A stretch of DNA of 64,000 nt, from positions 1,152,001 through 1,216,000 of the forward strand of contig OZ219787.1 of the NCBI GenBank assembly GCA_964291285.2. Reading direction: 5' to 3'. The number at the start of each line of letters is the position of its first letter. The first letter of the stretch is position 1. Positions 1 through 64,000 of the stretch are shown here, piece by piece. The DNA comes from Alphaproteobacteria bacterium (GTDB taxonomy: Bacteria > Pseudomonadota > Alphaproteobacteria > Bin95). The notes beneath the pieces were generated by a model that saw only the letters and a list, made by a program, of their open reading frames with translations, was not told where the DNA came from and ran no database searches. Both the position numbers and the translations under genes were made by a program.

Positions 1-391
1 TGCCGAAGTGGGCCCAGTCGACCTGGGCCTGCTCGCCGGGCAGGGCCTTGAGGCGCAGATAGGCCTCGGCCACCGGCCGCGGACGCTCGGGCGCGATCAT
101 GCGCCGGAAGTGGCTCTCGCACCCCCGGTAACCGCGCTCGACCGCCATCCGGTAGAGCCGGCTGGAGGGCAACTTCGGCCAGACCGCCAGGGTCTGGCGG
201 ACGAAGGGCAGGAACGGATCGATCATCGAAGATCTGCGCCGCTTCTCAGGCGTGGGCGCCCCGGCGGCCGCCACCGCGCGCTCGACCGTGCCGTGGTGGA
301 CGCCGAGCTGGCGCGCGATCGTGCCGATCCGCCACTTCTCGGCAAAATACAGCCGCAGGATCTCGGCCCGGGTCTGCTGGTCGATCGCCAT
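1..391 (-). CDS. istA: IS21-family transposase IstA, N-terminal part (runs off window)
   Basis: Manual translation from ATG at 391: MAIDQQTRAEILRLYFAEKWRIGTIARQLGVHHGTVERA...SRLYRMAVERGYRG...LPGEQAQVDWAHFG; HTH plus PGEQAQVDW is typical of IstA. Not in ORF track because there is no stop in the window. Confidence 0.9.
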   Translation of the reverse strand, partial: MAIDQQTRAEILRLYFAEKWRIGTIARQLGVHHGTVERAVAAAGAPTPEKRRRSSMIDPFLPFVRQTLAVWPKLPSSRLYRMAVERGYRGCESHFRRMIAPERPRPVAEAYLRLKALPGEQAQVDWAHFG

Positions 392-392
392 C

Positions 393-827
393 TCACTCCC
401 TTCGCGCCGGGCGCAGGCCCGGATAGACCGCCCGGGCGCAGAACCGCCCGCAGTGATCGCAGCGGAACACTCCGGCGGGACGGTCGGGTCCGAAGGGCCT
501 CCTTCCCGAGCGCCCCGCCGGCATGCCCGCCACAACAGGACGGCGCGGTGAACGGGTCAAAGGGTGATGCGTCACTTTCTGCGCACGGCGCCCCTCCTCA
601 GGCGCACGGACGCGACGGCGCTCGCGGTAGCGCCGCTGGCGTTCGGCATGCTTGTGACGGCCCCGCCGGCTGTTCTGGTAGCGACGCCCGGCAAGGCGCA
701 GCGAGCGCCGCCGCGCCCGGCCGCTGCACGGACGCGAGCAGTAGATGTTGCCGTGGTCGCACCGCCGGCACAGCACAACCTGGCGATGGCACGAAGCGCA
801 GGTGAACAGGCGGGCGGCGTTCCTCAT
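393..827 (-). CDS. Cys-rich basic accessory protein upstream of istA (putative Zn-binding)
   Basis: CxxC-x6-CxxCDxGxxYCxxxC, Arg-rich helix, C-terminal CDHCGRFC; stop lies 1 nt before the istA ATG. Confidence 0.7.
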   Translation of the reverse strand: MRNAARLFTCASCHRQVVLCRRCDHGNIYCSRPCSGRARRRSLRLAGRRYQNSRRGRHKHAERQRRYRERRRVRAPEEGRRAQKVTHHPLTRSPRRPVVAGMPAGRSGRRPFGPDRPAGVFRCDHCGRFCARAVYPGLRPARRE

Positions 828-1208
828 CGCAAAGACCGATGAGAACGGGGTGGACCCACGCCCGAACGCCTACGATACTGCGCATACGGGCCGTGCCTTG
901 CATGGCTCGGGGGGTGCGGCGCCGGTCGTTGCCACCTAGCAAACGGGGCCGGCGCCGCATCGTTCTCAGCAGCCCCAGTCTACCCCCTCGCGCAGCCCGG
1001 CGACCCCCGCCGACAGCGCCAGGACACCCTCCCCTCGGCAGGCGAAAATATCAACGCGACGGGGGCCGGCGACTCCAGTCGGGCTACGCCCTCCTTCCGT
1101 CCCAGGCCCCCGTCACAAACACCGCCGCACCACAATCACTGCGATCATCACGCCCCGCAAAAACGCGCAACGCCAGCAAATAAGCGCCTTTTACGACCGT
1201 CACCTACA

Positions 1209-1343
1209 GCGTTCGAGCCTGCGCCACGCGGCGATGGAAGACACGCTCACGCGGAACCGTTCCGCCGCCTCCCGGAAGCTCAGCCCTTCGGCGACCGTTT
1301 CGAGCACCCGGCGCCTCAGGTCCGGGGAAAGGGGTTTCGGCAT
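1209..1343 (-). pseudogene. IS630-OrfA-like HTH gene (copy 1), truncated by IS21
   Basis: Manual translation MPKPLSPDLRRRVLETVAEGLSFREAAERFRVSVSSIAAWRRLER|; RBS GGGAGG upstream; frame enters the IS21 end and stops. Confidence 0.75.
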
Positions 1344-1373
1344 GTCCGCCGGACCTCCCGCGCCGGCGGGGCC

Positions 1374-1402
1374 GGTTTAGAACATAACGGGAATATTGTA
1401 AA
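1374..1402 (-). promoter_or_regulatory. sigma70-like promoter with LexA (SOS) box
   Basis: Minus strand TTTACA-N17-TAAACC; spacer holds GAAC-ATAACGG-GAAT (+ strand 1380-1394), close to the alphaproteobacterial GAAC-N7-GAAC consensus. Confidence 0.65.
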
Positions 1403-1471
1403 GGACTGCCGCGCCGGCCCGGCCCCATGCGTCGCGAGGCCCCGGATCGGGGTCGGGGGCGGCCGGCGGCG

Positions 1472-2257
1472 CTACATGCCTTCGCAGACCACCGGATTGG
1501 AGAGGGTGCCGAGCCCGGAAATCTCGATTTCGCAGAGGTCGCCGTGCGCCATGTTCGGGCCGGCGCCTTCCGTGCCCATCCAGACCACGTCGCCCGGCAC
1601 CAGCGTCAGATAGCGGGACATGCGGGCGATGAAGGTCTCGACGGAGAAGATCATCGAGTCGGTGGCGAAGCGGATCGTCTCCTCGCCGTTCAGCCGCACG
1701 ACCGTTTCCGTCCCGGCCGGGTCGAACTCCGTGTCGATCCAGGGGCCCATCGGCGCGAAGCTGTCGGTGTTCTTGGCGCGCCAGAGCGTGCGGTCATGCG
1801 CCTGCCAGTGGCGCTCCGAGACGTCGTTGCCGATGGTGTAGCCGAGCAGGTGGGCGCGCACCTCGTCCTCGCGGATATTGCGCGCGGTCCGGCCGATCAC
1901 CGCCACCAGTTCGGCCTCGTATTGCACGCGCCCGGTTGCGTCCGCCGGGATGACGATGGGCTGCTTGTGGCCGGTTAGCGCGTTGACGGCGCGGTAGCCG
2001 ATGTCCGCGCTCTCCGGCAGGGACGGTATCTCGCCGCGCTTGTTGGCCGCCGCCACCGCATGTTCGGGATAGTTGAGGCCGGCGGCGTAGAAGGTGGGCG
2101 GCACGACCGGCGGCAGGAAGGCGGCGGTCTCCAGCGCGACCCGTTCTCCGGTCGGCGCATGCCCGTCGAAGGGGGATCCCTCGACGGTTGCGATGCTGTC
2201 CCCCTCGACGATGCCGTAGCGGGGTCCGTCCGCCGTCCCGATCCGCGCCCAGCGCAT
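1472..2257 (-). CDS. Fumarylacetoacetate hydrolase family protein
   Basis: GLNY, YEAELVAVIG, GYTIGNDVSER, KNTDSFAPMGPW, GDVVWMGT motifs; start MRWARIG. Confidence 0.92.
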   Translation of the reverse strand: MRWARIGTADGPRYGIVEGDSIATVEGSPFDGHAPTGERVALETAAFLPPVVPPTFYAAGLNYPEHAVAAANKRGEIPSLPESADIGYRAVNALTGHKQPIVIPADATGRVQYEAELVAVIGRTARNIREDEVRAHLLGYTIGNDVSERHWQAHDRTLWRAKNTDSFAPMGPWIDTEFDPAGTETVVRLNGEETIRFATDSMIFSVETFIARMSRYLTLVPGDVVWMGTEGAGPNMAHGDLCEIEISGLGTLSNPVVCEGM

Positions 2258-2400
2258 GGCGCTCCCTCCCACATGCCCGTTCCGGGCCCGCCATTGGTGG
2301 CGCGCACCCGACGGCCGGTCAAGTCCGGCGCAGTGTCCCCGGCGTCCCGCAGCCGGCATAATGGCGGCTCCATCGCCTGTTAGGGAAAGGGCAGAGGCAC

Positions 2401-3993
2401 ATGGTCGATCTCGCGCATCTCACGCTTGCCGGGGCCTCGCGGGCCATTGCGGCGGGGCAGTTGTCGTCGGTCGATCTGGTGGAGGCGACGCTCGCGCGGA
2501 TCGAGGCTTATGACGCCCGCCTGAACAGCCATGTGACGGTGATGGCGGAAAGCGCGCTCGCGGACGCCAGGGCGGCGGATGCGGAGATCGCCGCCGGACG
2601 CAGGCGCGGGCCGCTGCACGGCGTCACCGTCGCGCTCAAGGACATCTACGACACGGAAGGCGTGCTGACGGCGGGCGGCTCGAAGACCCGGCAGGACCGC
2701 GTGCCGGACGAGGACGCCGAGACCGTGCGCCGGCTGAAAGCGGCGGGCGCGGTCATCACCGGCAAGCTCGCCACGCATGAGTTCGCGCATGGCGGCCCGA
2801 GCTTCGACCTGCCCTGGCCGCCCGCCCGGAACCCCTGGAACACCGACCACTTCTCCGGCGGCTCGTCGAGCGGCTCCGGCGTCGCGGTGGCGGCGGGGCT
2901 GTGCCTGGGCGCGCTCGGCACCGACACGGGCGGCTCGATCCGCGGGCCCGCGGCGCTCTCCGGGGTCGCCGGGCTGATGCCGAGCTACGGGCTGGTCAGC
3001 CGGCGCGGCGTCATTCCCAACTCCTTCACCTTCGACCATTGCGGGCCGCTGGCCTGGACGGCGGAGGACTGCGCGCTGCTGCTCGATGCGCTGGCCGGCC
3101 ATGACCCTGAGGACCCGCGCTCCTCGACCCGCCCGCAGCACCCCGCGCCGCCTTCCATGGCCGGGCTCCGCGTCGGCCTTCTGCGCCACTACTGGGAGGA
3201 GGACCTGAAGTGCGCGCCGGAGATGGCCGCGGCCTGCGAACGCATGGCGGAGGTTTTCCGCAGCCTCGGCGCAAGCGTGGAGACCGCCCGCATGCCGCCG
3301 GTGCAGGACTGGTACGACGTCAAGATCACCATTGCCGAGAGCGAGCTCTTCAACGTCCACCGGCGCGACCTGCAGACGCGCCCGCGCGATTTCGGCCAGG
3401 ACTTCCTCTCCCGCGCGCTCGGCGCGGTCTGCTACACCTCGCAGGACTATATCGCCGCGCACCGGCGCTGGCGCCAGCTCCGCCGGGCGATGGAGCCGGT
3501 CTATGAGCGCTTCGACATATTGGTCGCGCCCTCGGCGACAGGCCCCGCGCCGCGCCTCGACGCGCACGACACCGCGAACTTCTGGCTCCATCCCAGCATC
3601 ACCACCCCCTTCGACGTGACCGGCGGCCCGGCGCTGACGATCACGGCCGGCTTCTCGGAAAGCGGCCTGCCGCTCGGCGTGCAGATCGCCGCCGCTCCCT
3701 TCCATGACCGGGTGGTTCTGGCGGCAGGCCAGGCCTTCGAGCAAGCCACCGAATGGCGCGACCGCCGACCGTTGCTTGAAGCGGGCCCGCCGCCGGAGCG
3801 CGAGGCGGTGTCCCTGCCCGCGCCCGTCCTTCCGCCCGAGGGGGAATTGCTGGACGAAGTGCGGATGCTCGCCGCCGCCGCCGGCCTGCCGGACGACGAT
3901 TATGTACTGGCCCTCATAGCCGAAGGCGCCCCCCACGCCCGCGCCATGGGCCGACGGCTGGACCGGGACTACGGATATAGCGACGAGATTTGA
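2401..3993 (+). CDS. Amidase-signature family enzyme with C-terminal extension
   Basis: LHGVTVALKD, GGSSSGSG, GTDTGGSIRGPA (Ser-cisSer-Lys triad). Confidence 0.92.
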   Translation: MVDLAHLTLAGASRAIAAGQLSSVDLVEATLARIEAYDARLNSHVTVMAESALADARAADAEIAAGRRRGPLHGVTVALKDIYDTEGVLTAGGSKTRQDRVPDEDAETVRRLKAAGAVITGKLATHEFAHGGPSFDLPWPPARNPWNTDHFSGGSSSGSGVAVAAGLCLGALGTDTGGSIRGPAALSGVAGLMPSYGLVSRRGVIPNSFTFDHCGPLAWTAEDCALLLDALAGHDPEDPRSSTRPQHPAPPSMAGLRVGLLRHYWEEDLKCAPEMAAACERMAEVFRSLGASVETARMPPVQDWYDVKITIAESELFNVHRRDLQTRPRDFGQDFLSRALGAVCYTSQDYIAAHRRWRQLRRAMEPVYERFDILVAPSATGPAPRLDAHDTANFWLHPSITTPFDVTGGPALTITAGFSESGLPLGVQIAAAPFHDRVVLAAGQAFEQATEWRDRRPLLEAGPPPEREAVSLPAPVLPPEGELLDEVRMLAAAAGLPDDDYVLALIAEGAPHARAMGRRLDRDYGYSDEI

Positions 3994-4090
3994 AGTTGCT
4001 TGGACAGAAACCGGGGGCGATCCTGCGCGTTCGGATGGAAGGCGGGGGCCGGTAGCTACTCTACCGGGCGTTGGCGCCTTGCTTCTCCTC

Positions 4091-4111
4091 ATGTATCATC
4101 ATATGATACAT
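4091..4111. promoter_or_regulatory. Palindromic operator upstream of higBA
   Basis: ATGTATCAT-CAT-ATGATACAT perfect 9-bp inverted repeat 7 nt before the toxin ATG. Confidence 0.7.
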
Positions 4112-4118
4112 TCGTGCT

Positions 4119-4400
4119 ATGATCGTCAGCACCAAGGGCAAACGGGCCGCGGAAGCGGTTGCAGGCCGCTACGGTAAGGGCTTTCCGACGGATCTGACAA
4201 AACGGACGCGCGCCATGCTCTCGGCGATGAATGCGGCAACGGTCCTTGAAGATCTCCGGTTTCCTCCGGGAAACCATCTGGAGCGGCTCAAGGGCGATAG
4301 AACCGGTCAACATTCGGTTCGTATCAACGATCAATGGCGCATCTGCTTTGTGTGGACCGAGCAGGGGCCGGCAGACGTCGAGATCGTGGACTATCACTGA
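4119..4400 (+). CDS. higB: HigB (RelE/ParE-like) toxin
   Basis: LEDLRFPPGNHLERLKGDRTGQHSVRINDQWRICF...VEIVDYH. Confidence 0.93.
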   Translation: MIVSTKGKRAAEAVAGRYGKGFPTDLTKRTRAMLSAMNAATVLEDLRFPPGNHLERLKGDRTGQHSVRINDQWRICFVWTEQGPADVEIVDYH

Positions 4401-4411
4401 AGGGACCTGGG

Positions 4412-4702
4412 ATGACCTTGTTGAAAAATCCGTCTCATCCGGGGGAGGTGCTTGCTCTCCTCTACCTGGAGCCGCTCGGGATGAGCGCGCCCGCGCTCGC
4501 AAAGCGCCTGGGCGTGCCCCGGACGCGGATCGAGCGTCTCGTGAAGGGCGAAACCTCGGTGAGCGTGGACACCGCGATGCGCCTCTCGAAGTTCTTCGGT
4601 AATACCGCGGAGTTCTGGATGAACCTGCAGCGCGCCTGCGATCTCGCCCGGGCCCGCGAAACCCTCGACCTGTCCGGTATCGAACCCCTCGCAGCGGCCT
4701 GA
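4412..4702 (+). CDS. higA: HigA antitoxin (XRE HTH)
   Basis: HPGEVL...LAKRLGVPRTRIERLVKG...AEFWMNLQ; follows higB. Confidence 0.93.
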   Translation: MTLLKNPSHPGEVLALLYLEPLGMSAPALAKRLGVPRTRIERLVKGETSVSVDTAMRLSKFFGNTAEFWMNLQRACDLARARETLDLSGIEPLAAA

Positions 4703-4766
4703 ATCTTGCGGCAGCGATATAACCAAATGCCCATCGGGCGTACTGCGGGATTTTTTCCGGCCAGCT

Positions 4767-4973
4767 TCAGAGCATCTTGAAATAGCGGAAGGCGCGCCCG
4801 ATTGAGTTCTGCTTCCTGGACGGGCACGGGTGCTTGCGAGCATTGCCATGTCGGTTTGGAGCATCGCGCCGCTCAAGGCCGTAAAGTTCCTTACAATGCG
4901 CAATCCAGCACGTTTTCGGTGTCCATCCGTAATGTTCTCGAACCCAGTTCTGGATCTCCTTGTATGTTGCCAT
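4767..4973 (-). CDS. Small conserved hypothetical protein (68 aa)
   Basis: ATYKEIQNWVREHYG...IAHCKELYGL...PCP...AFRYFKML; recalled resemblance to a domain appended to some RlmD-type methyltransferases. Confidence 0.65.
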   Translation of the reverse strand: MATYKEIQNWVREHYGWTPKTCWIAHCKELYGLERRDAPNRHGNARKHPCPSRKQNSIGRAFRYFKML

Positions 4974-5032
4974 TTCGCGATGTTCCTTGCCGAAAGCACG
5001 TTATGTAATAGAGGGTCAATTTGGGTCCACGC

Positions 5033-5410
5033 TTACCAGCGCCGGTCGACGGCCGTGGCGTCGAAGACCTTGTCGACAGATACCAGGGCGCAATTCTCGA
5101 GTAGCGCCTGAGCGGCCAGCAGGCGGTCCCAAGGGTCGCGGTGTTCCCAATCGAGCAGGGCCGCATATTCGGCATGGCCGTGGGTGACGGGCAGTTCCTC
5201 TACCGCGTTGCGCCTCAACGCAGCCCGCAATTCCTGCGGCGGCAGATTCACCCGACGACGTCCGGCCTTGAGTTCGATCTCGTAGATCGAGACCGCGCTG
5301 ACGAGCAGCTCATTCGCACGGTCGAGGATCAGGGCGCGCGCCGTTTCAGACAGCCGGGCGCTCCCCGTCAGCCACCAATAGACGGCATGGCTGTCCAGCA
5401 GCAGTCTCAC
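5033..5410 (-). CDS. vapC: VapC PIN-domain toxin
   Basis: LLLDSH, SAVSIYEI, HRDPWDRLLAAQA, LVSVD. Confidence 0.92.
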   Translation of the reverse strand: MRLLLDSHAVYWWLTGSARLSETARALILDRANELLVSAVSIYEIELKAGRRRVNLPPQELRAALRRNAVEELPVTHGHAEYAALLDWEHRDPWDRLLAAQALLENCALVSVDKVFDATAVDRRW

Positions 5411-5697
5411 TCGGGATCGGGAGTTCCGCGCCAGATGCCGAGGGAGTCGTTGTATTCCCCGGCGTCGATTGCGGCCTGTTCCGGATCGCCACCGTCGAAG
5501 AGGTCGTCCGGCAGGCCGAGATGCCCGAGCGGCGCGGCCTCCCGGCCCGCTGCCTCGGTCGGGGGGACGATGCGGGCGTGGGGCTCCCGCCCCTTGGCGA
5601 TGACGATTTCCTCGCCAGACTTCGCCCGCGCCAGGAGTTCCGAAAACCGGGCGCGCGCCTCAGCGATCTTGTAGGTGGCCGGCGGCATGGATTCCAT
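5407..5697 (-). CDS. Phd/YefM-family antitoxin
   Basis: IAEARARFSELLARAKSGEEIVIAKGREPHARIVP; 4-nt overlap with vapC; start 5697 or 5688. Confidence 0.88.
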   Translation of the reverse strand: MESMPPATYKIAEARARFSELLARAKSGEEIVIAKGREPHARIVPPTEAAGREAAPLGHLGLPDDLFDGGDPEQAAIDAGEYNDSLGIWRGTPDPE

Positions 5698-5887
5698 CCC
5701 GATGTTGTACCCGGCCTCCCGGCACGGAGCGGCGCCAAGAGGTCGATAGAAATGTACATCAAGGTTGGTCAATTGCAAGCTGGACCGAACGGCATACTCC
5801 GTCACTGCAAGGCGCGCTATGGCCAGCCGCCCCAACCCGGATTATTCCTGCAGGGACGGGAACCGTTGGCGGACGGGAGGACGGGGC

Positions 5888-6499
5888 ATGGCGATCGTGC
5901 TTTACCACTGCGCCCATGCGCGCTCGATGCGGTGCGTGTGGACCCTGGAGGAGATGGGGCTCGACTACGAGCTGGTGACGCTGGAGTTCCCGCCGCGCGC
6001 CCACCACAAGGACTACAAGCAGGTGAACCCGCTCGGCACGGTGCCCTGCCTGGTCGACGGTGACGCCTGGATGACGGAGTCGGGCGCCATCTGCCACTAC
6101 CTGGTGGACCGCTACGGCCCGACGCCGCTCCGCGTGGCGCCCGACGAACCGGACTATCCGCTCTGGCTCGACTGGCTGCATCGCAGCGACGCCACGCTCA
6201 CCTTCCCGCAGACGCTGGTCTTCCGCTACCGCGACCTCGAGCCGGAGGAGCGGCGCCTGCCGCAGGTCGTGGAGGACTACAGGCTCTGGTTCCTCGGCCG
6301 GCTCCGGGTGCTGGAAGCGGCGCTGGAAAGCCGCGACTATCTCTGTTCGGGACGCTTCACGATTGCCGATATCGCCATCGTCTGGGCGCTGCATTTCGCC
6401 GGGCGGATCGGCATCGAGGAAGCCTTCACGCCCAATATCCAGGCCTATTGGGACCGCACGACAAACCGCCCCGCCTTCGCCCGCGCCGCGGCGCTCTGA
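5888..6499 (+). CDS. Glutathione S-transferase family protein
   Basis: RCVWTLEEMGLDY, VNPLGTVPCL, ESGAICHYL, FTIADI. Confidence 0.93.
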   Translation: MAIVLYHCAHARSMRCVWTLEEMGLDYELVTLEFPPRAHHKDYKQVNPLGTVPCLVDGDAWMTESGAICHYLVDRYGPTPLRVAPDEPDYPLWLDWLHRSDATLTFPQTLVFRYRDLEPEERRLPQVVEDYRLWFLGRLRVLEAALESRDYLCSGRFTIADIAIVWALHFAGRIGIEEAFTPNIQAYWDRTTNRPAFARAAAL

Positions 6500-6638
6500 G
6501 CCGGAGAGCGCGCAGGAAAATTCTGCCGGGTCGGGCGCTAAACGATATTGACGAACCCTCGCCGGCGCGGCCGGATACTGCCAGTCGGTCAACCGGTCGG
6601 GGGCGCTGGCGCACCCGACCTGCTGCGAGTACACCGCC

Positions 6639-7754
6639 ATGGTTGCTGCGCCCCGCTTCACCCGCTTGGTTGAAAGCCTGCCCTCGACGATCCCGTTCGT
6701 CGGTCCGGAGACGCTGGAGCGCCGCCGGGGGGAGGCGTTCCGCGTCCGCGTCGGTGCGAACGAAAGCGCCTTCGGCATCTCTCCCAAGGCCGCCAGGGCC
6801 ATGCGCGAGGCCACCCGGAACATCTCCTGGTACAACGACCCGGAGGGCCATGAACTCCGGAGCGCTATCGCCGCGCTCCACGGCGTTTCCATGGACGAGG
6901 TGCTGCTCGGTGCCGGCATCGACGAGATGCTGGGCAATGTCGTGCGGCTGGTCGTCGAGCCGGGAGCGCCGGTGGTCACCTCGCTCGGCGCCTATCCGAC
7001 CTTCAACTACCATGTCGCGGGCTTCGGCGGCGTGCTGGAAGCCGTGCCCTACCGCGACGACCGGATCGACCTGGAAGCCCTGCTCGACGCGGTGTTCCGG
7101 CTGGAGGCGCCGCTCGTCTTCCTCGCCAACCCCGACAACCCGATGGGCACCTGGCACGACGCGGCCGCGGTACGCGCCTTCATCGACGAGCTGCCGGAAT
7201 GGACGCTGCTGGTGCTCGACGAGGCCTATATCGATTTCGCGCCCGCCTCGGCGGTGTTTCCCATCGATGCCGACGACCCGCGCGTCATCCGCATGCGGAC
7301 CTTCTCCAAGGCGCACGGCATGGCGGGCGCGCGCATCGGCTACGCGGTCGCGCCCGCCCGGACCATCGGGGGCCTGGGCCGCATCCGCAACCATTTCGGC
7401 GTGAATCGCATCGCTCAGGCGGGCGCGCTCGCCTCGCTCCACGACACGGCGTTCATCACTTCCGTGGTCGATGAGGTCGCGCGCGGGCGCAACGATTATT
7501 ACGCGCTCGCCCAGCGCCTCGGGCTCTCGACCGTTCAGTCCGCGACGAACTTCGTCGCCATAGACATGGGCGGCGACGGAGACCGGGCCCGTGCGGTGCT
7601 GGCGCGGCTCCAGGACGAGGGCGTGTTCGTGCGCATGCCGGGCGTCGCCCCGCTCGACCGCTGCATCCGCGTGACTGTAGGGACGGCGGACGAGCGCGCG
7701 CTGTTCGCGGAGGTTTTCGAGGCCGTGGCCGGCGAATTCGCAGGGCAGGGCTGA
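6639..7754 (+). CDS. PLP-dependent aminotransferase class I/II (HisC-like)
   Basis: GANES, NPDNPMG, VLDEAY, RTFSKAHGMAGARIGY. Confidence 0.9.
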   Translation: MVAAPRFTRLVESLPSTIPFVGPETLERRRGEAFRVRVGANESAFGISPKAARAMREATRNISWYNDPEGHELRSAIAALHGVSMDEVLLGAGIDEMLGNVVRLVVEPGAPVVTSLGAYPTFNYHVAGFGGVLEAVPYRDDRIDLEALLDAVFRLEAPLVFLANPDNPMGTWHDAAAVRAFIDELPEWTLLVLDEAYIDFAPASAVFPIDADDPRVIRMRTFSKAHGMAGARIGYAVAPARTIGGLGRIRNHFGVNRIAQAGALASLHDTAFITSVVDEVARGRNDYYALAQRLGLSTVQSATNFVAIDMGGDGDRARAVLARLQDEGVFVRMPGVAPLDRCIRVTVGTADERALFAEVFEAVAGEFAGQG

Positions 7755-7953
7755 ATGGGAAAGATAGATGCCAGAACCGAGCCATAAGCGACTGTGCTGC
7801 CGCACTCTGAGTCCGCAGGGGTGCCTATTAATGGCTGCGTAGAATTGGTACGCTCCCCATCTATCCGAACAAACCCAATTGATTTATAGAATCGGTTGCC
7901 TCTAGCTTTCAGACAACCTTCTGCTGTCGAAGAGCACGGAAAGGTGCATTAGG

Positions 7954-8931
7954 ATGACACAGCGCGTATTCATCGCTAACTTTGGGCGTGGAAATTATGA
8001 ATGGCCAACTTGCTTGAGAGATTCCACTATTGCTACAATGAACGATGAACATGTTCAGGAATATTGGGCTAATGGAGATCGCGAAAATTATATACAATAT
8101 TGCATCAATAATTTGAAAAGTTCTGGTGGAATTTCACCTACAAGACCGGTTGCGTCTCGTTGGTTTAATCTAATGACAATTGTCTCTGAGTCAGAAGGTG
8201 ATATCTGGATTCACCGTGCTAAAGATGAACTGTGGTGGACTATCTCTTTACACCAACAACCAACCATTACGTTAAAATTAGATCCTAACCCTCTCGAGGG
8301 AAGCGTCAATGTGTATATTTGTCACAAGCCCTGCAAACCGTGGTCAAACAAAAACAAAAATAACTCTCCCCTAATGTGGAAATCTTTACGCCCAAAGGCT
8401 AAGGACTTTATGTTCACCGAGGGCTCATTGCAGAGACTTCAACCAGATAACGCTCAATATGCGCTTGCCCTAATTGAGGGAATAGATTTATCAAAATGGC
8501 ATAATCGTCCCGATTGGAAGAAAAGGCAAATTAATACGCAAAGAACGCCTGTAAATTATCTTAACCCTAGACAAAAATCTATTGTTGATATGGCTATGAC
8601 TGCAGAAGGCACAGCACGGAGTTCACGAGGACAAAAAATTGAAACCCGAGTCAAGAACAAGGAAATTAAGTTTACTCGACAACAGCTTGAAAAATATCTA
8701 GATGCTTTATTACAAGCGCAGGATGGACTATGTGCAATTTCGTCACTGCCACTGCAATATCAAGGTAGTCACGATAATGCAGAATTCCTGTGTTCACTGG
8801 ATAGGATTGACAGTGATGGGCACTACGAACAGGGAAATTTGCAAATTGTATGTAGATTCATAAATCGTTGGAAGCGTGACCAGAATGATGAAGAATTCCG
8901 AAACCTTTTGGACATTGTTCGAGGCATATAG
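7954..8931 (+). CDS. Low-GC protein with C-terminal HNH-like (His-Me finger) nuclease domain
   Basis: CAISSLPL...SLDRIDSDGHYEQGNLQIVCRFINRWK; AT-rich relative to flanks. Confidence 0.7.
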   Translation: MTQRVFIANFGRGNYEWPTCLRDSTIATMNDEHVQEYWANGDRENYIQYCINNLKSSGGISPTRPVASRWFNLMTIVSESEGDIWIHRAKDELWWTISLHQQPTITLKLDPNPLEGSVNVYICHKPCKPWSNKNKNNSPLMWKSLRPKAKDFMFTEGSLQRLQPDNAQYALALIEGIDLSKWHNRPDWKKRQINTQRTPVNYLNPRQKSIVDMAMTAEGTARSSRGQKIETRVKNKEIKFTRQQLEKYLDALLQAQDGLCAISSLPLQYQGSHDNAEFLCSLDRIDSDGHYEQGNLQIVCRFINRWKRDQNDEEFRNLLDIVRGI

Positions 8932-8946
8932 GAGTATGGATGGTTA

Positions 8947-9783
8947 GGTCGTGTACCCATAAGGGGTTTCTTCTTCAGCGAAGCTGTGATTCAAGCTCCC
9001 AACTTCAGGGAGCGAGGACATGGGCCGGTACGATCTGACGGACTTCGAATGGCGGGTGATCAAGCCGTTGCTGCCGAACAAGACCCGTGGGGTGCCGCGG
9101 GTTGACGACCGGCGGGTGTTGAACGGCATTCTGTGGGTGCTTCGCGCGGGGGCGCCGTGGCGAGACCTGCCGGAGCACTACGGGCCTTATACGACCTGCT
9201 ACAACCGGTTCAACCGCTGGCGCAAGAAGGGCATCTGGGATCAGTTGATGGATGCGGTGGTGGAGGCTCACGACGGCAATGTGCAGATGATCGACAGTTC
9301 GAGCGTCCGGGTTCACCAGCATGCGGCGGGGTCAAAAAAGGGGGTCCGGATCGTTGCATGGGCCGTTCCCGTGGCGGACTGACCACGAAGATCCACGCCG
9401 TGTCGGACGTGAGCGGCCTGCCGGTCCGCTATGACCTCAGCCCCGGCCAGGCGCACGACACCACGGCCGCCGGTGCCATGCTGGCGACCCTGCCGCCCGA
9501 CAGTTTCCTCGTCGCCGACAAGGCCTATGACGCCAAATGGATCCGTGACCTGATCGAGCAACACGATGCCGTCCCGATCATCCCCGACCGCGAAGGCGCG
9601 AAGACCAGGCACGCTTTCTCCAAACCCTTGTATAAATTGCGAAACCGGATCGAACGCGCCTTCAACAAACTCAAGCAGTTCCGCCGCATCGCCACCCGAT
9701 ACGAAAAGCTCGCGGCCAACTTCCTCGCCATGATCAAGATCGCTACTGTAAGGCTCTGGCTACGCGCTTATGAGTCCACGGCC
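8947..9783 (+). mobile_element. IS5-family (IS427-like) insertion sequence
   Basis: IRL GGTCGTGTACCCATAAG vs IRR (revcomp) GGCCGTGGACTCATAAG; GTTA flanks both ends (8943-8946, 9784-9787). Confidence 0.9.
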
Positions 9784-9843
9784 GTTAGTGGCTTATCGTT
9801 ACAAGCGATGCAGACTGTGGCCTCGCCGGGATTTTCGGGTTAA
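9020..9843 (+). CDS. IS5 transposase, OrfA (9020-9382) and OrfB joined by -1 frameshift
   Basis: YDLTDFEW...GAPWRDLP...MIDSSSVRVHQHAAG; slippery AAAAAAG at 9334-9340; OrfB GRSRGGLTTKIH, ADKAYD, YKLRNRIER. Confidence 0.9.
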
Positions 9844-9876
9844 ACAGGCTGGGATTTCTGGGTTGATCAGTTTGTC

Positions 9877-11520
9877 ATGAACGGGGAAGCGGTTCTGGGC
9901 GACGGGCGCGTCAGGCCGGACTGGACGATGACGCATCTGGTCCGCGCCCGGGCGCGCGAGCATGGCGAACGGGTCTTCGCGACCTTCGAGGGCGGGGCAG
10001 CGCTGACCTTCGCCGGACTCGACCGGGAGTCGGACCGCTTCGCCGCCGCGCTCGCCGCCTGCGGGGTCGGCCCCGGCGAGCGGGTGATGGCGCTGCTCGG
10101 CAACGGGCCGGAAATCCTGATCGCCTTTTTCGGCGCCATGAAGGCGGGCGCCCTCATCGTGCCGGTCAACATCGAACTCAAGGGCGCGTTCCTGGCGCAC
10201 CAGATCGGGAACGCGGAGCCGGCGATGGTCGTGGCGGAAGCCGGCCTTGTGCAGGCATTCGACGGCGTCGAGGGGCCGGCGCCGGCGCGGCTGGCCGTGG
10301 TCGGGGACGAAGCGCCGGCGGCCCTGCCGGGCCTGTTCGCCGGGAGCGCCGTCTCGACCTTCGAAGCCTTCCTGGCCGCAGGTGGCGGCGGTCCCGTTCC
10401 CGAAACAGGCGTCCGGCCCGGGGATATCGGGGCCATCATGTACACGTCCGGCACCACGGGGCCCTCGAAGGGCGTGCTGCTGCCGCACGGGCACCTGTTC
10501 CTGATGTCCGCCGCGACGGCGCGCGCGACGGGCCTGACGGGCGACGACTGCTACTACGTCTCCATGCCGCTCTTCCACATCAACGCGCTCTGCGCGCAGA
10601 CGCTGGCGGCGCTGACGGTCGGCGCCAGGGTCCATATCGTGCGCCGCTTCAGCCCCAACCGCTGGCTGGACGAGGTCATCGCCTGCGGCGCCACGCACAC
10701 CAACCTGCTGGGCGTCATGCCGGAGTTCCTGTTCAACACGGCCCCCACGCCGCGCGACCGCGACCACCGCCTGCGCGTGACCCTGGCGGTGCCCATCGGC
10801 CCCTGGGGCGCGGAGTTCGAGGAGCGCTTCGGCCTGCGCATCCTCCAGGGCTTCGGGATGACGGAGTGCGGCCTGCCGTTCTGGTGCCGGCTTTCCGAAC
10901 CCGTCGAGACCGGCTGCGCCGGCTATATCGCCGAGCAATGGTACGAGGCGCGCGTGGCCGATCCCGACACCGACATGCCCCTGGCCGCGGGCGAGGTGGG
11001 CGAATTGCTGGTCCGCCCGAAAATGCCCGGCTGCTTCTTCGCCGGCTACTACCGGATGCCGGAGCGCACGGTGGAAGCCTGGCGCAATTTCTGGTTCCAC
11101 ACGGGCGACGCCGCGCGCTATGACGAACGCGGCCGCCTCCACTATGTGGACCGCCTCAAGGACTGTATCCGCCGGCGCGGCGAGAACATTTCCGCCTTCG
11201 AGGTCGAGCAGGTACTGAACGCGCACCCCGCCATCGCCGAGAGCGCCGTGGTCGGGGTCAGGGTCGAGGGCGCGGGCGGCGAGGAGGAGGTTCTGGCGCT
11301 GCTGCTCCCGGAAAACGGTGCGCGGCCGGACCCGTGCGAGCTGCTCGACTGGTGCATGCCCCGCATGCCGCGCTACGCCGTGCCGCGTTTCGTGGATTTC
11401 GTCGGCGGTTTCGAGAAGACGGCATCCGGCAAGCTGCGCAAGGCCGACCTCCGCGACACCGGCCTGCCGCCGGGCGCCTGGGACCGGGAACAGGCCGGCT
11501 ACACCATCGCCCGGCATTGA
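9877..11520 (+). CDS. ATP-dependent acyl-CoA ligase (CaiC-like)
   Basis: YTSGTTGPSKG, GFGMTE, WFHTGD, DRLKDCIRRRGENIS, TASGK. Confidence 0.92.
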   Translation: MNGEAVLGDGRVRPDWTMTHLVRARAREHGERVFATFEGGAALTFAGLDRESDRFAAALAACGVGPGERVMALLGNGPEILIAFFGAMKAGALIVPVNIELKGAFLAHQIGNAEPAMVVAEAGLVQAFDGVEGPAPARLAVVGDEAPAALPGLFAGSAVSTFEAFLAAGGGGPVPETGVRPGDIGAIMYTSGTTGPSKGVLLPHGHLFLMSAATARATGLTGDDCYYVSMPLFHINALCAQTLAALTVGARVHIVRRFSPNRWLDEVIACGATHTNLLGVMPEFLFNTAPTPRDRDHRLRVTLAVPIGPWGAEFEERFGLRILQGFGMTECGLPFWCRLSEPVETGCAGYIAEQWYEARVADPDTDMPLAAGEVGELLVRPKMPGCFFAGYYRMPERTVEAWRNFWFHTGDAARYDERGRLHYVDRLKDCIRRRGENISAFEVEQVLNAHPAIAESAVVGVRVEGAGGEEEVLALLLPENGARPDPCELLDWCMPRMPRYAVPRFVDFVGGFEKTASGKLRKADLRDTGLPPGAWDREQAGYTIARH

Positions 11521-11622
11521 CGAAAGGGAGCGGACAGTTCCGCCGCCGGATCGAATGCGGACCATCGGTCAAACCGGGTATATAAAACCAGCATTGACGC
11601 CGTCCGGGGAGGGTTGAGGACC

Positions 11623-13215
11623 ATGCAGGCCGAATATGTCATCGTGGGGGCGGGTTCCGCCGGGTGCGTGCTCGCCGAGCGGCTGAGCGCGGGCGGAGCG
11701 GAAGTGGTGCTGCTGGAGGCGGGCGGGAAGGACACGAACCCGCTCATCCATGTGCCGGCGGGCGTGCTGAAGCTCATCACCCACCCGGTCGTCAACTGGA
11801 ACTACTACACCGAGCCGGACGAGAAGACCGGCAACCGCGCGTTCCATTGCCCGCGCGGCAAGGTGCTGGGCGGGTCGTCCTCGATCAACGGCATGCTGTT
11901 CATCCGCGGCAACGCGGCCGATTTCGACAGCTGGGCCCAGATGGGCGCGCGCGGCTGGTCCTATGACGACGTGAAGCAGCACTTCAAGAGCATCGAGCGC
12001 TACGGGCCGGGCGATCCGGGCGAGCGCGGCAAGTCGGGCCCGATCCTGGTGGAGGACTACCGGACCGTCCTGCCGCTCACCCACCGCTTCGTCGAGGCGG
12101 CGCAGCAGGCGGGGCACGCCTTCGCGCGGGACCTGAGCGGCCGGCCGCCGGCGGAGGGCGTGGGCTACTCGCAGATGTCGCGCAACGGGCGCTTCCGCGG
12201 CTCGACCGCGCGGACCTTCCTGCGCGACGCGCGCGGGCGGGCGAACCTGCGGGTCGTGACCGACGCCCATGCGACCGGGCTCACCTTCGAAGGCAAGCGC
12301 TGCACGGGCGTCGCCTTCCGGCAAGGCGGCCGGGACCGGGAAGTCAGCGCGGCGCGGGAGGTGATCGTCTCCGGCGGCACCGTCAACTCGCCGCATCTGC
12401 TCCACATATCGGGCGTCGGCCCGGCGGACCGGCTCAAGGAGATCGGCGTCGAGGTCCGCCACGACCTGCCGGGCGTCGGCATGAACTATTCGGACCACTA
12501 CACGGTGCGCATCTCCCACCGGGTGCGCGGCCAGCAGTCGATCAACCAGCTTGCGCGCGGCTGGCGGCTGGTGCGCGAGATGGCGCGCTTTGCGCTCCTC
12601 GGCAACGGCGCGCTCACCTTCGGCGTCTCCAGCGCGCAATGCTACACGCGCTCGCGGGAGGGGCTTGCCTCCCCGGACATCCAGCTCCTGTTCACGCCGG
12701 CGAGCTTCGACGAGGACGATTTCGGCCGGCTGGAGCGGGAGGCCGGCATGTCGGTGGCGGTCTCGATCGCGCGCCCCTCCTCGCGCGGCGAGATCGTGGC
12801 GGTCTCGCCGGACCCCTTCACGCCGCCGGCCATCCGCCCGAACATGCTCGACGACCCGGACGATCTGCGGGTCGCCGTCGAGGGTGTCCGCCAGGCGCGC
12901 GAGATTTTCGCCCAGCCGGCCTTCGCCGGCATCACCCAGGGCGAGATTTCGCCGGGGCCGGAGGTGGACGGCAAGGAGGCGCTGGAGGACTTCGTGCGCC
13001 ACACAGGGCGGACGATCTACCACATGGTCGGCACCTGCCGCATGGGCGAGGACCCGATGGCGGTGGTCGATTCGCGCCTGCGCGTGCGCGGGCTGGAAGG
13101 GCTGCGGGTGATCGACGCCTCGGTCATGCCCACAGTCACCACCGGCAACACCAACGCCCCCACCATCATGATCGCGGAGAAGGGCGCGGGCATGATCCTG
13201 GAGGATAATGCGTAG
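11623..13215 (+). CDS. GMC oxidoreductase (choline dehydrogenase-like)
   Basis: [41 protein letters not shown]. Confidence 0.93.
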
Positions 13216-13275
13216 GGCGGGGGAAAGACATTGACGCGCTGTTGACCCCGCACCCGGTTGCCGGCTTCTGTCCTG

Positions 13276-14700
13276 CTAGCCAGGCGCCCAAAAGGCGGTC
13301 GTGGAGGGGTCGCGAATTGCCGTGCGGCCAACCATGTAGCAATAGAAACTGGTGGGCGTGAAGTACAAGATCGAACCATCGCCCCAAGGCTCGATGCTGC
13401 CCTGTCGGGTGCGAGTGGTTGCAAGCAGGTGCGCGCTAGGGTGCCGCCTTGCAAATTCCCGAAGGCCTTTCAGCATTCCGGGATTTCTGAAATAGCGGTC
13501 CGACCACTTGACCTCGACGCACCAGTTCGGACTTTGTTGCCTATCGAGAAGCACGATATCCACTTCGCCATTCTGCCAGCGCGCATAGTGAAGGTTGAGG
13601 TCGGCATGGAACCATTGGGCAAAAACCGCGGTCTCCGCAATCGGGCCCATGGCCTCGTCTTCCGCCGTCACGGGGCCGAACAGTGCACAGCGCAAAGTGG
13701 GCGCGGTCACATAGACCTTGAAGGATGTCGTGCGCGTGAAGCGCCGGGCATTGCGGTCGATGCGGTGAACGATCCGGATCAGGAAGGCCGCCTCCAGATA
13801 TTCCAGATAGCGCCGGATAGTCGGCTTCGTAACACCGGAGCGCTGCGATAGCTCGTCGAGCGAGACCTCCTCGGCCGTGTTGAATACCAGGGTCATAAAG
13901 AGGGCATTCAATTCCTGCACGTTCTGAATGCCGTAAAGGCTCGGAAGATCGCGAAGGAGTACCTTGTCAACGATGTCGGCTCCGATATAGCGCGCGGGGT
14001 CGTCACGAATGGCGGGTGACGAAACGGCTTCCGGGAAGCCGCCGAAATTCACATAGTCGATAAAATGATTGTTCAACCCTTCCGGGTCGACAAGGCGGTA
14101 GGACGTATCGGTTACCGGTTCTACAAGCCCTGCGATGCCCTGAAGATCGAGAAATTCGTAGAAGGTAAGGGGAGGCAGCAGGAAGTCCGTGAAACGGCCC
14201 GCGCCCGATTCCATGCTCTTCAGGCGCAGCGCGGCGGCGGCCGACCCGGACACGACGCAGCGAATGCCGGGATGTGCGTCCACGAACGCCTTGAGGTGGC
14301 GTTCCCAGTCGGCCAGATACTGGATTTCGTCCAGGAAGAGCGCGCGGGGACCGTCGGCACTGCCGCTCGCCTCGCGGATTTCCCCGGCTATTTCCTCGAT
14401 GGAGAGCCGCGCATAAAGCGGCTGGTCGAGCGAGGCGTATCCGACGTCCCGGGGCGCGTAATCTGCTGCGGCGAGGAGGCGGTCGATGGCGTGGTGGATC
14501 AGGACGGTCTTGCCGACGCGCCTCGGCCCCATGAGAACCACGGCGCGGCGAACGCCCGTTTCTTCGACGAGTTCGGCGAAGCGCCGGAAATAGGCGCGCG
14601 GCTTCAGTCGGGCGTAGTCCTCCCGGATTCCGCCGCCGTCCCACCAGGGGTTGTCGGCTCTCAGGCGCTGATGCCGTTGGGTTGACGAAATCTCACGCAC
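13276..14700 (-). CDS. AAA+ ATPase (AAA_14 plus DUF4143-like, C-terminal PD-(D/E)XK-like)
   Basis: [20 protein letters not shown], wHTH, EVDIV...VEVKW. Confidence 0.88.
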
Positions 14701-15009
14701 CGCCCGAATGTAGCGTTACCCGCCGCCGAATTCAAGTTAAGCAAAGTCAACTTTCCTTATCGGGAAATCCCCGAAATTATCCATATATTTCAATTGGATA
14801 TAATTACACGAAATACCGTGAACCCGCACGAATCGTGGGAAATCGGCGCTTTCCTGCCTGCTGCCGGCCGCCCGCGTCCGGGCCTGCATTGCCGGCTGCG
14901 GTGGAAACGGCGTCGGTTCCGGGCGGTGTCCAGGGCGCCGGTCGAGCGGACCGGCGGGCCGAGGCCCGTGCCGGAGGAACTGCGCCCGGCGCCGCCCCAG
15001 GCGGGCGCG

Positions 15010-15453
15010 TCATCGCGGCGGGGCTTCCGGCCGCGCCCGGCCGTCCGCCGCAGGGTCCTTCCGGCGGCCGGCGAGGCGCTGTTTGCGTTCGAGGCCGTGG
15101 CGTTTCAGGAAGCGCTGCACCGTCATCGCGCTGAACGCCGCTCCCTCGGCGGCGAGCGCATCGCGCAGCCCGTACATGGAAATCGCCGGCCGCGCCTCCA
15201 GGATGCGGAGGATCCGCTCCCGCTCGGCTTCGATCCGCCACGAGCGGCGGTCGCCGCCCTGCCTGTCGGCCCGGAGCTGTCCGCGCTCGCGGAACCGCCG
15301 CACCCACAGGGCGACGCTGTCCCCGCCCACGTCGTAAAGCCGGCCCGCGGCCCGGGCGCTCATGCCCTTCTCCACCACCGCCGCGACCGCCCGGCGGCGC
15401 AGGTCCTCGCCGACCGCCCGGCCCCGCCGCCGCTCCGCCAATATATCCGTCAC
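15010..15453 (-). CDS. Stand-alone IS630-OrfA-like double-HTH protein (copy 2), no DDE domain
   Basis: DLRRRAVAAV...SARAAGRLYDVG..SVALWVRRFRERG...ILEARPAISMYGLRDALAAEG...QRFLKRHGL; GTG start with GGAGGAG RBS. Confidence 0.75.
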   Translation of the reverse strand: MTDILAERRRGRAVGEDLRRRAVAAVVEKGMSARAAGRLYDVGGDSVALWVRRFRERGQLRADRQGGDRRSWRIEAERERILRILEARPAISMYGLRDALAAEGAAFSAMTVQRFLKRHGLERKQRLAGRRKDPAADGRARPEAPPR

Positions 15454-15595
15454 CGCTCCTCCCTTTCCGCTTCGCCGCCTTGCGGCAGGTTGATGGATAC
15501 TTGCGCCGTTTCCGCGCCGCCTGCATGTCCGTGATTACCCCTCAACTTCTCCGTCACGGCCCTCGCTTCCCCCTTGCAGCCTTGTATCGACTTGA

Positions 15596-16777
<1,182 letters not shown>

Positions 16778-16940
16778 CCGACAACACAGTCGCTCTCCCT
16801 GCGAGCGGCCGCCAGCCGGCCGCCGGGAGAGGCGCGTCTGTACAGGACGGGGAGCGATGCGCGGCGCCCGTGCAACCGCCGCTCCCCGTCTGTGCCGTCA
16901 GGTCATGGTCCCGTTCGCTCCCGCCGGATGCTTCTTTCTA

Positions 16941-16973
16941 GAATGAATATAGAACAAATGAAGTGCAATGCAA
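16941..16973 (-). promoter_or_regulatory. sigma70-like promoter with LexA box, facing HTH copy 2
   Basis: Minus strand TTGCAT-N16-TATATT; + strand GAAT-GAATATA-GAAC at 16941-16955. Confidence 0.62.
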
Positions 16974-17032
16974 CCCATTAGAGGAAAAAAAACTTAAATA
17001 GTGTTATTTCAAAGGCTTCGACGTTCGCCCCG

Positions 17033-18391
17033 CTACGACCGGGCCTGCGGTTCGGAGGCCCGCCCGGCGGCGAAGGCCAGTGCGAGGGTGGCCAGGACCG
17101 GGACGGCGGCGGAGCCGAGGAAGACGGCGGCGAAGGCGTAGAGGAATGTGCCGCCGACGGTGTTGAAGGCGAGCATCAGGCCGGTTGCGCCCAGCACCAC
17201 GCCGAGCGTGCGCGTCATCATCACCAGGCTGCCGGCCACGCCCCGGTCCGCCAGCGGCAGGCTGCCGCTCGCGACTTCCAGATAGGCGACCTGGAAGATG
17301 CCGAGGCCCGCGCCGTGCACCAGCAGCGCGACCACCACGAAGGCCATGCCCGGCTCCGCGCCCCAGAGGCCGATGCCGGCAAGCCCGCCAGCGACCGCAA
17401 GCGCGCCGGCCGCCGCAATCAGTCTGCCGTCGCGGCGCTGCGCCCAGCGTCCGGCCAGGGGTGACGCCAGCGCCATCCCGAGCGGCGAGAGGGCGAGCAG
17501 AGCGCCCGCGGTCAGCACGTCCAGCCCGGCCACGCGGTCGAGCCAGAAGGGTACCAGCAGCATAACCGCGAAGCCGACGAGATTGACCGCAATGTTGCTC
17601 GCCGCTGGAATGGAGAAGCCCGGCCGGCGGAAGGGGGCCAGGCGGATGATCGGTGATGGATGGCTGCGGAGCGCGAACCAGGCGCCGGCCCCGAACGCCG
17701 CCAGCAGCAGCGCGAAGCCGAACCAGCCGCCGCTTGCCGCCCGGTTGATGCCGAGCAGCAGGCAGCCAAGCGCGAGGACCAGCAGCGCAGCGCCCACCGC
17801 GTCGAAACGGGGCGCGCCTCCGCCTGCGGCGGCCGCGGGCGGCGCGCGGAACAGCAGCAGGGCGGCGAGTGCGATCGGGGCACGGAACCAGAACACGCCG
17901 GCCCAGCCCATCGCGTCCACCAGCAGGCCGCCCAGCGAGGGCCCGACCGCGCCGCCGAGCGCGAACAGCAGCGTGTAGGCGCCGAGCACCCGCGCGCGCG
18001 ACGACTCGGGGAAGTAGGCCGTCGCCAGTGCCGGGCCGACCGCGAGCACCATCGCCGTGCCGACGCCCTGGGCCACGCGGGCGGCGAGCAGGATTTCGAA
18101 AGCCGGCGCGAGCGCGCAGGCGACGAAGGCGGCGATGCTCCAGGCGAGCCCGATGCGGAACAGCCGTGCATGGCCGAACAGGTCGCCGAGGCGCCCGCAG
18201 ACCAGCATCAGGCTCGCATAGGTCAGCACGTAGCAGATGACGACCCACTGGATGTCGCCGAGTTCGATGCCGAGGCTGCGGACGATGTCGGGGAAGGCGA
18301 TGTTGACGGCCGTGTCGAGCGAGCCGATGGCCGTGCCCAGCCCCACGACGACGACGCCCGCCGCCGCCCGCCTGCCCGGACCGCTGCTCAT
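17033..18391 (-). CDS. MFS transporter (DHA2-like)
   Basis: GRLGDLFGHARLF motif A; many TM helices. Confidence 0.9.
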   Translation of the reverse strand: MSSGPGRRAAAGVVVVGLGTAIGSLDTAVNIAFPDIVRSLGIELGDIQWVVICYVLTYASLMLVCGRLGDLFGHARLFRIGLAWSIAAFVACALAPAFEILLAARVAQGVGTAMVLAVGPALATAYFPESSRARVLGAYTLLFALGGAVGPSLGGLLVDAMGWAGVFWFRAPIALAALLLFRAPPAAAAGGGAPRFDAVGAALLVLALGCLLLGINRAASGGWFGFALLLAAFGAGAWFALRSHPSPIIRLAPFRRPGFSIPAASNIAVNLVGFAVMLLVPFWLDRVAGLDVLTAGALLALSPLGMALASPLAGRWAQRRDGRLIAAAGALAVAGGLAGIGLWGAEPGMAFVVVALLVHGAGLGIFQVAYLEVASGSLPLADRGVAGSLVMMTRTLGVVLGATGLMLAFNTVGGTFLYAFAAVFLGSAAVPVLATLALAFAAGRASEPQARS

Positions 18392-18418
18392 CGCGCGGCG
18401 TTTCCCTCCGGACCCCGC

Positions 18419-19504
18419 CTACCGGAACTTCGGCATGATCTCTTCCGCGAACCGGCGGAAATTGCGCCGGTCCACGGCCTTGGGCGGCAGCAGCACGATC
18501 TCCCGGCAGCCGGCCGCTTCCATCGCCCGGATGCGCTCGACGATCAGGTCCGGCTCGCCGACCAGCCCGCCGGTCGCCTGCACCGTGGCGGGCGTGACGA
18601 AGCGGTGCTCCGCCTCGGGCAGGTAGGAGCAGTGGCCCAGATGGACGCGGAGGTGCATCCGGTCGTCCGGGATGCCGAGGTCCTTCAGGAAGCGGTTGTA
18701 GAGGTCCCAGTCGTCGCGGGCGTAGTCGGGGATGAACCCGTCATGGCCGACGATGCGGGCGTGCTCCCACCAGTAATGCAGCGTGGCGCCCACCTGCGCG
18801 CCGATCTCCTCGACGATATGCGGGTCGCTCACCTTCTCGCCCGGCTTCATGGCGCAGTAGAAGGTGAGCGTCGAGGCGTGGAAGTCCTCCGGCAGCGTGC
18901 GGTCCGCCTTCTCGGCCCCGGCCTTCACCCGGTCGAGATTGCGCGCCATGACGCCGAGCGGCTCGGCGCCCGCGCAGATGCGCCCGTCGCCGAGTTCGCC
19001 CGCGATCTCCAGCGCCCTGGGTCCATTGGCCGCGACATGGATCGGCACCGGCGGCTCGAAGCCGATGAAGCCCATCTCCCGGTTCTGGAAGCGGATGGGG
19101 CGCGTCAAGCCGTCATGCGTGAACGCAACCTCCTCGCCGTGCAGGAGGCCGCGCACCACGCGGAGATAATCGCGGAACGCAGCGGGCTTCATCGGGGGAT
19201 GGCCCATGATGCGCATGGCGGTGTGGCCGGTGCCGATGCCGAGAAAGGCGCGGCCGGGCGCAAGCCGGTTGATGGACGCGATCGAATGCGCTGTCACCGG
19301 CGCTAGGCGGGTGCCCGGTATCGCGACCCCGGTGCCGAGGCGGATGCGCGAGGTGTTGGCCGCCGCCAGCGCCAGCACCGCATAGCAGTCCGACCAGATC
19401 ATCTGGCTGTCCGGCGCCCAGCCGGAATCGTAGCCGAGCTCCTCGGCGAGCTGCAGCGTCTGCCACTCGTCGATCTTGGTGTTGACCATCGCGCCGAACT
19501 GCAT
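18419..19504 (-). CDS. LLM-class flavin-dependent oxidoreductase
   Basis: AEELGYDSGW, TSRIRLGTGV, GRAFLGIGTG, AANGPRALEIAGELGDG. Confidence 0.9.
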   Translation of the reverse strand: MQFGAMVNTKIDEWQTLQLAEELGYDSGWAPDSQMIWSDCYAVLALAAANTSRIRLGTGVAIPGTRLAPVTAHSIASINRLAPGRAFLGIGTGHTAMRIMGHPPMKPAAFRDYLRVVRGLLHGEEVAFTHDGLTRPIRFQNREMGFIGFEPPVPIHVAANGPRALEIAGELGDGRICAGAEPLGVMARNLDRVKAGAEKADRTLPEDFHASTLTFYCAMKPGEKVSDPHIVEEIGAQVGATLHYWWEHARIVGHDGFIPDYARDDWDLYNRFLKDLGIPDDRMHLRVHLGHCSYLPEAEHRFVTPATVQATGGLVGEPDLIVERIRAMEAAGCREIVLLPPKAVDRRNFRRFAEEIMPKFR

Positions 19505-19630
19505 GGGGGCGTTTCCTTCCATCGCAACGGCCCGGACTATAGCGCGCCGCCGCCGGCCGGCATTCCGGTTTGTCCGGGGCCTCTGTATCCTTGCACGGCG
19601 AACGGCTCCCGGAGGCGGAAGGACGGACCC

Positions 19631-20767
19631 ATGGCGATTGCCGAGCCCGCGTTCACTCTGGGCGTGGAGGAAGAGTATCTGCTGGTCGATGCGGAGACGG
19701 GCGCGCTTGCCTCCAACCCGCCGGAAAGCCTGATGGACGAGTGCGTAAGCGCGCTCGGCGAGCAGGTCACCAACGAGTTCCTCCAGGCCCAGGTCGAGAT
19801 CGGCACGAAGGTCTGCGGCGATATCGGCGAGGTGCGGGCGGAGCTGCGCCGGCTCAGGAGTGGCGTCGCGCGGGCCTGCGGCAATCACGGCCTCGCCCCG
19901 GTCGCGGCCTCCACGCACCCCTTCGGCGACTGGCGCCAGCAGGACTATGTCCACAAGGAGCGCTATGAGGGCCTCGCCCACGACATGCAGGCCGTGGCCT
20001 ACCGCATGCTCATCTGCGGCATGCACGTCCATGTCGGCATCGAGGACGAGGAGCTGCGCATCGACCTGATGAACCAGGCCCGGTACTTCCTGCCCCACAT
20101 GCTCTGCCTGACGACCTCCTCGCCCTTCTGGCAGGGGCGGGACACGGGGCTGGCGTCCTACCGGCTGACGGTCTTCGACGCCATGCCGCGCACCGGCCTG
20201 CCCGAGCCGCTGGCCAGCTGGAGCGAATACCAGCGCATGATCGAGCACATGACGAGCTCCGGCCTCTTGGAGGATGGCTCCAAGATCTGGTGGGACCTCC
20301 GCCCGAGCTCGCGCTTCTCGACCCTGGAGATGCGCATCTGCGACGTCTGCCCGGACATGGAGGACGCGCTCGCCGTCGCCGCGCTGTTCCAGTGCATCCT
20401 GCGCATGCTCTACCGCCTGCGGCTCGGCAACCAGCGCTGGCGTGACTATCCCAACATGCTGATCCAGGAGAACCGCTGGCTGGCGCAGCGCTATGGCAGC
20501 CGCAGCTGGCTGGTCGATTTCGGCAAGCGCGCGCTGGTGCCCTTCGCCGACCTCACGGACGAGCTTCTGGAGCTGGTGCGCGAGGACGCAGAGGCGCTCG
20601 GCTGCACGGCGGAGGTGGAGCGCGCCAGGCGGATCGCTGCCCGCGGCACCTCCGCCGAGCGCCAGCGCGCCGCCTGGGAAGCCGCCGGCGGCGGCGCCGA
20701 CAGCGACGCGGCGCTCCGCGCGGTCGTTCGAGAACTGGCGGCCGAGACGGTGAGCGGCCTTGACTGA
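19631..20767 (+). CDS. Carboxylate-amine ligase (YbdK / glutamate-cysteine ligase 2 family)
   Basis: TLGVEEEY, CGMHVHVG, SSPFWQG, WWDLRP, TLEMRICD. Confidence 0.92.
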   Translation: MAIAEPAFTLGVEEEYLLVDAETGALASNPPESLMDECVSALGEQVTNEFLQAQVEIGTKVCGDIGEVRAELRRLRSGVARACGNHGLAPVAASTHPFGDWRQQDYVHKERYEGLAHDMQAVAYRMLICGMHVHVGIEDEELRIDLMNQARYFLPHMLCLTTSSPFWQGRDTGLASYRLTVFDAMPRTGLPEPLASWSEYQRMIEHMTSSGLLEDGSKIWWDLRPSSRFSTLEMRICDVCPDMEDALAVAALFQCILRMLYRLRLGNQRWRDYPNMLIQENRWLAQRYGSRSWLVDFGKRALVPFADLTDELLELVREDAEALGCTAEVERARRIAARGTSAERQRAAWEAAGGGADSDAALRAVVRELAAETVSGLD

Positions 20768-20860
20768 ATAGTGGCCGGTGGCCAGTCGATAGTGGATAGG
20801 GTTCGGCCTGACCTGCTATTCACCAAACACCGACCACTAACCGCCGGAGCCCGGTCCCCC

Positions 20861-21904
20861 ATGCGCATCCTCGCCGGCCTCGTCCTCATCGCCCTTGCCG
20901 CCCTGCCCGTGCCCGCGCCCGCCGCCGATGCGGGGCCCGACCAGTATTGGCGCAAGGCCTGGCCCAACACGGATTTCAGCCGCCATTCGGTGCCGTTCGA
21001 GGAGATCGCGTCCGGCGGCGTCGCGCGCGACCAGATCCCGCCGATCGACGATCCCGTCTTCACCTCCGTTGCGGAGGCGGAGAAGCTGATCGCGCCGACC
21101 GAGCCGGTGATTTCGCTGACGGTGGACGGCGAGCGCCGCGCCTATCCGCTCGCGATCCTGATCTGGCACGAGATCGTGAACGACACCATCGCCGGCAGGC
21201 CCGTGGCGGTGACTTATTGCCCGCTCTGCGATGCGGCGCTGGTGTTCGACCGGCGGGTCGCGGGCCGGGTGCTCGATTTCGGCACGACGGGGCTGCTGCG
21301 CTTCTCGGACCTCGTGATGTGGGACCGGCAGACGGAAAGCTGGTGGCAGCAGTTCCTGGGCGAGGCGATGGTGGGGGAGCTGACGGGCGAGCGGCTCACC
21401 ATGCTGCCCTCGCGCGTCGAGAGCTTCGCGCGCTTCGCCGCCGCCGCGCCGGACGGAACGGTGCTGATGCCGAACGACCCGAACATGCGCAGCTACGGCT
21501 CCAACCCCTATGCCGGCTATGACGGCGCGCACTGGCCCTTCCTCTTCCGGGGCGCCTATCCGCTGGCGGCGGTGCCGCCGCTGGCGCGCGTCGCCATGGT
21601 CGGCAAGCGGGCCTGGACGGTGGACCTGCTGAAGGAGAAGAAGCGCATCGAGGCGGGCGACCTCGTGCTGGAATGGGCGCCCGGCCAGAACTCGGCGCTC
21701 GACAAGGGGGTGATCCGCGAGGGCCGCGACATCGGCAATGTCACCGTGCAGCGCCGCGCCGCCGCCGGCGGGCTGGTCGATGCGGTCCACGACGTGACCT
21801 TCGCCTTCGCCTTCCTCGCCTTCGTGCCGGACGGCGTCATCCACACCATCTGCGGCCCGTATGTGAAGCCGGAAACCCTGCCGGAGAACCTCGCCTGCGG
21901 GTAG
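20861..21904 (+). CDS. Exported DUF3179-like protein
   Basis: Signal peptide; GGVARDQIPPIDDP, WHEIVND, TYCPLC, DRQTESWWQQ. Confidence 0.85.
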   Translation: MRILAGLVLIALAALPVPAPAADAGPDQYWRKAWPNTDFSRHSVPFEEIASGGVARDQIPPIDDPVFTSVAEAEKLIAPTEPVISLTVDGERRAYPLAILIWHEIVNDTIAGRPVAVTYCPLCDAALVFDRRVAGRVLDFGTTGLLRFSDLVMWDRQTESWWQQFLGEAMVGELTGERLTMLPSRVESFARFAAAAPDGTVLMPNDPNMRSYGSNPYAGYDGAHWPFLFRGAYPLAAVPPLARVAMVGKRAWTVDLLKEKKRIEAGDLVLEWAPGQNSALDKGVIREGRDIGNVTVQRRAAAGGLVDAVHDVTFAFAFLAFVPDGVIHTICGPYVKPETLPENLACG

Positions 21905-21945
21905 GGGCCGGTGGGGCAGGCGGGGCGAGGGATCTACCGAGCCGC

Positions 21946-21977
21946 TTGACAGCTACCTGTTTGTTCCCTATATATTC
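21946..21977 (+). promoter_or_regulatory. sigma70 promoter with LexA box, facing HTH copy 3
   Basis: TTGACA-N17-TATATA; GTTC-CCTATAT-ATTC (21963-21977) overlaps the -10. Confidence 0.72.
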
Positions 21978-22158
21978 CGTTTGACGAAGAAAACGGACCC
22001 ATCGGAGCCATGACCTGAACCAAGGGCGGCGGCCGCACGAGGCCGCATTGCGCCCCAGCGAATTCGGACCCGCAATGCCGGCGGCGCAGGCCGGGCGGCA
22101 AGCGGGAGGGGTGCGGCCGCCATGCAGGCCCTGGGGGGACGAAACGGCAGCAAATTGC

Positions 22159-22245
22159 GGTCAACCTGAGCCGAAAAAGGCCGTTTGTGGTGGTCGACCT
22201 GAGCCGAAAAGGGCCGTTTGTGGCGGTCAACCTGAGCCGAAAAGG
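22159..22245 (+). repeat. 33-bp tandem repeat, ~2.6 copies
   Basis: GGTC(A/G)ACCTGAGCCGAAAA at 22159, 22192 and 22225. Confidence 0.9.
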
Positions 22246-22255
22246 AGAAGAGACG

Positions 22256-22693
22256 ATGACGAACGAAGTGGCGGACGGAACGGCGGGCGCGCCGGCGGCG
22301 GTCCTGCCGGTGCCGAGACAGGGCCGGGCGGTGAACGAGCAACTGCGGGGCCTGGTGCTGGCGGCCGTGCTGCATGAGGGCCTGACCGGCGGCGCGGCAG
22401 CGCGGCGGTTCGGGCTGGGCCGGGCGACGGTCAACCGGTGGGTGCGGCAGTTTCGCGAGACCGGCCAGGTGCGGGCCGGCGGGCAGGGGGGCAGCACCGC
22501 GCGGCTGGAGCGTTCGCGGGGGCTGATCCTCCGCATCCTGGTCGCGCGGCCGGACATTTCCATGTACGGATTGTGCGACATGCTCGCCGCCGAGGGGGTG
22601 AAAGCCAATCCGTTCACGCTGCAGCGCTTCCTGAAACGCCACGGCCTGGACCGCAAGAGCCGCCGCGCCCGGCGGCGGGGGAGCGGGGGCTAA
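22256..22693 (+). CDS. Stand-alone IS630-OrfA-like double-HTH protein (copy 3), no DDE domain
   Basis: AAARRFGLGRATVNRWVRQFRETG...ILVARPDISMYGLCDMLAAEG...QRFLKRHGL; AGGAG RBS. Confidence 0.75.
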   Translation: MTNEVADGTAGAPAAVLPVPRQGRAVNEQLRGLVLAAVLHEGLTGGAAARRFGLGRATVNRWVRQFRETGQVRAGGQGGSTARLERSRGLILRILVARPDISMYGLCDMLAAEGVKANPFTLQRFLKRHGLDRKSRRARRRGSGG

Positions 22694-22729
22694 CGGCGGG
22701 CGCTTGCGCCGGGGCCGCGGGCCGGGCGG

Positions 22730-22981
22730 CTAACAGGCCCGGTTGCGCAGTTCGCGGTCGGAGACGGTATCGCCGGCGTCCAGGGCGCGGCGTCCTTCCT
22801 CAAGGGCGTAGCGGCCCCCGCCGCTCAGCGGCTCGTCGGCCTCGGGGGCGAGGGAGAGCGCTCGAACGAACGGGTGCCCGGACCCGGACAGGAATTCGAG
22901 ATAACGCTCGGCGACCGGGAGTTCGCTGGCAGGAAGCGCGTCCACCAGCTGATGCAGTCGCTCCCCAGGCTCGGCTTCCAT
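22730..22981 (-). CDS. Orphan antitoxin-like small protein
   Basis: ERLHQLVDALPASEL...YLEFL...APEADEPLS...ALEEGRRALDAGDTVS; no adjacent toxin seen. Confidence 0.55.
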   Translation of the reverse strand: MEAEPGERLHQLVDALPASELPVAERYLEFLSGSGHPFVRALSLAPEADEPLSGGGRYALEEGRRALDAGDTVSDRELRNRAC

Positions 22982-23144
22982 GGCGCTCCCTCCGTGGCGG
23001 CTGCCGTCCCGAAGCTCTCTCGCCACTTGGAACGACGAAATTTGCTTCCGCCAAAATTTCAGCTTGCAGCTATCTCACGTCCAATATTAGCATGTGTATA
23101 AATCGGTTTTGTAATGCCTATCATCGGAGGAGGTTCGGGGTACA

Positions 23145-24245
23145 GTGGATGGAGGGGGAAATCCGCTGGCCGGCATCCGGGAGGAGCTTGCCGACGAATA
23201 TGCGCAGCCGACAGCGATGCCACAGCGCAGCGCACGCGCTCCGACCGCAGGGTGTCTATTCAGCGGCATGGGGGGATTTGCCTCCGGGCTGGTCGCCTCC
23301 GGCTTCACCGTCTCGTGGGCTTCCGACAACAATGCCGACGCGTGCGCCGCGTTCTCTCATCGCCATCCGGGCGTCCGCATCCTTCAATGTGATGTACAAG
23401 ATTTGCGAGCCGACGCTGACGGCCTTGCCCCAGTAGACGTCTTGGCCGCTGGCTTTCCGTGCCAAAGCTTCTCTCAGGCTGGCGGACGAAAGGGGTTTGA
23501 CGACGACCGAGGTAAAGCCTTTTTCGAAATACCCCGTCTACTCAGCGAGCTTGCGCCACAACATCGACCGAAGTTTTTGATTCTAGAGAATGTAGAGTAT
23601 ATCCTCTACGGCAATGATGGGCGCTGGTTTGATACCATCCAGCGCGAACTCCGCCGGGTCGGCTATTGGTTTCGCCGTCAATCCTGCTGGCAAGTCAATG
23701 TCAAGGATGCAACGGCTATTCCGCAGGACCGCTCTCGCGTCTTTATGGTTGCGGCTTCTCGCGAACACTATAGTCACAATCCGTTCAAACCTCCAATCAT
23801 TCAGGTAAATAGAGCAGCGACAGATGTAAACATATTCTTGGATCGTTCAAAAAGAGCGAATGACGATGATTATTTGCCAAAAGATAACAAATATTGTAAA
23901 ATGATAGAAACTAAAATACTGGAAGGAGAATCTTCTGAAAATTTATATCAATTGAGGCGATCTTATGTTCGAGAAAAAAGAGGGAAACAGTGCCCTACAT
24001 TAACGGCGAATATGGGAATTGGTGGCCATAATGTGCCATTCATCAAGGACTCGTGGGGTATTCGTCGCCTTACTGTAGAAGAAATTGCCCGGCTTCAAGG
24101 TTTTGATACTTCGGTTTCACTCTTTCCAGACTTAACGTCGCAGGCACAATATAGGTTGTTAGGAAATGCTGTCTGCCCAGAGCTTGCCCGTCTAGCAGCC
24201 AAAGAATGCTTTCCACACTTGACACTGGATGAGGAAATATCGTGA
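23145..24245 (+). CDS. DNA (cytosine-5)-methyltransferase
   Basis: Motifs LFSGMGG, GFPCQSFS, LENV, QDRSRVF, RRLT..EIARLQGF, LGNAV. Confidence 0.95.
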   Translation: MDGGGNPLAGIREELADEYAQPTAMPQRSARAPTAGCLFSGMGGFASGLVASGFTVSWASDNNADACAAFSHRHPGVRILQCDVQDLRADADGLAPVDVLAAGFPCQSFSQAGGRKGFDDDRGKAFFEIPRLLSELAPQHRPKFLILENVEYILYGNDGRWFDTIQRELRRVGYWFRRQSCWQVNVKDATAIPQDRSRVFMVAASREHYSHNPFKPPIIQVNRAATDVNIFLDRSKRANDDDYLPKDNKYCKMIETKILEGESSENLYQLRRSYVREKRGKQCPTLTANMGIGGHNVPFIKDSWGIRRLTVEEIARLQGFDTSVSLFPDLTSQAQYRLLGNAVCPELARLAAKECFPHLTLDEEIS

Positions 24246-26185
24246 CAAGAATCGGATGGAAATTTCCCCCCACGGGTGGCGGAGTGGAAGGTGGTTACAA
24301 TCATGCCGGCATGACTCACTTCCAAGGTGCTAGATATCCAAGTCTGGCACGGGAAGTGATCCAAAATTCCCTTGATGCACGCAAATCCGAAGCCCGCCCC
24401 GTTCATGTGACTTTCGAGATTCAACAGCTTCTACGGGATCAGATGCCCGGCTATGAGGAGTTTCTGGATATAATTAATCGTTGTATTGAAGCATCTGACA
24501 ATGACGAAAGGGCACGATCTGAATTGGAATTAGAGAAGAAAGTAGTGCAGCGTAAAAAAATCATTTTTCTACGTATAGTGGATAGAGAAACAACAGGACT
24601 TAGTGGTAGTAAGTGGGCAGCGCTGTTGAAGAAGGAGGGATTGCCGGATAAAGAAAGTGCTACTGCGGGTGGCAGCTTCGGTATAGGAAAGAACGCTCCT
24701 TTTGCGATGTCACCATTGAGGACGGTGTATTACTGGTCTCGGTTTGAAGCGGGCTCGGAAGTGTTGGAGAAATTTCAGGGTAAGGCTATACTGATTTCGC
24801 ATCTAGATGATGATAAGGAGGATACACAGAGTATCGGGTTCTTTGGCAGTAAGGACAAATGCTTGGAACTTTCAGATGCACAAATCCCAGAAGCAATTCG
24901 TATGATAGAAACTCCGGACAGGGGAATAGGAACTTCTCTTTGGATACCGGGATTCGATGGGTCGGCAATTTGGAGAGATAAGATTGCCGGGAGTGTAGTG
25001 GAAAATTTCTTTTGTGCTGTTGACGAAGCGAAACTCGAGGTCTTGGTTGATTCAGATTCTTATACGACGACTGATCTTCTTTCTATTGAAGCAGCGAGCT
25101 TGGGAGATTGGTTTGAACATCTTGTTAACAATGAAGCCCATTCCGAGGACAATCTTCGTTTGAGGCGGGCGAGGGCATTTTGGGAAGTTATGAAGGCGCC
25201 GATGGTTATAAAAGAGAAAGAGGATAAGGATTTGGGCCATTGCAAGTTATGGATAACGGTGAGTGATAAATACGAAGATGTTGGACGTGTTGGATTAATT
25301 CGATTGAATGGGATGTTGATAACCGATCAGCAGGAGGGGTTACGGCAGTTTCGACGCACGATGCCGTTCGCGGCAGTATGTCGATTCGAGTCCGACAAGG
25401 GTAACGAGTTGCTTCGTGGGATGGAGAATCCGAGGCACGATCAGTTTCAGCCGGAATTTTTGCCGACGGAGGATCGCAGCCGCGGACGGGCAGCGCTCAC
25501 GCGGATTACGAGATGGATTCGGGAGGAGATCAACAAGGTAGCGATGCCAGAGGTAAGTGGTGAAGCGATTGCTATTACGGAACTCGCCAGGCTGCTCCCA
25601 GACCTCGAACCAGATGACGGTCTTGGCGCGGTGCCCAGCGAGGACGGAGAGCGACCGCTCGAAGGCGCGCCCCTTATTCAGCTAAAGCCAATTCGGCCGC
25701 CGCGTCAAAGGCAGGAGGTGCCGGACGACGGCGTGGTCGAGGGAGGCCAGGAGGAAGGCGACGACGAGAACGGCGGGACGGTAGGCGGCGGAGGGGGGAG
25801 TGACAATGGTGACGGTGGCGGAGAAACGGGGAGTGGGACAGAGACGCTTGTTTTCGGTCCTGTCCAAATTGAGAACAGTAGATGTTTGCCGTCGCCCGAG
25901 GATAAGAAACGGTTGCAAGTCCTGTTTACCCCTAAATCCCGCGGGACCGGCGCGTCTCTGTCGCTTGTAGAGGCGGGTGATTCGGATTTTATCCAAAGAA
26001 ATGATCTCCAAGTGGTAAAGCCGAACGGGGAAAGAGTAAAACTGTCGGAATTTCACCTCGAATTCATAGCCAATGAACGAGTGAGTATTTTGATCGAGGG
26101 CGACGAACCTGTTGCACAGCGTGCATGGCGGATCATGGTGAAGCAACCCAAGGAGCATAAGCCGGCCGCAGAGGGACAGAAATAA
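24242..26185 (+). CDS. GHKL (Hsp90/MORC-like) ATPase-domain protein
   Basis: AREVIQNSLDA, DRETTGL, GGSFGIGK; acidic/Gly-rich linker before a beta-rich C-terminus; overlaps the MTase stop. Confidence 0.75.
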   Translation: MTRIGWKFPPTGGGVEGGYNHAGMTHFQGARYPSLAREVIQNSLDARKSEARPVHVTFEIQQLLRDQMPGYEEFLDIINRCIEASDNDERARSELELEKKVVQRKKIIFLRIVDRETTGLSGSKWAALLKKEGLPDKESATAGGSFGIGKNAPFAMSPLRTVYYWSRFEAGSEVLEKFQGKAILISHLDDDKEDTQSIGFFGSKDKCLELSDAQIPEAIRMIETPDRGIGTSLWIPGFDGSAIWRDKIAGSVVENFFCAVDEAKLEVLVDSDSYTTTDLLSIEAASLGDWFEHLVNNEAHSEDNLRLRRARAFWEVMKAPMVIKEKEDKDLGHCKLWITVSDKYEDVGRVGLIRLNGMLITDQQEGLRQFRRTMPFAAVCRFESDKGNELLRGMENPRHDQFQPEFLPTEDRSRGRAALTRITRWIREEINKVAMPEVSGEAIAITELARLLPDLEPDDGLGAVPSEDGERPLEGAPLIQLKPIRPPRQRQEVPDDGVVEGGQEEGDDENGGTVGGGGGSDNGDGGGETGSGTETLVFGPVQIENSRCLPSPEDKKRLQVLFTPKSRGTGASLSLVEAGDSDFIQRNDLQVVKPNGERVKLSEFHLEFIANERVSILIEGDEPVAQRAWRIMVKQPKEHKPAAEGQK

Positions 26186-27036
26186 TGAGATACGATCCGA
26201 ACAAGATGTGGCAATACCCGGTTCTGAGACCGGAAAGCGACGATTATCCAACTTCCGAATTTCAAGCGACCATTGATCCTCAAAGAATGGAAAATTCCAC
26301 AGCGCTTCGAGTGACAGTGGATTTCGCTCTCGGTGATGCAAATTTGTCCAAGCTCATCGAAGATCGATTCGCGCAATACATAATACTCACTCGATGCTCT
26401 AAAACATATTTTCGACAAATGAATTCAACTAATTCTGGGCGATTGATATTCGATATTGCTGGTGACAGGATTTACGGTGAAATTGAAATTTCTCCTTACA
26501 TAATGGCAGTAGATGAAATATCGGAATTTCGCGCCAATAGCTGGCATGAAGATTATGATTTGCTGCCAACACCGCACCTTGAACCTGGTTCCGTTCTCGC
26601 TCTTGACACTCCAAGGCACTACTATATTGACAATGCAGAGGAGCAATCGGTTAATTCGATTATTGAAGTGCAACCGGGCAATCCTGAAAATGGCAGATGG
26701 GATTGCGATTTCGAGGGGGAGAGAGTCAAAATCACTATGTCGAATGAAGATTATGAAAAATTTCGTCGTGCTCGTCAAGAAAATTTAAGCGAGGAAGAAA
26801 AGGCATAGATATTGAATTCGATTTACTTTCCGGCTGTTTACCACATATTGGTCACAACGGACTCGGAAAAAAGTGTTTATGTGGAAAGACGCTGGTATCG
26901 CGCACTCGATAAACGTCTTGAGGAGATAAACGGAGGAACTTTGGGCCAAGACGGTAGAAATAGACTGGAAGATGCGCAACGCTTGTTGGAAAACCCCTTT
27001 TCTCGATTACCTTTTATAGCTGCGGATGCGCTATAA
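26185..27036 (+). pseudogene. Hypothetical protein split by an in-frame TAG (26806-26808)
   Basis: ORFs 26185-26808 and 26812-27036 are in the same frame: EEEKA*ILNSIYFPAV; TAATG coupling at both ends. Confidence 0.7.
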
Positions 27037-27797
27037 TGAAGATCGTGCAATACTATACCGATCAGGCCGTGGAGAGCTTGCGAGACGATATTGAAACGAA
27101 TCTCGACTGGTACTATACGGGAAAGGGGGTGCAACCCGCTCCTAAGAATCTTGAACGACCCGTTCGAGAAAGTCATTTTAGGATGGAGAATATTATGGAA
27201 GTTCTTGAAGTTTCTGAAGAAAATCCTTCTGAATTGGATAGTGGAAATGCGATTAGGTTATACGCAGCGCTTCCTCAAATGACCCCGAAAGTCGCCTCCA
27301 TGGAAAAGCTCTGGACACGACTGTCGCACGGTGAGGGCGCCGAGTACATTAGCAGGCGCTGGTTGGTAACACGCCCTGAAGACAACGAAAAGGCGGCGAA
27401 GGCTGTGCGAAATCATTTTTTCGCTAAGGGAAATCGAGGTGTTATTCGAGATAATGGTTTGTCGAGGCTCTGGTGGCTTGGTCATATAGCGCATCGGACA
27501 GACCGGGAGAATCCTGACCTGTTTTTGGATATTGTTTTGCATAGGCAAGATGTTCGTTCCGCACTGGTAGAACGCCCTTCTGTTGCAATGAATGAGGCGG
27601 TCCTGTGTGGGATATATTCCGTTATGAAAGAGAAATGGGCCGCATGTGGTAGGAAGGCTAAACTTTTTCAGCGCGATGTTTTTCGCGGCTGGATGATTGG
27701 GTTGAACCGGCGCGGGGGCATTGTGCTGTTAGACGCGCTGCCTGAAAAAGTGCTCAATAAGGTGTTGTGGGAGGAAGCAGAGGCAGCGGGTGCATGA
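27036..27797 (+). CDS. DUF6339-like protein
   Basis: NAIRLY..L..MTP..A..EKLW..LSH...Y...RW...HFF...RDNGLSRLWW pattern (family assignment from memory). Confidence 0.65.
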   Translation: MKIVQYYTDQAVESLRDDIETNLDWYYTGKGVQPAPKNLERPVRESHFRMENIMEVLEVSEENPSELDSGNAIRLYAALPQMTPKVASMEKLWTRLSHGEGAEYISRRWLVTRPEDNEKAAKAVRNHFFAKGNRGVIRDNGLSRLWWLGHIAHRTDRENPDLFLDIVLHRQDVRSALVERPSVAMNEAVLCGIYSVMKEKWAACGRKAKLFQRDVFRGWMIGLNRRGGIVLLDALPEKVLNKVLWEEAEAAGA

Positions 27798-28074
27798 CGG
27801 ATAACCTGTCACCCGAAGCGCGGGCGCGCTGCATGTCGCATATTCGGTCGGAGGGAATGCGGCCGGAGCGGGCGGTTCGGTCGTTGGTCCATCGAATGGG
27901 TTTTCGATTTCGTCTGCACCGGCGCGATTTGCCGGGCAAGCCCGATTTGGTTTTGCCGAGGCACAAGGCGGTGATCTTCGTTCACGGCTGTTTTTGGCAT
28001 TGGCATCCAGATGTAGAGTGCCCTATCGCCGGGTTGCCAAAATCGAATCTTGGCTACTGGCTGCCGAAGCTAAC

Positions 28075-30086
28075 CCGACTTCCGCAACTCGGCTTGAGAA
28101 TCGACTGATTTGACGGTTTTCCGGCGCGAGAAGTGTCGGATTTCGGTGCAGTACCTCTCGGGACCGGCTTGTAGTGCCGACCTACCCCCTTGATCGGGCT
28201 GGCGAAGATCCGGACGCTGCGCTGATGTTCGTGCGCTGCAAGAGACGCTTCAAGGACGGCAAGGAGCACCGCTACTGGAGCGTTGTGGAGAACGTCCGGG
28301 TCCACGGCGGTCGGGTTGTTCAGCGTCAGGTGCTCTATCTCGGGGAGATCAACGACAGCCAGCGAGCGGCGTGGTGCCGCTCGATCGAGGTGGTGGAGGG
28401 CAAGTCGCGATCACGGCAGATGGCGCTGTTTCCCGAGGACCGGGAGGCGCCGGCGCTGACTTGCGAAGTGGTGAAGATCGACCTCTCGCAGGTGGCGCTT
28501 CACGACCCGCGCCAGTGGGGGGCGTGCTGGCTGGCGCTGTCCTTGTGGGACCGCCTGGACCTGGACCGCTTCTGGGAAGAGCGGCTGCCGGCGAGCCGGC
28601 AAGGCACGCGGTGGCTGGACATCCTGAAGATCCAGGTCTGCTACCGGCTGATCGACCCGGGCAGCGAGTGGCGCCTTCACCGTCACTGGTATGAGCACAG
28701 CGCGCTTCGCGATCTTCTGGGTGGCGAGCGGGCGATCGCCGACGACACACTCTATCGCTGTCTCGACAAGCTGCTGGCGCACAAGCAGGGCTTCTTCTCG
28801 TTTCTGCGCGACCGCTGGGCGACGCTGTTCGAGGCGCGCTTCGACGTGCTGCTCTACGACCTGACCTCGACCTACTTCGAGAGCGATCCGCCGTTCGATG
28901 ACAAGCGCCGCTTCGGCTACAGCCGGGACAAGCGGCCCGACTGCGTGCAGGTGGTGATCGCCCTGATCGTTACGCCGCAGGGCTTTCCGCTGGCCTATGA
29001 GGTGATGCCGGGCAACACCTCCGACGACACCACGCTGGCGGCGTTCCTCAAGAAGATCGAGGATCAGTATGGCCGCTCCGAGCGGGTGTGGATCATGGAC
29101 CGCGGCATCCCCACCGAGGAGACGCTGGCCGCGATGCGCGAGGGCGAGGCGCCGGTGCGCTACCTGGTGGGCACGCCCAAGGGCCGGCTGACGCGGCTCG
29201 AGAAGGTGTTCCTGGGCCTGCCCTGGCAGGAGGTGCGCCAGTCCGTGACTGTCAAGCTTCTGGTCGAGGATGGCGAGCTCTACGTCCTGGTGCGCAGCGA
29301 GGGGCGGCAGGTGAAGGAACGCGGCATGCGCCGGCGCCGGCTGAAGAGGCTGTGGCGTCGATTGGCCGAGTTGCAAGGGCAGTCGAACAGCCGGGATCAG
29401 TTGTTGCTCAAGCTCGGCGCCGCCAGGAAGGAGGCCGGCCGGGCCTGGAGCCTGGTCGACATCACCGTGCCCGGGACCGACAGCGAACTCGCCGCCAACG
29501 GCTTCTCATTCCGCCTGCAGCGCGACCGGCTGCGCCAGGTCCGCCGCCGCGAGGGCCGTTACCTGCTGCGATCCAACATGGTCGCCGAAGACCCCGCCAC
29601 GCTGTGGCATCTGTACATGCAGCTCGTCGAGATCGAGCAGGCGTTCAAGGAACTCAAGCACGACCTCGCGATCCGCCCCATCTTCCATCAGCGCCAAGAG
29701 CGCATCGAGGCGCATATCTTCGTCTCGTTCATCGCCTACTGCCTGCTGGTGACCCTGAAGAACCTCGCCCGGCCGCGCGCCCCGGGCCTCACCCCACGCG
29801 CCATCCTTGAGGCCTTCGCCACCATCCAGATGGTGGACGTCCATCTGCCAACCACCGACGGCCGGCACCTCGTCCTGCCGCGCCACACCCGGCCGAACAA
29901 GGAGCACGAGCTACTGCTGCAACAGCTCGGCATGACCTGGCCGCAGCAACCCGCACCCCGGATCTCCGCCTGACGGCACACGGCGCCGCCTCTCCGTTCG
30001 CCGCCTTGTAGTGCCGACCCTCGGGGAGACGATCAAGGCTATTCAATGAGTTAGCATCCTCATGACCCCCGAGTTGCGGAAGTCGG
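28075..30086 (+). mobile_element. IS1634-family insertion sequence
   Basis: IRs CCGACTTCCGCAACTC / GAGTTGCGGAAGTCGG; 6-bp TSD GCTAAC (28069-74, 30087-92). Confidence 0.93.
28225..29973 (+). CDS. IS1634 transposase
   Basis: YDLTSTYFE, GYSRDKRPD, IMDRGI, IEQAFKELK, IRPIFH. Confidence 0.93.
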   Translation: MFVRCKRRFKDGKEHRYWSVVENVRVHGGRVVQRQVLYLGEINDSQRAAWCRSIEVVEGKSRSRQMALFPEDREAPALTCEVVKIDLSQVALHDPRQWGACWLALSLWDRLDLDRFWEERLPASRQGTRWLDILKIQVCYRLIDPGSEWRLHRHWYEHSALRDLLGGERAIADDTLYRCLDKLLAHKQGFFSFLRDRWATLFEARFDVLLYDLTSTYFESDPPFDDKRRFGYSRDKRPDCVQVVIALIVTPQGFPLAYEVMPGNTSDDTTLAAFLKKIEDQYGRSERVWIMDRGIPTEETLAAMREGEAPVRYLVGTPKGRLTRLEKVFLGLPWQEVRQSVTVKLLVEDGELYVLVRSEGRQVKERGMRRRRLKRLWRRLAELQGQSNSRDQLLLKLGAARKEAGRAWSLVDITVPGTDSELAANGFSFRLQRDRLRQVRRREGRYLLRSNMVAEDPATLWHLYMQLVEIEQAFKELKHDLAIRPIFHQRQERIEAHIFVSFIAYCLLVTLKNLARPRAPGLTPRAILEAFATIQMVDVHLPTTDGRHLVLPRHTRPNKEHELLLQQLGMTWPQQPAPRISA

Positions 30087-30309
30087 GCTAACTCGAACAA
30101 GAGAGCGCGACGGCATGAACCAACGAGCGCTCGAAGCAATGGGCTGGCGGGTGCTCACAATCTGGGAATGCTCTTTGCGGCAGCCCGACGCAGTAACCAA
30201 TGAAATCAGCTACTTCTTGAGTTCTGGATAGTCTGGTCGACCTCACCCCCACGCATCCTTCGAGGCCGTTGCCGCGCCCCGCCCGGCAGCCGTGACACGG
30301 CCGGCGGGC

Positions 30310-31926
30310 TCACCCCCGCGCATCCTCCAGCGCCATCGCCGCGCCTTTTTCGGCGATCATGATGGTGGGGCTGTTGGTGTTGCCGGAGGTGATCGCGGGC
30401 ATGACCGAGGCGTCGATCACGCGGAGGTTCTCCAGCCCGTGGACCTTCAGCCGGTCGGTCACCACGGCCCCGGGGTCTCCGCCCATGCGGCAGGTGCCGA
30501 CGGGGTGGAAGATCGTCGTGCCGATGGCGCCCGCGGCCCCGGCCAGCTCCGCGTCCGCCTCGAGCGCCGCGCCGGGGAGGAACTCCTCGGGCTCGTAGGG
30601 CGCCAGCGAGGGCGCGGCGGCGATGCGGCGCGTGAGGCGGATCGCGGCCACCGCCACCTGCCGGTCGGCCTCGGTCGAGAGGTAGTTGGGCGCGATCGCC
30701 GGCGGCGCCTCCGGGTCCGGCGATTTCAGGCCGACCGTCCCCCGGCTCTCCGGCCGGAGGTTGCACACCGACGCCGTGAAGGCGGGGAAGCGGTGCAGCG
30801 GCTCGCCGAAGCGGTCCAGCGACAGCGGCTGCACATGGTATTGCAGGTTCGCGGTCTCGCGCGCGGGGTCGGACTTCGCGAAGGCGCCCAACTGGCTCGG
30901 CGCCATGGTGAGCGGCCCGCGCCGGAAGAGCGCATATTCGAGCCCCATGCCGAGCTTGCCCCAGAGGCTGTTCGCGCGCCGGTTCAGGGTCTCGACATGC
31001 GCCACCCGGTAGATCAGGCGAAGCTGGAGATGGTCCTGGAGGTTGGCGCCGACGCCGGCGAGCTCGTGATGGACCGCGACGCCCTTCTCCCGCAGCAGCG
31101 CGCCCGGCCCGACGCCCGAGACCTGCAGGAGATGCGGCGAGCCGACGGCGCCCGCCGCCAGGATGAGCTCGCCCGCGACTTCGGCGCGCGCCGGCCGGCC
31201 CTTCAGGCGGAACTCCAGGCCCGCCGCGCGGGAGCCGTCGAACAGGATGCGCCGCGCCTGGGCGTGGGTCAGCACGGTCAGGTTGGGGCGGTCCTGCGCG
31301 GGCTTGAGGAAGGCGTCGGCGGCGGTCCAGCGCACGCCGCGGCGCTGGTTGACCATGAACTTGCCCGTGCCCTCATTGTCGCCGTCGTTGAAGTCCGGCG
31401 TCGGACGCAGGCCGATATCGGCGCAGGCGCGCTGGAAGGCGTCGAGGATCTCCCAGCCGGTGCGCGGCTCCTCCACCCGCCATTCGCCGTCCGCGCCGTG
31501 AAAGGCGTCGGCCGGGCCGAAATGGCGCTCCGACTTCCGGAACCAGGGCAGCACGTCGTCCCAGCCCCAGCCGCGGTTGCCGCTCTGCGCCCAGCCGTCA
31601 TAGTCGCGCGCCTGGCCGCGCATGTAGATCATGCCGTTGATCGCCGAGCAGCCGCCCAGCACCCGCCCGCGCGGATAGGCGAGGGCGCGCCCGTTCAGCC
31701 CCGCCTCGGCCTCGGTGGTGAAGCACCAGTCGGTGCGCGGGTTGTTCTGGGTGTAGAGATAGCCGACGGGGATTTTGATCCAGATGTAGTTGTCCCGGCC
31801 GCCCGCCTCCAGCAGCAGCACCCGGTTGCGGGGGTCCTCCGAGAGCCGGTTCGCCAGCACGCACCCCGCCGAGCCCGCGCCGACGATCACATAGTCGAAG
31901 CTGCCGACGCTGGCGGGCCCGGTCAT
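30310..31926 (-). CDS. GMC oxidoreductase (choline dehydrogenase-like)
   Basis: [41 protein letters not shown]. Confidence 0.93.
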   Translation of the reverse strand: MTGPASVGSFDYVIVGAGSAGCVLANRLSEDPRNRVLLLEAGGRDNYIWIKIPVGYLYTQNNPRTDWCFTTEAEAGLNGRALAYPRGRVLGGCSAINGMIYMRGQARDYDGWAQSGNRGWGWDDVLPWFRKSERHFGPADAFHGADGEWRVEEPRTGWEILDAFQRACADIGLRPTPDFNDGDNEGTGKFMVNQRRGVRWTAADAFLKPAQDRPNLTVLTHAQARRILFDGSRAAGLEFRLKGRPARAEVAGELILAAGAVGSPHLLQVSGVGPGALLREKGVAVHHELAGVGANLQDHLQLRLIYRVAHVETLNRRANSLWGKLGMGLEYALFRRGPLTMAPSQLGAFAKSDPARETANLQYHVQPLSLDRFGEPLHRFPAFTASVCNLRPESRGTVGLKSPDPEAPPAIAPNYLSTEADRQVAVAAIRLTRRIAAAPSLAPYEPEEFLPGAALEADAELAGAAGAIGTTIFHPVGTCRMGGDPGAVVTDRLKVHGLENLRVIDASVMPAITSGNTNSPTIMIAEKGAAMALEDARG

Positions 31927-32348
31927 GCCGCCTGCGTCGTGACGACGAGTCGTTCACCGAGCAGCCGAAGCGCGGCCTCGACCCGATCGATATGCGAACG
32001 GTGGTCCAGATCGAGCAGGCGCCGCACGGCGCCCTCCGTCGTTCCGAGCTCGGCGGCAAGCGCGGTGTTGCCCAGTCCGTGGCCGCGCATGGCGCAATAG
32101 AGCGCCAGTTTCGCCGCCGCCAGGGCGGGCAGGGCGATCAGCGGCCGCCCGCGGGCCGGAGACGGTTTCGGAACGGAGCGCCGCAGTTCGATATACCCGC
32201 CCAGGGCCGCGATGAGGCAGTCCTCTGCTTCAGACAGGGCCTCCTCGTCCGTATCGCCTTCGGTCAGGGCCTCGGGAATGTCGGGGAATGACACAAGGAC
32301 GGTTCCGTCGCATTGCGGTTCCAGACTCACGGGATAGGCGAGCCGCAT
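31923..32348 (-). CDS. hicB: HicB antitoxin with C-terminal HTH
   Basis: VSFPDIPEALTEGDTDEEALSEAEDCL; HTH...RRLLDLDH. Confidence 0.9.
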   Translation of the reverse strand: MRLAYPVSLEPQCDGTVLVSFPDIPEALTEGDTDEEALSEAEDCLIAALGGYIELRRSVPKPSPARGRPLIALPALAAAKLALYCAMRGHGLGNTALAAELGTTEGAVRRLLDLDHRSHIDRVEAALRLLGERLVVTTQAA

Positions 32349-32381
32349 CGTTTGTGCCTTTCTGTGCGCTGTCATTGATGC

Positions 32382-32597
32382 TCACCTCATGTCGTCGCGG
32401 GTCAGCCCCAGCTGCCGCAACATGGTGGCAAGCAGACCCCGGCCGATTTCCTTGCGGCGGTCCTTCACTGTGGTGAAGCGTTGCCCGAGAAAGAGCCGTC
32501 CGTGGCTTCCCTTGCCTTTCCGGGAATCGAAACGCACCGTGATCCCACGCTCCCTGCCTATTTGCCTGACGCGCGCAATAAACTCTTCGCCAGTCAT
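32382..32597 (-). CDS. hicA: HicA toxin
   Basis: KGKGSHG motif, EIGRGLL..MLRQLGL. Confidence 0.88.
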   Translation of the reverse strand: MTGEEFIARVRQIGRERGITVRFDSRKGKGSHGRLFLGQRFTTVKDRRKEIGRGLLATMLRQLGLTRDDMR

Positions 32598-32602
32598 GGT
32601 AA

Positions 32603-32620
32603 TCGTACAGATATGTACGA
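32603..32620. promoter_or_regulatory. Palindromic operator upstream of hicAB
   Basis: TCGTACA-GATA-TGTACGA, 5 nt before the hicA ATG. Confidence 0.7.
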
Positions 32621-32653
32621 ATCAAGGTTCAATCTGCAGCGACGCCGCTCCCC

Positions 32654-34111
32654 TCACCCCGCCATGCCGCCGACGGTCATGGCGTCGATGCGGAGCGTGG
32701 GCTGGCCGACGCCGACGGGGACGGACTGGCCGTCCTTGCCGCACATGCCGATGCCGTCGTCGAACGCCAGATCGTTGCCGATCATGGCGACGCGGGTGAG
32801 CGCGTCCGGGCCGTTGCCGATCAGCATCGCGCCGCGCACCGGGGCCGCGACCTTTCCGTTCTCGATCAGATAGGCCTCGGTCGCGTTGAAGACGAACTTG
32901 CCGTTGGTCACGTCCACCTGCCCGCCGCCGAACTGGACCGCGTAGAGGCCCCGGTCCACGGACGCGATCACCTCCTCCGGGTCGCGGTCACCGGCCAGCA
33001 TGAAGGTGTTGGTCATGCGCGGCATGGGCGCATGCGCGAAGGACTCGCGCCGGCCGTTGCCGGTGGGCGCCACGCCCATCAGCCGCGCGTTCAGCCGGTC
33101 CTGCAGGAAGCCCTTCAATATGCCGTCCTCGATCAGCACGTTGCGGGCGGTGGGGGTGCCCTCGTCATCGACGGTGAGCGAGCCGCGCCGGTCCTCCAGC
33201 CCGCCATCGTCCACCACGGTCACGCCCGGCGCCGCCACGCGCTCGCCGATGAGGCCGGCGAAGGCGCTGGTGCCCTTGCGGTTGAAATCGCCCTCGAGCC
33301 CGTGGCCGACCGCCTCGTGCAGCAGCACGCCCGGCCAGCCGGGGCCGAGCACGACGCTCATCTCGCCGGCGGGCGCGGGCACCGCGTCGATCTTGACCAG
33401 CGCCTGGCGGAGCGCCTCGTCCACCTGCGCCTTCCAGGCCGCTTCCTCCAGGAATTCCCCGAAGCCGACGCGCCCGCCGCATCCATGAGAGCCGGTCTCC
33501 ACCCGCCCGTCCGGGGCCTGCACGGCGATCTGCACCCGCACCACCACGAGCGGGCGGATGTCCGCGGCCGCCTCGCCGCCCGCGCGCTGGATGCGCACCG
33601 CCTGCCAGCTTCCGGAGAGCGAGGCGGTGACCTGCACGACGCGCGGGTCGGCGGCGCGGGCATAGGCGTCGATTCGCGCCAGCAGCGCCGCCTTCTCGGC
33701 GAAATCGGGCGCGTCCAGCGGGTTCTCCGGGCCGTAGAGCCGCCGGTTGGCCGCCGCCGGCGGCAGCGCCAGCGCGCCGCTCCGTCCGGAGGAGACCGCG
33801 CGCACCGCCTCGGCCGCGCGGCTGAGCGCCGGCTCGTCGAGGCTCGCGGCATGGGCGTAGCCGGTCGCCTCGCCCGAGACCGCGCGCAGCCCGAAACCCT
33901 GGCTGATGTCGTAGGTGGCGCCGGCGAGCCGGCCGTCATCCAGGGTCAGCCCCTCCGAGACCGCATATTGCAGGTAGAGCTCGCCGTCGTCCGCGCCCCT
34001 GAGCGCGTCGTCGAGAATGCGTTCGGCGGCGGCGCGGTCGAGGCCGGCGGATCCGAAGAAGACGGCTTCCGTCTCCTCGAGAGGGGCAGGGCGGGGAAGG
34101 GCGGAAGACAT
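32654..34111 (-). CDS. tldD: Metalloprotease TldD
   Basis: GWPGVLLHEAVGHGLEGDFNRKG, PRMTNT, CGKDGQSVPVGVGQPT. Confidence 0.95.
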   Translation of the reverse strand: MSSALPRPAPLEETEAVFFGSAGLDRAAAERILDDALRGADDGELYLQYAVSEGLTLDDGRLAGATYDISQGFGLRAVSGEATGYAHAASLDEPALSRAAEAVRAVSSGRSGALALPPAAANRRLYGPENPLDAPDFAEKAALLARIDAYARAADPRVVQVTASLSGSWQAVRIQRAGGEAAADIRPLVVVRVQIAVQAPDGRVETGSHGCGGRVGFGEFLEEAAWKAQVDEALRQALVKIDAVPAPAGEMSVVLGPGWPGVLLHEAVGHGLEGDFNRKGTSAFAGLIGERVAAPGVTVVDDGGLEDRRGSLTVDDEGTPTARNVLIEDGILKGFLQDRLNARLMGVAPTGNGRRESFAHAPMPRMTNTFMLAGDRDPEEVIASVDRGLYAVQFGGGQVDVTNGKFVFNATEAYLIENGKVAAPVRGAMLIGNGPDALTRVAMIGNDLAFDDGIGMCGKDGQSVPVGVGQPTLRIDAMTVGGMAG

Positions 34112-34303
34112 GGGGGCGGGCGCTCCTCGGGCGGGGTTGCGGCAGGCGGCGAGACAGGGGATTCTACAGCAGCGCGGGAAAACTTGGGACAACGGGTCGC
34201 ATAAAACGCGGAGCTTGCCGCTTCTATTGTCGACTCGGTCTCTGCAAGGCCCGCAATCCGGGCTATGACAGGCCCAGTCGAGGACGTTCGAGGACCGTCT
34301 GCC

Positions 34304-36795
<2,492 letters not shown>

Positions 36796-36840
36796 CGCCC
36801 GTCCGCTGGTCTCCGCCAAGCCGGAGGGCCGACCGAACCC

Positions 36841-37767
36841 GTGAGCGACGCCTCCACTGCAGGAACCGCCGGCCTCGTGCCGCCCGCCGGCGCCGGCTTT
36901 GCGCCAACCGCCGGCGTCGGCGACTATCTCGCGCTGCTGAAGCCGCGCGTCATGTCGCTGGTCGTCTTCACCGGGCTGGTCGGCATGGCGATTGCGCCGG
37001 GCTCGCTGCATCCGCTGCTGGCGGCTGTTGCCGTGCTCTGCATCGCCGCCGGGGCGGGCGCGTCGGGCGCAGTGAACATGTGGTACGACCGCGATATCGA
37101 CGCCGTGATGGAGCGCACGCGCGCCCGGCCGCTGCCGCAGGGCCTGATCGAGCCGGACGATGCGCTCGCCTTCGGCATCCTGCTGTCGGCAGGCGCGGTC
37201 GGCATGATGGGCCTCGCTGTCAACTGGCTCGCCGCCGGCCTGCTGGCGCTCACCATCGCCTTCTATGTCTTCGTCTATACGATCTGGCTCAAGCGCCGCA
37301 CACCGCAGAACATCGTGATCGGCGGGGCGGCCGGGGCAATCCCGCCGGTGATCGGCTGGGCCGCGGTCACGGGCGATCTGGCGCTGACGCCGCTCTGCCT
37401 GTTCGCCATCGTCTTTATGTGGACGCCGCCGCATTTCTGGGCGCTCGCGCTCACCCGCTCGGGCGACTATGCCGCCGCCGGCGTGCCGATGCTGCCGGTG
37501 ACGGCCGGCGCGAGGGAGACCCGGCGGCAGATCCTGATCTACAGCGCCGTGCTGGCGCCGCTCGGCCTCGCGCCCGTGGCGGCGGGCGGCCTCGGCTGGC
37601 TCTACGGCGCGGCGGCAGCGCTGCTCGGCGCCGAGTTCCTGCGCCGCGCGCTGGCCGTCTGGCGCCGCGCCGACGATGCGAGTGCGCGGTCGCTGTTCGG
37701 ATTCTCGCTCGTCTATCTGGCGGCGCTCTTCTCCGCCATGCTCGCGGACCGGGCCCTGGGGCTATGA
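36841..37767 (+). CDS. ctaB: Heme O synthase (protoheme IX farnesyltransferase)
   Basis: [38 protein letters not shown]. Confidence 0.95.
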
Positions 37768-37890
37768 ATGGCGGAGCTTTCCGAAAGAGAACGCCGCCGG
37801 CGCTTCAAGAACCGGGTCCTGCTCGTGGCGCTGCTCGCCTTCGTGGTCGTCGTCTATGCGGTGAGCGTGGTGAAGATGGGGAGCGGGTGA
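37768..37890 (+). CDS. Small membrane protein of the cox operon (40 aa)
   Basis: Manual translation MAELSERERRRRFKNRVLLVALLAFVVVVYAVSVVKMGSG*, filling the ctaB-ctaG gap. Confidence 0.75.
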   Translation: MAELSERERRRRFKNRVLLVALLAFVVVVYAVSVVKMGSG

Positions 37891-37893
37891 GCC

Positions 37894-38667
37894 ATGGCTG
37901 ACCGCCGCCGCAACCGGCGCATCGCCGCCGCGCTCGTCGCGGTGCCGCTGGCGATGGGCGCGCTCGCCTGGGCGTCGGCCCCGCTCTACCGGCTGTTCTG
38001 CCAGGTCACCGGCTTCGGCGGCACGCCCGGCACGGCGGCAGAAGCTCCGCAGGCGGCGGCAGATGCGCCCAGCATCGAAATCCGTTTCAACGCCGACATC
38101 GCGCCCGACCTCGACTGGCGCTTCGGCCCGGTCGAGCGTGCGGTCACGGTCCGGCTCGGCGAGCCGGCGCTGGCCTTCTACCGGGCGGAGAACCTGGGCG
38201 ACGAGCCGGTCACCGGCGCGGCGGTCTTCAATGTCACGCCGCTCAAGGCGGGCGCCTATTTCAGCAAGATCGATTGTTTCTGCTTCACCGAGCAGCGGCT
38301 GGGCCCGGGCGAGAGCGCCGACATGCCCGTGTCGTTCTTCGTCGATCCGGAGATCGCGGAGGACCCGAATGTCCGCGATGTCGGGACGATCACGCTGTCC
38401 TACACCTTTTTCAGGTCGGACGAAGAGCCGTCGGGAGACGAGGCGGCGCAGAAGCAGGCCGCCGTGAATGTTACGAATGGCGGCGCTAGCGCCGCCGCGC
38501 CGAACGCGGCAAACGATACGAATGGCGGCGTCAGCGCCGCCGCGCCGAACGCCGCGAATGTTACGAATGGCGGCGTTAGCGCCGCCGCGCCGAACGCCGC
38601 GAATGTTACGAATGGCGGCGTTAGCGCCGCCGCCCTGACCAACCGGGAGCAGACCCATGGCGGATAG
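37894..38667 (+). CDS. ctaG: Cytochrome c oxidase assembly protein CtaG/Cox11
   Basis: PLYRLFCQVTGFGG, KIDCFCFTEQ, ITLSYTFF; repeat-expanded tail. Confidence 0.95.
   Translation: MADRRRNRRIAAALVAVPLAMGALAWASAPLYRLFCQVTGFGGTPGTAAEAPQAAADAPSIEIRFNADIAPDLDWRFGPVERAVTVRLGEPALAFYRAENLGDEPVTGAAVFNVTPLKAGAYFSKIDCFCFTEQRLGPGESADMPVSFFVDPEIAEDPNVRDVGTITLSYTFFRSDEEPSGDEAAQKQAAVNVTNGGASAAAPNAANDTNGGVSAAAPNAANVTNGGVSAAAPNAANVTNGGVSAAALTNREQTHGG
38467..38634 (+). repeat. 45-bp in-frame tandem repeat (~3.7 copies)
   Basis: Units at 38467, 38512, 38557, 38602 encoding NVTNGGVSAAAPNAA. Confidence 0.92.
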
Positions 38668-39475
38668 CCACGTCCAGAAGCACCCCTACCATCTGGTCGA
38701 TCCGAGCCCCTGGCCGCTGATCGGCGCCTTCGCGGCGTTCCTCGCGACCATGGGCACGGTGCTGTTCATGCATGACGGGGTGATATGGGTCATGGCGCTC
38801 GGCCTGGTGCTGATCCTCGCCACCATGGCCGTGTGGTGGCGCGACGTGATCCGCGAGGCGGAGCATGAGGGCCACCACACCCAGCCGGTGCAGATCGGGC
38901 TGCGCTTCGGCATGGCGCTGTTCATCGCCTCGGAGGTGATGTTCTTCTCGGCCTTCTTCTGGGCCTTCTTCGACGGCGCGCTGTTCTTCGGCGCGGAGGA
39001 AATGCCGGGCCGGATCGAGGCGACCGGCGGCGTCTGGCCGCCCGCCGGCGTCGTGCCCTTCGAGGCGTTCGGGCTGCCGTTCCTCAACACGCTCATCCTG
39101 CTGCTCTCGGGCGTCACCGTCACCTGGGCGCACCACGCGCTGCTGCACGGCGACCGGGCGGGGCTGATCCAGGGCCTCGCCTGCACGGTCGCGCTCGGCG
39201 TGCTGTTCACCGGCTGCCAGGTGTTTGAATACAGCCATGCCGCTTTCGGCTTCCGCGAGGGCATCTATCCCTCCACCTTCTTCATGGCGACGGGCTTCCA
39301 CGGCTTCCATGTCATCATCGGCACATGCTTCCTCACGGTCTGCCTGTTCCGGGCGATCAAGGGGCATTTCCGGCCCGACCACCATTTCGGCTTCGAGGCG
39401 GCGGCCTGGTACTGGCATTTCGTCGATGTCGTCTGGCTGTTCCTGTTCTCGGTCGTCTATATCTGGGGCAGCTAG
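38657..39475 (+). CDS. coxC: Cytochrome c oxidase subunit III
   Basis: HPYHLVDPSPWP, SEVMFF, TGFHGFHV, YWHFVDVVW. Confidence 0.96.
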   Translation: MADSHVQKHPYHLVDPSPWPLIGAFAAFLATMGTVLFMHDGVIWVMALGLVLILATMAVWWRDVIREAEHEGHHTQPVQIGLRFGMALFIASEVMFFSAFFWAFFDGALFFGAEEMPGRIEATGGVWPPAGVVPFEAFGLPFLNTLILLLSGVTVTWAHHALLHGDRAGLIQGLACTVALGVLFTGCQVFEYSHAAFGFREGIYPSTFFMATGFHGFHVIIGTCFLTVCLFRAIKGHFRPDHHFGFEAAAWYWHFVDVVWLFLFSVVYIWGS

Positions 39476-39478
39476 GCC

Positions 39479-40162
39479 ATTCGGCGGCGCTTTCCGTTCG
39501 CGCTCTTCGTCCTGCCGGCGCTGGCGGTCCTGATCGGCCTCGGCGTCTGGCAGCTTGACCGGCGGGAGTGGAAACGGGAGCTGATCGACCGTGCGGCGGC
39601 CCGGCTCGCCGAACCTCCGCTCACCGCGGTTGCCGGCATCGGTCCCGGCGATGCATGGCGCCGCGTCCGGCTCGCGGGCGCGTGGGAGGCTCCCGAACTA
39701 TTGCTCCAGAGCCGCACCTGGAGCGGCCGGGTGGGGTTCGACGTGCTGGCGTCCTTCCGGCCCTCGGGCGCGGCGGTTTCGGTTCTGGTCAACCGGGGAT
39801 GGGTGGAGCCGGCCCGCCGCGCGCCGGATACACGCGTCCCGCCCCCGGCGGCGCTGGAGGGCGTGGTGCGCTTCCCGAGCGAGCCTGGCCGCTTCGCCGT
39901 TGACAACGACCCGGCGCGCGGCATGTGGTTCCATATCGACCCCAAAGCGGCAGCGGCGCATCTCGGCCGGCCGCTCCTGCCTTTCTACATCCAGGCCGCG
40001 CCCGCCGCCGATGCGCCGGACTGGCCGCGCGCCCGCCCCCCGGAGCCGCGCTTCCGCAACGACCATCTGCAATATGCGCTCACATGGTTTGCGCTCGCCG
40101 GGGCCGTGGCTATCCTCTACCTGGTCTGGAGACGCCGGCCGGGGAGGGAAGGGCCGAGATGA
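39479..40162 (+). CDS. SURF1-family protein (start uncertain, ATT)
   Basis: LIGLGVWQLDRREWK, VLVNRGWV, NDHLQYALTWF. Confidence 0.85.
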   Translation: MRRRFPFALFVLPALAVLIGLGVWQLDRREWKRELIDRAAARLAEPPLTAVAGIGPGDAWRRVRLAGAWEAPELLLQSRTWSGRVGFDVLASFRPSGAAVSVLVNRGWVEPARRAPDTRVPPPAALEGVVRFPSEPGRFAVDNDPARGMWFHIDPKAAAAHLGRPLLPFYIQAAPAADAPDWPRARPPEPRFRNDHLQYALTWFALAGAVAILYLVWRRRPGREGPR

Positions 40163-40171
40163 GGGAACGGG

Positions 40172-41512
40172 ATGCCGCGCCAGCTTCGCCTTAACCTGTT
40201 CGTCCACAGCCGCGGCCATCACGAGGCGTCCTGGCGCCATCCCGAGGCCTCGCCGCTGGCGCTTACGGATTTCGAGTTCCACCGCGAGCTCGCCTGCAAG
40301 GCGGAGGACGCGGCGTTCGATTCGATCTTCCTGGCGGACAGCCTCTCCATGTCCGGCGAAGTGGTGCACACGGCGCGCAGCTGGCTGGAGCCGGTCACGC
40401 TGCTGGGCGCGCTCGCCGCGGCGACTTCGAAGATCGGGCTGATCGCGACCGCCTCGACCACCTATACCGAGCCCTTCAACCTCGCGCGCCAGTTCGCCTC
40501 GCTGGACCACATCAGCAACGGCCGGATCGGCTGGAACATCGTGACTTCCTGGTCGGTCGCCGCAGCGCACAATTACGGTGACGACATCCAGGTGAGCCAT
40601 GCCGACCGCTACGCCCGCGCCGAGGAATACATGACGGTCGCCAAGGCCCTCTGGGACAGCTGGGCCGACGATGCAGTGCTCGACGACCGCCCGGCGGGCC
40701 GCTATGCGAAGCCCGGCAGCATCCACGCGCTCGACCATGCCGGCGAGCATTACAGGGTCGCCGGGCCGCTGAATGTGCCGCGCTGCCCGCAGGGGCGGCC
40801 GGTCTTCGTGCAGGCGGGGTCGTCGGAGACGGGGCGCGATTTCGCCGCCCGCCATGCCGAAGTGGTGTTCACCGCGCAGCTGGAGAAGGCGACGGCGCAG
40901 GCTTTCTACGCCGACCTGAAGGCGCGGGCGGCGAAGGCCGGGCGCGATCCGGACCGGGTGGCGATCCTGCCGGGTTTCAGCCCCCTCATCGCCGACACGC
41001 GGGAGGAGGCGGAGCGCCTCGTCTTGGAACTGAACGGGCTGGCCGACCCGGAAGTCGGCAGGAGGCGGCTCTCCGGACGCTTCGGCGGCTTCGACTTCAG
41101 CCATCTCGAACTCGACCGGCCGCTGACGGCGGCGGACTTCCCCGACCCCGACACGGTCGAGGCGGCGCGCAGCCGGGCGGCGACCATCGTGGGCCTCGTC
41201 GAGCGCGAGCGCCCGAGCTTGCGCCAATTACTGGCGAAGCTCGCCGGAGCGCGCGGCCACTACACCTTCGCCGGCACGGCGGAGCAGACGGCGGACTTCA
41301 TGGAGGAGTGGCTGGCGGACGGCGCCGCGGACGGCTTCAACCTCATGCCGCCCGTGCTGCCCTGGATGCTCGATGCCTTCATCGAGCGTGTCCTGCCGAT
41401 CCTGCGCGAGCGGGGCCTCTTCCGCGAAGCCTATTCCGGCTCGACGCTCCGCGCCCATTACGGCCTCGCCCGGCCCGCGCCCGAACTCCCGCCGGGCGCG
41501 CGGGCGATATAG
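40172..41512 (+). CDS. NtaA/DmoA-family FMN-dependent monooxygenase
   Basis: IFLAD, LARQFASLDHISNGRIGWNIVTS, QAGSS..GRDFAARHAE. Confidence 0.92.
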   Translation: MPRQLRLNLFVHSRGHHEASWRHPEASPLALTDFEFHRELACKAEDAAFDSIFLADSLSMSGEVVHTARSWLEPVTLLGALAAATSKIGLIATASTTYTEPFNLARQFASLDHISNGRIGWNIVTSWSVAAAHNYGDDIQVSHADRYARAEEYMTVAKALWDSWADDAVLDDRPAGRYAKPGSIHALDHAGEHYRVAGPLNVPRCPQGRPVFVQAGSSETGRDFAARHAEVVFTAQLEKATAQAFYADLKARAAKAGRDPDRVAILPGFSPLIADTREEAERLVLELNGLADPEVGRRRLSGRFGGFDFSHLELDRPLTAADFPDPDTVEAARSRAATIVGLVERERPSLRQLLAKLAGARGHYTFAGTAEQTADFMEEWLADGAADGFNLMPPVLPWMLDAFIERVLPILRERGLFREAYSGSTLRAHYGLARPAPELPPGARAI

Positions 41513-41535
41513 CCGGAAGCAGAAGGAACATCGGT

Positions 41536-42426
41536 ATGAGCGCGACGCCCGTCACCTTCTATTCCGAAGGGTTCAAGCTGGTGGGGGACCTGTACCGGCC
41601 GGCCGGCCTCGCGCCGGGAGAGCGGCGGGCGGGCATCGTGCTTTGCCACGGCTATACCGGGGTGAAGGACCTCTATCTGCCGGACAATGCCCGCGTGCTG
41701 ACCGAGGCCGGCTATGTCGTGCTGGCCTTCGACTACAAGGGCTGGGGCGAGAGCGAGGGGCCGCGCACGCGCCTGGCGCCCTACAGCCGGGTGGCGGACG
41801 TGCAGGCGGCGCTCACCTTCCTCGGCGCGCAGGCGGAGGTGGACGAGGCGCGGCTCGGCATTTACGGCACCAGCTATGGCGGCGCCACGGTGGTGTGGAC
41901 CGGCGCGGTCGACCGGCGGGTGAAATGCGTCGTCAGCGTGGTCGGCATCGGCCACGGGGAACGGTGGATGCGCAGCGTGCGCCGGCCGGACGAGTGGTTC
42001 GACCTGCTGGAGCGCTCCGCCGGGGACCGGGTGAAGCGCGCGATGGAAGGCGAGTCGGAGTGGGTCGAGCGCAGCGAGGTGCTGCTGCCGGACCGCCAGT
42101 CGGCTGAACTGGCGGCCGCCGCGCGGCGCAATGTGCCCTCCGCGCTCAACACGCTGCCGCTCGAATATGTCGATGAGACGCTGGGCTTCCACCCGGAATG
42201 GATCGTGGACAGGATCGCGCCCCGCCCGGTGCTCTTCATCACCACCGACGACGACCGGCTGGTGCCGCCGGAGGAGTCGCAGGCGCTCTACGACCGGGCC
42301 GGCGAGCCGAAGAAGCTGGTCGTGCTCAAGGGCTACGGCCACTACGAGGTCTATGTGGACCCCGCCTTCACCGAGGTGATGGACGAAACGCTCGCCTGGT
42401 TCCGGGAGCATCTGCCGGCGGCGTAG
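41536..42426 (+). CDS. Alpha/beta hydrolase
   Basis: CHGYTG, DYKGWGES, GTSYGG nucleophile elbow, DDRLVP, GHY. Confidence 0.88.
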   Translation: MSATPVTFYSEGFKLVGDLYRPAGLAPGERRAGIVLCHGYTGVKDLYLPDNARVLTEAGYVVLAFDYKGWGESEGPRTRLAPYSRVADVQAALTFLGAQAEVDEARLGIYGTSYGGATVVWTGAVDRRVKCVVSVVGIGHGERWMRSVRRPDEWFDLLERSAGDRVKRAMEGESEWVERSEVLLPDRQSAELAAAARRNVPSALNTLPLEYVDETLGFHPEWIVDRIAPRPVLFITTDDDRLVPPEESQALYDRAGEPKKLVVLKGYGHYEVYVDPAFTEVMDETLAWFREHLPAA

Positions 42427-42468
42427 GGGGCTGCTCCGTCGCCTGTCCGCAGCCGAAAGGGGACGCCG

Positions 42469-45400
42469 GTGTCGCAACGCAAGCTCCTCGTCGCCAATCG
42501 AAGCGAGATCGCGATCCGGGTCATGCGGGCGGCGACCGAACTCGGCTTGCGGACCGTCGCGATCTATGCCGAGGAAGACAAGCTCGCCCTGCACCGGTTC
42601 AAGGCTGACGAGAGCTACCGCATCGGCGAAGGTCTGGGTCCGGTCACGGCCTATCTCGACATCGACGAGATCGTGTTTACGGCCAGGCGGACAGGCGCCG
42701 ACCTGCTTCACCCCGGCTACGGCTTCGTCTCCGAGAAGCCCGAGCTGGCCGATGCCTGCGCACGAAACGGCATCACCTTCGTCGGGCCGCCGGCCGAGGT
42801 CATGCGCACGCTCGGCAACAAGGTGGCCGCGCGCGACCTCGCCGCATCGGTCGGCGTTCCGGTCATGCCGGCAACGGGCCCCCTGCCGCCGGACGAGGCG
42901 GAATGCCGGAGACTGGCCGGTGAGGTCGGCTATCCGCTGATGCTGAAGGCAAGCTGGGGCGGCGGCGGGCGCGGCATGCGCATCGTCGAGACCCCCGACG
43001 AATTGATCGAGCGGATCGAGGCCGGGCGCCGGGAGGCCGAGGTCGCGTTCGGCAATGGCGAGGTCTATCTGGAGAAGCTGGTCGAGCGGGCACGGCATGT
43101 CGAGGTGCAGGTTCTCGGCGACCGCCACGGCAATCTGGTGCATCTCTTCGAGCGGGACTGCTCGCTTCAGCGCCGCAACCAGAAGGTCGTCGAGCGCGCG
43201 CCGGCACCCTATCTCGGCGACGAAGCGCGCCGGGGAATCTGCGCCGCGGCCCTCAGACTCTGCCGCGCGGCCAACTATGTCGGCGCCGGCACCGTCGAGT
43301 TCCTGATGGATGCCGACAGCGGAGCCTTCTATTTCATCGAGGTCAATCCGCGCATTCAGGTCGAGCACACGGTGACCGAGGAGGTGACCGGCATCGACAT
43401 CGTCAAGGCGCAGATCCAGATCGCGCTCGGCGAGCGCATAGGCGACGAGCGCAGGACGGGCGTGCCGTCCCAGGAGGACATCCGCCTGCGCGGCCACGCC
43501 CTGCAATGCCGGATCACCACCGAAGACCCGGAGTCGAATTTCAAGCCCGACTACGGCCGCATCACCGCCTACCGGGGCGCGACCGGCTTCGGCATCCGGC
43601 TGGACGGGGGCACGGCCTATTCCGGCGCCGTCATCACCCGCTACTACGACAGCCTGCTGGAGAAGGTCACGGCCTGGGCCGCCGGCAGGGAAGAAGCCGT
43701 CCGCCGCATGGACCGGGCGCTCCGGGAGTTCCGGATACGCGGCGTCGCGACCAATCTCGTCTTTCTCGAGAATGTCATAAACCACCCGCAATTCCTGGCC
43801 GACGAGGTCACCACGCGCTTCATCGATACGACGCCGGAGCTGCTGCATTTTCCGAGGCGCCGCGACCGGGCGACGCGCCTGCTGCGCTACATCGCCGACG
43901 TCACCGTCAACGGCAATCCCGAGGTCGCCGGCCGGCCGAGGCCGTCGGCCACGGCCTTCGCGCCCGCCATTCCCGCCTTCGATCCCGCCGGGCCTGTCGT
44001 GTCCGGCACGAAGCAGCTGCTCGACGAGCGCGGGCCGGAGGGCTTCCGGGACTGGATGCTGGCAGAGCAGCGCGTGCTGATTACCGACACCACCATGCGC
44101 GATGCCCACCAGTCGCTGCTCGCGACGCGCATGCGCTCCTACGACATGGTGGCGGTCAGCGAAGCCTATGCGCACCGGCTGCCGCAGCTCCTGTCCCTGG
44201 AGTGCTGGGGCGGGGCCACCTTCGATGTCGCCATGCGGTTCCTCAGGGAGGACCCCTGGGACCGCCTGGGCGACATTCGTCGGCGCGTCCCGAACATCCT
44301 CCTGCAGATGCTGCTGCGCGCCTCCAATGCCGTCGGCTACGCCAACTATCCCGACAATGCAGTGCGCTACTTCGTCGAGAAGTCGGCCGATGCCGGCGTC
44401 GATCTCTTCCGCGTCTTCGACAGCCTCAACTGGGTGGAGAACATGAAGGTCGCCATCGACGCCGTGCTGGAGACCGGCCGGCTCTGCGAAGCGGCGATCT
44501 GCTACACGGGCGATCTCTTCGACGGGGACCGGGCGAAATACGATCTCGACTACTATCTCGCCATGGCGCGTGAGCTGAAGGCGGCCGGCGCGCACATTCT
44601 CGGCGTCAAGGACATGGCCGGCCTCTGCCGCCCCGACCACGCCCGCCTCCTGGTGCGGAAACTGAAGGAGGAGACGGGCCTTCCCGTCCACTTCCACACC
44701 CACGACACCTCGGGCATATCGGCCGCAACTGTGCTGGCCGCGTGCGAGGCCGGCGCGGATGCCGTCGATGCCGCGATGGACAGCTTCTCCGGCCTCACAT
44801 CCCAGCCCAATCTCGGCTCCATCGTCGCGGCGCTGGGCGACGGCCCCCGGTGCAGCGGCATAGACCCGGCGACCGTCCGCGCCTTCTCCGACTACTGGGA
44901 AGCGGTCAGGGCGCAATATGCGGCCTTCGAGCCCGACCTGCGCGCCGGCGCCTCGGAGGTCTATCTGCACGAGATGCCGGGCGGCCAGTTCACCAATCTC
45001 AAGGAACAGGCGCGCGCGCTCGGCCTGGCGGACCGCTGGCACGAGGTCGCCCGCATGTATGCTGAAGCCAACCGGCTGTTCGGAGACATCGTGAAGGTGA
45101 CGCCCTCGTCGAAAGTGGTCGGCGACATGGCGCTCTACATGGTGGCCAGCGGGGTGACGCCGGAGCAGGTCCTGGACCCGGACGTCGAGGTCGCCTTTCC
45201 CGGCTCCGTGGTCTCGATGCTGCGCGGCGAGCTCGGCCAGCCGCCCGGCGGCTGGCCGGAGGCGATACAGGCCAAGGCGCTGCGCGGCGAGGCGCCGATC
45301 GCCGGCCGGCCGGCGGACCATCTGTCCCCGATGGACCTCGACGCCGAACGCAAGGAGGCCGAGAGAGCCGCCGGGCGCAGCGTGTCGGACTACGAGCTCG

Positions 45401-45924
45401 CCTCCAGCATCATGTATCCGGCCGTCTTCGCCGATTACGCCCGGCACCGCCGCAGGTTCGGGCGCCTGGACGTTCTCTCCACCCCGGTCTTCTTCTACGG
45501 CATGACGCCGGGCCAGGAGATCGCCGTCGAGATTGATGCCGGAAAGGCGCTGGTCATCCGCCTGATGGCCGTCGGCGAGGCCGACGAGCGGGGCGAGCGC
45601 GAGGTCTTCTTCGAGCTCAACGGGCAGCCGCGCGTCATCGCGGTGCCGGACGCCGGCGTCGCCCCCCGGGTTCCGGCCAACGAACGCGCCGACCCGGACG
45701 ACCCCAACCAGGTCGCCGCGCCCATGCCGGGCGTGGTATCGACCCTGGTGGTATCGATCGGCCAGCCGGTCCGGTCCGGCGACGTGCTGCTGACGCTGGA
45801 AGCGATGAAGATGGAAACCTCCGTCACCGCGCCGGCGGCCGGCACGGTTTCGCGTCTGCCCGTTTCCGTCGGCAGCGTCGTCGATGCGAAGGACCTGCTT
45901 GCGGTCATCCAGCCTCCGGCCTGA
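42469..45924 (+). CDS. pyc: Pyruvate carboxylase
   Basis: ANRSEIA, RDAHQS, ECWGGATFD, KDMAG, EAMKME biotin site. Confidence 0.97.
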   Translation: MSQRKLLVANRSEIAIRVMRAATELGLRTVAIYAEEDKLALHRFKADESYRIGEGLGPVTAYLDIDEIVFTARRTGADLLHPGYGFVSEKPELADACARNGITFVGPPAEVMRTLGNKVAARDLAASVGVPVMPATGPLPPDEAECRRLAGEVGYPLMLKASWGGGGRGMRIVETPDELIERIEAGRREAEVAFGNGEVYLEKLVERARHVEVQVLGDRHGNLVHLFERDCSLQRRNQKVVERAPAPYLGDEARRGICAAALRLCRAANYVGAGTVEFLMDADSGAFYFIEVNPRIQVEHTVTEEVTGIDIVKAQIQIALGERIGDERRTGVPSQEDIRLRGHALQCRITTEDPESNFKPDYGRITAYRGATGFGIRLDGGTAYSGAVITRYYDSLLEKVTAWAAGREEAVRRMDRALREFRIRGVATNLVFLENVINHPQFLADEVTTRFIDTTPELLHFPRRRDRATRLLRYIADVTVNGNPEVAGRPRPSATAFAPAIPAFDPAGPVVSGTKQLLDERGPEGFRDWMLAEQRVLITDTTMRDAHQSLLATRMRSYDMVAVSEAYAHRLPQLLSLECWGGATFDVAMRFLREDPWDRLGDIRRRVPNILLQMLLRASNAVGYANYPDNAVRYFVEKSADAGVDLFRVFDSLNWVENMKVAIDAVLETGRLCEAAICYTGDLFDGDRAKYDLDYYLAMARELKAAGAHILGVKDMAGLCRPDHARLLVRKLKEETGLPVHFHTHDTSGISAATVLAACEAGADAVDAAMDSFSGLTSQPNLGSIVAALGDGPRCSGIDPATVRAFSDYWEAVRAQYAAFEPDLRAGASEVYLHEMPGGQFTNLKEQARALGLADRWHEVARMYAEANRLFGDIVKVTPSSKVVGDMALYMVASGVTPEQVLDPDVEVAFPGSVVSMLRGELGQPPGGWPEAIQAKALRGEAPIAGRPADHLSPMDLDAERKEAERAAGRSVSDYELASSIMYPAVFADYARHRRRFGRLDVLSTPVFFYGMTPGQEIAVEIDAGKALVIRLMAVGEADERGEREVFFELNGQPRVIAVPDAGVAPRVPANERADPDDPNQVAAPMPGVVSTLVVSIGQPVRSGDVLLTLEAMKMETSVTAPAAGTVSRLPVSVGSVVDAKDLLAVIQPPA

Positions 45925-46066
45925 CGGGTCGCCCGGCAAACCTGCCGCTGGCGCGGACGGTCGCCCCGATACCCGCTGCCGTGCTATCTCTCGCGCGTCT
46001 TCGGGGAACGGCGATGAACGGCGGATTTGCGGCCCGGCGCGGCGGCGGGCAGGGCGAAGGGTGACG

Positions 46067-47449
46067 ATGCGCTATCTGAGCACGCGCGGCGAGGCGGCGG
46101 AGCGGGACTTCTCCGGCGTCCTGCTGACGGGCCTGGCGGAGGATGGCGGGCTCTGGCAGCCAGGCGAATGGCCGCGGCTGGACGAAGCCGCGCGCGCGCC
46201 GGGCGCGGGCTATGCCGAGCGCGCCTTCGCGGTCACCCGCCCCTTCACGGCCGGCGCGCTGGAGGGGGAGGACTGGCGCGCGCTGCTGGCCGACGTCTAT
46301 GCGGGCTTCCGCCACCCGGCCACGGTCCCGCTCGTGCAGCTCGACACGAATCTCTGGCTGATGGAGCTGTTCCACGGGCCGACCTTCGCCTTCAAGGACC
46401 TGGCGATGCAGGCGCTCGGGCGGCTGTTCGACCTCGTGCTGAAGGCGCGCGGCGAGCGCATCACCATCATTGGCGCGACCTCGGGCGACACCGGCGCGGC
46501 GGCCGTGGAGGCGGTCAAGGGACTGGAGACCATCGACCTCGTCATGCTCTACCCGCACGGGCGCATTTCGGATGTGCAGCGCCGGCAGATGACCACGGTG
46601 GAGGAGCCCAATATCCACACGGTCGCGCTGGAAGGCACGTTCGACGACTGCCAGGACCTGGTGAAGGCGCTCTTTGCCGACACGCGGCTCCGCGAGGACT
46701 GGCGCTTCGCCGCCGTCAACTCGATCAACTGGGCCCGCGTCATGGTCCAGACGGTCTATTACGTCCATGCAGCGGCGCAATTGGGCGGCGGGCCGGTCGC
46801 CTTCGCCGTGCCGAGCGGCAATTTCGGCAATGTCTATGCGGGCTATGCCGCGCGCGAAATGGGCCTCGACGCGCCGCGCTTCATTGTCGGCTCCAACAGC
46901 AACGACATCCTGGCCCGCTTCTTCGAGGCGGGCGACATGTCCACAAGGCCGGTGACACCCAGCTGGTCGCCCTCCATGGACATCCAGGTTTCCAGCAATT
47001 TCGAGCGCCTGCTGCACGACCTGCTGGACCGGGACGGCCCGGCCGTCGCCCGGCACATGGCGGCCTTCCGGCAGAGCGGGCGGCTGCCGCTCGACGAAGC
47101 GCGCTGGCAGGCGGCGCGAAAGCTGTTCCGGGGCCATGCGGTGGACGACGAGGGCACGCTCGCCGGGATCGCGCGCACCCACGGCGAAACGGGCATGACC
47201 GTGGATCCGCACACCGCCGTCGGCATTGCGGCCGCCGAGGCGCTCCGCGATCCCGATATACCGACGGTCGCGCTGGCAACCGCCCATCCGGCCAAGTTCC
47301 CCGAGGCGGTGGAGCGCGCCATCGGCCGCCGCCCGCCGCTGCCCGATGCGCTCGCCGAGCAGGCGGAGCGCCCCGAGCGGGCGGAGCGGATGGCGAACGA
47401 CCTCGGCCTTCTCAAAACCTTCATTCGCGAAAGGGTGCGCCGGCCATGA
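46067..47449 (+). CDS. thrC: Threonine synthase
   Basis: YLSTRG, ELFHGPTFAFKD, ATSGDTG, NSINWAR, PSGNFGN. Confidence 0.96.
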   Translation: MRYLSTRGEAAERDFSGVLLTGLAEDGGLWQPGEWPRLDEAARAPGAGYAERAFAVTRPFTAGALEGEDWRALLADVYAGFRHPATVPLVQLDTNLWLMELFHGPTFAFKDLAMQALGRLFDLVLKARGERITIIGATSGDTGAAAVEAVKGLETIDLVMLYPHGRISDVQRRQMTTVEEPNIHTVALEGTFDDCQDLVKALFADTRLREDWRFAAVNSINWARVMVQTVYYVHAAAQLGGGPVAFAVPSGNFGNVYAGYAAREMGLDAPRFIVGSNSNDILARFFEAGDMSTRPVTPSWSPSMDIQVSSNFERLLHDLLDRDGPAVARHMAAFRQSGRLPLDEARWQAARKLFRGHAVDDEGTLAGIARTHGETGMTVDPHTAVGIAAAEALRDPDIPTVALATAHPAKFPEAVERAIGRRPPLPDALAEQAERPERAERMANDLGLLKTFIRERVRRP

Positions 47450-48660
47450 GCGTCACCGTCTCCACCCTGCCGAACGGCCTCCGGGTCGCGACCGACACCA
47501 TGAAGACCGTCGAGACCGTCTCGCTCGGCATGTGGGTAGGCGTCGGCACGCGCCATGAGCGCGCGGCCGAGAACGGCGTCTCGCACCTGCTGGAGCACAT
47601 GGCCTTCAAGGGCACGGAACGGCGCACGGCCGGCGACATCGCCCGCGAGATCGAGGCGGTGGGCGGGTTCCTCAACGCCTATACCGCGCGCGAGGTCACG
47701 GCCTATTACGCCAAGGTGCTGAAGGAGGACGCGGCGCTCGCGGTCGATATCCTGGCCGACATCCTGACCGGCTCCGTCTTCGACGCGGAGGAGCTGGAGC
47801 GCGAGCGCACGGTCATCCTGCAGGAGATCGGGCAGGCGCAGGACTTCCCCGAAGACGTGGCGTTCGACCTGTTTCAGGAGACCGCCTTTCCGGATCAGGC
47901 GATGGGCCGCAGCATTCTCGGCCGCCCGGAGGTGGTGCGTTCGCTGCCGCGGGAAGCGGTCGCCGGCTGGATGGGAGAGCGCTACCGGGCACCCGCCATG
48001 GTGCTGGCGGCGGCGGGGCATATCGAGCACGAGGCGCTGCGGGGTCTCGCGGAGCGCCATTTCGCAGATCTGCCGGATACGTCGGCGCCCGTTCCGGAGG
48101 CCGCCCGCTATGCCGGCGGCGAGGCGCGGGAGGCCCGTGACCTGGAGCAGACCCACCTCGTGCTGGGCTTCGAAGGGCCGAGCTTCCGCGAGGCCGGCTT
48201 CTATCCCGCGCAGGTGTTCTCGACGCTCTATGGCGGCGGCATGTCCTCGCGCCTCTTCCAGGAGGTGCGCGAGAAGCGCGGGCTGGTCTATGCCATCTAT
48301 TCCTTCGCCTCGTCCGCGGCAGATACCGGGCTGGTGGGCGTCTATGCCGGCACGGCGCAGGAAAACGCGGAGGAAGTGCTCGCCATCGTGCGCGGCGAAC
48401 TGGAAGACCTGGCCGGCAGCGGGCCGGACGAGGACGAGCTCGACCGCGCCCGCGCGCAGCTTCGCGCCAGCCTGCTGATGGCGCGGGAAAGCACCTCCTC
48501 GCGCTGCGAGCAGATCGCCCAGCAGCTCCTGGTCCACAACCGCCCGATCCCGCCGGAGGAACTGACGGAGCGCGTCGAGGCGGTAAGCGCGGCCGAGGTC
48601 ATGGGCATCGCCGCCCGCTATGCCAGCGCGCCGCCAAGCCTCGTGGTGCTCGGGCCCTGA
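47446..48660 (+). CDS. M16 family zinc peptidase
   Basis: HLLEHMAFKGT (HxxEH), GGGMSSRLFQEVREKRGL. Confidence 0.93.
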   Translation: MSVTVSTLPNGLRVATDTMKTVETVSLGMWVGVGTRHERAAENGVSHLLEHMAFKGTERRTAGDIAREIEAVGGFLNAYTAREVTAYYAKVLKEDAALAVDILADILTGSVFDAEELERERTVILQEIGQAQDFPEDVAFDLFQETAFPDQAMGRSILGRPEVVRSLPREAVAGWMGERYRAPAMVLAAAGHIEHEALRGLAERHFADLPDTSAPVPEAARYAGGEAREARDLEQTHLVLGFEGPSFREAGFYPAQVFSTLYGGGMSSRLFQEVREKRGLVYAIYSFASSAADTGLVGVYAGTAQENAEEVLAIVRGELEDLAGSGPDEDELDRARAQLRASLLMARESTSSRCEQIAQQLLVHNRPIPPEELTERVEAVSAAEVMGIAARYASAPPSLVVLGP

Positions 48661-48678
48661 GCGAAGGAAGGTAGGGAC

Positions 48679-49416
48679 ATGGCGAAGACCGCAATCGTGA
48701 CCGGCGGGAGCCGGGGGATCGGGGCTTCGGTCTGTCGGCTGTTGGGGGCCGAGGGCTGGAATGTGGTGGTGAACTATGCCGGCAGGGCGGATGCCGCCGA
48801 GGCGGTGGTGCGCGATGTCGAGGCCGCCGGCGGGCGTGCGCTGGCGGTACAGGCGGATGTGGCCCGGAAGGCCGATGTGGACCGGCTGTTCGCGGCGGGC
48901 GACGAGGCGTTCGGCGGGCTCGATGCGCTGGTGAACAATGCGGGCGTGATCGGGCGGCGCGGGCGCTTCGAGGAGCTGGACGGGCCGGTGATGGAAGAGG
49001 TGCTGGCCGTCAATGTGCTCGGCTGCATGCTGTGCGCGCATGCGGCGATCCTGCGCCTTTCCACCCGCCATGGCGGGCGCGGCGGTTCCATCGTCAACAT
49101 TTCTTCGGGCAATGCCGTCTCGGGCGGCCCGGGCGAGTCCGTGCTCTACAGTGTGTCCAAGGGCGCGGTGAACTCGCTCACCATCGGCCTCTCGCAGGAG
49201 CTTGCCGGGGAGGGCATCCGGGTCAACACCGTCAGCCCTGGCCTCACCGACACCGACATGCCGGGGCCGGACAAGATCGCCGCCATCGGCCCGACGATTC
49301 CGATGGGGCGCGTCGCGCACCCGGACGAGATCGCGGAGGGCGTCGTCTGGCTCTTGTCCGACAAGGCGTCCTATGTCGCCGGCGCCAACCTGCGCATCGG
49401 CGGCGGGCGCCCCTGA
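48679..49416 (+). CDS. SDR oxidoreductase
   Basis: TGGSRGIG, NNAG, YSVSK. Confidence 0.93.
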   Translation: MAKTAIVTGGSRGIGASVCRLLGAEGWNVVVNYAGRADAAEAVVRDVEAAGGRALAVQADVARKADVDRLFAAGDEAFGGLDALVNNAGVIGRRGRFEELDGPVMEEVLAVNVLGCMLCAHAAILRLSTRHGGRGGSIVNISSGNAVSGGPGESVLYSVSKGAVNSLTIGLSQELAGEGIRVNTVSPGLTDTDMPGPDKIAAIGPTIPMGRVAHPDEIAEGVVWLLSDKASYVAGANLRIGGGRP

Positions 49417-49476
49417 GCGGGCCCGGCCGATCGGGCCGTTGGACAATCGCGCGCCGCCGGGGCAGGCTGCCGGGCC

Positions 49477-50373
49477 ATGATGGATCGCTTCCCCTACATC
49501 CCGCTGCCCGAGCGCCCGAAACTGGTCTGGCCCGGGGGCAAGCGGCTCGCCGTCTGGGTGCTGCCCAATATCGAGCATTACGAATACCGGCCGGCATTCG
49601 AGAGCCGGCGCGAGCCTTGGCCGCGCATGCCCGCCCCGGATGTGGTCGGCTACGGCGTGCGCGACTACGGCAACCGCGTCGGCGTCTGGCGGATGTTCGA
49701 TTGCCTGGCCCGCCACGGCGTCCGGGCCACGATCTCGCTGAATTTCGGCGTGATCGAGCACTATCCGGAAGTCTGGCAGGCGATCCGCGAGCGCGGCGAC
49801 GATATCCTCTGCCACGGCTTCTACAACACGCGCTACCTCTGGGGGCTCGGCGAGGAGGACGAGCGCGCCGTCATCCGCGATTGCGTCGAGACCTACGCCC
49901 GCGCCACCGGCGGCGAGATGCTGCCGGGCTGGTTCGGCCCCGCCGCCTCCGGCACCTTCAACACGGCCGATATCGTGAAGGAGCTCGGCATCGGCTACAC
50001 CGCCGACTACTACCATGACGACCAGCCGACCCTGGTACGCACCAAGCACGGGCCCCTGCCCTGCGTGCCCTATTCCATGGATATCAACGACGCCATTGTT
50101 TATCGCTGGCAGAGCGAGGGCGCGGAGTTCGCGCGCATGATCCGCGACGCCTTCGACACGCTCTACGAGGAGGGCGCCGAGACCGGGCGGGTGCTGGCGA
50201 TCTGCTTGCATCCCTACCTTTACGGCCAGCCGCACCGGATCAAGTATCTGGACGAGGCGCTCGGCTATGTGATGAGCCACGAAGGCGTGTGGCAGGCGAC
50301 GGGCTCCGAGATCGCGGACTGGGCGATGCAAGAATGGCTGCCCTCCTGGGCCCTGCCGGAGGAAGGGGCGTGA
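49477..50373 (+). CDS. Polysaccharide deacetylase family (PuuE-like)
   Basis: WPGGKRLAVW, DYGNRVGVWR, HDDQP, LHPYLYGQPHR. Confidence 0.88.
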   Translation: MMDRFPYIPLPERPKLVWPGGKRLAVWVLPNIEHYEYRPAFESRREPWPRMPAPDVVGYGVRDYGNRVGVWRMFDCLARHGVRATISLNFGVIEHYPEVWQAIRERGDDILCHGFYNTRYLWGLGEEDERAVIRDCVETYARATGGEMLPGWFGPAASGTFNTADIVKELGIGYTADYYHDDQPTLVRTKHGPLPCVPYSMDINDAIVYRWQSEGAEFARMIRDAFDTLYEEGAETGRVLAICLHPYLYGQPHRIKYLDEALGYVMSHEGVWQATGSEIADWAMQEWLPSWALPEEGA

Positions 50374-51281
50374 GCGAGCAGACGCGCCGCTACCGGGACG
50401 GCCCCGGCTATGACCACCCCTGGTTCGACTGGCCGCCGCGGGAGGCCCCGACCGTCTGGCCGGGCGGGGCGCGGCTCGCGGTGATGCCGCTGCTGCATGT
50501 CGAGCATTTCGAGCTCGACCCGGAGGCGGACGCCGTCGCCGACCCGCGCTTCGCCGGTGCGCTCGGCAGCTACCGGCCGGACTACAACAATTTCTCCCGC
50601 CGGCTCTACGGGCTGCGCGTCGGCGTCTGGCGGCTGTTCGACATATTGAAGGCGCACGGGCTGAGGGCCACCGTCGCGCTCGGCGCCGCCGCCGCCGAGG
50701 AGTGCCCGCAGATCGTCGAGCGCGCGCTCAGGGACGGCCACGGCATCGCCGCGCACGGCACGGTCGCCAACCGGATGATCTCCGAAAGGATGAGCGAAGC
50801 GGAGGAGCGCGCCTTCATCGCCGAGTCGACCGCGCGGCTCGAAGCCTGCCTCGGGCGCCGTCCGCGCGGCTGGGTCGGCCAGGACCACGGCGAAAGCTCG
50901 CGCACGCCGGGCCTGCTGGCGGAAGCGGGCTTCGACCATGTCATCGACTGGCCGAACGACGAGCGCCCGGTGCCCATGCGCACCGAGCCGCCCATCGTCT
51001 CGATTCCGGCCCACACCGAGTGGGACGACGCGGAACTGTTCGCCGTGCGCAAGGTGGATGCGTGGCGCTATCCGGACCTCATCGCCGACGCCGCCGAATG
51101 CCTGCACGGCGAGGGCGGAAGAATGATGACGCTCGGCATCCACGCCTGGATCTTCGGCCAGCCGCACCGCAGCCGCCATCTCGACGCCGCGCTTGGCCGG
51201 CTGCTGGAGCGCGACGGCATCTGGAACGCGACCTCCGACGAGATCGCCGACCTGGCGCTGGGGAACGCCCGCATCGTTTGA
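50370..51281 (+). CDS. Polysaccharide deacetylase family (PuuE-like), second paralog
   Basis: WPGGARLAV, YGLRVGVWR, NDERP, IHAWIFGQPHR; GTGA overlap with the upstream gene. Confidence 0.85.
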   Translation: MSEQTRRYRDGPGYDHPWFDWPPREAPTVWPGGARLAVMPLLHVEHFELDPEADAVADPRFAGALGSYRPDYNNFSRRLYGLRVGVWRLFDILKAHGLRATVALGAAAAEECPQIVERALRDGHGIAAHGTVANRMISERMSEAEERAFIAESTARLEACLGRRPRGWVGQDHGESSRTPGLLAEAGFDHVIDWPNDERPVPMRTEPPIVSIPAHTEWDDAELFAVRKVDAWRYPDLIADAAECLHGEGGRMMTLGIHAWIFGQPHRSRHLDAALGRLLERDGIWNATSDEIADLALGNARIV

Positions 51282-51341
51282 TGGGCCCGGCCGGATGGCG
51301 TATGTTGGATATGGTTTTGCCGGCGCGCGGAAAGGGCCGTC

Positions 51342-51541
51342 ATGGAAAGCGATACGACGGCGATCATCTTCTCCGTCATCGGTGTCGGCGTTGTCCTGGC
51401 GGGGCTGATTCTACCGTGACCGGCCGTCTGAGCACCAGCCTGACGGCCGTGGAAAAGGAAACCGCCCGGCTTGCCGGACTGCTTGAAGGATTGGGGCTTG
51501 TGGGACGTACGGCTCCCCGTGCGTCCGGCGACGCGGATTAG
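51342..51541 (+). pseudogene. Frameshifted small membrane-anchored coiled-coil protein
   Basis: MESDTTAIIFSVIGVGVVLAGLIL, then continues in another frame TVTGRLSTSLTAVEKETARLAGLLEGLG...*. Confidence 0.5.
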
Positions 51542-51625
51542 GCGCGGGTTTCGGGGGAAAAGCGACGGACTCTGGAACGCGGCCTCGGACGAGACCGCCG
51601 ATACGCTATGGGAGACTGCACGGCC

Positions 51626-53164
51626 ATGAACGGCGCGGAAAGCCTTGTCACGACGCTTGTGGGCGGCGGGGTCGATGTCTGCTTCACCAATCCCGGCACC
51701 TCGGAGATGCATTTCGTGGCGGCGCTCGACCGCGTGGACGGTATGCGCTCGGTGCTCTGCCTATTCGAGGGCGTGGTGTCGGGCGCGGCGGACGGCTACT
51801 GGCGCATGGCGCGGCGGCCGGCGGCCACCCTGCTGCATCTGGGGCCGGGGCTCGGCAATGCGGTCGCCAACCTGCACAACGCGAAGAAGGCGCATTCCGG
51901 CATCGTCAACATTGTCGGCGAGCACGCCACCTTCCACATCGAGCACGACGCGCCGTTGACGGCCGATATCGAGGGCATCGCCCGGCCCGTCTCGCACTGG
52001 GTCCGCACCTCCCGCGACTCGACTTCTGTCGCCGAGGACGGAGCGCAGGCCATCGCGGAGGCCATGGCGGCGCCGGGGCGGATCGCCACCCTGATCCTGC
52101 CGGGCGACACGGCCTGGAACGCGGCGAACGGCGTGGCCGCCGTGCCCGAGGTCGCGCCGCCCGCGAAGGTGGACGAAGCAGCCGTCGCGGCGGCGGCGGA
52201 AGCCGCGGGCGAGGGCTGCATGCTGCTGCTGAGCGGCGATGCGCTGACGGAACGCGGGCTCGTGCTCGCCGGTGCGATTGCGGCGAAGACCGGCGCGGCC
52301 CTGCTGGCCCAGACCTCCAATGCCGTGCTCCAGCGCGGGGCGGGGCGTGTGCCGGTCGGCCGGGTGCCCTTCCCGGTGCTGCAGGCGGTCGAGCAGTTGA
52401 AGGACGTGCACACGGTCCTGCTGGTGGGGGCAAAGGCGCCGGTGGCGTTCTTCGGCTATCCCGACCGCCCGAGCGTCGTGACCTCGGACGGTTGCAAAAT
52501 CCGCTGCCTCGCCGCCATCGAGGAGGACCAGCTGGACGCGCTGGAGCGGCTCGCCGAGCGCGTGTGCGCACGGGCCGAGGACGCGCCGGTGCAGCAGCCC
52601 TTCAGGCCGGACCTGCCGACGGGCGCCTTCGACCTCGACAAGCTGGCGGCCATTCTCGGCAACACCATCCCGGAGAACGCCATCTGCGTGGACGAGTCCG
52701 TGACCACCGGGCGCGGCTTCTACCCGCTGACCGCCGGCGCCCCGCCGCATGACTGGCTGCAGAACATGGGCGGCTCCATCGGCTATGGCGGCCCCTGCGC
52801 CGTGGGCGCGGCCATCGCCTGCCCGGACCGCAAGGTGCTGGCGATGATCGGCGACGGCAGCGCGATGTACACGATCCAGGCGCTCTGGACGATGGCCCGC
52901 GAGAACCTCGACATCACCGTGGTGATCTGGGCGAACCGCAGCTACCGGATACTCGTGGGCGAACTCGCCAATGTCGGCGCCGGCAATCCGGGCCGCAAGG
53001 CGCTGGACATGCTCGATATCGGCCGGCCCGACATGAACTTCGTCGACATGGCCCGCGGCATGGGCGTGGAGGGCGAGCGCGCAGAGGACTGCGAGGGCCT
53101 GATCCGGGCGCTCGGCCGCGCCAACTCCGGGCGCGGCCCGTACCTGATCGAGGCGGTTCTCTGA
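51626..53164 (+). CDS. ThDP-dependent enzyme (acetolactate synthase large subunit-like)
   Basis: NPGTSE, LFEG, GDGSAMY...N motif. Confidence 0.9.
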   Translation: MNGAESLVTTLVGGGVDVCFTNPGTSEMHFVAALDRVDGMRSVLCLFEGVVSGAADGYWRMARRPAATLLHLGPGLGNAVANLHNAKKAHSGIVNIVGEHATFHIEHDAPLTADIEGIARPVSHWVRTSRDSTSVAEDGAQAIAEAMAAPGRIATLILPGDTAWNAANGVAAVPEVAPPAKVDEAAVAAAAEAAGEGCMLLLSGDALTERGLVLAGAIAAKTGAALLAQTSNAVLQRGAGRVPVGRVPFPVLQAVEQLKDVHTVLLVGAKAPVAFFGYPDRPSVVTSDGCKIRCLAAIEEDQLDALERLAERVCARAEDAPVQQPFRPDLPTGAFDLDKLAAILGNTIPENAICVDESVTTGRGFYPLTAGAPPHDWLQNMGGSIGYGGPCAVGAAIACPDRKVLAMIGDGSAMYTIQALWTMARENLDITVVIWANRSYRILVGELANVGAGNPGRKALDMLDIGRPDMNFVDMARGMGVEGERAEDCEGLIRALGRANSGRGPYLIEAVL

Positions 53165-53212
53165 CCAAACCGTAACTGGACCGCCTCGGGGCCGGGACGC
53201 ATAATCGCCGTT

Positions 53213-55030
53213 ATGCGCACGTTTTTCCTGCTTATGCTCTGCGCGGTTCTCGTCCCGGCGGGCGGCCGCGCGGAGACGGGCCACCGCACCCACGCCATCG
53301 CCATGCACGGCGAGCCGAAATACAAGGCCGGTTTCCCCCATTTCGACTATGTGAACCCGGAGGCGCCCAAGGGCGGTGCAATCCGGTTCGGCGTGCAGGG
53401 CAGCTTCGACAGCTTCAACCCCTATAACGGCAAGGGCAACGCCGCCGGCATGGCCAATCCGGTCGAGACGCTGCTGACGGGCAGCGCCGACGAGCCGTTC
53501 ACCGAATACGGCTTGATCGCCGAGAGCATGGAATGGCCGGAGGACCGGTCCTGGGTCGTCTTCCACCTGCGCGAGGAGGCGCGCTGGCACGATGGCAGGC
53601 CGATCACGGTCGAGGACGTGATCTTTTCGCTGGAACTGCTGAAGACCCAGGGCGAGCCGTTCTACCGCCACTATTACCGCGATGTCGGGAAGGGCGAGAA
53701 AGTGGGGCCGCGGAGCGTCCGGTTCCGGTTCTCGGGCGGCTCGAACCGCGAATTGCCGCTGATCGTCGGCCAGATACCCATTCTGCCGAAGCATTACTGG
53801 GAAGGCCGCGACTTCCAGGCCACGACGCTCGACCCGCCGCTCGGCAGCGGCCCCTACCGCGTCGCGGCCTTCGAGACCGGGCGCTACCTGGAGCTGGAGC
53901 GGGTCGAAGACTATTGGGGCCGCAACCTGCCGGTGCGGCGCGGCACGGGCAATTTCGACCGCATCCGCTACGAGTATTACCGCGACCCGACGGCCATCCG
54001 CGAAGCGCTCAAGGCGGGCGACATCGACTACCGGCAGGAGAACATCTCCAAGTCGTGGGCCACGGAATACGACATCGAGCCGGTGCGGAAGGGATGGCTG
54101 AAGAAGGAGAGCATCGGGCACGGGCGCGTCGCCGGGATGCAGGCCTTCGTCTTCAACGCCCGGCGCGACATCTTCAAGGACCGGCGGGTGCGGCGCGCGC
54201 TCGGCTACGCCTTCGATTTCGAATGGTCGAACCGGACGCTCTTCTACGGCATCTACAAGCGCACGGACAGCTATTTCGACAACTCCGAACTCGCCTCGTC
54301 GGGTGTGCCCCGGGGTCGAGAGCTGGAGCTTCTGGAACCTTACCGTGCGAGCCTTCCGCCGGAGGTGTTCGCCGAGCCGTTCGAGCTGCCGAAGACCGAC
54401 GGGCAGGGCTGGCCGCGCGGGAACTACCGCACCGCGCTGCGCCTGCTGAAGGCGGCCGGGTGGGAACTCAGGGATCTGCAATTGGTCCATGGGGAAACCG
54501 GGAAGCCGATGGCGTTCGAGATATTGCTGCGCAACCCGGCCTTCGAGCGCGTGTTCCTGCCCTTTGCGCGCAACCTGAAACGGCTCGGCGTCGAGGCCCG
54601 CATCCGCCTGGTGGACCCCTCGCAATATTCGCAGCGTGTGCGCGGGCGCGATTTCGACATGATCGTCGGCGGCTGGGGCCAGAGCCATTCGCCGGGCAAC
54701 GAGCAGCGGGACTATTGGGGCTCCGCCGCCGCCGACCAGTTCGCCAGCCGCAATCCCGCCGGCATCGCCGACCCGGTGGTGGACGCGCTGGTGGAGAGCC
54801 TGATCGCCGCTCCCGACCGGGAGGAGCTGGTCTACCGCACGAGGGCGCTCGACCGGGTCCTGCTGCACGGCTACTGGATCGTCCCCAACTGGCACACCTC
54901 CGCCGACCGCGTGCTCTACTGGGACAAATTCGGGCGGCCGCCGACCGTGCCGATGGACGGCGTGAACACGAACCGCTGGTGGTTCAACCCCGCGAAGGCC
55001 GCCGCTCTCGAGGCGGCGCGCGGCGGCTGA
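53213..55030 (+). CDS. yejA: Peptide ABC transporter substrate-binding protein
   Basis: HAIAMHGEPKY..FPHFDYVNPEAPKGG, PLGSGPY, RALDRVL. Confidence 0.9.
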   Translation: MRTFFLLMLCAVLVPAGGRAETGHRTHAIAMHGEPKYKAGFPHFDYVNPEAPKGGAIRFGVQGSFDSFNPYNGKGNAAGMANPVETLLTGSADEPFTEYGLIAESMEWPEDRSWVVFHLREEARWHDGRPITVEDVIFSLELLKTQGEPFYRHYYRDVGKGEKVGPRSVRFRFSGGSNRELPLIVGQIPILPKHYWEGRDFQATTLDPPLGSGPYRVAAFETGRYLELERVEDYWGRNLPVRRGTGNFDRIRYEYYRDPTAIREALKAGDIDYRQENISKSWATEYDIEPVRKGWLKKESIGHGRVAGMQAFVFNARRDIFKDRRVRRALGYAFDFEWSNRTLFYGIYKRTDSYFDNSELASSGVPRGRELELLEPYRASLPPEVFAEPFELPKTDGQGWPRGNYRTALRLLKAAGWELRDLQLVHGETGKPMAFEILLRNPAFERVFLPFARNLKRLGVEARIRLVDPSQYSQRVRGRDFDMIVGGWGQSHSPGNEQRDYWGSAAADQFASRNPAGIADPVVDALVESLIAAPDREELVYRTRALDRVLLHGYWIVPNWHTSADRVLYWDKFGRPPTVPMDGVNTNRWWFNPAKAAALEAARGG

Positions 55031-55951
55031 CCGCCGGCCGATGGCAGCATACATCCTGCGCCGCCTGGCGCTGATGGCGCCGACCTTCCTCGGCATCATC
55101 CTCATCAATTTCGTCGTCATCCAGTTCGCCCCCGGCGGACCGGTGGACCAGGCGATCGCGCAGCTGGAGGGTTATGGCGACGCGGCGATCGAGCGCGTGA
55201 CGCGCGGCGGGGCAGAGATCGTGCGCAGCGCGGAGAGCTCCGACAGCCGCTACCGGGGCGCGCAGGGCCTCGACCCGGCCTACATCGCCGAACTGGAGAA
55301 GCGTTTCGGCTTCGACAGGCCGGTGTATGAGCGCTTCTTCAAGATGGTCGGCGACTATCTAAGCTTCGACTTCGGCGAGAGCTATTTCCGCGACGAGCGC
55401 GTGGTGGACCTCGTGCTGGAGAAGATGCCGGTCTCGATCTCGCTCGGCCTCTGGACGACGCTGCTGGTCTATCTCATCTCGATCCCGCTCGGCGTCGCCA
55501 AGGCGGTGCGCGACGGCTCGCGCTTCGACGTCTGGACGAGCGCGGTGGTCGTGTTCGGCAACGCCATCCCGTCATTCATCTTCGCGGTCATGCTGCTGGT
55601 GCTGTTCGCCGGCGGCAGCTATCTCGACTGGTTCCCGCTGAAGGGCCTGACCTCCGAGGGGGCCGAAAACTGGCCCTGGTATGCGCAGGTCGCCGACTAT
55701 TTCTGGCACCTGGCCCTGCCCGTTACGGCGATGGTCGTGGGTGGCTTCGCGACGCTCACCCTGCTCACCAAGAACTCCTTCCTCGACCAGATCGGCCAGC
55801 AATATGTGCTGACCGCGCGGGCCAAGGGCCTGACCGCGCGCCGGGTGCTCTACGGCCACGTCTTCCGCAAGGGGATTATAGGGCTAGCTAGCCAAAAGTG
55901 TTGACATTCGCCGGACCTTCTGTCAGATTGGCAGCGTCGATGGAGGCAGAC

Positions 55952-56902
55952 ATGGCAAACTCTCCCGGAAAGTCATACCGCAAGGGCATCAGCCTGATTG
56001 AACTGGCCGAGATGTTCCCGGATGAGGACGCGGCCAAGCGGTGGTTCGAGGAACAGCGCTGGCCGGATGGAGTGCGGTGCGCGCACTGCCAGTCCGACCG
56101 GGTTTCGGCCTGCAAGGACGCGAAGCCCATGCCCTACCGCTGCAAGGACTGCCGGAAGCATTTCAGCGTCCGCACCAAGTCGGTCATGGCCGAGTCGCCC
56201 TTGCCGCTCCGCAAGTGGGCGTTCGCCATCTACCTTTGCGCCACGAACCTCAAGGGCGTGTCGAGCATGAAGCTCCACCGCGACCTGAAAATCGCGCAAT
56301 CGTCGGCATGGTTCGTCGCGCATCGCATCCGCGAAGCACTGGACGGCGATTACGGCCTGCTTGCCGGGCCGGTGGAGGTCGATGAGACCTACATGGGCGG
56401 CAAGCGCAAGAACATGCCGGCGCGCAAGCGCAAGGCGCTGCAAGAGGCCGGAGCGGGCCGGGGAACGGTCGGCAAGGCCATCGTCGCCGGGGCGAAGGAT
56501 CGGGAGACGGGCAAGGTATCGGCCCGCGTCATTGAGGATACGACCAAGCCGACGCTGCAAGGCTTCGTCCGCGACACCGCCGCGCCGGGCGCAACGCTCT
56601 ACACGGATGAGCATGGCAGCTACACCGGAATGCCGGAATACGCGCATGAAGCGGTCAATCATGGCGTCGGCGAGTATGTCCGGGAGATGGCGCATGTGAA
56701 CGGCATGGAATCTTTCTGGAGCATGTTGAAGCGGGGCTATCAGGGAACCTTCCACCACTTCTCCGCGAAGCACCTGCAACGCTATGTCAACGAGTTTGCG
56801 ACCCGGCAGGGTCTCCGCCCGCACGACACGGAAGCGATGATGGGCGAGATTGCCGCCCGGATGATCGGCCGCCGCCTCACCTATGCGCGGTTGACCTCGT
56901 GA
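55952..56902 (+). CDS. IS1595 transposase
   Basis: Zn ribbon CAHC/CKDC, VEVDETY, LYTDE, NGMESFWS. Confidence 0.94.
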   Translation: MANSPGKSYRKGISLIELAEMFPDEDAAKRWFEEQRWPDGVRCAHCQSDRVSACKDAKPMPYRCKDCRKHFSVRTKSVMAESPLPLRKWAFAIYLCATNLKGVSSMKLHRDLKIAQSSAWFVAHRIREALDGDYGLLAGPVEVDETYMGGKRKNMPARKRKALQEAGAGRGTVGKAIVAGAKDRETGKVSARVIEDTTKPTLQGFVRDTAAPGATLYTDEHGSYTGMPEYAHEAVNHGVGEYVREMAHVNGMESFWSMLKRGYQGTFHHFSAKHLQRYVNEFATRQGLRPHDTEAMMGEIAARMIGRRLTYARLTS

Positions 56903-57843
56903 GCGCCGTTGTCACGGTCCCTCCGACCGACAAGACACCGGAGGAAATCGCTCAAACGCTCTTCCACGGGCAGAACCGCGCCCGGACGACCTTGTATCCC
57001 GGCGACTGCCGTGAAGTGCTGGCGGACATGGCGGATGAGAGCGTTCACCTTGTCCTCACGGACCCGCCCTATTTTCTCGACCGGCTGGATGACGGCTGGT
57101 GCCCGGATGACATCGAGCGGTCCAAGCGGAACGCCGACGTCGTGGGTGGCCTGCCTATCGGTATGCGCTTCGACCGGGAGCAAGCGAAGAACCTGCAAGC
57201 GTTTCTGGAGCCCGTCGCGGTCGAGCTTCTGCGCGTCCTGAAACCGGGCGGGTTCCTTCTGCTGTTCGCCGCGCCACGCCTCTACCACCGCGCCGCCGTT
57301 GCAATAGAGGACGCGGGCTTTGAGGTCCGGGACGCCTTCGCATGGCACTTCACGAAAAAGGCGCAGTTCAAGGCGTTCACGATGGACCATTTCGTCAAGC
57401 GTCGGGCCGACATGACGGCGGCACAGAAAGCCGACGCGCTTAAGTCGCTGGACGGGCGCCGGACCCCGCAGCTCCGCCCGCAGTTCGAGGCGATCCTATT
57501 CGCACAGAAGCCCCGAGAAGGGACTTTCGTCGATAACTGGCTGGCGCACGAGACCGGCCTTATCGACCCGCGCCACAGCCTGACGGCGCGCGTTCCTGAA
57601 ACCGTCATGACGGTCGAGAAGGAAGCGAAGGGACGCTTCAACGGGCATCTGACGCCGAAGCCGGTCAAGCTCTGCGAGCATCTCATCCGGCTGTTCTCTG
57701 CCGAGGGCCAGACCGTGCTTGACCCGTTTGTTGGCTCTGGCACGACATGCCTTGCCGCGCGTCGGACCAAGCGCCGAAGCATCGGCATCGACATCAACCC
57801 CGCCTACATCGACATCGCCCGCAAGCGGCTGGAGTCGCGGTGA
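56899..57843 (+). CDS. Beta-class N6A/N4C DNA methyltransferase
   Basis: TDPPY precedes HLTPKP and VLDPFVGSGTT. Confidence 0.92.
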   Translation: MSAVVTVPPTDKTPEEIAQTLFHGQNRARTTLYPGDCREVLADMADESVHLVLTDPPYFLDRLDDGWCPDDIERSKRNADVVGGLPIGMRFDREQAKNLQAFLEPVAVELLRVLKPGGFLLLFAAPRLYHRAAVAIEDAGFEVRDAFAWHFTKKAQFKAFTMDHFVKRRADMTAAQKADALKSLDGRRTPQLRPQFEAILFAQKPREGTFVDNWLAHETGLIDPRHSLTARVPETVMTVEKEAKGRFNGHLTPKPVKLCEHLIRLFSAEGQTVLDPFVGSGTTCLAARRTKRRSIGIDINPAYIDIARKRLESR

Positions 57844-58427
57844 TGGCCGTCCCTCCGCTGGAGAAGCGCCACGGGCACCGGGGCGTTGCTCATCTGCGCG
57901 TCGCGGTCATGGAGGTCCTGTATGCCGCGAAGAAGGCCGGAGAGTGCCTTGGAGCGGCTGGCATAGGCCGTCGAGCGGGCATCTTCCGTGAACCCGGCTA
58001 TGCGGTGAAGCAGGGCAACGACTACATCGTGACGGGCGTCCTCAACTCCCTGGTCAAGGACCGGCTGCTGACGAAATGCACCCAGGCCAACAGGCGGCCG
58101 GGTTGGGAGCTTACCGACGCAGCGTTTCAGCGTCGGGATCAGGAAGTCACGGAAATGCCGGATTGGGGCGGCGACAAGCGCATCATCGACGCCTACCGGC
58201 TGAAGCAATGGGGATTCTGCCCCGGCTGCCTTGCGGTGTTGCCGGAGCGCCCCGACGTCGACCATATCCGGGCGAAGGCGCGAGGCGGTTCAGACGAGGC
58301 GGAGAACAAGCAATTGCTCTGCCCGAACTGCAACCGCCGGCGCGGTGCTAAGCCGTTCGCGCAATTCCTCGCCGAGCGGCTGGAGGACGGAAACGAGTGG
58401 ACCGATTACGAGCCAGAGGATGGCTAG
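57843..58427 (+). CDS. HNH endonuclease with N-terminal putative wHTH
   Basis: CPGC...[14 protein letters not shown]...[14 protein letters not shown]; stop lies in the right IR. Confidence 0.82.
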
Positions 58428-58720
58428 CCAACCCTATAATCCCCTTCCGCAACGCCATGCTGATCGTCATCGCCGGCTTTCCGGCGGCGTTCGTGGGCGT
58501 GCTGTTCACCGGCGCGGTGCTGATCGAGACGATCTTCTCGCTGGACGGGCTCGGCCTGCTCGGCTTCGAGGCGGCGCTCAACCGCGACTACCCCATCATG
58601 TTCGCCTCGCTCTGGTTCTTCACCCTCCTCGGCCTCGTCATGCAGCTCATCGGCGACCTCACCTACATGCTGGTGGACCCGCGCATCGACTTCGAGACGC
58701 GGCAGGTCTGAGCGGTGCCC

Positions 58721-59743
58721 ATGAGTCCGCTCGCGCGCCGGCGCCTTGCCAATTTCCGGGCCAACCGGCGGGGCTGGTGGTCGCTGTGGATTTTCCTGGT
58801 CCTGTTCGTCCTCTCGCTCGGCGCCGAGTTCATCGCCAACGACAAGCCCTTCATCGTCTTCTATGACGGCGGGCTCTACATGCCGGTGTTCGAGCGCTAT
58901 CCGGAGACCGTCTTCGGCGGCGAGTTCGGGACCGAGGCCGACTACCGCGACCCCTATGTCCGCGAGCTGATCGCGGAGAAGGGCTGGATGCTGGACCCGC
59001 TCATCCCCTACGATTACCGCACCGTCGCCTGGGATCTGGCCACGCCCGCGCCGTCTGCGCCCGATGCGGAGCACTGGCTCGGCACCGACGACCAGGCCCG
59101 CGATGTCGTGGCCCGCCTGATATACGGGTTCCGCATCTCGGTGCTGTTCGGGCTCACGCTCACGCTCTTCAGCAGCGTCGTCGGCGTGGCGGCCGGGGCC
59201 GTGCAGGGCTATTTCGGCGGCTGGACCGACCTGATCGGCCAGCGCATGATCGAAATCTGGGGCAGCATGCCGACGCTCTACCTGCTCATCATCCTCGCCA
59301 GCACGATCACGCCGACCTTCTGGTGGCTGCTCGGGCTGCTGCTGCTCTTCTCCTGGATCGCGCTCGTCGGGCTGGTGCGCGCCGAGTTCCTGCGCGCGCG
59401 CAATTTCGACTATGTGCGCGCCGCCCGCGCGCTCGGCGTCTCCAATGCCGTGGTCATCTTCCGTCATGTGCTGCCGAACGCCATGGTGGCCACGATCACC
59501 TTCCTGCCCTTCGTGCTGATCGGCGCCATCACCTCGCTGACAGGGCTCGACTTCCTGGGCTTCGGCCTGCCGGTCGGCTCCGCCTCACTCGGCGAGCTGC
59601 TGGCGCAGGGCAAGGCCAATCTCCAGGCGCCCTGGCTCGGCCTCACGGCCTTCTTCTCGCTCGCCGTGTTGCTCTCGCTGCTGGTGTTCATCGGCGAGGC
59701 GGTGCGCGACGCCTTCGACCCGCGCAAGGGACTCATGGGATGA
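58721..59743 (+). CDS. yejE: Peptide ABC permease
   Basis: AEFIANDKP, LGTDDQARD, RAARALG, AFDPRK. Confidence 0.92.
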   Translation: MSPLARRRLANFRANRRGWWSLWIFLVLFVLSLGAEFIANDKPFIVFYDGGLYMPVFERYPETVFGGEFGTEADYRDPYVRELIAEKGWMLDPLIPYDYRTVAWDLATPAPSAPDAEHWLGTDDQARDVVARLIYGFRISVLFGLTLTLFSSVVGVAAGAVQGYFGGWTDLIGQRMIEIWGSMPTLYLLIILASTITPTFWWLLGLLLLFSWIALVGLVRAEFLRARNFDYVRAARALGVSNAVVIFRHVLPNAMVATITFLPFVLIGAITSLTGLDFLGFGLPVGSASLGELLAQGKANLQAPWLGLTAFFSLAVLLSLLVFIGEAVRDAFDPRKGLMG

Positions 59744-61353
59744 CCGCGCTGCTTGCAGTCGAAGACCTCCGGGTCGATTTCCAGAGCCATGAGACGGAAG
59801 TCCACGCCGTGCGCGGCCTCTCCTTCGACATCGGGCGCGGCGAGACCCTGGCGCTGGTCGGCGAAAGCGGCTCCGGCAAGTCGGTGACGGCGCTCTCCCT
59901 GCTCCAGCTTTTGCCCTATCCCGCGGCGTCGCACCCCTCGGGGCGCATCCGCTTCGACGGCGAGGAGCTCATGGGCGCGGGCGAGGACGTCATGCGCCGG
60001 GTGCGCGGCAACCGCATCGCCATGATCTTCCAGGAGCCGATGACCTCCCTCAACCCGCTGCACACGGTCTCCCGGCAGGTGAGCGAGACGCTGTTCCTGC
60101 ACAAGGGCCTCTCCCGCGAGCGGGCCAGGGCGGAGACGCTGAAGCTGCTGCGCGAGGTGGGCCTGCGCGACCCCGAGCAGCGGCTCGACAGCTATCCGCA
60201 CCAGCTTTCCGGCGGCCAGCGCCAGCGGGTGATGATCGCCATGGCGCTCGCCAACGAGCCGGACCTGCTGATCGCCGACGAGCCGACCACCGCGCTCGAT
60301 GTCACGATCCAGGCCCAGATCCTCGACCTGCTGAAACGCCTCCAGGCCGAGCGCGGCATGGCGCTGCTGCTCATCACCCACAATCTCGCCATCGTGCGCA
60401 AGATGGCCGACCGGGTCTGCGTGATGACGGAAGGCGAGATCGTCGAGCGCGGCACACGGGACGATATCTTCGAGCGCGCGCGCCATGCCTACACGCAGCG
60501 CCTGCTCGCCGCCGAGCCCAAGGGCGAGCCGCCGCCCGCCCCGGAAGGCGCGGAGGAAGTCATCCGGGGCGAAGACGTGCGGGTCTGGTTCCCCGTCAAG
60601 CGCGGCGCCCTCAGGCGCACGGTCGGCCATATCAAGGCGGTGGACGGCATATCCTGCACCATCCGCGAAGGCCGCACGGTCGGCGTGGTCGGCGAGAGCG
60701 GCTCCGGCAAGACGACGCTCGGGCTGGCGCTCTTGCGCCTCGAACGTTCGCGCGGCGCCATCGTCTTCGGCGGCAGGCCGATCCACGGCGAGGGCTGGAA
60801 GGCGCTCCGCCCGCTCCGGCGCGAAATGCAGATCGTCTTCCAGGACCCCTACGGCTCGCTCTCGCCCCGACTCACGGTCGGCCAGATCGTCGGCGAGGGG
60901 CTGGCCGTCCACGATATCGGCGGCGGCACGGCCGCGCGCAGGCAGGCCGTCGAGGAGGCGCTGGAGGAGGTGGGCCTCGAAGCCCGGATGGCGGACCGCT
61001 ACCCGCACGAGTTCTCCGGCGGCCAGCGCCAGCGCATCGCGATCGCGCGCGCCATGGTGCTGAAGCCGCGTTTCGTGGTGCTGGACGAGCCGACCTCGGC
61101 GCTCGACATGTCGGTGCAGGCGCAGATCGTGGACCTGCTGCGCGACCTCCAGGTCCGCCACGGCCTCGCCTACCTGTTCATCAGCCACGACCTCAAGGTC
61201 GTGCGCGCGCTGGCCGACGAACTGATCGTGATGCGCGAGGGCAGGGTGGTGGAGCAGGGCCCGGCCCGCACTGTCTTCGAATCCCCCCGCGACGACTACA
61301 CCAAAGCCCTCCTCGCCGCCGCCTTCGACCTGGAAGCGCGGGAGGCGGAGTAG
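59740..61353 (+). CDS. yejF: Dual-domain ABC ATPase
   Basis: Two GESGSGK / SGGQRQR / DEPT sets. Confidence 0.92.
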
Positions 61354-61408
61354 GACGGCGCTCATGGCGGGGTTCCGACCGGGGCGGTGCAGCGCGGCTG
61401 CCGGGCCA

Positions 61409-61476
61409 TGTCGCGATGTGTCATGAGATGTCATGTTTTGTCATGAGGCCTGCCGGAAATGTCATGTTTTGTCATG
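61409..61476. repeat. Phased TGTCATG heptamer array
   Basis: TGTCATG at 61419, 61429, 61439, 61460, 61470; degenerate copy at 61409. Confidence 0.85.
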
Positions 61477-61496
61477 GTCCGCCGGCCTCCCCTTTT

Positions 61497-61590
61497 CGTC
61501 GTCCCGGACTCGATCCAAGGCCCTTTGCGGCAGGGGCGGCGTGCAGGCGTCGAGGTCCCGGCTCTTCGCTCTGCTCCGGCCGGGACGGCG
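61497..61590. repeat. REP-like palindromic element
   Basis: CGTCGTCCCGG ... CCGGGACGGCG arms. Confidence 0.55.
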
Positions 61591-61829
61591 ATGGTGGGCG
61601 TCTTGCTCATCGATCCTCCTTGATCCTTTCCACTCCTCCCGCCGCCGTCCTGCTTGCGGCGGGTCCCTGTTTCGCGCGTATCGCGTACGGGCGCGGGCGC
61701 GTGTCGGCGCCGGCGCGGTTCGCGCGCCTGATTGCGCGCGCGAGGCGGCGGACGCACTTCGCCCGTCGGTTCCGCACCGGATTTTCGAAACTGGGGAAAG
61801 CGGCCCCGGAAGCCCCTTCCCTCGATGAC

Positions 61830-61857
61830 AGATTACCATACTTTATCTCGATGTCAA
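61830..61857 (-). promoter_or_regulatory. sigma70-like promoter pointing toward the yejF 3' end
   Basis: Minus strand TTGACA-N16-TAATCT with TG extension, preceded by an A-tract. Confidence 0.55.
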
Positions 61858-61986
61858 ATTTTTTTGGGGAAAAATATCCACAATATTGAACAAATCAGGC
61901 TATCGATCTGTGGAAAACCATCCATGAGGGCGTCCGGCTTTCGGAGTATGCGGCCTCAGCCACTGCGGCCGCCGTGCGTGTAGCCG

Positions 61987-62234
61987 CGGATGGCGGGCTG
62001 CTATCCGCACGAGTTCTCCGGCGGCCCGCGTCAGTGCATCGCCTGTCTGTTCATCAATCGCGACCTCAAGGTCGTGCGCGCGCTGGCCGAGGAGTTGATC
62101 GTGATGCGCGAGGGCCGGGTGGTGGAGCAGGGTCCGGCCCGCACCGTCTTCGAGGCCCCCCGCGACGACTACACCAGGGCCCTCCTCGCCGCCGCCTTCG
62201 ACCTTGAAGCGCGCGAGCCGGGATAGGGCGGCGC
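61987..62234 (+). pseudogene. Degenerate duplicate of the yejF 3' end
   Basis: Aligns to ~60985-61361 with an internal deletion of the Walker B segment. Confidence 0.88.
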
Positions 62235-62269
62235 ATCTGCAAGGACGCCGCTACACTTCTCGAAGACTT

Positions 62270-62434
62270 CTGGGGCCAAGCAAGTCGAACCTGTCGCGCA
62301 CCCTCAAGACGATGTCGCGCTACGGCCTGGTGGAGTTGGCGGCGGGACGGCGCGGCGCGCTCGTCCCGCGTGTGCCCTACGACCGGGTGAGTCTGGACCT
62401 GCCGCTGACGACCTCGCCGCGCGAGGCTGCATAA
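62270..62434 (+). pseudogene. C-terminal remnant of an HTH regulator/antitoxin
   Basis: KSNLSRTLKTMSRYGLVEL...LVPRVPYDRVSLDLPL; no plausible start. Confidence 0.55.
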
Positions 62435-62466
62435 GGCGGTCCGTTGCGGCGCGAGTTGTTCGGCCG

Positions 62467-63168
62467 TCAATGCTCTTCGTCGCGGCGGACTTTCGACAGG
62501 GCGGAGGAAATAAGCCCGGCCGGAACCGCCACGATGCCAAGACCGCACATCAGGATTACGAATGTGAATGCCTTGCCGCCTGCCGTTACGGGATAAACGT
62601 CGCCGTAACCGACAGTCGTGAGAGTGGCAACGGCCCACCAGATACTGTGAAAGATCGACCGGAACGCTTCCGGCTGCGCCTCATGCTCGAAGTGGTATAT
62701 CCCGGCGGCCGAGATATACAGCAGCACTGCCGTCGCCATGAAGAATATGACGGCTTCTTCCCGAACTTCCGTAAGAGCCTTACCGAAGCGTTCCATCGTC
62801 CTGCTGTAGCGGGCCAGTTTCAGGATACGGAAAATGCGAAGAAGACGGAATGCCCGAAGTGCGTAAAGGTCTATGCCGAGCAGGAGATAGAACGGTGCGA
62901 TTGCGATCAGGTCTATAATGCCGTAGAAGCTGAAAATATATCTCCATTTGTTCGGTGCCGTAACGATACGAAGGCCGTATTCCACGGTGAACAATACGGT
63001 AATTCCAATTTCCAGTGAGAAAAAGACATGTTTGAGGCGAGGTGATAAATCCGGCAATGTTTCGACCGACAGGGAAACAATCGAAATCGCAATAAGGACA
63101 AGCACCGCAATGTCGAAAATCCTGCCGGGAGCGGTATCGGACTCTTGCACGATTTTTCTCAGGTTCAT
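62467..63168 (-). CDS. Ion transporter (voltage-gated K+ channel-like)
   Basis: S4 LRAFRLLRIFRILK; filter TTVGYGD; lower GC than flanks. Confidence 0.92.
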   Translation of the reverse strand: MNLRKIVQESDTAPGRIFDIAVLVLIAISIVSLSVETLPDLSPRLKHVFFSLEIGITVLFTVEYGLRIVTAPNKWRYIFSFYGIIDLIAIAPFYLLLGIDLYALRAFRLLRIFRILKLARYSRTMERFGKALTEVREEAVIFFMATAVLLYISAAGIYHFEHEAQPEAFRSIFHSIWWAVATLTTVGYGDVYPVTAGGKAFTFVILMCGLGIVAVPAGLISSALSKVRRDEEH

Positions 63169-63282
63169 TGCTCGTCTCCGTCCGGTTTGAAGAGACAGGG
63201 TGTCCAGAAAGGGCGGCGTCCCGACAGCCGGGCCCTCGGGCGTGACCGGATGCCTGTCCGGCCGGGCGGCGGCGGGATCCGG

Positions 63283-64000
63283 CTACTGCGCCACGCCCAC
63301 CGCGACATCGGCGGCGAGGGATTCCGTGCTCTCGCCGTGAATGTGGCCGCGGATGGGGGCGGCGTCGAAGGCGTCGAGGCCGGAGCCGAGGCGCACATAG
63401 GCGTCGGTCGGGCTCTGGCGGTGGGTCGGGTCGAAGCCGACCCAGCCGAGCCCCTGCACCCAGGCCTCGGCCCAGGCGTGGGTTTCGCCGAGCGGGGCTT
63501 CGGGGTCGTGCAGATAGCCGACGACATAGCGCGCCGGAATTTCGAGGAAGCGGCAGGCGGCGGCGAAGAGATGCGCCTGGTCCTGGCAGACGCCGGCGCC
63601 GCGCTCCAGCGCCCCGGCGGCGGACACATCGCTGTCCGTTGCGCCCGGGCGGTATTCGACCGCGTCGGCGACGGCCTCGTTCAGGTTGTGCAGCATCGGC
63701 AGCAGGCCGTCGCTCGCGTCCGCCACCCCGCGGGCGAACCCGGCAATGCCGCCCTCCGGCTCGGTCAGCGGCGAGTAGCGCAGAAACACCGCCGGGCGGT
63801 GCGGCGGCCAGCGGCCGAGCATGCCGGCCCTGTCCTCGGTCTCGACCGTGCCCTCGACCGAGACCTCGACACGCTCCGGCCGCTCGGGCGCCCGCCAGAG
63901 CGCCTCCCTGTCGCCGAAGGAGTTGGTCAGAAGCGGCGCGATCTCGGCCCCGTTCACCCGCACCGACCAGGCCTCGACGCGTTGCATGGCGCAATCGACC
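63283..64000 (-). CDS. Transglutaminase-like protein (5' end outside window)
   Basis: GVCQDQAH, PARYVVGY, HAWAE, GWVGFDPT. Confidence 0.9.
   Translation of the reverse strand, partial: VDCAMQRVEAWSVRVNGAEIAPLLTNSFGDREALWRAPERPERVEVSVEGTVETEDRAGMLGRWPPHRPAVFLRYSPLTEPEGGIAGFARGVADASDGLLPMLHNLNEAVADAVEYRPGATDSDVSAAGALERGAGVCQDQAHLFAAACRFLEIPARYVVGYLHDPEAPLGETHAWAEAWVQGLGWVGFDPTHRQSPTDAYVRLGSGLDAFDAAPIRGHIHGESTESLAADVAVGVAQ

What the first reader, a model, noticed from the sequence alone, without database searches (positions are those of the whole stretch)
21946..22693. Candidate new system: LexA-box promoter + conserved structured leader + DDE-less IS630-derived HTH protein
Seen: this locus and the locus at 15010-16973 (minus strand, ignoring the IS110) share an architecture: sigma70 promoter overlapped by a LexA-type box, a 280-360 nt leader, then a ~145-aa double-HTH protein sharing ILRILxARPxISMYGLxDxLAAEG...QRFLKRHGL. 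Neither has a downstream DDE ORF, a slippery A-run, or terminal IRs that I could find. A third related HTH with the same promoter/box type is at 1209-1402. Known: IS630 OrfA is the DNA-binding half of the transposase; the alphaproteobacterial LexA box is GTTC-N7-GTTC. Inference: a dispersed family of domesticated, damage-inducible DNA-binding proteins paired with a conserved RNA, for example transposition repressors or an RNP-based non-autonomous element. Diverged but intact ORFs with good RBSs suggest selection rather than decay.
Basis: partly seen in the sequence, partly recalled or inferred. Interest (0 to 1): 0.85.

Follow-up and report, generated by a model that had tools for sequence, protein, structure and literature searches.

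The report
SOS-controlled transposase-derived HTH gene family
This locus is one of about forty scattered copies of a small gene cassette (a DNA-damage-type promoter, a conserved leader with a tiny start-stop reading frame, and a DNA-binding protein descended from a transposase that has lost its cutting domain); the cassettes are inherited like ordinary genes in one uncultured bacterial genus, and their job is still unknown.

Summary
The window's genome carries 44 copies of a ~0.7-kb module: a TTGACA-type promoter, a GTTC-N7-GTTC box, a 250-350 nt leader and a 134-160 aa two-HTH ORF. None has its own DDE domain, terminal inverted repeats or target duplication. The box matches the operators in front of this genome's own lexA and recA, so LexA control is a well-founded inference.

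The protein has a paired-domain-like fold. Its nearest named relatives are the N-termini of IS630 transposases, at 40-47% identity.

The modules are not active mobile elements. The closest module-only pairs are 85-88% identical, whereas resident IS630 and IS110 copies are 99-100% identical. At least 23 of 44 copies sit at syntenic sites in other species. ORFs stay intact but evolve fast: ortholog dN/dS has a median of 0.45, and 0.8-1.2 at this locus.

The leader is conserved as sequence blocks. The strongest is a mini-ORF, ATG-ACC-TGA, present in 96 of 106 leaders. No consensus secondary structure was found, there is no Rfam match, and nothing supports an RNP.

Verdict: a lineage-specific, domesticated, probably SOS-inducible DNA-binding paralog family with a new kind of leader. 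Its function is unknown. Interest is moderately high.

The parts
21946..21951 (+). Locus A: -35-like hexamer TTGACA. A T-rich stretch upstream is common in the family.
   Evidence: Read. Conserved in the family alignments. The tool's own promoter scan does not call it.
21963..21977 (+). Locus A: LexA-type box GTTCCCTATATATTC (GTTC-N7-ATTC), overlapping the -10-like TATATA at 21969-21974.
   Evidence: It has the same form as the recA box GTTCCTGAAATATTC and is close to the lexA operator. The box matches at 7/8 or better in 63 of 106 leaders.
21980..22255 (+). Locus A: about 276-nt leader, from the inferred transcription start to the HTH start codon.
   Evidence: Homologous to the leaders of other copies and of orthologs in three other species. 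The start point is inferred from the promoter and has not been measured.
22010..22018 (+). Locus A: mini-ORF ATG ACC TGA (Met-Thr-stop) behind a purine-rich GGAG. It is the most conserved block of the leader.
   Evidence: 96 of 106 leaders have it, and all 96 stop after 2-4 codons; MT* accounts for 67. It has the highest information content in the leader profile. Of 44 genomic ATGACCTGA sites, 20 lie in modules and 2 in solo leaders.
22029..22046 (+). Locus A: hairpin GCGGCC-GCACGA-GGCCGC, 11 nt after the mini-ORF stop.
   Evidence: Seen in the folds. Hairpins of different sequence sit at the same place in other subfamilies by eye. Mean z for this window is -0.63. No alignment-based covariation was obtained.
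22104..22121 (+). Locus A: conserved purine-rich/GGTGCG block, GGGAGGGGTGCGGCCGCC.
   Evidence: Second most conserved leader block. In locus B and one other copy the IS110 is inserted within this block.
22157..22245 (+). Locus A: 33-nt tandem repeat, 2.7 copies, specific to this copy.
   Evidence: Orthologs in other species have fewer units.
22256..22693 (+). Locus A: 145-aa two-HTH (paired-domain-like) protein with no DDE domain.
   Evidence: The fold was modelled on the locus B protein with a family alignment. Orthologs in L108, L075 and L130 are intact but only 59-65% identical.
16941..16973 (-). Locus B: -35-like TTGCAT (16973-16968) and box GTTCTATATTCATTC (16955-16941).
   Evidence: Syntenic orthologs keep it.
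16898..16906 (-). Locus B: mini-ORF ATGACCTGA.
15659..16799 (-). IS110-family element, 1141 bp, inserted into the leader of locus B. The transposase ORF at 15746-16777 lies on the + strand.
   Evidence: Pfam DEDD_Tnp_IS110 and Transposase_20. There are 13 copies at 99.4-100% identity, 2 of them in module leaders. The uninterrupted ortholog L027/L055 defines the insertion site.
15010..15453 (-). Locus B: 147-aa two-HTH protein.
   Evidence: Orthologs are 76-100% identical at syntenic sites.
1200..1402 (-). Third copy, of the leaderless subfamily: TTTACA, box ATTCCCGTTATGTTC (1394-1380), and an ORF truncated after 47 aa.
   Evidence: It resembles the six leaderless paralogs that carry a box about 52 nt before the ATG.

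Best explanation
The locus is one member of a genus-specific paralog family of domesticated genes. An IS630/Tc1-type transposase N-terminal DNA-binding domain (paired-like, two HTH) lost its DDE domain once. It gained a strong promoter overlapped by a LexA operator and, in the main clade, a long leader. It then multiplied to roughly 10-45 copies per genome, and these copies have since been inherited vertically.

Proposed working:
1. Inferred: LexA sits on GTTC-N7-GTTC across the -10 and keeps the unit off.
2. Inferred: DNA damage removes LexA, and a leader-plus-HTH mRNA is made.
3. Inferred, weaker: ribosomes load on the conserved AUG-ACC-UGA mini-ORF just upstream of a hairpin. This gates mRNA folding, stability or Rho access, and so gates HTH output.
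4. Fold shown, target unknown: the protein binds DNA as a catalytically dead transposase head.

The most likely role is modulating mobile-DNA or other DNA transactions during the SOS response. An example would be competing for IS630-type ends, or autoregulating at its own leader.

My odds: DNA-binding 0.9; LexA control of most copies 0.75; leader is cis-regulatory 0.6; mini-ORF is translated 0.4; anti-transposition role 0.25.
For: Family and anatomy:
- 44 copies in the genome.
- Homology runs only from about 10-45 nt before the -35 to the ORF stop.
- A leader profile hits 32 sites, 28 of them upstream of a copy.
- ORFs are 125-160 aa with strong SDs in 40 of 44 copies.
- A conserved core is shared across copies.

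LexA:
- The operators of lexA and recA in the same genome have the same motif.
- 12 of 20 AT-spacer GTTC-N7-GTTC sites are in modules.
- The box matches at 7/8 or better in 63 of 106 leaders.
- The six leaderless paralogs also carry a box.
- Four resident IS630 left ends have none.
- The alphaproteobacterial motif is given in PMC3091678 (passage read).

Domestication rather than an active element:
- A DDE lies near 1 of 44 copies, and that one is a separate IS.
- There is no TSD or TIR signal: mean longest shared string 6.6 against a control of 6.6.
- The closest module-only pairs are 85-88% identical, against 99-100% for IS110 copies and identical DDE_3 bit scores among resident IS630 copies.
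- At least 23 of 44 copies share a flank, and 10 share both flanks, with loci of other species.
- All 46 ortholog ORFs not cut by a contig end are intact, of 47 compared.
- In a rooted tree the 43 ORFs form one clade apart from three resident IS630 N-termini.
- One complete genome has 9 modules and no DDE_3 match.

Fold and ancestry:
- Pax5, Pax6, SETMAR, Mos1 and Tc3 are the best structural matches.
- Plasmid relatives are IS630 transposases.
- More distant profile hits include 311-314 aa proteins with DDE_3.

Mini-ORF: present in 96 of 106 leaders and the top conserved block.
Against: - There is no expression, LexA-binding or DNA-target data.
- dN/dS is high: paralog median 0.79, ortholog median 0.45, and 0.81-1.17 at locus A. 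NG86 on GC-rich codons may distort both values.
- The box is degenerate or lost in 20 of 106 aligned leaders (score 6/8 or lower), and in 23 more the box region could not be aligned. It is also lost in whole subclades.
- The SD-like purines sit only about 2 nt from the mini-ORF AUG. This is poor spacing for initiation (read; the optimum is recalled).
- The 6-nt variants (MTWT and similar) arise automatically from duplicating GACCTG, so they say nothing about reading-frame selection.
- How a unit without ends multiplied 40-fold is unexplained.
- HTH and DDE_3 copy numbers are not tightly linked: one complete genome has 30 DDE_3 matches but only 2 HTH hits, which look like true IS630 OrfAs.
Confidence: 0.55

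Rival explanations
1. The modules are relics or non-autonomous derivatives of IS630 elements (OrfA-only copies). They would be mobilised in trans, or be slowly decaying, with no host function.
For: - The N-terminal domain is homologous to IS630 transposases.
- Copy number varies from 0 to 44 among 17 genomes of the genus.
- One module site is precisely empty in three species.
- dN/dS is high.
- A few copies are truncated or frameshifted.
Against: - There are no TIRs or TSDs, and DDE remnants are absent from 43 of 44 loci.
- No recent copies exist, while true IS copies are 99-100% identical.
- Many copies are syntenic across species with intact ORFs.
- All copies share a promoter and leader that four resident IS630 left ends lack.
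- Nine modules persist in a complete genome with no DDE_3 match.
Confidence: 0.15
2. The conserved leader is a functional RNA partner of the protein (an RNP) or a stand-alone sRNA or riboswitch.
For: - Leader blocks are as conserved as the ORF.
- The leader is tightly linked to the HTH: 28 of 32 profile hits lie upstream of a copy.
- A hairpin of changing sequence follows the mini-ORF in many subfamilies by eye. The window z is -0.63.
Against: - No Rfam family matches.
- RNAalifold finds no consensus on 60 sequences, and only 5 non-covarying pairs on 14.
- Whole-leader z-scores are -0.58 and -1.40 for locus A and about 0 for other windows.
- There is no terminator on the + strand.
- The 3' half of the leader varies in length and sequence.
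Confidence: 0.1
3. The GTTC-N7-GTTC box and/or the ATGACCTGA block are operators for the HTH proteins themselves (family-wide autoregulation at the DNA level), not LexA or RNA signals.
For: - Both blocks are conserved as sequence rather than structure.
- The second HTH (TVQRFLKRHGL) is nearly invariant, so a common site is plausible.
- ATGACCTGA is not enriched outside modules: 22 other sites against about 17 expected.
Against: The box is the same motif as at lexA and recA, so LexA is the simpler reader. For the ATGACCTGA block nothing argues against a DNA role.
Confidence: 0.2

Closest known systems
IS630-family transposase N-terminal domain / OrfA (NCBIfam NF033545; Pfam HTH_23, HTH_28, HTH_32, HTH_Tnp_Tc3_2)
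   Same: It has the same bipartite HTH architecture. IS630 is the best NCBIfam hit, covering positions 1-123 of the 299-position model. The protein is 40-47% identical to the N-termini of annotated IS630 transposases on plasmids of Komagataeibacter, Acetobacter, Rhizobium and others.
   Different: - The score of 45-56 bits is below the 100-bit cut-off.
- There is no DDE_3, no TIRs and no TSD.
- The module has its own promoter with a LexA-type box and a long leader that four resident IS630 copies lack.
- Copies are old and syntenic rather than recent.
Domesticated Tc1/mariner DNA-binding domains in eukaryotes (Pax paired domain, SETMAR)
   Same: These are the best sequence and fold matches among solved structures: Pax8, Prd, Pax6 and Pax5 at E 1e-5 to 5e-4. 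Foldseek gives Pax5 and Pax6 probability 1.00 with TM about 0.5, and also lists the SETMAR-TIR complex, Mos1 and Tc3. In both cases a transposase head is kept without catalysis.
   Different: This is a bacterial, multi-copy family (up to 44 per genome) under an SOS-type operator. The model is of only medium confidence (pLDDT 73, pTM 0.41). That Pax derives from transposases is recalled, not tested here.
Truncated-transposase or OrfA inhibitors of transposition (IS1 InsA, IS911 OrfA, Tn5 Inh, P-element KP; names recalled)
   Same: In both, a DNA-binding part of a transposase is made without the catalytic part. This is the mechanism I favour as a function.
   Different: Those inhibitors are encoded inside their own element. 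Here the genes are free-standing, diverged, and persist in a genome with no DDE_3 match. No binding to IS ends has been shown. My literature search listed no IS630 example; I saw listings only.
LexA regulon genes of Alphaproteobacteria (GTTC-N7-GTTC / GAAC-N7-GAAC SOS box)
   Same: The same direct-repeat motif overlaps the promoter, as at lexA and recA of this genome. The motif is stated in PMC3091678 (passage read). SOS control of mobile-element genes is known for integron integrases (PMC3108266; listing and start of abstract only).
   Different: Dozens of paralogous operators sit in front of one gene family, outnumbering the classical SOS genes found with the strict motif.
Bacterial 'start-stop' / minimal ORFs (Ribo-RET study, bioRxiv 10.1101/520783; passages read)
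   Same: Both are a tiny ORF behind an SD-like sequence that cannot make a useful peptide and is thought to tune expression of the host gene.
   Different: Those 14 E. coli cases lie inside genes and have the stop immediately after the start. Here a 2-4 codon ORF lies in a 5' leader, is conserved in 96 of 106 copies, and precedes a hairpin. Its translation is untested.

Membership tests
IS630 family transposase / insertion sequence | N-terminal bipartite HTH DNA-binding domain | tested here: met
   Pfam HTH_23, HTH_28, HTH_32 and HTH_Tnp_Tc3_2. NF033545 positions 1-123 are matched. Plasmid IS630 transposases are 40-47% identical.
IS630 family transposase / insertion sequence | DDE (DDE_3) catalytic domain in the same or an overlapping frame | tested here: not met
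   None of the PF13358 matches adjoins a copy except next to C3:951481. tblastn of six resident DDE proteins hits 1 of 44 loci, and that hit is a separate IS630. No longer relatives were found at E<=1e-5 (weak evidence).
IS630 family transposase / insertion sequence | Terminal inverted repeats and a target-site duplication | tested here: not met
   Tested on 19 copies. Direct repeats across the ends have a mean longest shared string of 6.6 against a control of 6.6; inverted repeats give 6.9 against 6.65. An empty site in three species shows no scar. A 2-bp TA duplication could not be judged.
IS630 family transposase / insertion sequence | NCBIfam curated score (100 bits) | tested here: not met
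   45.2 and 55.6 bits.
Alphaproteobacterial LexA (SOS) regulon | GTTC-N7-GTTC direct repeat in the promoter region | tested here: met
   The match is 7/8 or better in 63 of 106 leaders, and in 21 of 32 in the own genome. Locus A scores 7/8 and locus B 7/8.
Alphaproteobacterial LexA (SOS) regulon | Same motif at lexA and recA of the same genome | tested here: met
   lexA has GAACCAATATAGAAC plus GTTCGTATAAGGAAC; recA has GTTCCTGAAATATTC.
Alphaproteobacterial LexA (SOS) regulon | LexA binding and induction by DNA damage | not testable with these tools
   No RNA holder was listed for the locus. The organism is known only from assemblies.
Paired-domain-like (Tc1/mariner type) DNA-binding fold | Two three-helix bundles joined by a linker | tested here: met
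   The AF2 model has helices 16-57 and 69-118 with pLDDT 73. Foldseek finds Pax5 and Pax6 at probability 1.00. The PDB profile search finds Pax and Sleeping Beauty.
Known RNA families (Rfam 15) | Match to a curated covariance model | tested here: not met
   No hit at gathering scores in the window. Only two chance-level hits appear at E<=10 in 21800-22800.
Structured cis-regulatory RNA (riboswitch or attenuator) | Conserved helices with compensatory changes; a terminator hairpin with a U-run | tested here: inconclusive
   RNAalifold gives 0 pairs on 60 sequences and 5 pairs with no double changes on 14. The z-score is -0.63 for the window after the mini-ORF and about 0 elsewhere. No + strand terminator is found. 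The hairpins seen by eye do not align in register.
Start-stop / minimal upstream ORF | Conserved start codon followed within a few codons by a stop, behind an SD-like sequence | tested here: met
   96 of 106 leaders have it: MT* 67, MIWT* 10, MIWI* 7, MTWT* 6, others 6. Translation was not testable.
MITE-like / non-autonomous mobile element | Many near-identical copies with defined ends | tested here: not met
   The closest module-only pairs are 85-88% identical. The single 99.9% pair lies in a duplication of at least 2.7 kb near two contig ends. No defined ends were found.

The most novel reading that the evidence does not exclude
The family is an SOS-triggered, heritable repertoire of fast-diversifying, transposase-derived DNA-binding proteins. 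Each paralog would recognise the ends of a different past or present IS630/Tc1-type invader, or another DNA target. Together they would restrain or redirect DNA rearrangement when the cell is damaged. Output would be gated by a previously undescribed start-stop-uORF leader. In effect this would be a bacterial counterpart of the repeated domestication of Tc1/mariner DNA-binding heads seen in eukaryotes, but organised as a multi-gene defence or regulatory array.
Probability: 0.15. Interest if true: 0.85.

Novelty: new variant of a known kind. Interest (0 to 1): 0.6.

Why it matters
Domestication of transposase DNA-binding domains is well documented in eukaryotes and rare in bacteria. Here a whole paralog family of up to 44 genes, each with its own SOS-type operator, appears to have been kept for as long as the species of a genus have diverged.

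If LexA control is real, most strong LexA operators in these genomes belong to this family. That would reshape how the SOS response of this lineage should be viewed, both in what it induces and in how much LexA is titrated.

The leader offers a clean natural test case for a conserved 2-codon upstream ORF in bacteria. The family also gives a tractable set of diverged paired-like domains for studying how DNA specificity evolves.

If instead the genes prove nearly neutral, the case is still a useful example of how intact ORFs can persist in GC-rich genomes.

Tried and rejected
- **Rfam.** Nothing relevant was found.

- **Consensus RNA structure.**
  - RNAalifold on 60 leaders predicted no pairs, and on 14 close leaders predicted 5 weak pairs with no double changes.
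  - Subfamily alifold runs in a script gave large GC-driven structures that I could not evaluate.
  - Folds of locus A gave z of -0.58 and -1.40.
  - I did not build a covariance model, because the hairpins do not align in register.

- **Coding potential of the leader beyond the mini-ORF.** No 3-periodicity is seen in the conservation profile.

- **TSD/TIR search.** It gave no signal.

- **Leader versus IS630 left ends.** nhmmer found no hit at E<=10 in four resident left ends, and blastn-short gave only chance-level hits. My pattern failed to pick up the left ends of L035-L039, so those were not compared.

- **LexA-like boxes in front of resident IS630 copies.** There are none in the 4 distinct left ends read at 6 copies.

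- **Longer, fused relatives.** None scored at E<=1e-5 among 8000 scored candidates, which the tool itself calls weak evidence.

- **PHROGs and PADLOC.** PHROGs gave only weak 'transposase' families. PADLOC gave nothing for the HTH proteins.

- **Recurrent neighbours.** 61 downstream ORFs from 80 loci are heterogeneous. PIN and FitA-like each occur in 3 of 61, and no DDE family is among the 25 listed of 60 families. I dropped 19 loci that had no confident downstream ORF.

- **Link between module number and IS630 number.** The counts are not tightly coupled, and fragmented assemblies under-count IS copies.

- **Expression.** No RNA holder was listed for the locus, and I did not lay reads.

- **Protein binding.** Complex prediction was not used, because I make no binding claim.

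- **Literature.** Five searches listed no description of LexA-boxed IS630-derived HTH families or of this leader. The library lacks most subscription journals, and supplementary files were not consulted.

- **Counts I trimmed.**
  - From the 46 rows I dropped two extra pieces of the tandem locus C3:2006596-2007357, leaving 44.
  - The tree left out one ORF shorter than 100 aa (C3:1148915, 73 aa) and cut the 232-aa ORF of C3:2006596 to its first 135 residues.
  - The ortholog dN/dS median uses 35 of 47 pairs (aa identity above 70%, dS above 0.02).
Full report
**What is at the coordinates**

- TTGACA lies at 21946-21951.
- After 17 nt comes TATATA at 21969-21974.
- The box GTTCCCTATATATTC spans 21963-21977.
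- A leader of about 276 nt follows.
- GGAG lies at 22244-22247, and the ORF runs 22256-22693 (145 aa).

Locus B on the minus strand has the same parts.
- TTGCAT lies at 16973-16968.
- GTTCTATATTCATTC lies at 16955-16941.
- The leader is interrupted by a 1141-bp IS110 at 15659-16799.
- The ORF runs 15453-15010 (147 aa).

The third copy has TTTACA, the box ATTCCCGTTATGTTC at 1394-1380, and an ORF at 1343-1200 that stops after 47 aa, so it is truncated.

The tool's strict sigma-70 scan does not call the locus A promoter, because the -10 ends in A. 'Promoter' is therefore a reading of consensus hexamers that recur across the family, not a measured start.

**The protein**

- Pfam finds HTH_23, HTH_28, HTH_32 and HTH_Tnp_Tc3_2.
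- NCBIfam's best model is IS630 transposase, positions 1-123 of 299, at 45-56 bits against a cut-off of 100. IS481 comes next.
- A profile of 30 family members matches Pax paired domains and the Sleeping Beauty PAI and RED subdomains among solved structures.
- An AlphaFold model (pLDDT 73, pTM 0.41) shows two three-helix bundles.
- Foldseek ranks Pax5 and Pax6 first (probability 1.00, TM about 0.5) and also lists the SETMAR-TIR complex, Mos1 and Tc3.
- In cultured bacteria the nearest sequences are the N-termini of annotated IS630 transposases on plasmids, at 40-47% identity. One that I checked is a 949-nt CDS.
- A profile search over 1.84 billion representatives finds 8157 proteins at E<=1e-3 but only 15 at E<=1e-30. 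Among the distant hits are 311-314 aa proteins with DDE_3.
- A word-based search for longer relatives found none at 1e-5 (weak evidence).

The protein is therefore a paired-like transposase head, most probably of IS630 descent. It is not a member of the transposase family as that family is defined.

**A large family**

The window's genome has 5 contigs, 6.1 Mb and 68% GC. It holds 44 places that encode this protein at 40-70% identity to locus B.

No copy has its own DDE domain.
- The 33 DDE_3 matches in the genome lie elsewhere, except for one IS630 about 420 nt downstream of copy C3:951481. That IS has its own OrfA.
- tblastn with six resident DDE-bearing proteins against all 44 loci (-800 to +2500) hits only that one.

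All-against-all blastn shows that homology between copies runs from just upstream of the -35 to just past the stop codon, about 0.7 kb, and no further.

40 of 44 ORFs are 125-160 aa with GGAG-type ribosome-binding sites. Of the other four, two have uncertain starts, one is a tandem or fused form, and one is truncated. One further copy is frameshifted near its C-terminus.

**The box**

The genome's single lexA gene is preceded by GAACCAATATAGAAC and GTTCGTATAAGGAAC. The reverse complement of the first is the exact 15-mer found in one module. recA is preceded by GTTCCTGAAATATTC, the GTTC-N7-ATTC form of locus A. GTTC-N7-GTTC and GAAC-N7-GAAC are the published alphaproteobacterial LexA motifs (PMC3091678, passage read).

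- Genome-wide there are 111 GTTC-N7-GTTC sites against about 106 expected. Only 20 of them have an AT-rich spacer, and 12 of those 20 are in modules.
- In a profile alignment of 106 leaders (32 from this genome, 74 from 80 loci of related genomes), the box matches at 7/8 or better in 63, at 5-6/8 in 19, and at 2/8 in 1. In 23 the region has indels or is missing.
- Two subclades have lost the box while keeping the leader.
- The six most divergent paralogs have no long leader but carry a 6-7/8 box about 52 nt before the ATG. The truncated third copy of the window is of this type.
- Four resident IS630 left ends have no such box.

LexA control is thus a strong inference for most copies and seems older than the leader. 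It has not been shown.

**The leader**

A DNA profile of the promoter plus the first 215 nt finds 32 sites in the genome, 28 of them directly upstream of an HTH copy. Of the other four:
- one has lost its ORF;
- one is cut by an IS1595-like element;
- one is only a similar promoter in front of a DNA methyltransferase gene (these three);
- one is a fragment.

The most conserved block of the whole non-coding part is ATGACCTGA, about 40 nt after the box.
- 96 of 106 leaders have it, and all 96 read as a 2-4 codon ORF ending in TGA: MT* 67, MIWT* 10, MIWI* 7, MTWT* 6, others 6.
- The longer forms are what a duplication of GACCTG produces, so they do not prove selection on the frame.
- The 9-mer occurs 44 times in the genome: 20 in modules, 2 in solo leaders, and 22 inside genes, against about 17 expected by chance.

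A hairpin follows the stop codon in most subfamilies, with unrelated sequences by eye. At locus A it is GCGGCC-GCACGA-GGCCGC at 22029-22046. That window folds somewhat better than shuffles: mean z is -0.63 over 84 non-redundant leaders, against -0.12, -0.02 and -0.46 for other windows.

Beyond that I found no evidence of conserved structure.
- There is no Rfam match.
- RNAalifold predicts no pairs on 60 leaders, and five non-covarying pairs on 14.
- Whole-leader z-scores are unremarkable.
- No terminator lies on the sense strand.

A second conserved block, purine-rich followed by GGTGCG (22104-22121 in locus A), is where an active IS110 has inserted in locus B and in one other copy. That IS110 has 13 copies at 99.4-100% identity.

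**Evolutionary behaviour**

Fourteen of 16 other species of the same genus have matches, with 0 to 39 per genome. Outside the genus, 3 of 24 genomes give single weak matches. The hits in low-copy genomes and in other genera have upstream motifs typical of real IS630 left ends.

All 80 best loci in public genomes come from uncultured assemblies labelled Alphaproteobacteria, except one contig labelled Chloroflexi that is syntenic with locus A.

Many copies are orthologous across species.
- Locus B shares both flanks with loci in three other species, and locus A shares flanks with three.
- Overall at least 23 of 44 copies share one flank, and 10 share both, with the limited set of fetched loci.

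No module-only pair within the genome is closer than about 85-88%. The one 99.9% pair lies in a duplication of at least 2.7 kb near two contig ends. Real IS elements in the same genome are 99-100% identical.

For one copy, three species have a clean empty site with 23-102 nt in place of about 600. There is no scar and no flanking repeat. Across 19 copies neither direct nor inverted repeats at the ends exceed mismatched controls.

A maximum-likelihood tree rooted with three resident IS630 N-termini puts the 43 ORFs in one clade. That clade is split into a 37-member leader-bearing group and the 6 leaderless box-bearing genes. Support for the larger group is low, at 0.41.

**Selection**

- By the Nei-Gojobori method, paralog pairs give a median dN/dS of 0.79.
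- Syntenic ortholog pairs give 0.45 (IQR 0.36-0.59; 35 of 47 pairs kept). Locus B gives 0.33-0.45, and locus A gives 0.81-1.17 at dN 0.25-0.31.
- Flanking genes in the same genome pairs give 0.06-0.36 at dN 0.014-0.061.

The HTH genes therefore change two to six times faster at the protein level than their neighbours. This is either relaxed constraint or diversification. Yet all 46 ortholog ORFs not cut by a contig end are open (112-197 aa), indels are in frame, and a core of residues is invariant. The recognition helix of the first HTH varies most, while the second HTH (TVQRFLKRHGL) is nearly fixed. I read this as retained coding function under weak or mixed selection. It is not proof of adaptation.

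**Neighbours**

- Downstream ORFs of 61 related loci belong to 60 different Pfam families. The most frequent are PIN and FitA-like antitoxin, each in 3 of 61.
- 38 of the 61 are convergent with the module. The module is therefore a stand-alone transcription unit.
- Module and DDE_3 counts per genome are not tightly linked. One complete genome has 9 modules and no DDE_3 match. Another has 30 DDE_3 matches and only 2 HTH hits of the IS type.

**What it most likely is**

It is a once-domesticated IS630-type DNA-binding head that acquired an SOS operator and then a leader. It expanded in the ancestor of part of this genus and has since been kept, lost or diversified gene by gene.

What it does is open. 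I favour damage-induced DNA binding that modulates mobile-DNA or repair-related transactions, with the mini-ORF and hairpin as a translational or stability gate. The alternatives are listed with odds in the rival explanations.

**Comparison with what is known**

- It works like a truncated-transposase regulator and looks like a paired domain.
- It fails the membership tests for an IS630 element: no DDE, no ends, and a sub-threshold score.
- It matches no RNA family.
- Five literature searches returned no description of such a family or leader. The nearest concept for the mini-ORF is the set of 'start-stop' sites mapped in E. coli (bioRxiv 10.1101/520783, passages read).

**Limits**

- There are no expression data: no RNA holder was listed.
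- Promoter, start site, LexA binding, mini-ORF translation and the DNA target are all inferred.
- The dN/dS values come from a simple method on GC-rich codons, and possible gene conversion among paralogs was not examined.

Noticed in passing
window 15659-16799 (and 12 other places in the genome): An active IS110-family element has 13 copies at 99.4-100% identity. It inserts at a GGGAG^GTGCG-like site. Two copies lie in HTH-module leaders. Four others lie in a different short repeat that carries the same site, with flanks such as ...gccatttttgaaaac...ccgac | GGTGCGTCCGC...cgcgcaatcaggcgcg. This looks like sequence-guided targeting of a conserved motif.
   Followed up: partly
window 13276-14700 (- strand): A 474-aa ATPase matches the PADLOC candidate defence family PDC-S01 (E 7e-51). 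The stretch 13217-14738 is missing from the syntenic loci of three other species, so it is an insertion right beside module B.
   Followed up: partly
window 23145-26185 (+ strand): By its motifs (my reading, no Pfam run), the ORF at 23145-24245 is a cytosine-5 DNA methyltransferase-like gene. It overlaps the start of a 647-aa protein that matches the PADLOC candidate PDC-M33A (E 6e-98). This is a probable restriction/defence island just downstream of module A.
   Followed up: partly
window 22730-23026 (- strand): A 98-aa ORF, convergent with module A, has no Pfam, NCBIfam or PADLOC match. The region is conserved (about 70% DNA identity) in the syntenic contig L130.
   Followed up: no
L130 (VXPS01000337.1): This contig is filed under a Chloroflexi assembly. 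It is syntenic with locus A: 93% identity in the upstream gene, and it carries the module. It is probably mis-binned alphaproteobacterial DNA.
   Followed up: no
G000:C1:958147-958240 (outside the window): A promoter of the same build (TTGACA... GTTCGTTTTAAGTTC) precedes a DNA methyltransferase-like ORF (TSPPY motif). This suggests further non-classical members of the putative LexA regulon. A similar box precedes a 220-aa ORF at C1:992432 that I did not annotate.
   Followed up: no
flanks of several modules, e.g. upstream of G000:C3:586906 and C1:1067578, downstream of C3:2039329: A short dispersed repeat, CCTGAGCCTGTCGAAGGGG, recurs next to modules. A related GCCGAAAAGG hairpin unit forms the 33-nt tandem array at window 22157-22245.
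   Followed up: no
G000:C3:2006596-2007357: Three HTH matches lie in tandem in one long open frame (232 aa or more). This is a possible fused or duplicated member of the leaderless subfamily.
   Followed up: no
window 2-535 (- strand): An ORF running off the window's start has an HTH_23 match and, from memory, an IS21 IstA-like N-terminus. This region of the genome is rich in insertion sequences.
   Followed up: no

Follow-up and report, generated by a model that had tools for sequence, protein, structure and literature searches.

A conserved leader with a two-codon mini-ORF and a LexA-type box precedes an expanded, genus-restricted family of paired-type HTH genes in Alphaproteobacteria

To our knowledge, functional two-codon minigenes are known from just a handful of single cases. 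Those most like the elements considered here lie in the EHEC LEE1/ler leader, where the minigene acts in cis on downstream expression (PMC3262186), and in axe-txe, where mg2 also encodes Met-Thr (ATGactTAA) and likewise exerts a cis effect on the expression of what follows (PMC8708949). The distance to the downstream gene matters for both minigenes, and the bar minigenes of phage lambda are mentioned alongside them (PMC3262186, PMC8708949). The leaders described here share with these systems a frame made up of a start, a single sense codon and a stop, a preceding purine tract and a position within the long 5' leader of a regulator. They differ in that the mini-ORF stands 97–433 nt upstream of its gene, against the 15–124 nt given there for LEE1 and axe-txe, in the GC hairpins that follow it, in the use of UGA (mostly UGA-C) as the stop, in the occurrence of three- and four-codon forms, and in their repetition in more than 100 paralogous leaders, known here from sequence alone. 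The second relevant system is the alphaproteobacterial LexA operator, for which GTTC-N7-GTTC is the Caulobacter consensus in the literature (PMC12700426); our leaders resemble it in the direct repeat, the A/T-rich 7-nt spacer and the overlap with the -10 element, but the second half-site is ATTC in both copies in the window and LexA binding is putative. The third comprises transposase derivatives reduced to the DNA-binding domain, of the IS630/Tc1-mariner PAI+RED type or as in Pax. A search of the literature for the leader motif and for IS630/LexA/HTH paralogues returned nothing relevant.

The window, that is the whole 64,000-nt stretch of DNA analysed, contains two such leaders, preceding HTH copies 2 and 3. 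A first-pass annotation had proposed that six blocks recur in the same order in both and that they might form a noncoding or cis-regulatory RNA. Direct reading of the sequence recovers all six, in that order, as homologous islands of conserved non-coding leader: CCATGACCTGA (22008–22018 on the plus strand and 16908–16898 on the minus strand, with no further exact copy in the window), the GC-rich hairpin (22024–22055 and 16846–16890), GAGGGGT (22106–12 and 15543–37), CATGCAGGC (22121–29 and 15527–19), GAAACGGC(A)GCAA (22141–53 and 15512–01) and TCAACCTG (22161–68 and 15493–86). The conserved unit begins further upstream than the 21978 at which the annotation started it, namely at the -35 box at 21946. 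G+C-rich sequence matches and pairs easily, and taken singly a short block such as GAGGGGT is nothing remarkable, so that the similarity might be thought to arise by chance from the G+C-rich composition of intergenic DNA. Aligned locally, however, the promoter-proximal halves score 27 against 15.6 +/- 2.5 for dinucleotide shuffles, and the start-proximal halves 28 against 17.6 +/- 2.6, each value being reached by 1 of 500 shuffles, while more than 100 leaders repeat the blocks in the same order. The pairwise scores and this recurrence already refute a chance origin, to which we assign a negligible probability. Nor is divergence uniform along the leader, as the island pattern had implied: the invariant columns of alignments A3 and A4 lie in ATGACCTG, the H2 arm and block B4.

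The order of elements in the family is TTGACA-N17-TATATA overlapping a GTTC-N7-RTTC box, mini-ORF, hairpins H1 and H2, and the purine-rich NTGCG block B4. Leader 3, on the plus strand, presents all of these in 5' to 3' order. As read from the sequence, a promoter-like element (21946–21974) consists of TTGACA (21946–51), a 17-nt spacer and TATATA (21969–74), and a motif scan places the LexA-box-like direct repeat GTTCCCTATATATTC (GTTC-N7-ATTC) at 21963–21977, overlapping the -10. A putative small 5' hairpin, CCGTTT-N8-AAACGG (21977–21996), can be read before the mini-ORF of leader 3. The segment 22004–22018 carries GGAG, CC and the mini-ORF ATG ACC TGA (22010–22018; Met-Thr-stop). Hairpin H1 (22024–22055) is predicted to fold as the first-pass annotation described, with outer stem GGGCG/CGCCC, inner stem GCGGCC/GGCCGC and loop GCACGA (MFE -23.5 kcal/mol, z -0.94), and the helix is also predicted on alignment A3. 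The alignments then place AGCGAATTCGGACCC (22057–22071), the sole A/U-containing stretch of the leader core and the equivalent of the GATTTCGAAGG block in other leaders, before the predicted H2 helix (22076–22100; TGCCGGCGGC, loop gcag, GCCGGGCGGCA), which on A3 is helix 3, with 10 pairs and 95.6% of cells paired. Block B4, AAGCGGGAGGGGTGCGGCCGCC (22100–22121), includes GAGGGGT. A repeat search identified three tandem 33-nt direct repeats with GAAACGGCAGCAA and TCAACCTG (22142–22243; score 42, z 38.6, reached by 0 of 40 shuffles), which are candidate operator sites and whose first, degenerate unit contains the TCAACCTG and GAAACGGC..GCAA blocks of leader 3. The GGAG Shine-Dalgarno sequence (22244–47) and the 145-aa coding sequence of HTH copy 3 (22256–22693) complete the unit (22244–22693).

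Leader 2 lies on the minus strand and is discontinuous, an IS110-family element separating its first two blocks from the last four. The sequence together with the motif scan gives a promoter-like TTGCAT-N16-TATATT (16941–16973) with the GTTCTATATTCATTC box at 16955–16941, followed by CC and the mini-ORF ATG ACC TGA (16898–16908). Reading on, H1 (16846–16890) has the outer stem CGGGGAGCG/CGCTCCCCG, and its congeneric counterparts in loci L047 and L050 show similar folds; H2 (GGCGGCC-N7-GGCCGCT) and the 5' half of B4 (CGCAGGGAGAG) occupy 16793–16824. The insertion sequence (about 15669–16792 on the plus strand, ends uncertain by about 2 nt) carries its transposase ORF at 15746–16777, also on the plus strand. 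On its other side the proximal part of the leader (15454–15668, minus strand) holds the 3' half of B4 (GTGCGTCCGCC), a second B4-like copy, blocks 3–6 and a Shine-Dalgarno sequence before the 147-aa, GTG-initiated coding sequence of HTH copy 2 (15010–15453, minus strand). The assignment of the inserted element to the IS110 family is given by its domains, DEDD_Tnp_IS110 (E 4.5e-24) and Transposase_20 (E 5.3e-20), by its 13 matches at 100% identity and by its sequence-specific target: the left end is preceded by GGAGAG in 13/13 matches, the right end is followed by GT in all nine for which both ends are in view (GTG in seven), and the junction seen in leader 2 recurs at other copies.

The two HTH proteins of the window are paired-type HTH proteins with an IS630-like N-terminus and no DDE domain. 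They belong to a set of 44 paralogues of about 140 aa in the genome, 33–70% identical and likewise devoid of a DDE domain. A profile of 33 paralogues matches the PAI and RED subdomains of Sleeping Beauty and Pax paired domains, and it is in these matches that the likeness to transposase derivatives limited to a DNA-binding domain resides; against the NCBIfam IS630 model, the match covers the first ~120 positions and scores below the model's cut-off. What sets this family apart from such derivatives is its genus-restricted expansion, with 2–44 copies and confinement to one genus, and it lacks the DDE domain, the inverted repeats and the programmed-frameshift partner ORF of IS630/Tc1-mariner elements. 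A single-protein search for related loci returned 18, all from uncultured MAGs. Protein matches to the family exceed 300, and its leaders in the genus run to several hundred. Among the 43 own loci, the copies with an assignable start out of the 44 paralogues, the module of promoter and CCATGACCTGA (mini-ORF) precedes 31, and it precedes 86/100 congeneric copies. The covariance model R1, built on the leader core, has 14 matches in the genome, each upstream of a listed HTH paralogue, and finds matches in 9/16 congeners against 0/14 genomes of other genera. The HTH genes often stand beside foreign-looking cargo, including methylases, an MmeI-like enzyme, PDC-S01, PDC-M33 and transposases; downstream ORFs were collected by scanning every same-strand ORF against Pfam, GC3 filtering having missed known genes.

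The -35/-10 arrangement aligns in 31 own leaders and is visible in 86/100 relatives. A scan for E. coli-type promoters called none in either window leader; leader 3 was missed because the last base of its -10 is A and not T. Only two GTTC-N7-RTTC sites occur in the window, one per leader, both reading GTTC-N7-ATTC, with one mismatch, and both overlapping the core promoter. The same GTTC-N7-ATTC form is carried by recA of this genome, and the box of its own lexA, GTTCTATATTGGTTC, is identical to that of the paralogue L033. Genome-wide, 10/20 GTTC-N7-GTTC sites with an AT spacer fall in HTH leaders. Position is well constrained, the distance from the first GTTC to the ATG of the mini-ORF having a median of 47 nt (interquartile range 45–48, n=83). 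The exact box is present in 26/116 leaders pooled from the genome and its congeners, and in 46/116 when a change of at most the first base in one half is admitted, and the whole sub-families S1 and type B have no GTTC at all in their leaders; SOS control is therefore possible for only part of the family. With that scope, these sequence features indicate that the leader is probably cis-regulatory and SOS-gated.

The mini-ORF, which the first-pass annotation had picked out as a minimal ATG-ACC-TGA reading frame, proves to be the most conserved feature of the leader. A frame of 2–4 codons is kept in 115 of the 116 pooled leaders, with TGA as the stop in 114 and TAG in one; two codons are found in 77, three in five and four in 33, together with one long outlier. 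The start is ATG or GTG, the second codon is almost fixed as ACC or ATC, the stop reads TGAC in 82 leaders, and length changes only by +3 or +6 nt. Most four-codon forms have the appearance of a 6-nt duplication (GAYCTG-GAYCTG-A) that retains TGA automatically, so that what is conserved may be the nucleotide motif no less than the ORF. A purine tract is always present and in most leaders ends just 2–3 nt before the ATG, which is short for a Shine-Dalgarno sequence. The conservation of the ORF is a direct observation; its translation and the effect of that translation are what we infer.

On the original reading, a discrete structured RNA would be encoded downstream of the promoter and ahead of the HTH gene, for instance a sensor of riboswitch type, a ribozyme or an sRNA, and the islands would be its conserved loops and junctions. 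Several results are consistent with such an RNA. Model R1, which includes structure, finds 75/100 of the relatives' leaders against 25/100 for the sequence-only model R2 from the same alignment. In the R1 alignment 89.2% of cells are paired, compared with 67.3% in shuffles and 27–44% in slid controls, and 16/17 pairs change on both sides, a value reached by 2/500 shuffles. The positions of H1 and H2 are kept from one sub-family to another although their sequences differ, H1 of loci L108, L097 and L086 presents an A-U, G-U, G-C series, and common G-U pairs in both hairpins put the helices on the sense strand. Sense-strand hairpins also fit the cis-regulatory reading of the leader, the MFE averaging -67.2 kcal/mol for the sense strand and -62.2 for its reverse complement. 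The R1 alignment was however itself fitted to the structure, and the covariation that is strong there loses significance for the robust measures on a sequence-only alignment, where pairing is 77.5% against 74.3% and double-sided changes number 7 against 5.9, reached by 159/500 shuffles; the RNAalifold covariation terms are just -1.03 and -0.58 kcal/mol. Folding energies point the same way, with a mean MFE z-score of -0.46 over 92 leaders, z from -2.2 to +1.2 in 20 post-uORF windows and hairpin energies no better than those of shuffles. No Rfam family reaches its gathering threshold in the window, and Rfam 15 searched with E up to 5 against 20 leaders and the window region 15400–22400 gave only low-scoring unrelated matches; the likeness to Rfam cis-regulatory and leader families is that of a long conserved 5' leader with hairpins. 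The region from H1 to B4 moreover varies in length and hairpin number between sub-families, and a terminator scan of both leaders found no GC hairpin with a U tract on the sense strand of the leader proper that could end a short RNA. The structured-RNA reading is weakly supported by this evidence, the earlier claim of a discrete structured ncRNA is not established, and we consider such an RNA unlikely.

More specific structural proposals found no support. The suggested pairing of CAGG with CCTG shows no double-sided change and is broken where B4 reads CCGG or CTGG (4/16 leaders in A3). A long-range pairing of CAUGACCUG with B4, returned repeatedly by RNAalifold, has near-invariant sides and no double-sided change, and leaders with CCGG or CTGG in B4 break it; duplex folding of GC-rich segments was uninformative on this point. 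H1 as an intrinsic terminator is excluded by the lack of a terminator-like site after it on the sense strand, and the two minus-strand calls near leader 2 lie at the IS110 junction with tails made of IS sequence. A resemblance to a guanidine-III-like riboswitch was not borne out by any Rfam match.

Conservation at the level of DNA can also be read in terms of mobility, the leader being either what is left of a mobile or recombining element or a site on which one acts, with the direct repeats as former transposase-binding sites of an IS630/Tc1-like end, B4 as a recombination or target site and the HTH protein as a domesticated or inhibitor form of a transposase. The HTH protein is indeed a DNA-binding domain of IS630/Tc1 type, from a multi-copy family often found beside foreign-looking cargo. 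Tc1-like elements carry IR/DR binding sites, which the tandem repeats of about 30 nt beside the gene resemble. All 13 IS110 matches, two of them in HTH leaders, are inserted exactly at B4, a purine run followed by NTGCGnnCG, and a B4-like 20-mer has 28 occurrences genome-wide where a reversed control has 0. The annotation had itself allowed that the blocks might prove to be IS630 end sequences, yet a blastn-short comparison of 550 nt upstream with 730 nt downstream at the 43 loci found no inverted repeat longer than 19 nt joining the flanks. Minus-strand flank matches of 13–19 nt were present at 8/43 loci, six of them of 13–14 nt, those of 18–19 nt (L010) being a genome-wide REP-like repeat, and the 3' flanks have only REP-like repeats in common. 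Since terminal inverted repeats are lacking, the leaders are not IS630 ends, and the loci offered no definable element ends. Neither HTH2 nor HTH3 contains or is followed by a DDE domain, and among 131 downstream ORFs an IS630-type HTH+DDE_3 pair occurs only at L026, as a separate element. The paralogues, just 33–70% identical and not near-identical, make recent transposition unlikely, and the conserved unit begins at the promoter, keeps its ORF-like block at a constant distance, contains G-U pairs and is specific to one strand. We therefore regard a mobile-element origin of the conservation as improbable.

Within the cis-regulatory reading, B4 is a sequence element that leaders of other gene families also carry. 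Its use as a second upstream ORF start was rejected: the NTG is GTG in 63, CTG in 16, TTG in 9 and ATG in 7 of 95 leaders, with respect to the HTH start its frame is distributed 38:29:28, and ORF length varies between 13 and several hundred codons. In the 170 nt preceding the start, 35/142 leaders, against 2/43 coding controls, have a direct repeat scoring above every one of 40 shuffles, with periods clustering at 27–28 and 33–35 nt; three quarters of the leaders, leader 2 included, have no significant proximal repeat. Where present, these paralogue-specific tandem repeats next to the start codon could be where the cognate HTH protein binds, and would then point to autoregulation.

Taken together, the blocks are best explained, with a probability that we put at about 0.6, as the conserved parts of a cis-acting leader of ~200–330 nt, probably SOS-gated and carrying a putatively translated minigene, that drives and tunes the expression of a genus-restricted and hugely expanded set of small paired-type (PAI+RED, Tc1/IS630-like) DNA-binding proteins without a catalytic domain. 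In the mechanism suggested by the sequence, a putatively strong promoter, TTGACA-N16/17-TATAT, is overlapped at its -10 by the LexA-type box (GTTC-N7-GTTC or -ATTC), and transcription would be held off until DNA damage. About 35–40 nt into the transcript, the purine tract and the mini-ORF of 2–4 codons (Met-Thr-stop, usually UGA-C) would load and release ribosomes, and by analogy with LEE1 and axe-txe the effect of this translation on the downstream mRNA would be exerted in cis. Possible routes are a refolding of H1 and H2 themselves, or the shielding or exposure of the one A/U-rich stretch that separates them.

The existence of more than 100 natural, diverged copies of one minigene design provides a ready comparative data set, and the comparison exposes the constraints on that design: the start, the ACC/ATC second codon, the UGA-C stop, the spacing to the promoter and the restriction of length changes to those in frame. 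The leader is also a natural multi-copy target of an IS110-family element and is thus useful for understanding target choice by these recombinases. In a far-reaching picture that we judge rather doubtful, an uncultured alphaproteobacterial genus would maintain an array of 20–45 transposase-derived paired-domain proteins, each with its own operator repeats and many placed before restriction- or defence-type cargo, all gated by a LexA-type box and a Met-Thr-UGA minigene that reads ribosome/RF2 status, with B4 common to other gene families and serving as the landing site of an RNA-guided IS110. Should the LexA box prove real, dozens of paralogous DNA-binding proteins would be induced together by DNA damage, and several of the HTH genes so induced stand before methylase and defence-candidate genes.

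The leaders of HTH2 and HTH3, two copies of a paired-type HTH gene, are homologous. All six conserved islands described in the first-pass annotation were recovered at their positions in both leaders, CCATGACCTGA has just two exact copies in the 64-kb window, one per leader, and the GC hairpin at 22024-22055 is predicted to fold as it had been drawn, with a GCACGA loop. Local alignment of leader 2 with leader 3, controlled by 500 dinucleotide shuffles per half, scored 27 for the promoter-proximal halves (15.6 +/- 2.5 in shuffles, 1/500 reaching 27) and 28 for the start-proximal halves (17.6 +/- 2.6, 1/500 reaching 28), and chance is an extremely improbable source of this similarity. The span originally proposed holds for its blocks but not for its beginning, as the conserved unit starts further upstream, at the -35 box (21946). 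The first block is a mini-ORF, the second a GC hairpin (H1), and GAGGGGT lies inside B4, a purine-rich NTGCG block; in leader 3 the last two fall within the first, degenerate unit of a threefold 33-nt repeat. Blocks 1-2 and 3-6 of leader 2 are 1.3 kb apart because an IS110-family element (about 15669-16792), whose transposase carries DEDD_Tnp_IS110 and Transposase_20 domains, splits the leader. Just past this element (15570-15668, minus strand) lie a second copy of the segment bearing B4 and the second hairpin, H2, and a second operator-like unit, GGCGTGAAATCCGTTCAAGTCG..., similar to GGCGCAAGTATCCATCAACCTG..., so that leader 2 is internally duplicated; the two copies of the H2/B4 segment form a 33-nt direct repeat (15633-15665 and 16793-16825), 85% identical.

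Leader alignments give a common layout: a promoter, cTTGAC-N16/17-(C)TATAT(A); about 35 nt further, a purine tract and ATGACCTGA; H1, its first base 4-9 nt past the mini-ORF stop; the sole A/U-containing stretch, GATTTCGAAGG (GAATTCGGA in leader 3); H2; B4, reading AAC(A/G)GG-purines-NTGCG(C/T/G)(C/G)CG; a variable stretch in which tandem repeats are often present; and a Shine-Dalgarno sequence with the start codon. The module of promoter and mini-ORF stands upstream of 31 of 43 paralogues in this genome and of 86/100 sampled congener copies. The 12 exceptions form four groups: HTH2, its own module displaced by the IS; L018, where the same IS is inserted, and L025, truncated at its 5' end; a small sub-family with a different leader (L015, L042), whose closest paralogue, L026, has no recognisable leader; and six distant paralogues with short leaders and GTTC-N7 boxes immediately before the start. 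The best-supported reading, at a probability of roughly 60% on sequence comparison, is a cis-regulatory leader that would combine a LexA-type promoter, a Met-Thr minigene, B4 and autoregulatory repeats.

GTTC-N7-GTTC-like direct repeats overlap the -10 of the leaders and resemble the Caulobacter LexA motif as published, GTTCN7GTTC (PMC12700426). The organism's own lexA promoter region carries GTTCTATATTGGTTC, the same box as paralogue L033, and its recA carries GTTC-N7-ATTC, the form present in both window leaders; of 20 GTTC-N7-GTTC sites with an A/T-rich spacer in the genome, 10 are in HTH leaders and one is at lexA. Against a LexA-box reading count the partial frequencies (the exact box in 26/116 leaders, a box with at most one first-base change in one half in 46/116, any GTTC in 83/116), two sub-families whose aligned leaders wholly lack GTTC, and an E. 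coli-type scan that called no promoter in leader 2 or leader 3. Alphaproteobacterial -10 boxes commonly read CTATAT, and the scan misses the leader promoter because TATATA lacks the final T. Gating of the promoter by a LexA-type box may hold for much of the family. Six paralogues of this genome, those that have diverged furthest (L003, L007, L009, L031, L035, L036; 33-46% identity, no long leader), have GTTC/ATTC/GTGC-N7-GTTC-type boxes at most about 60 nt from the start codon, and look as if they were directly LexA-controlled.

The mini-ORF was followed in 116 leaders, 31 from this genome and 85 from relatives, one further relative with <80 nt upstream being excluded. It has two codons in 77, three in five, four in 33 and 66 codons in one; it starts with ATG (GTG in two) and stops with TGA in 114 and TAG in one, the next base being C in 82, A in 18, T in eight and G in six. 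Variants include ATGACTTGA (synonymous), ATGATCTGA, ATGACCTGGTGA, ATGA(C/T)CTGGA(C/T)CTGA, ATGACGTGGA(A/C)(G/A)TGA, ATGACCTGGCGGTGA and ATGACCTGGGTATAG; length changes are always +3 or +6 nt, and spacing from the promoter box is tight (median 47 nt, interquartile range 45-48). This pattern fits a translated minigene, with the caveats that the second codon is nearly fixed, that many four-codon forms resemble a 6-nt duplication in which TGA is kept automatically, and that just 2-3 nt separate the purine tract from the ATG. The nearest parallels are two known two-codon minigenes: that of the LEE1 leader, whose translation increases ler expression in cis and which becomes inhibitory when misplaced (PMC3262186), and that of axe-txe, ATGactTAA, likewise Met-Thr and proposed to protect the mRNA from an endonuclease (PMC8708949).

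The islands had also been taken as a sign of structured RNA, and a discrete structured RNA encoded in the leader would account for H1 and H2 keeping constant places while their sequences differ between sub-families, and for classical pair series in the leader 3 sub-family, such as A-U, G-U and G-C in H1 of L108, L097 and L086. In an alignment of 16 leaders 95.1% of cells are paired against 91.3% in shuffles (0/500 reaching), with four pairs changed on both sides (49/500 reaching). A covariance model of both hairpins recovers 75/100 relatives' leaders, and its alignment has 89.2% of cells paired against 67.3% (slid controls 27-44%) and both-side changes in 16/17 pairs (2/500 reaching), but this alignment is itself fitted to the structure. 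A sequence-only model from the same seed recovers 25/100; there pairing is 77.5% against 74.3% (1/500 reaching), and neither pairs changed on both sides (7 vs 5.9; 159/500) nor pair types (23 vs 21.3; 142/500) argue for covariation. RNAalifold covariation terms are small, the MFE z-score of the 160-nt core averages -0.46 (92/115 eligible leaders; reverse complement -0.19), 20 post-uORF windows give z < -1 in five, z > +1 in three and exactly +1.00 in a fourth, and an Rfam search matched the leaders to no family. G-U pairs are frequent in the hairpins and folding energy favours the sense strand over its complement by 5 kcal/mol, so any structure is in RNA. Local sense-strand hairpins are therefore the plausible part of the claim; a defined structured ncRNA was not established and is improbable. 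Under the cis-regulatory reading, the mRNA would have two hairpins and a single A/U-rich window, and a translated Met-Thr minigene would act on it in cis.

HTH3 (22256-22693, plus strand, 145 aa) and HTH2 (15453-15010, minus strand, 147 aa) have Pfam matches solely to helix-turn-helix families, and align, below cut-off, with positions 1 to ~120 of the IS630 transposase model of NCBIfam. When 33 paralogues were combined into a profile, it matched Pax paired domains and, in Sleeping Beauty transposase, the PAI and RED subdomains; a domain search found no DDE domain within or downstream of either gene. The 6.1-Mb genome has 44 paralogous loci by tblastn (start assignable in 43; identity roughly 33-70%). 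Among 30 related genomes, at E <= 1e-10, the family occurs in 14/16 congeners (2-39 matches each), in 0/2 other genera of the same family, and in 2/12 from other families of the class, with just 1-3 weak matches each. Public names are 'helix-turn-helix domain-containing protein' or 'transposase' and nothing else, and the titles of related records describe uncultured alphaproteobacterial MAGs. Downstream genes are variable: a C5 DNA methylase with PADLOC candidates PDC-M33A and PDC-M33B after HTH3 (23145-26808, plus strand), a PDC-S01 (AAA_14/DUF4143) ATPase after HTH2 (13276-14700, minus strand), and elsewhere methylases, an MmeI-like enzyme, a PIN protein, transposases or ordinary metabolic genes. 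Many of them fail a GC3 filter, and foreign DNA is suggested.

An alternative reading is that the leader is a DNA-level mobile-element remnant or site, and a match to IS630 ends had been named as grounds for abandoning the RNA proposal. Flank comparison at 43 loci excludes the leader as an IS630 end: no inverted repeat >19 nt joins the 5' and 3' flanks, matches of 13-19 nt occur at 8/43 loci, the longest within a REP-like repeat, and REP-like repeats are the sole sequence shared by the 3' flanks. We consider a mobile-element remnant or site unlikely. A 69-nt stretch just 3' of HTH3 (about 22720-22790, plus strand) is 87% identical to one lying 332-400 nt past the L018 stop. Identical repeats abound in the genome: dozens of sites share one ~150-nt context around CATGACCTGG, and several further IS-like contexts are recurrent, all unrelated to the leader.

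The IS110 element has 13 matches in the genome, all 100% identical, of which nine are full length and can be seen at both ends. Its left end is preceded by ...GGAGAG in 13/13 and its right end, where in view, abuts GT (GTG in 7/9), placing insertion within B4; two copies lie in HTH leaders, 247 nt (HTH2) and 161 nt (L018) from the start. A B4-like 20-mer, GAGCCGACRGGAGAGGTGYG, has 28 genome sites with at most two mismatches, against 0 for a reversed control, and those inspected are in leaders of other genes, among them L167, a small ORF, and L176, whose protein has a Terminase_2 N-terminus; one copy is in the window (61769-61747, minus strand). B4 is thus a wider cis element, and would serve as a shared leader element; B4 as the start of a conserved ORF was rejected. 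A second leader type at 61611-61870 (minus strand), comprising TTGACA..., a GGGAAGGGGCTTCCGGGGCCGCTTTCCCC hairpin, B4-like CCGACGGGCGAAGTGCGTCCGCC and GCGCGCAATCAGGCGCGCGAACC, precedes a small ORF whose start is at 61610; this design also stands before L167 and L176 and was the source of the 20-mer.

Within the last 170 nt before the start, the best direct repeat beats all 40 shuffles in 35/142 leaders against 2/43 coding controls. The repeat periods form clusters of 27-28 and 33-35 nt, and leader 3 is the strongest case; in an ungapped test the leader 2 repeats were not significant. Because the units differ between paralogues, we infer that they are candidate operators for the cognate paired-domain protein, through which each gene may regulate itself.

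A literature search found nothing in print on this leader design. The separate ingredients all belong to known kinds; what is new is their combination, their copy number and their restriction to one uncultured genus.
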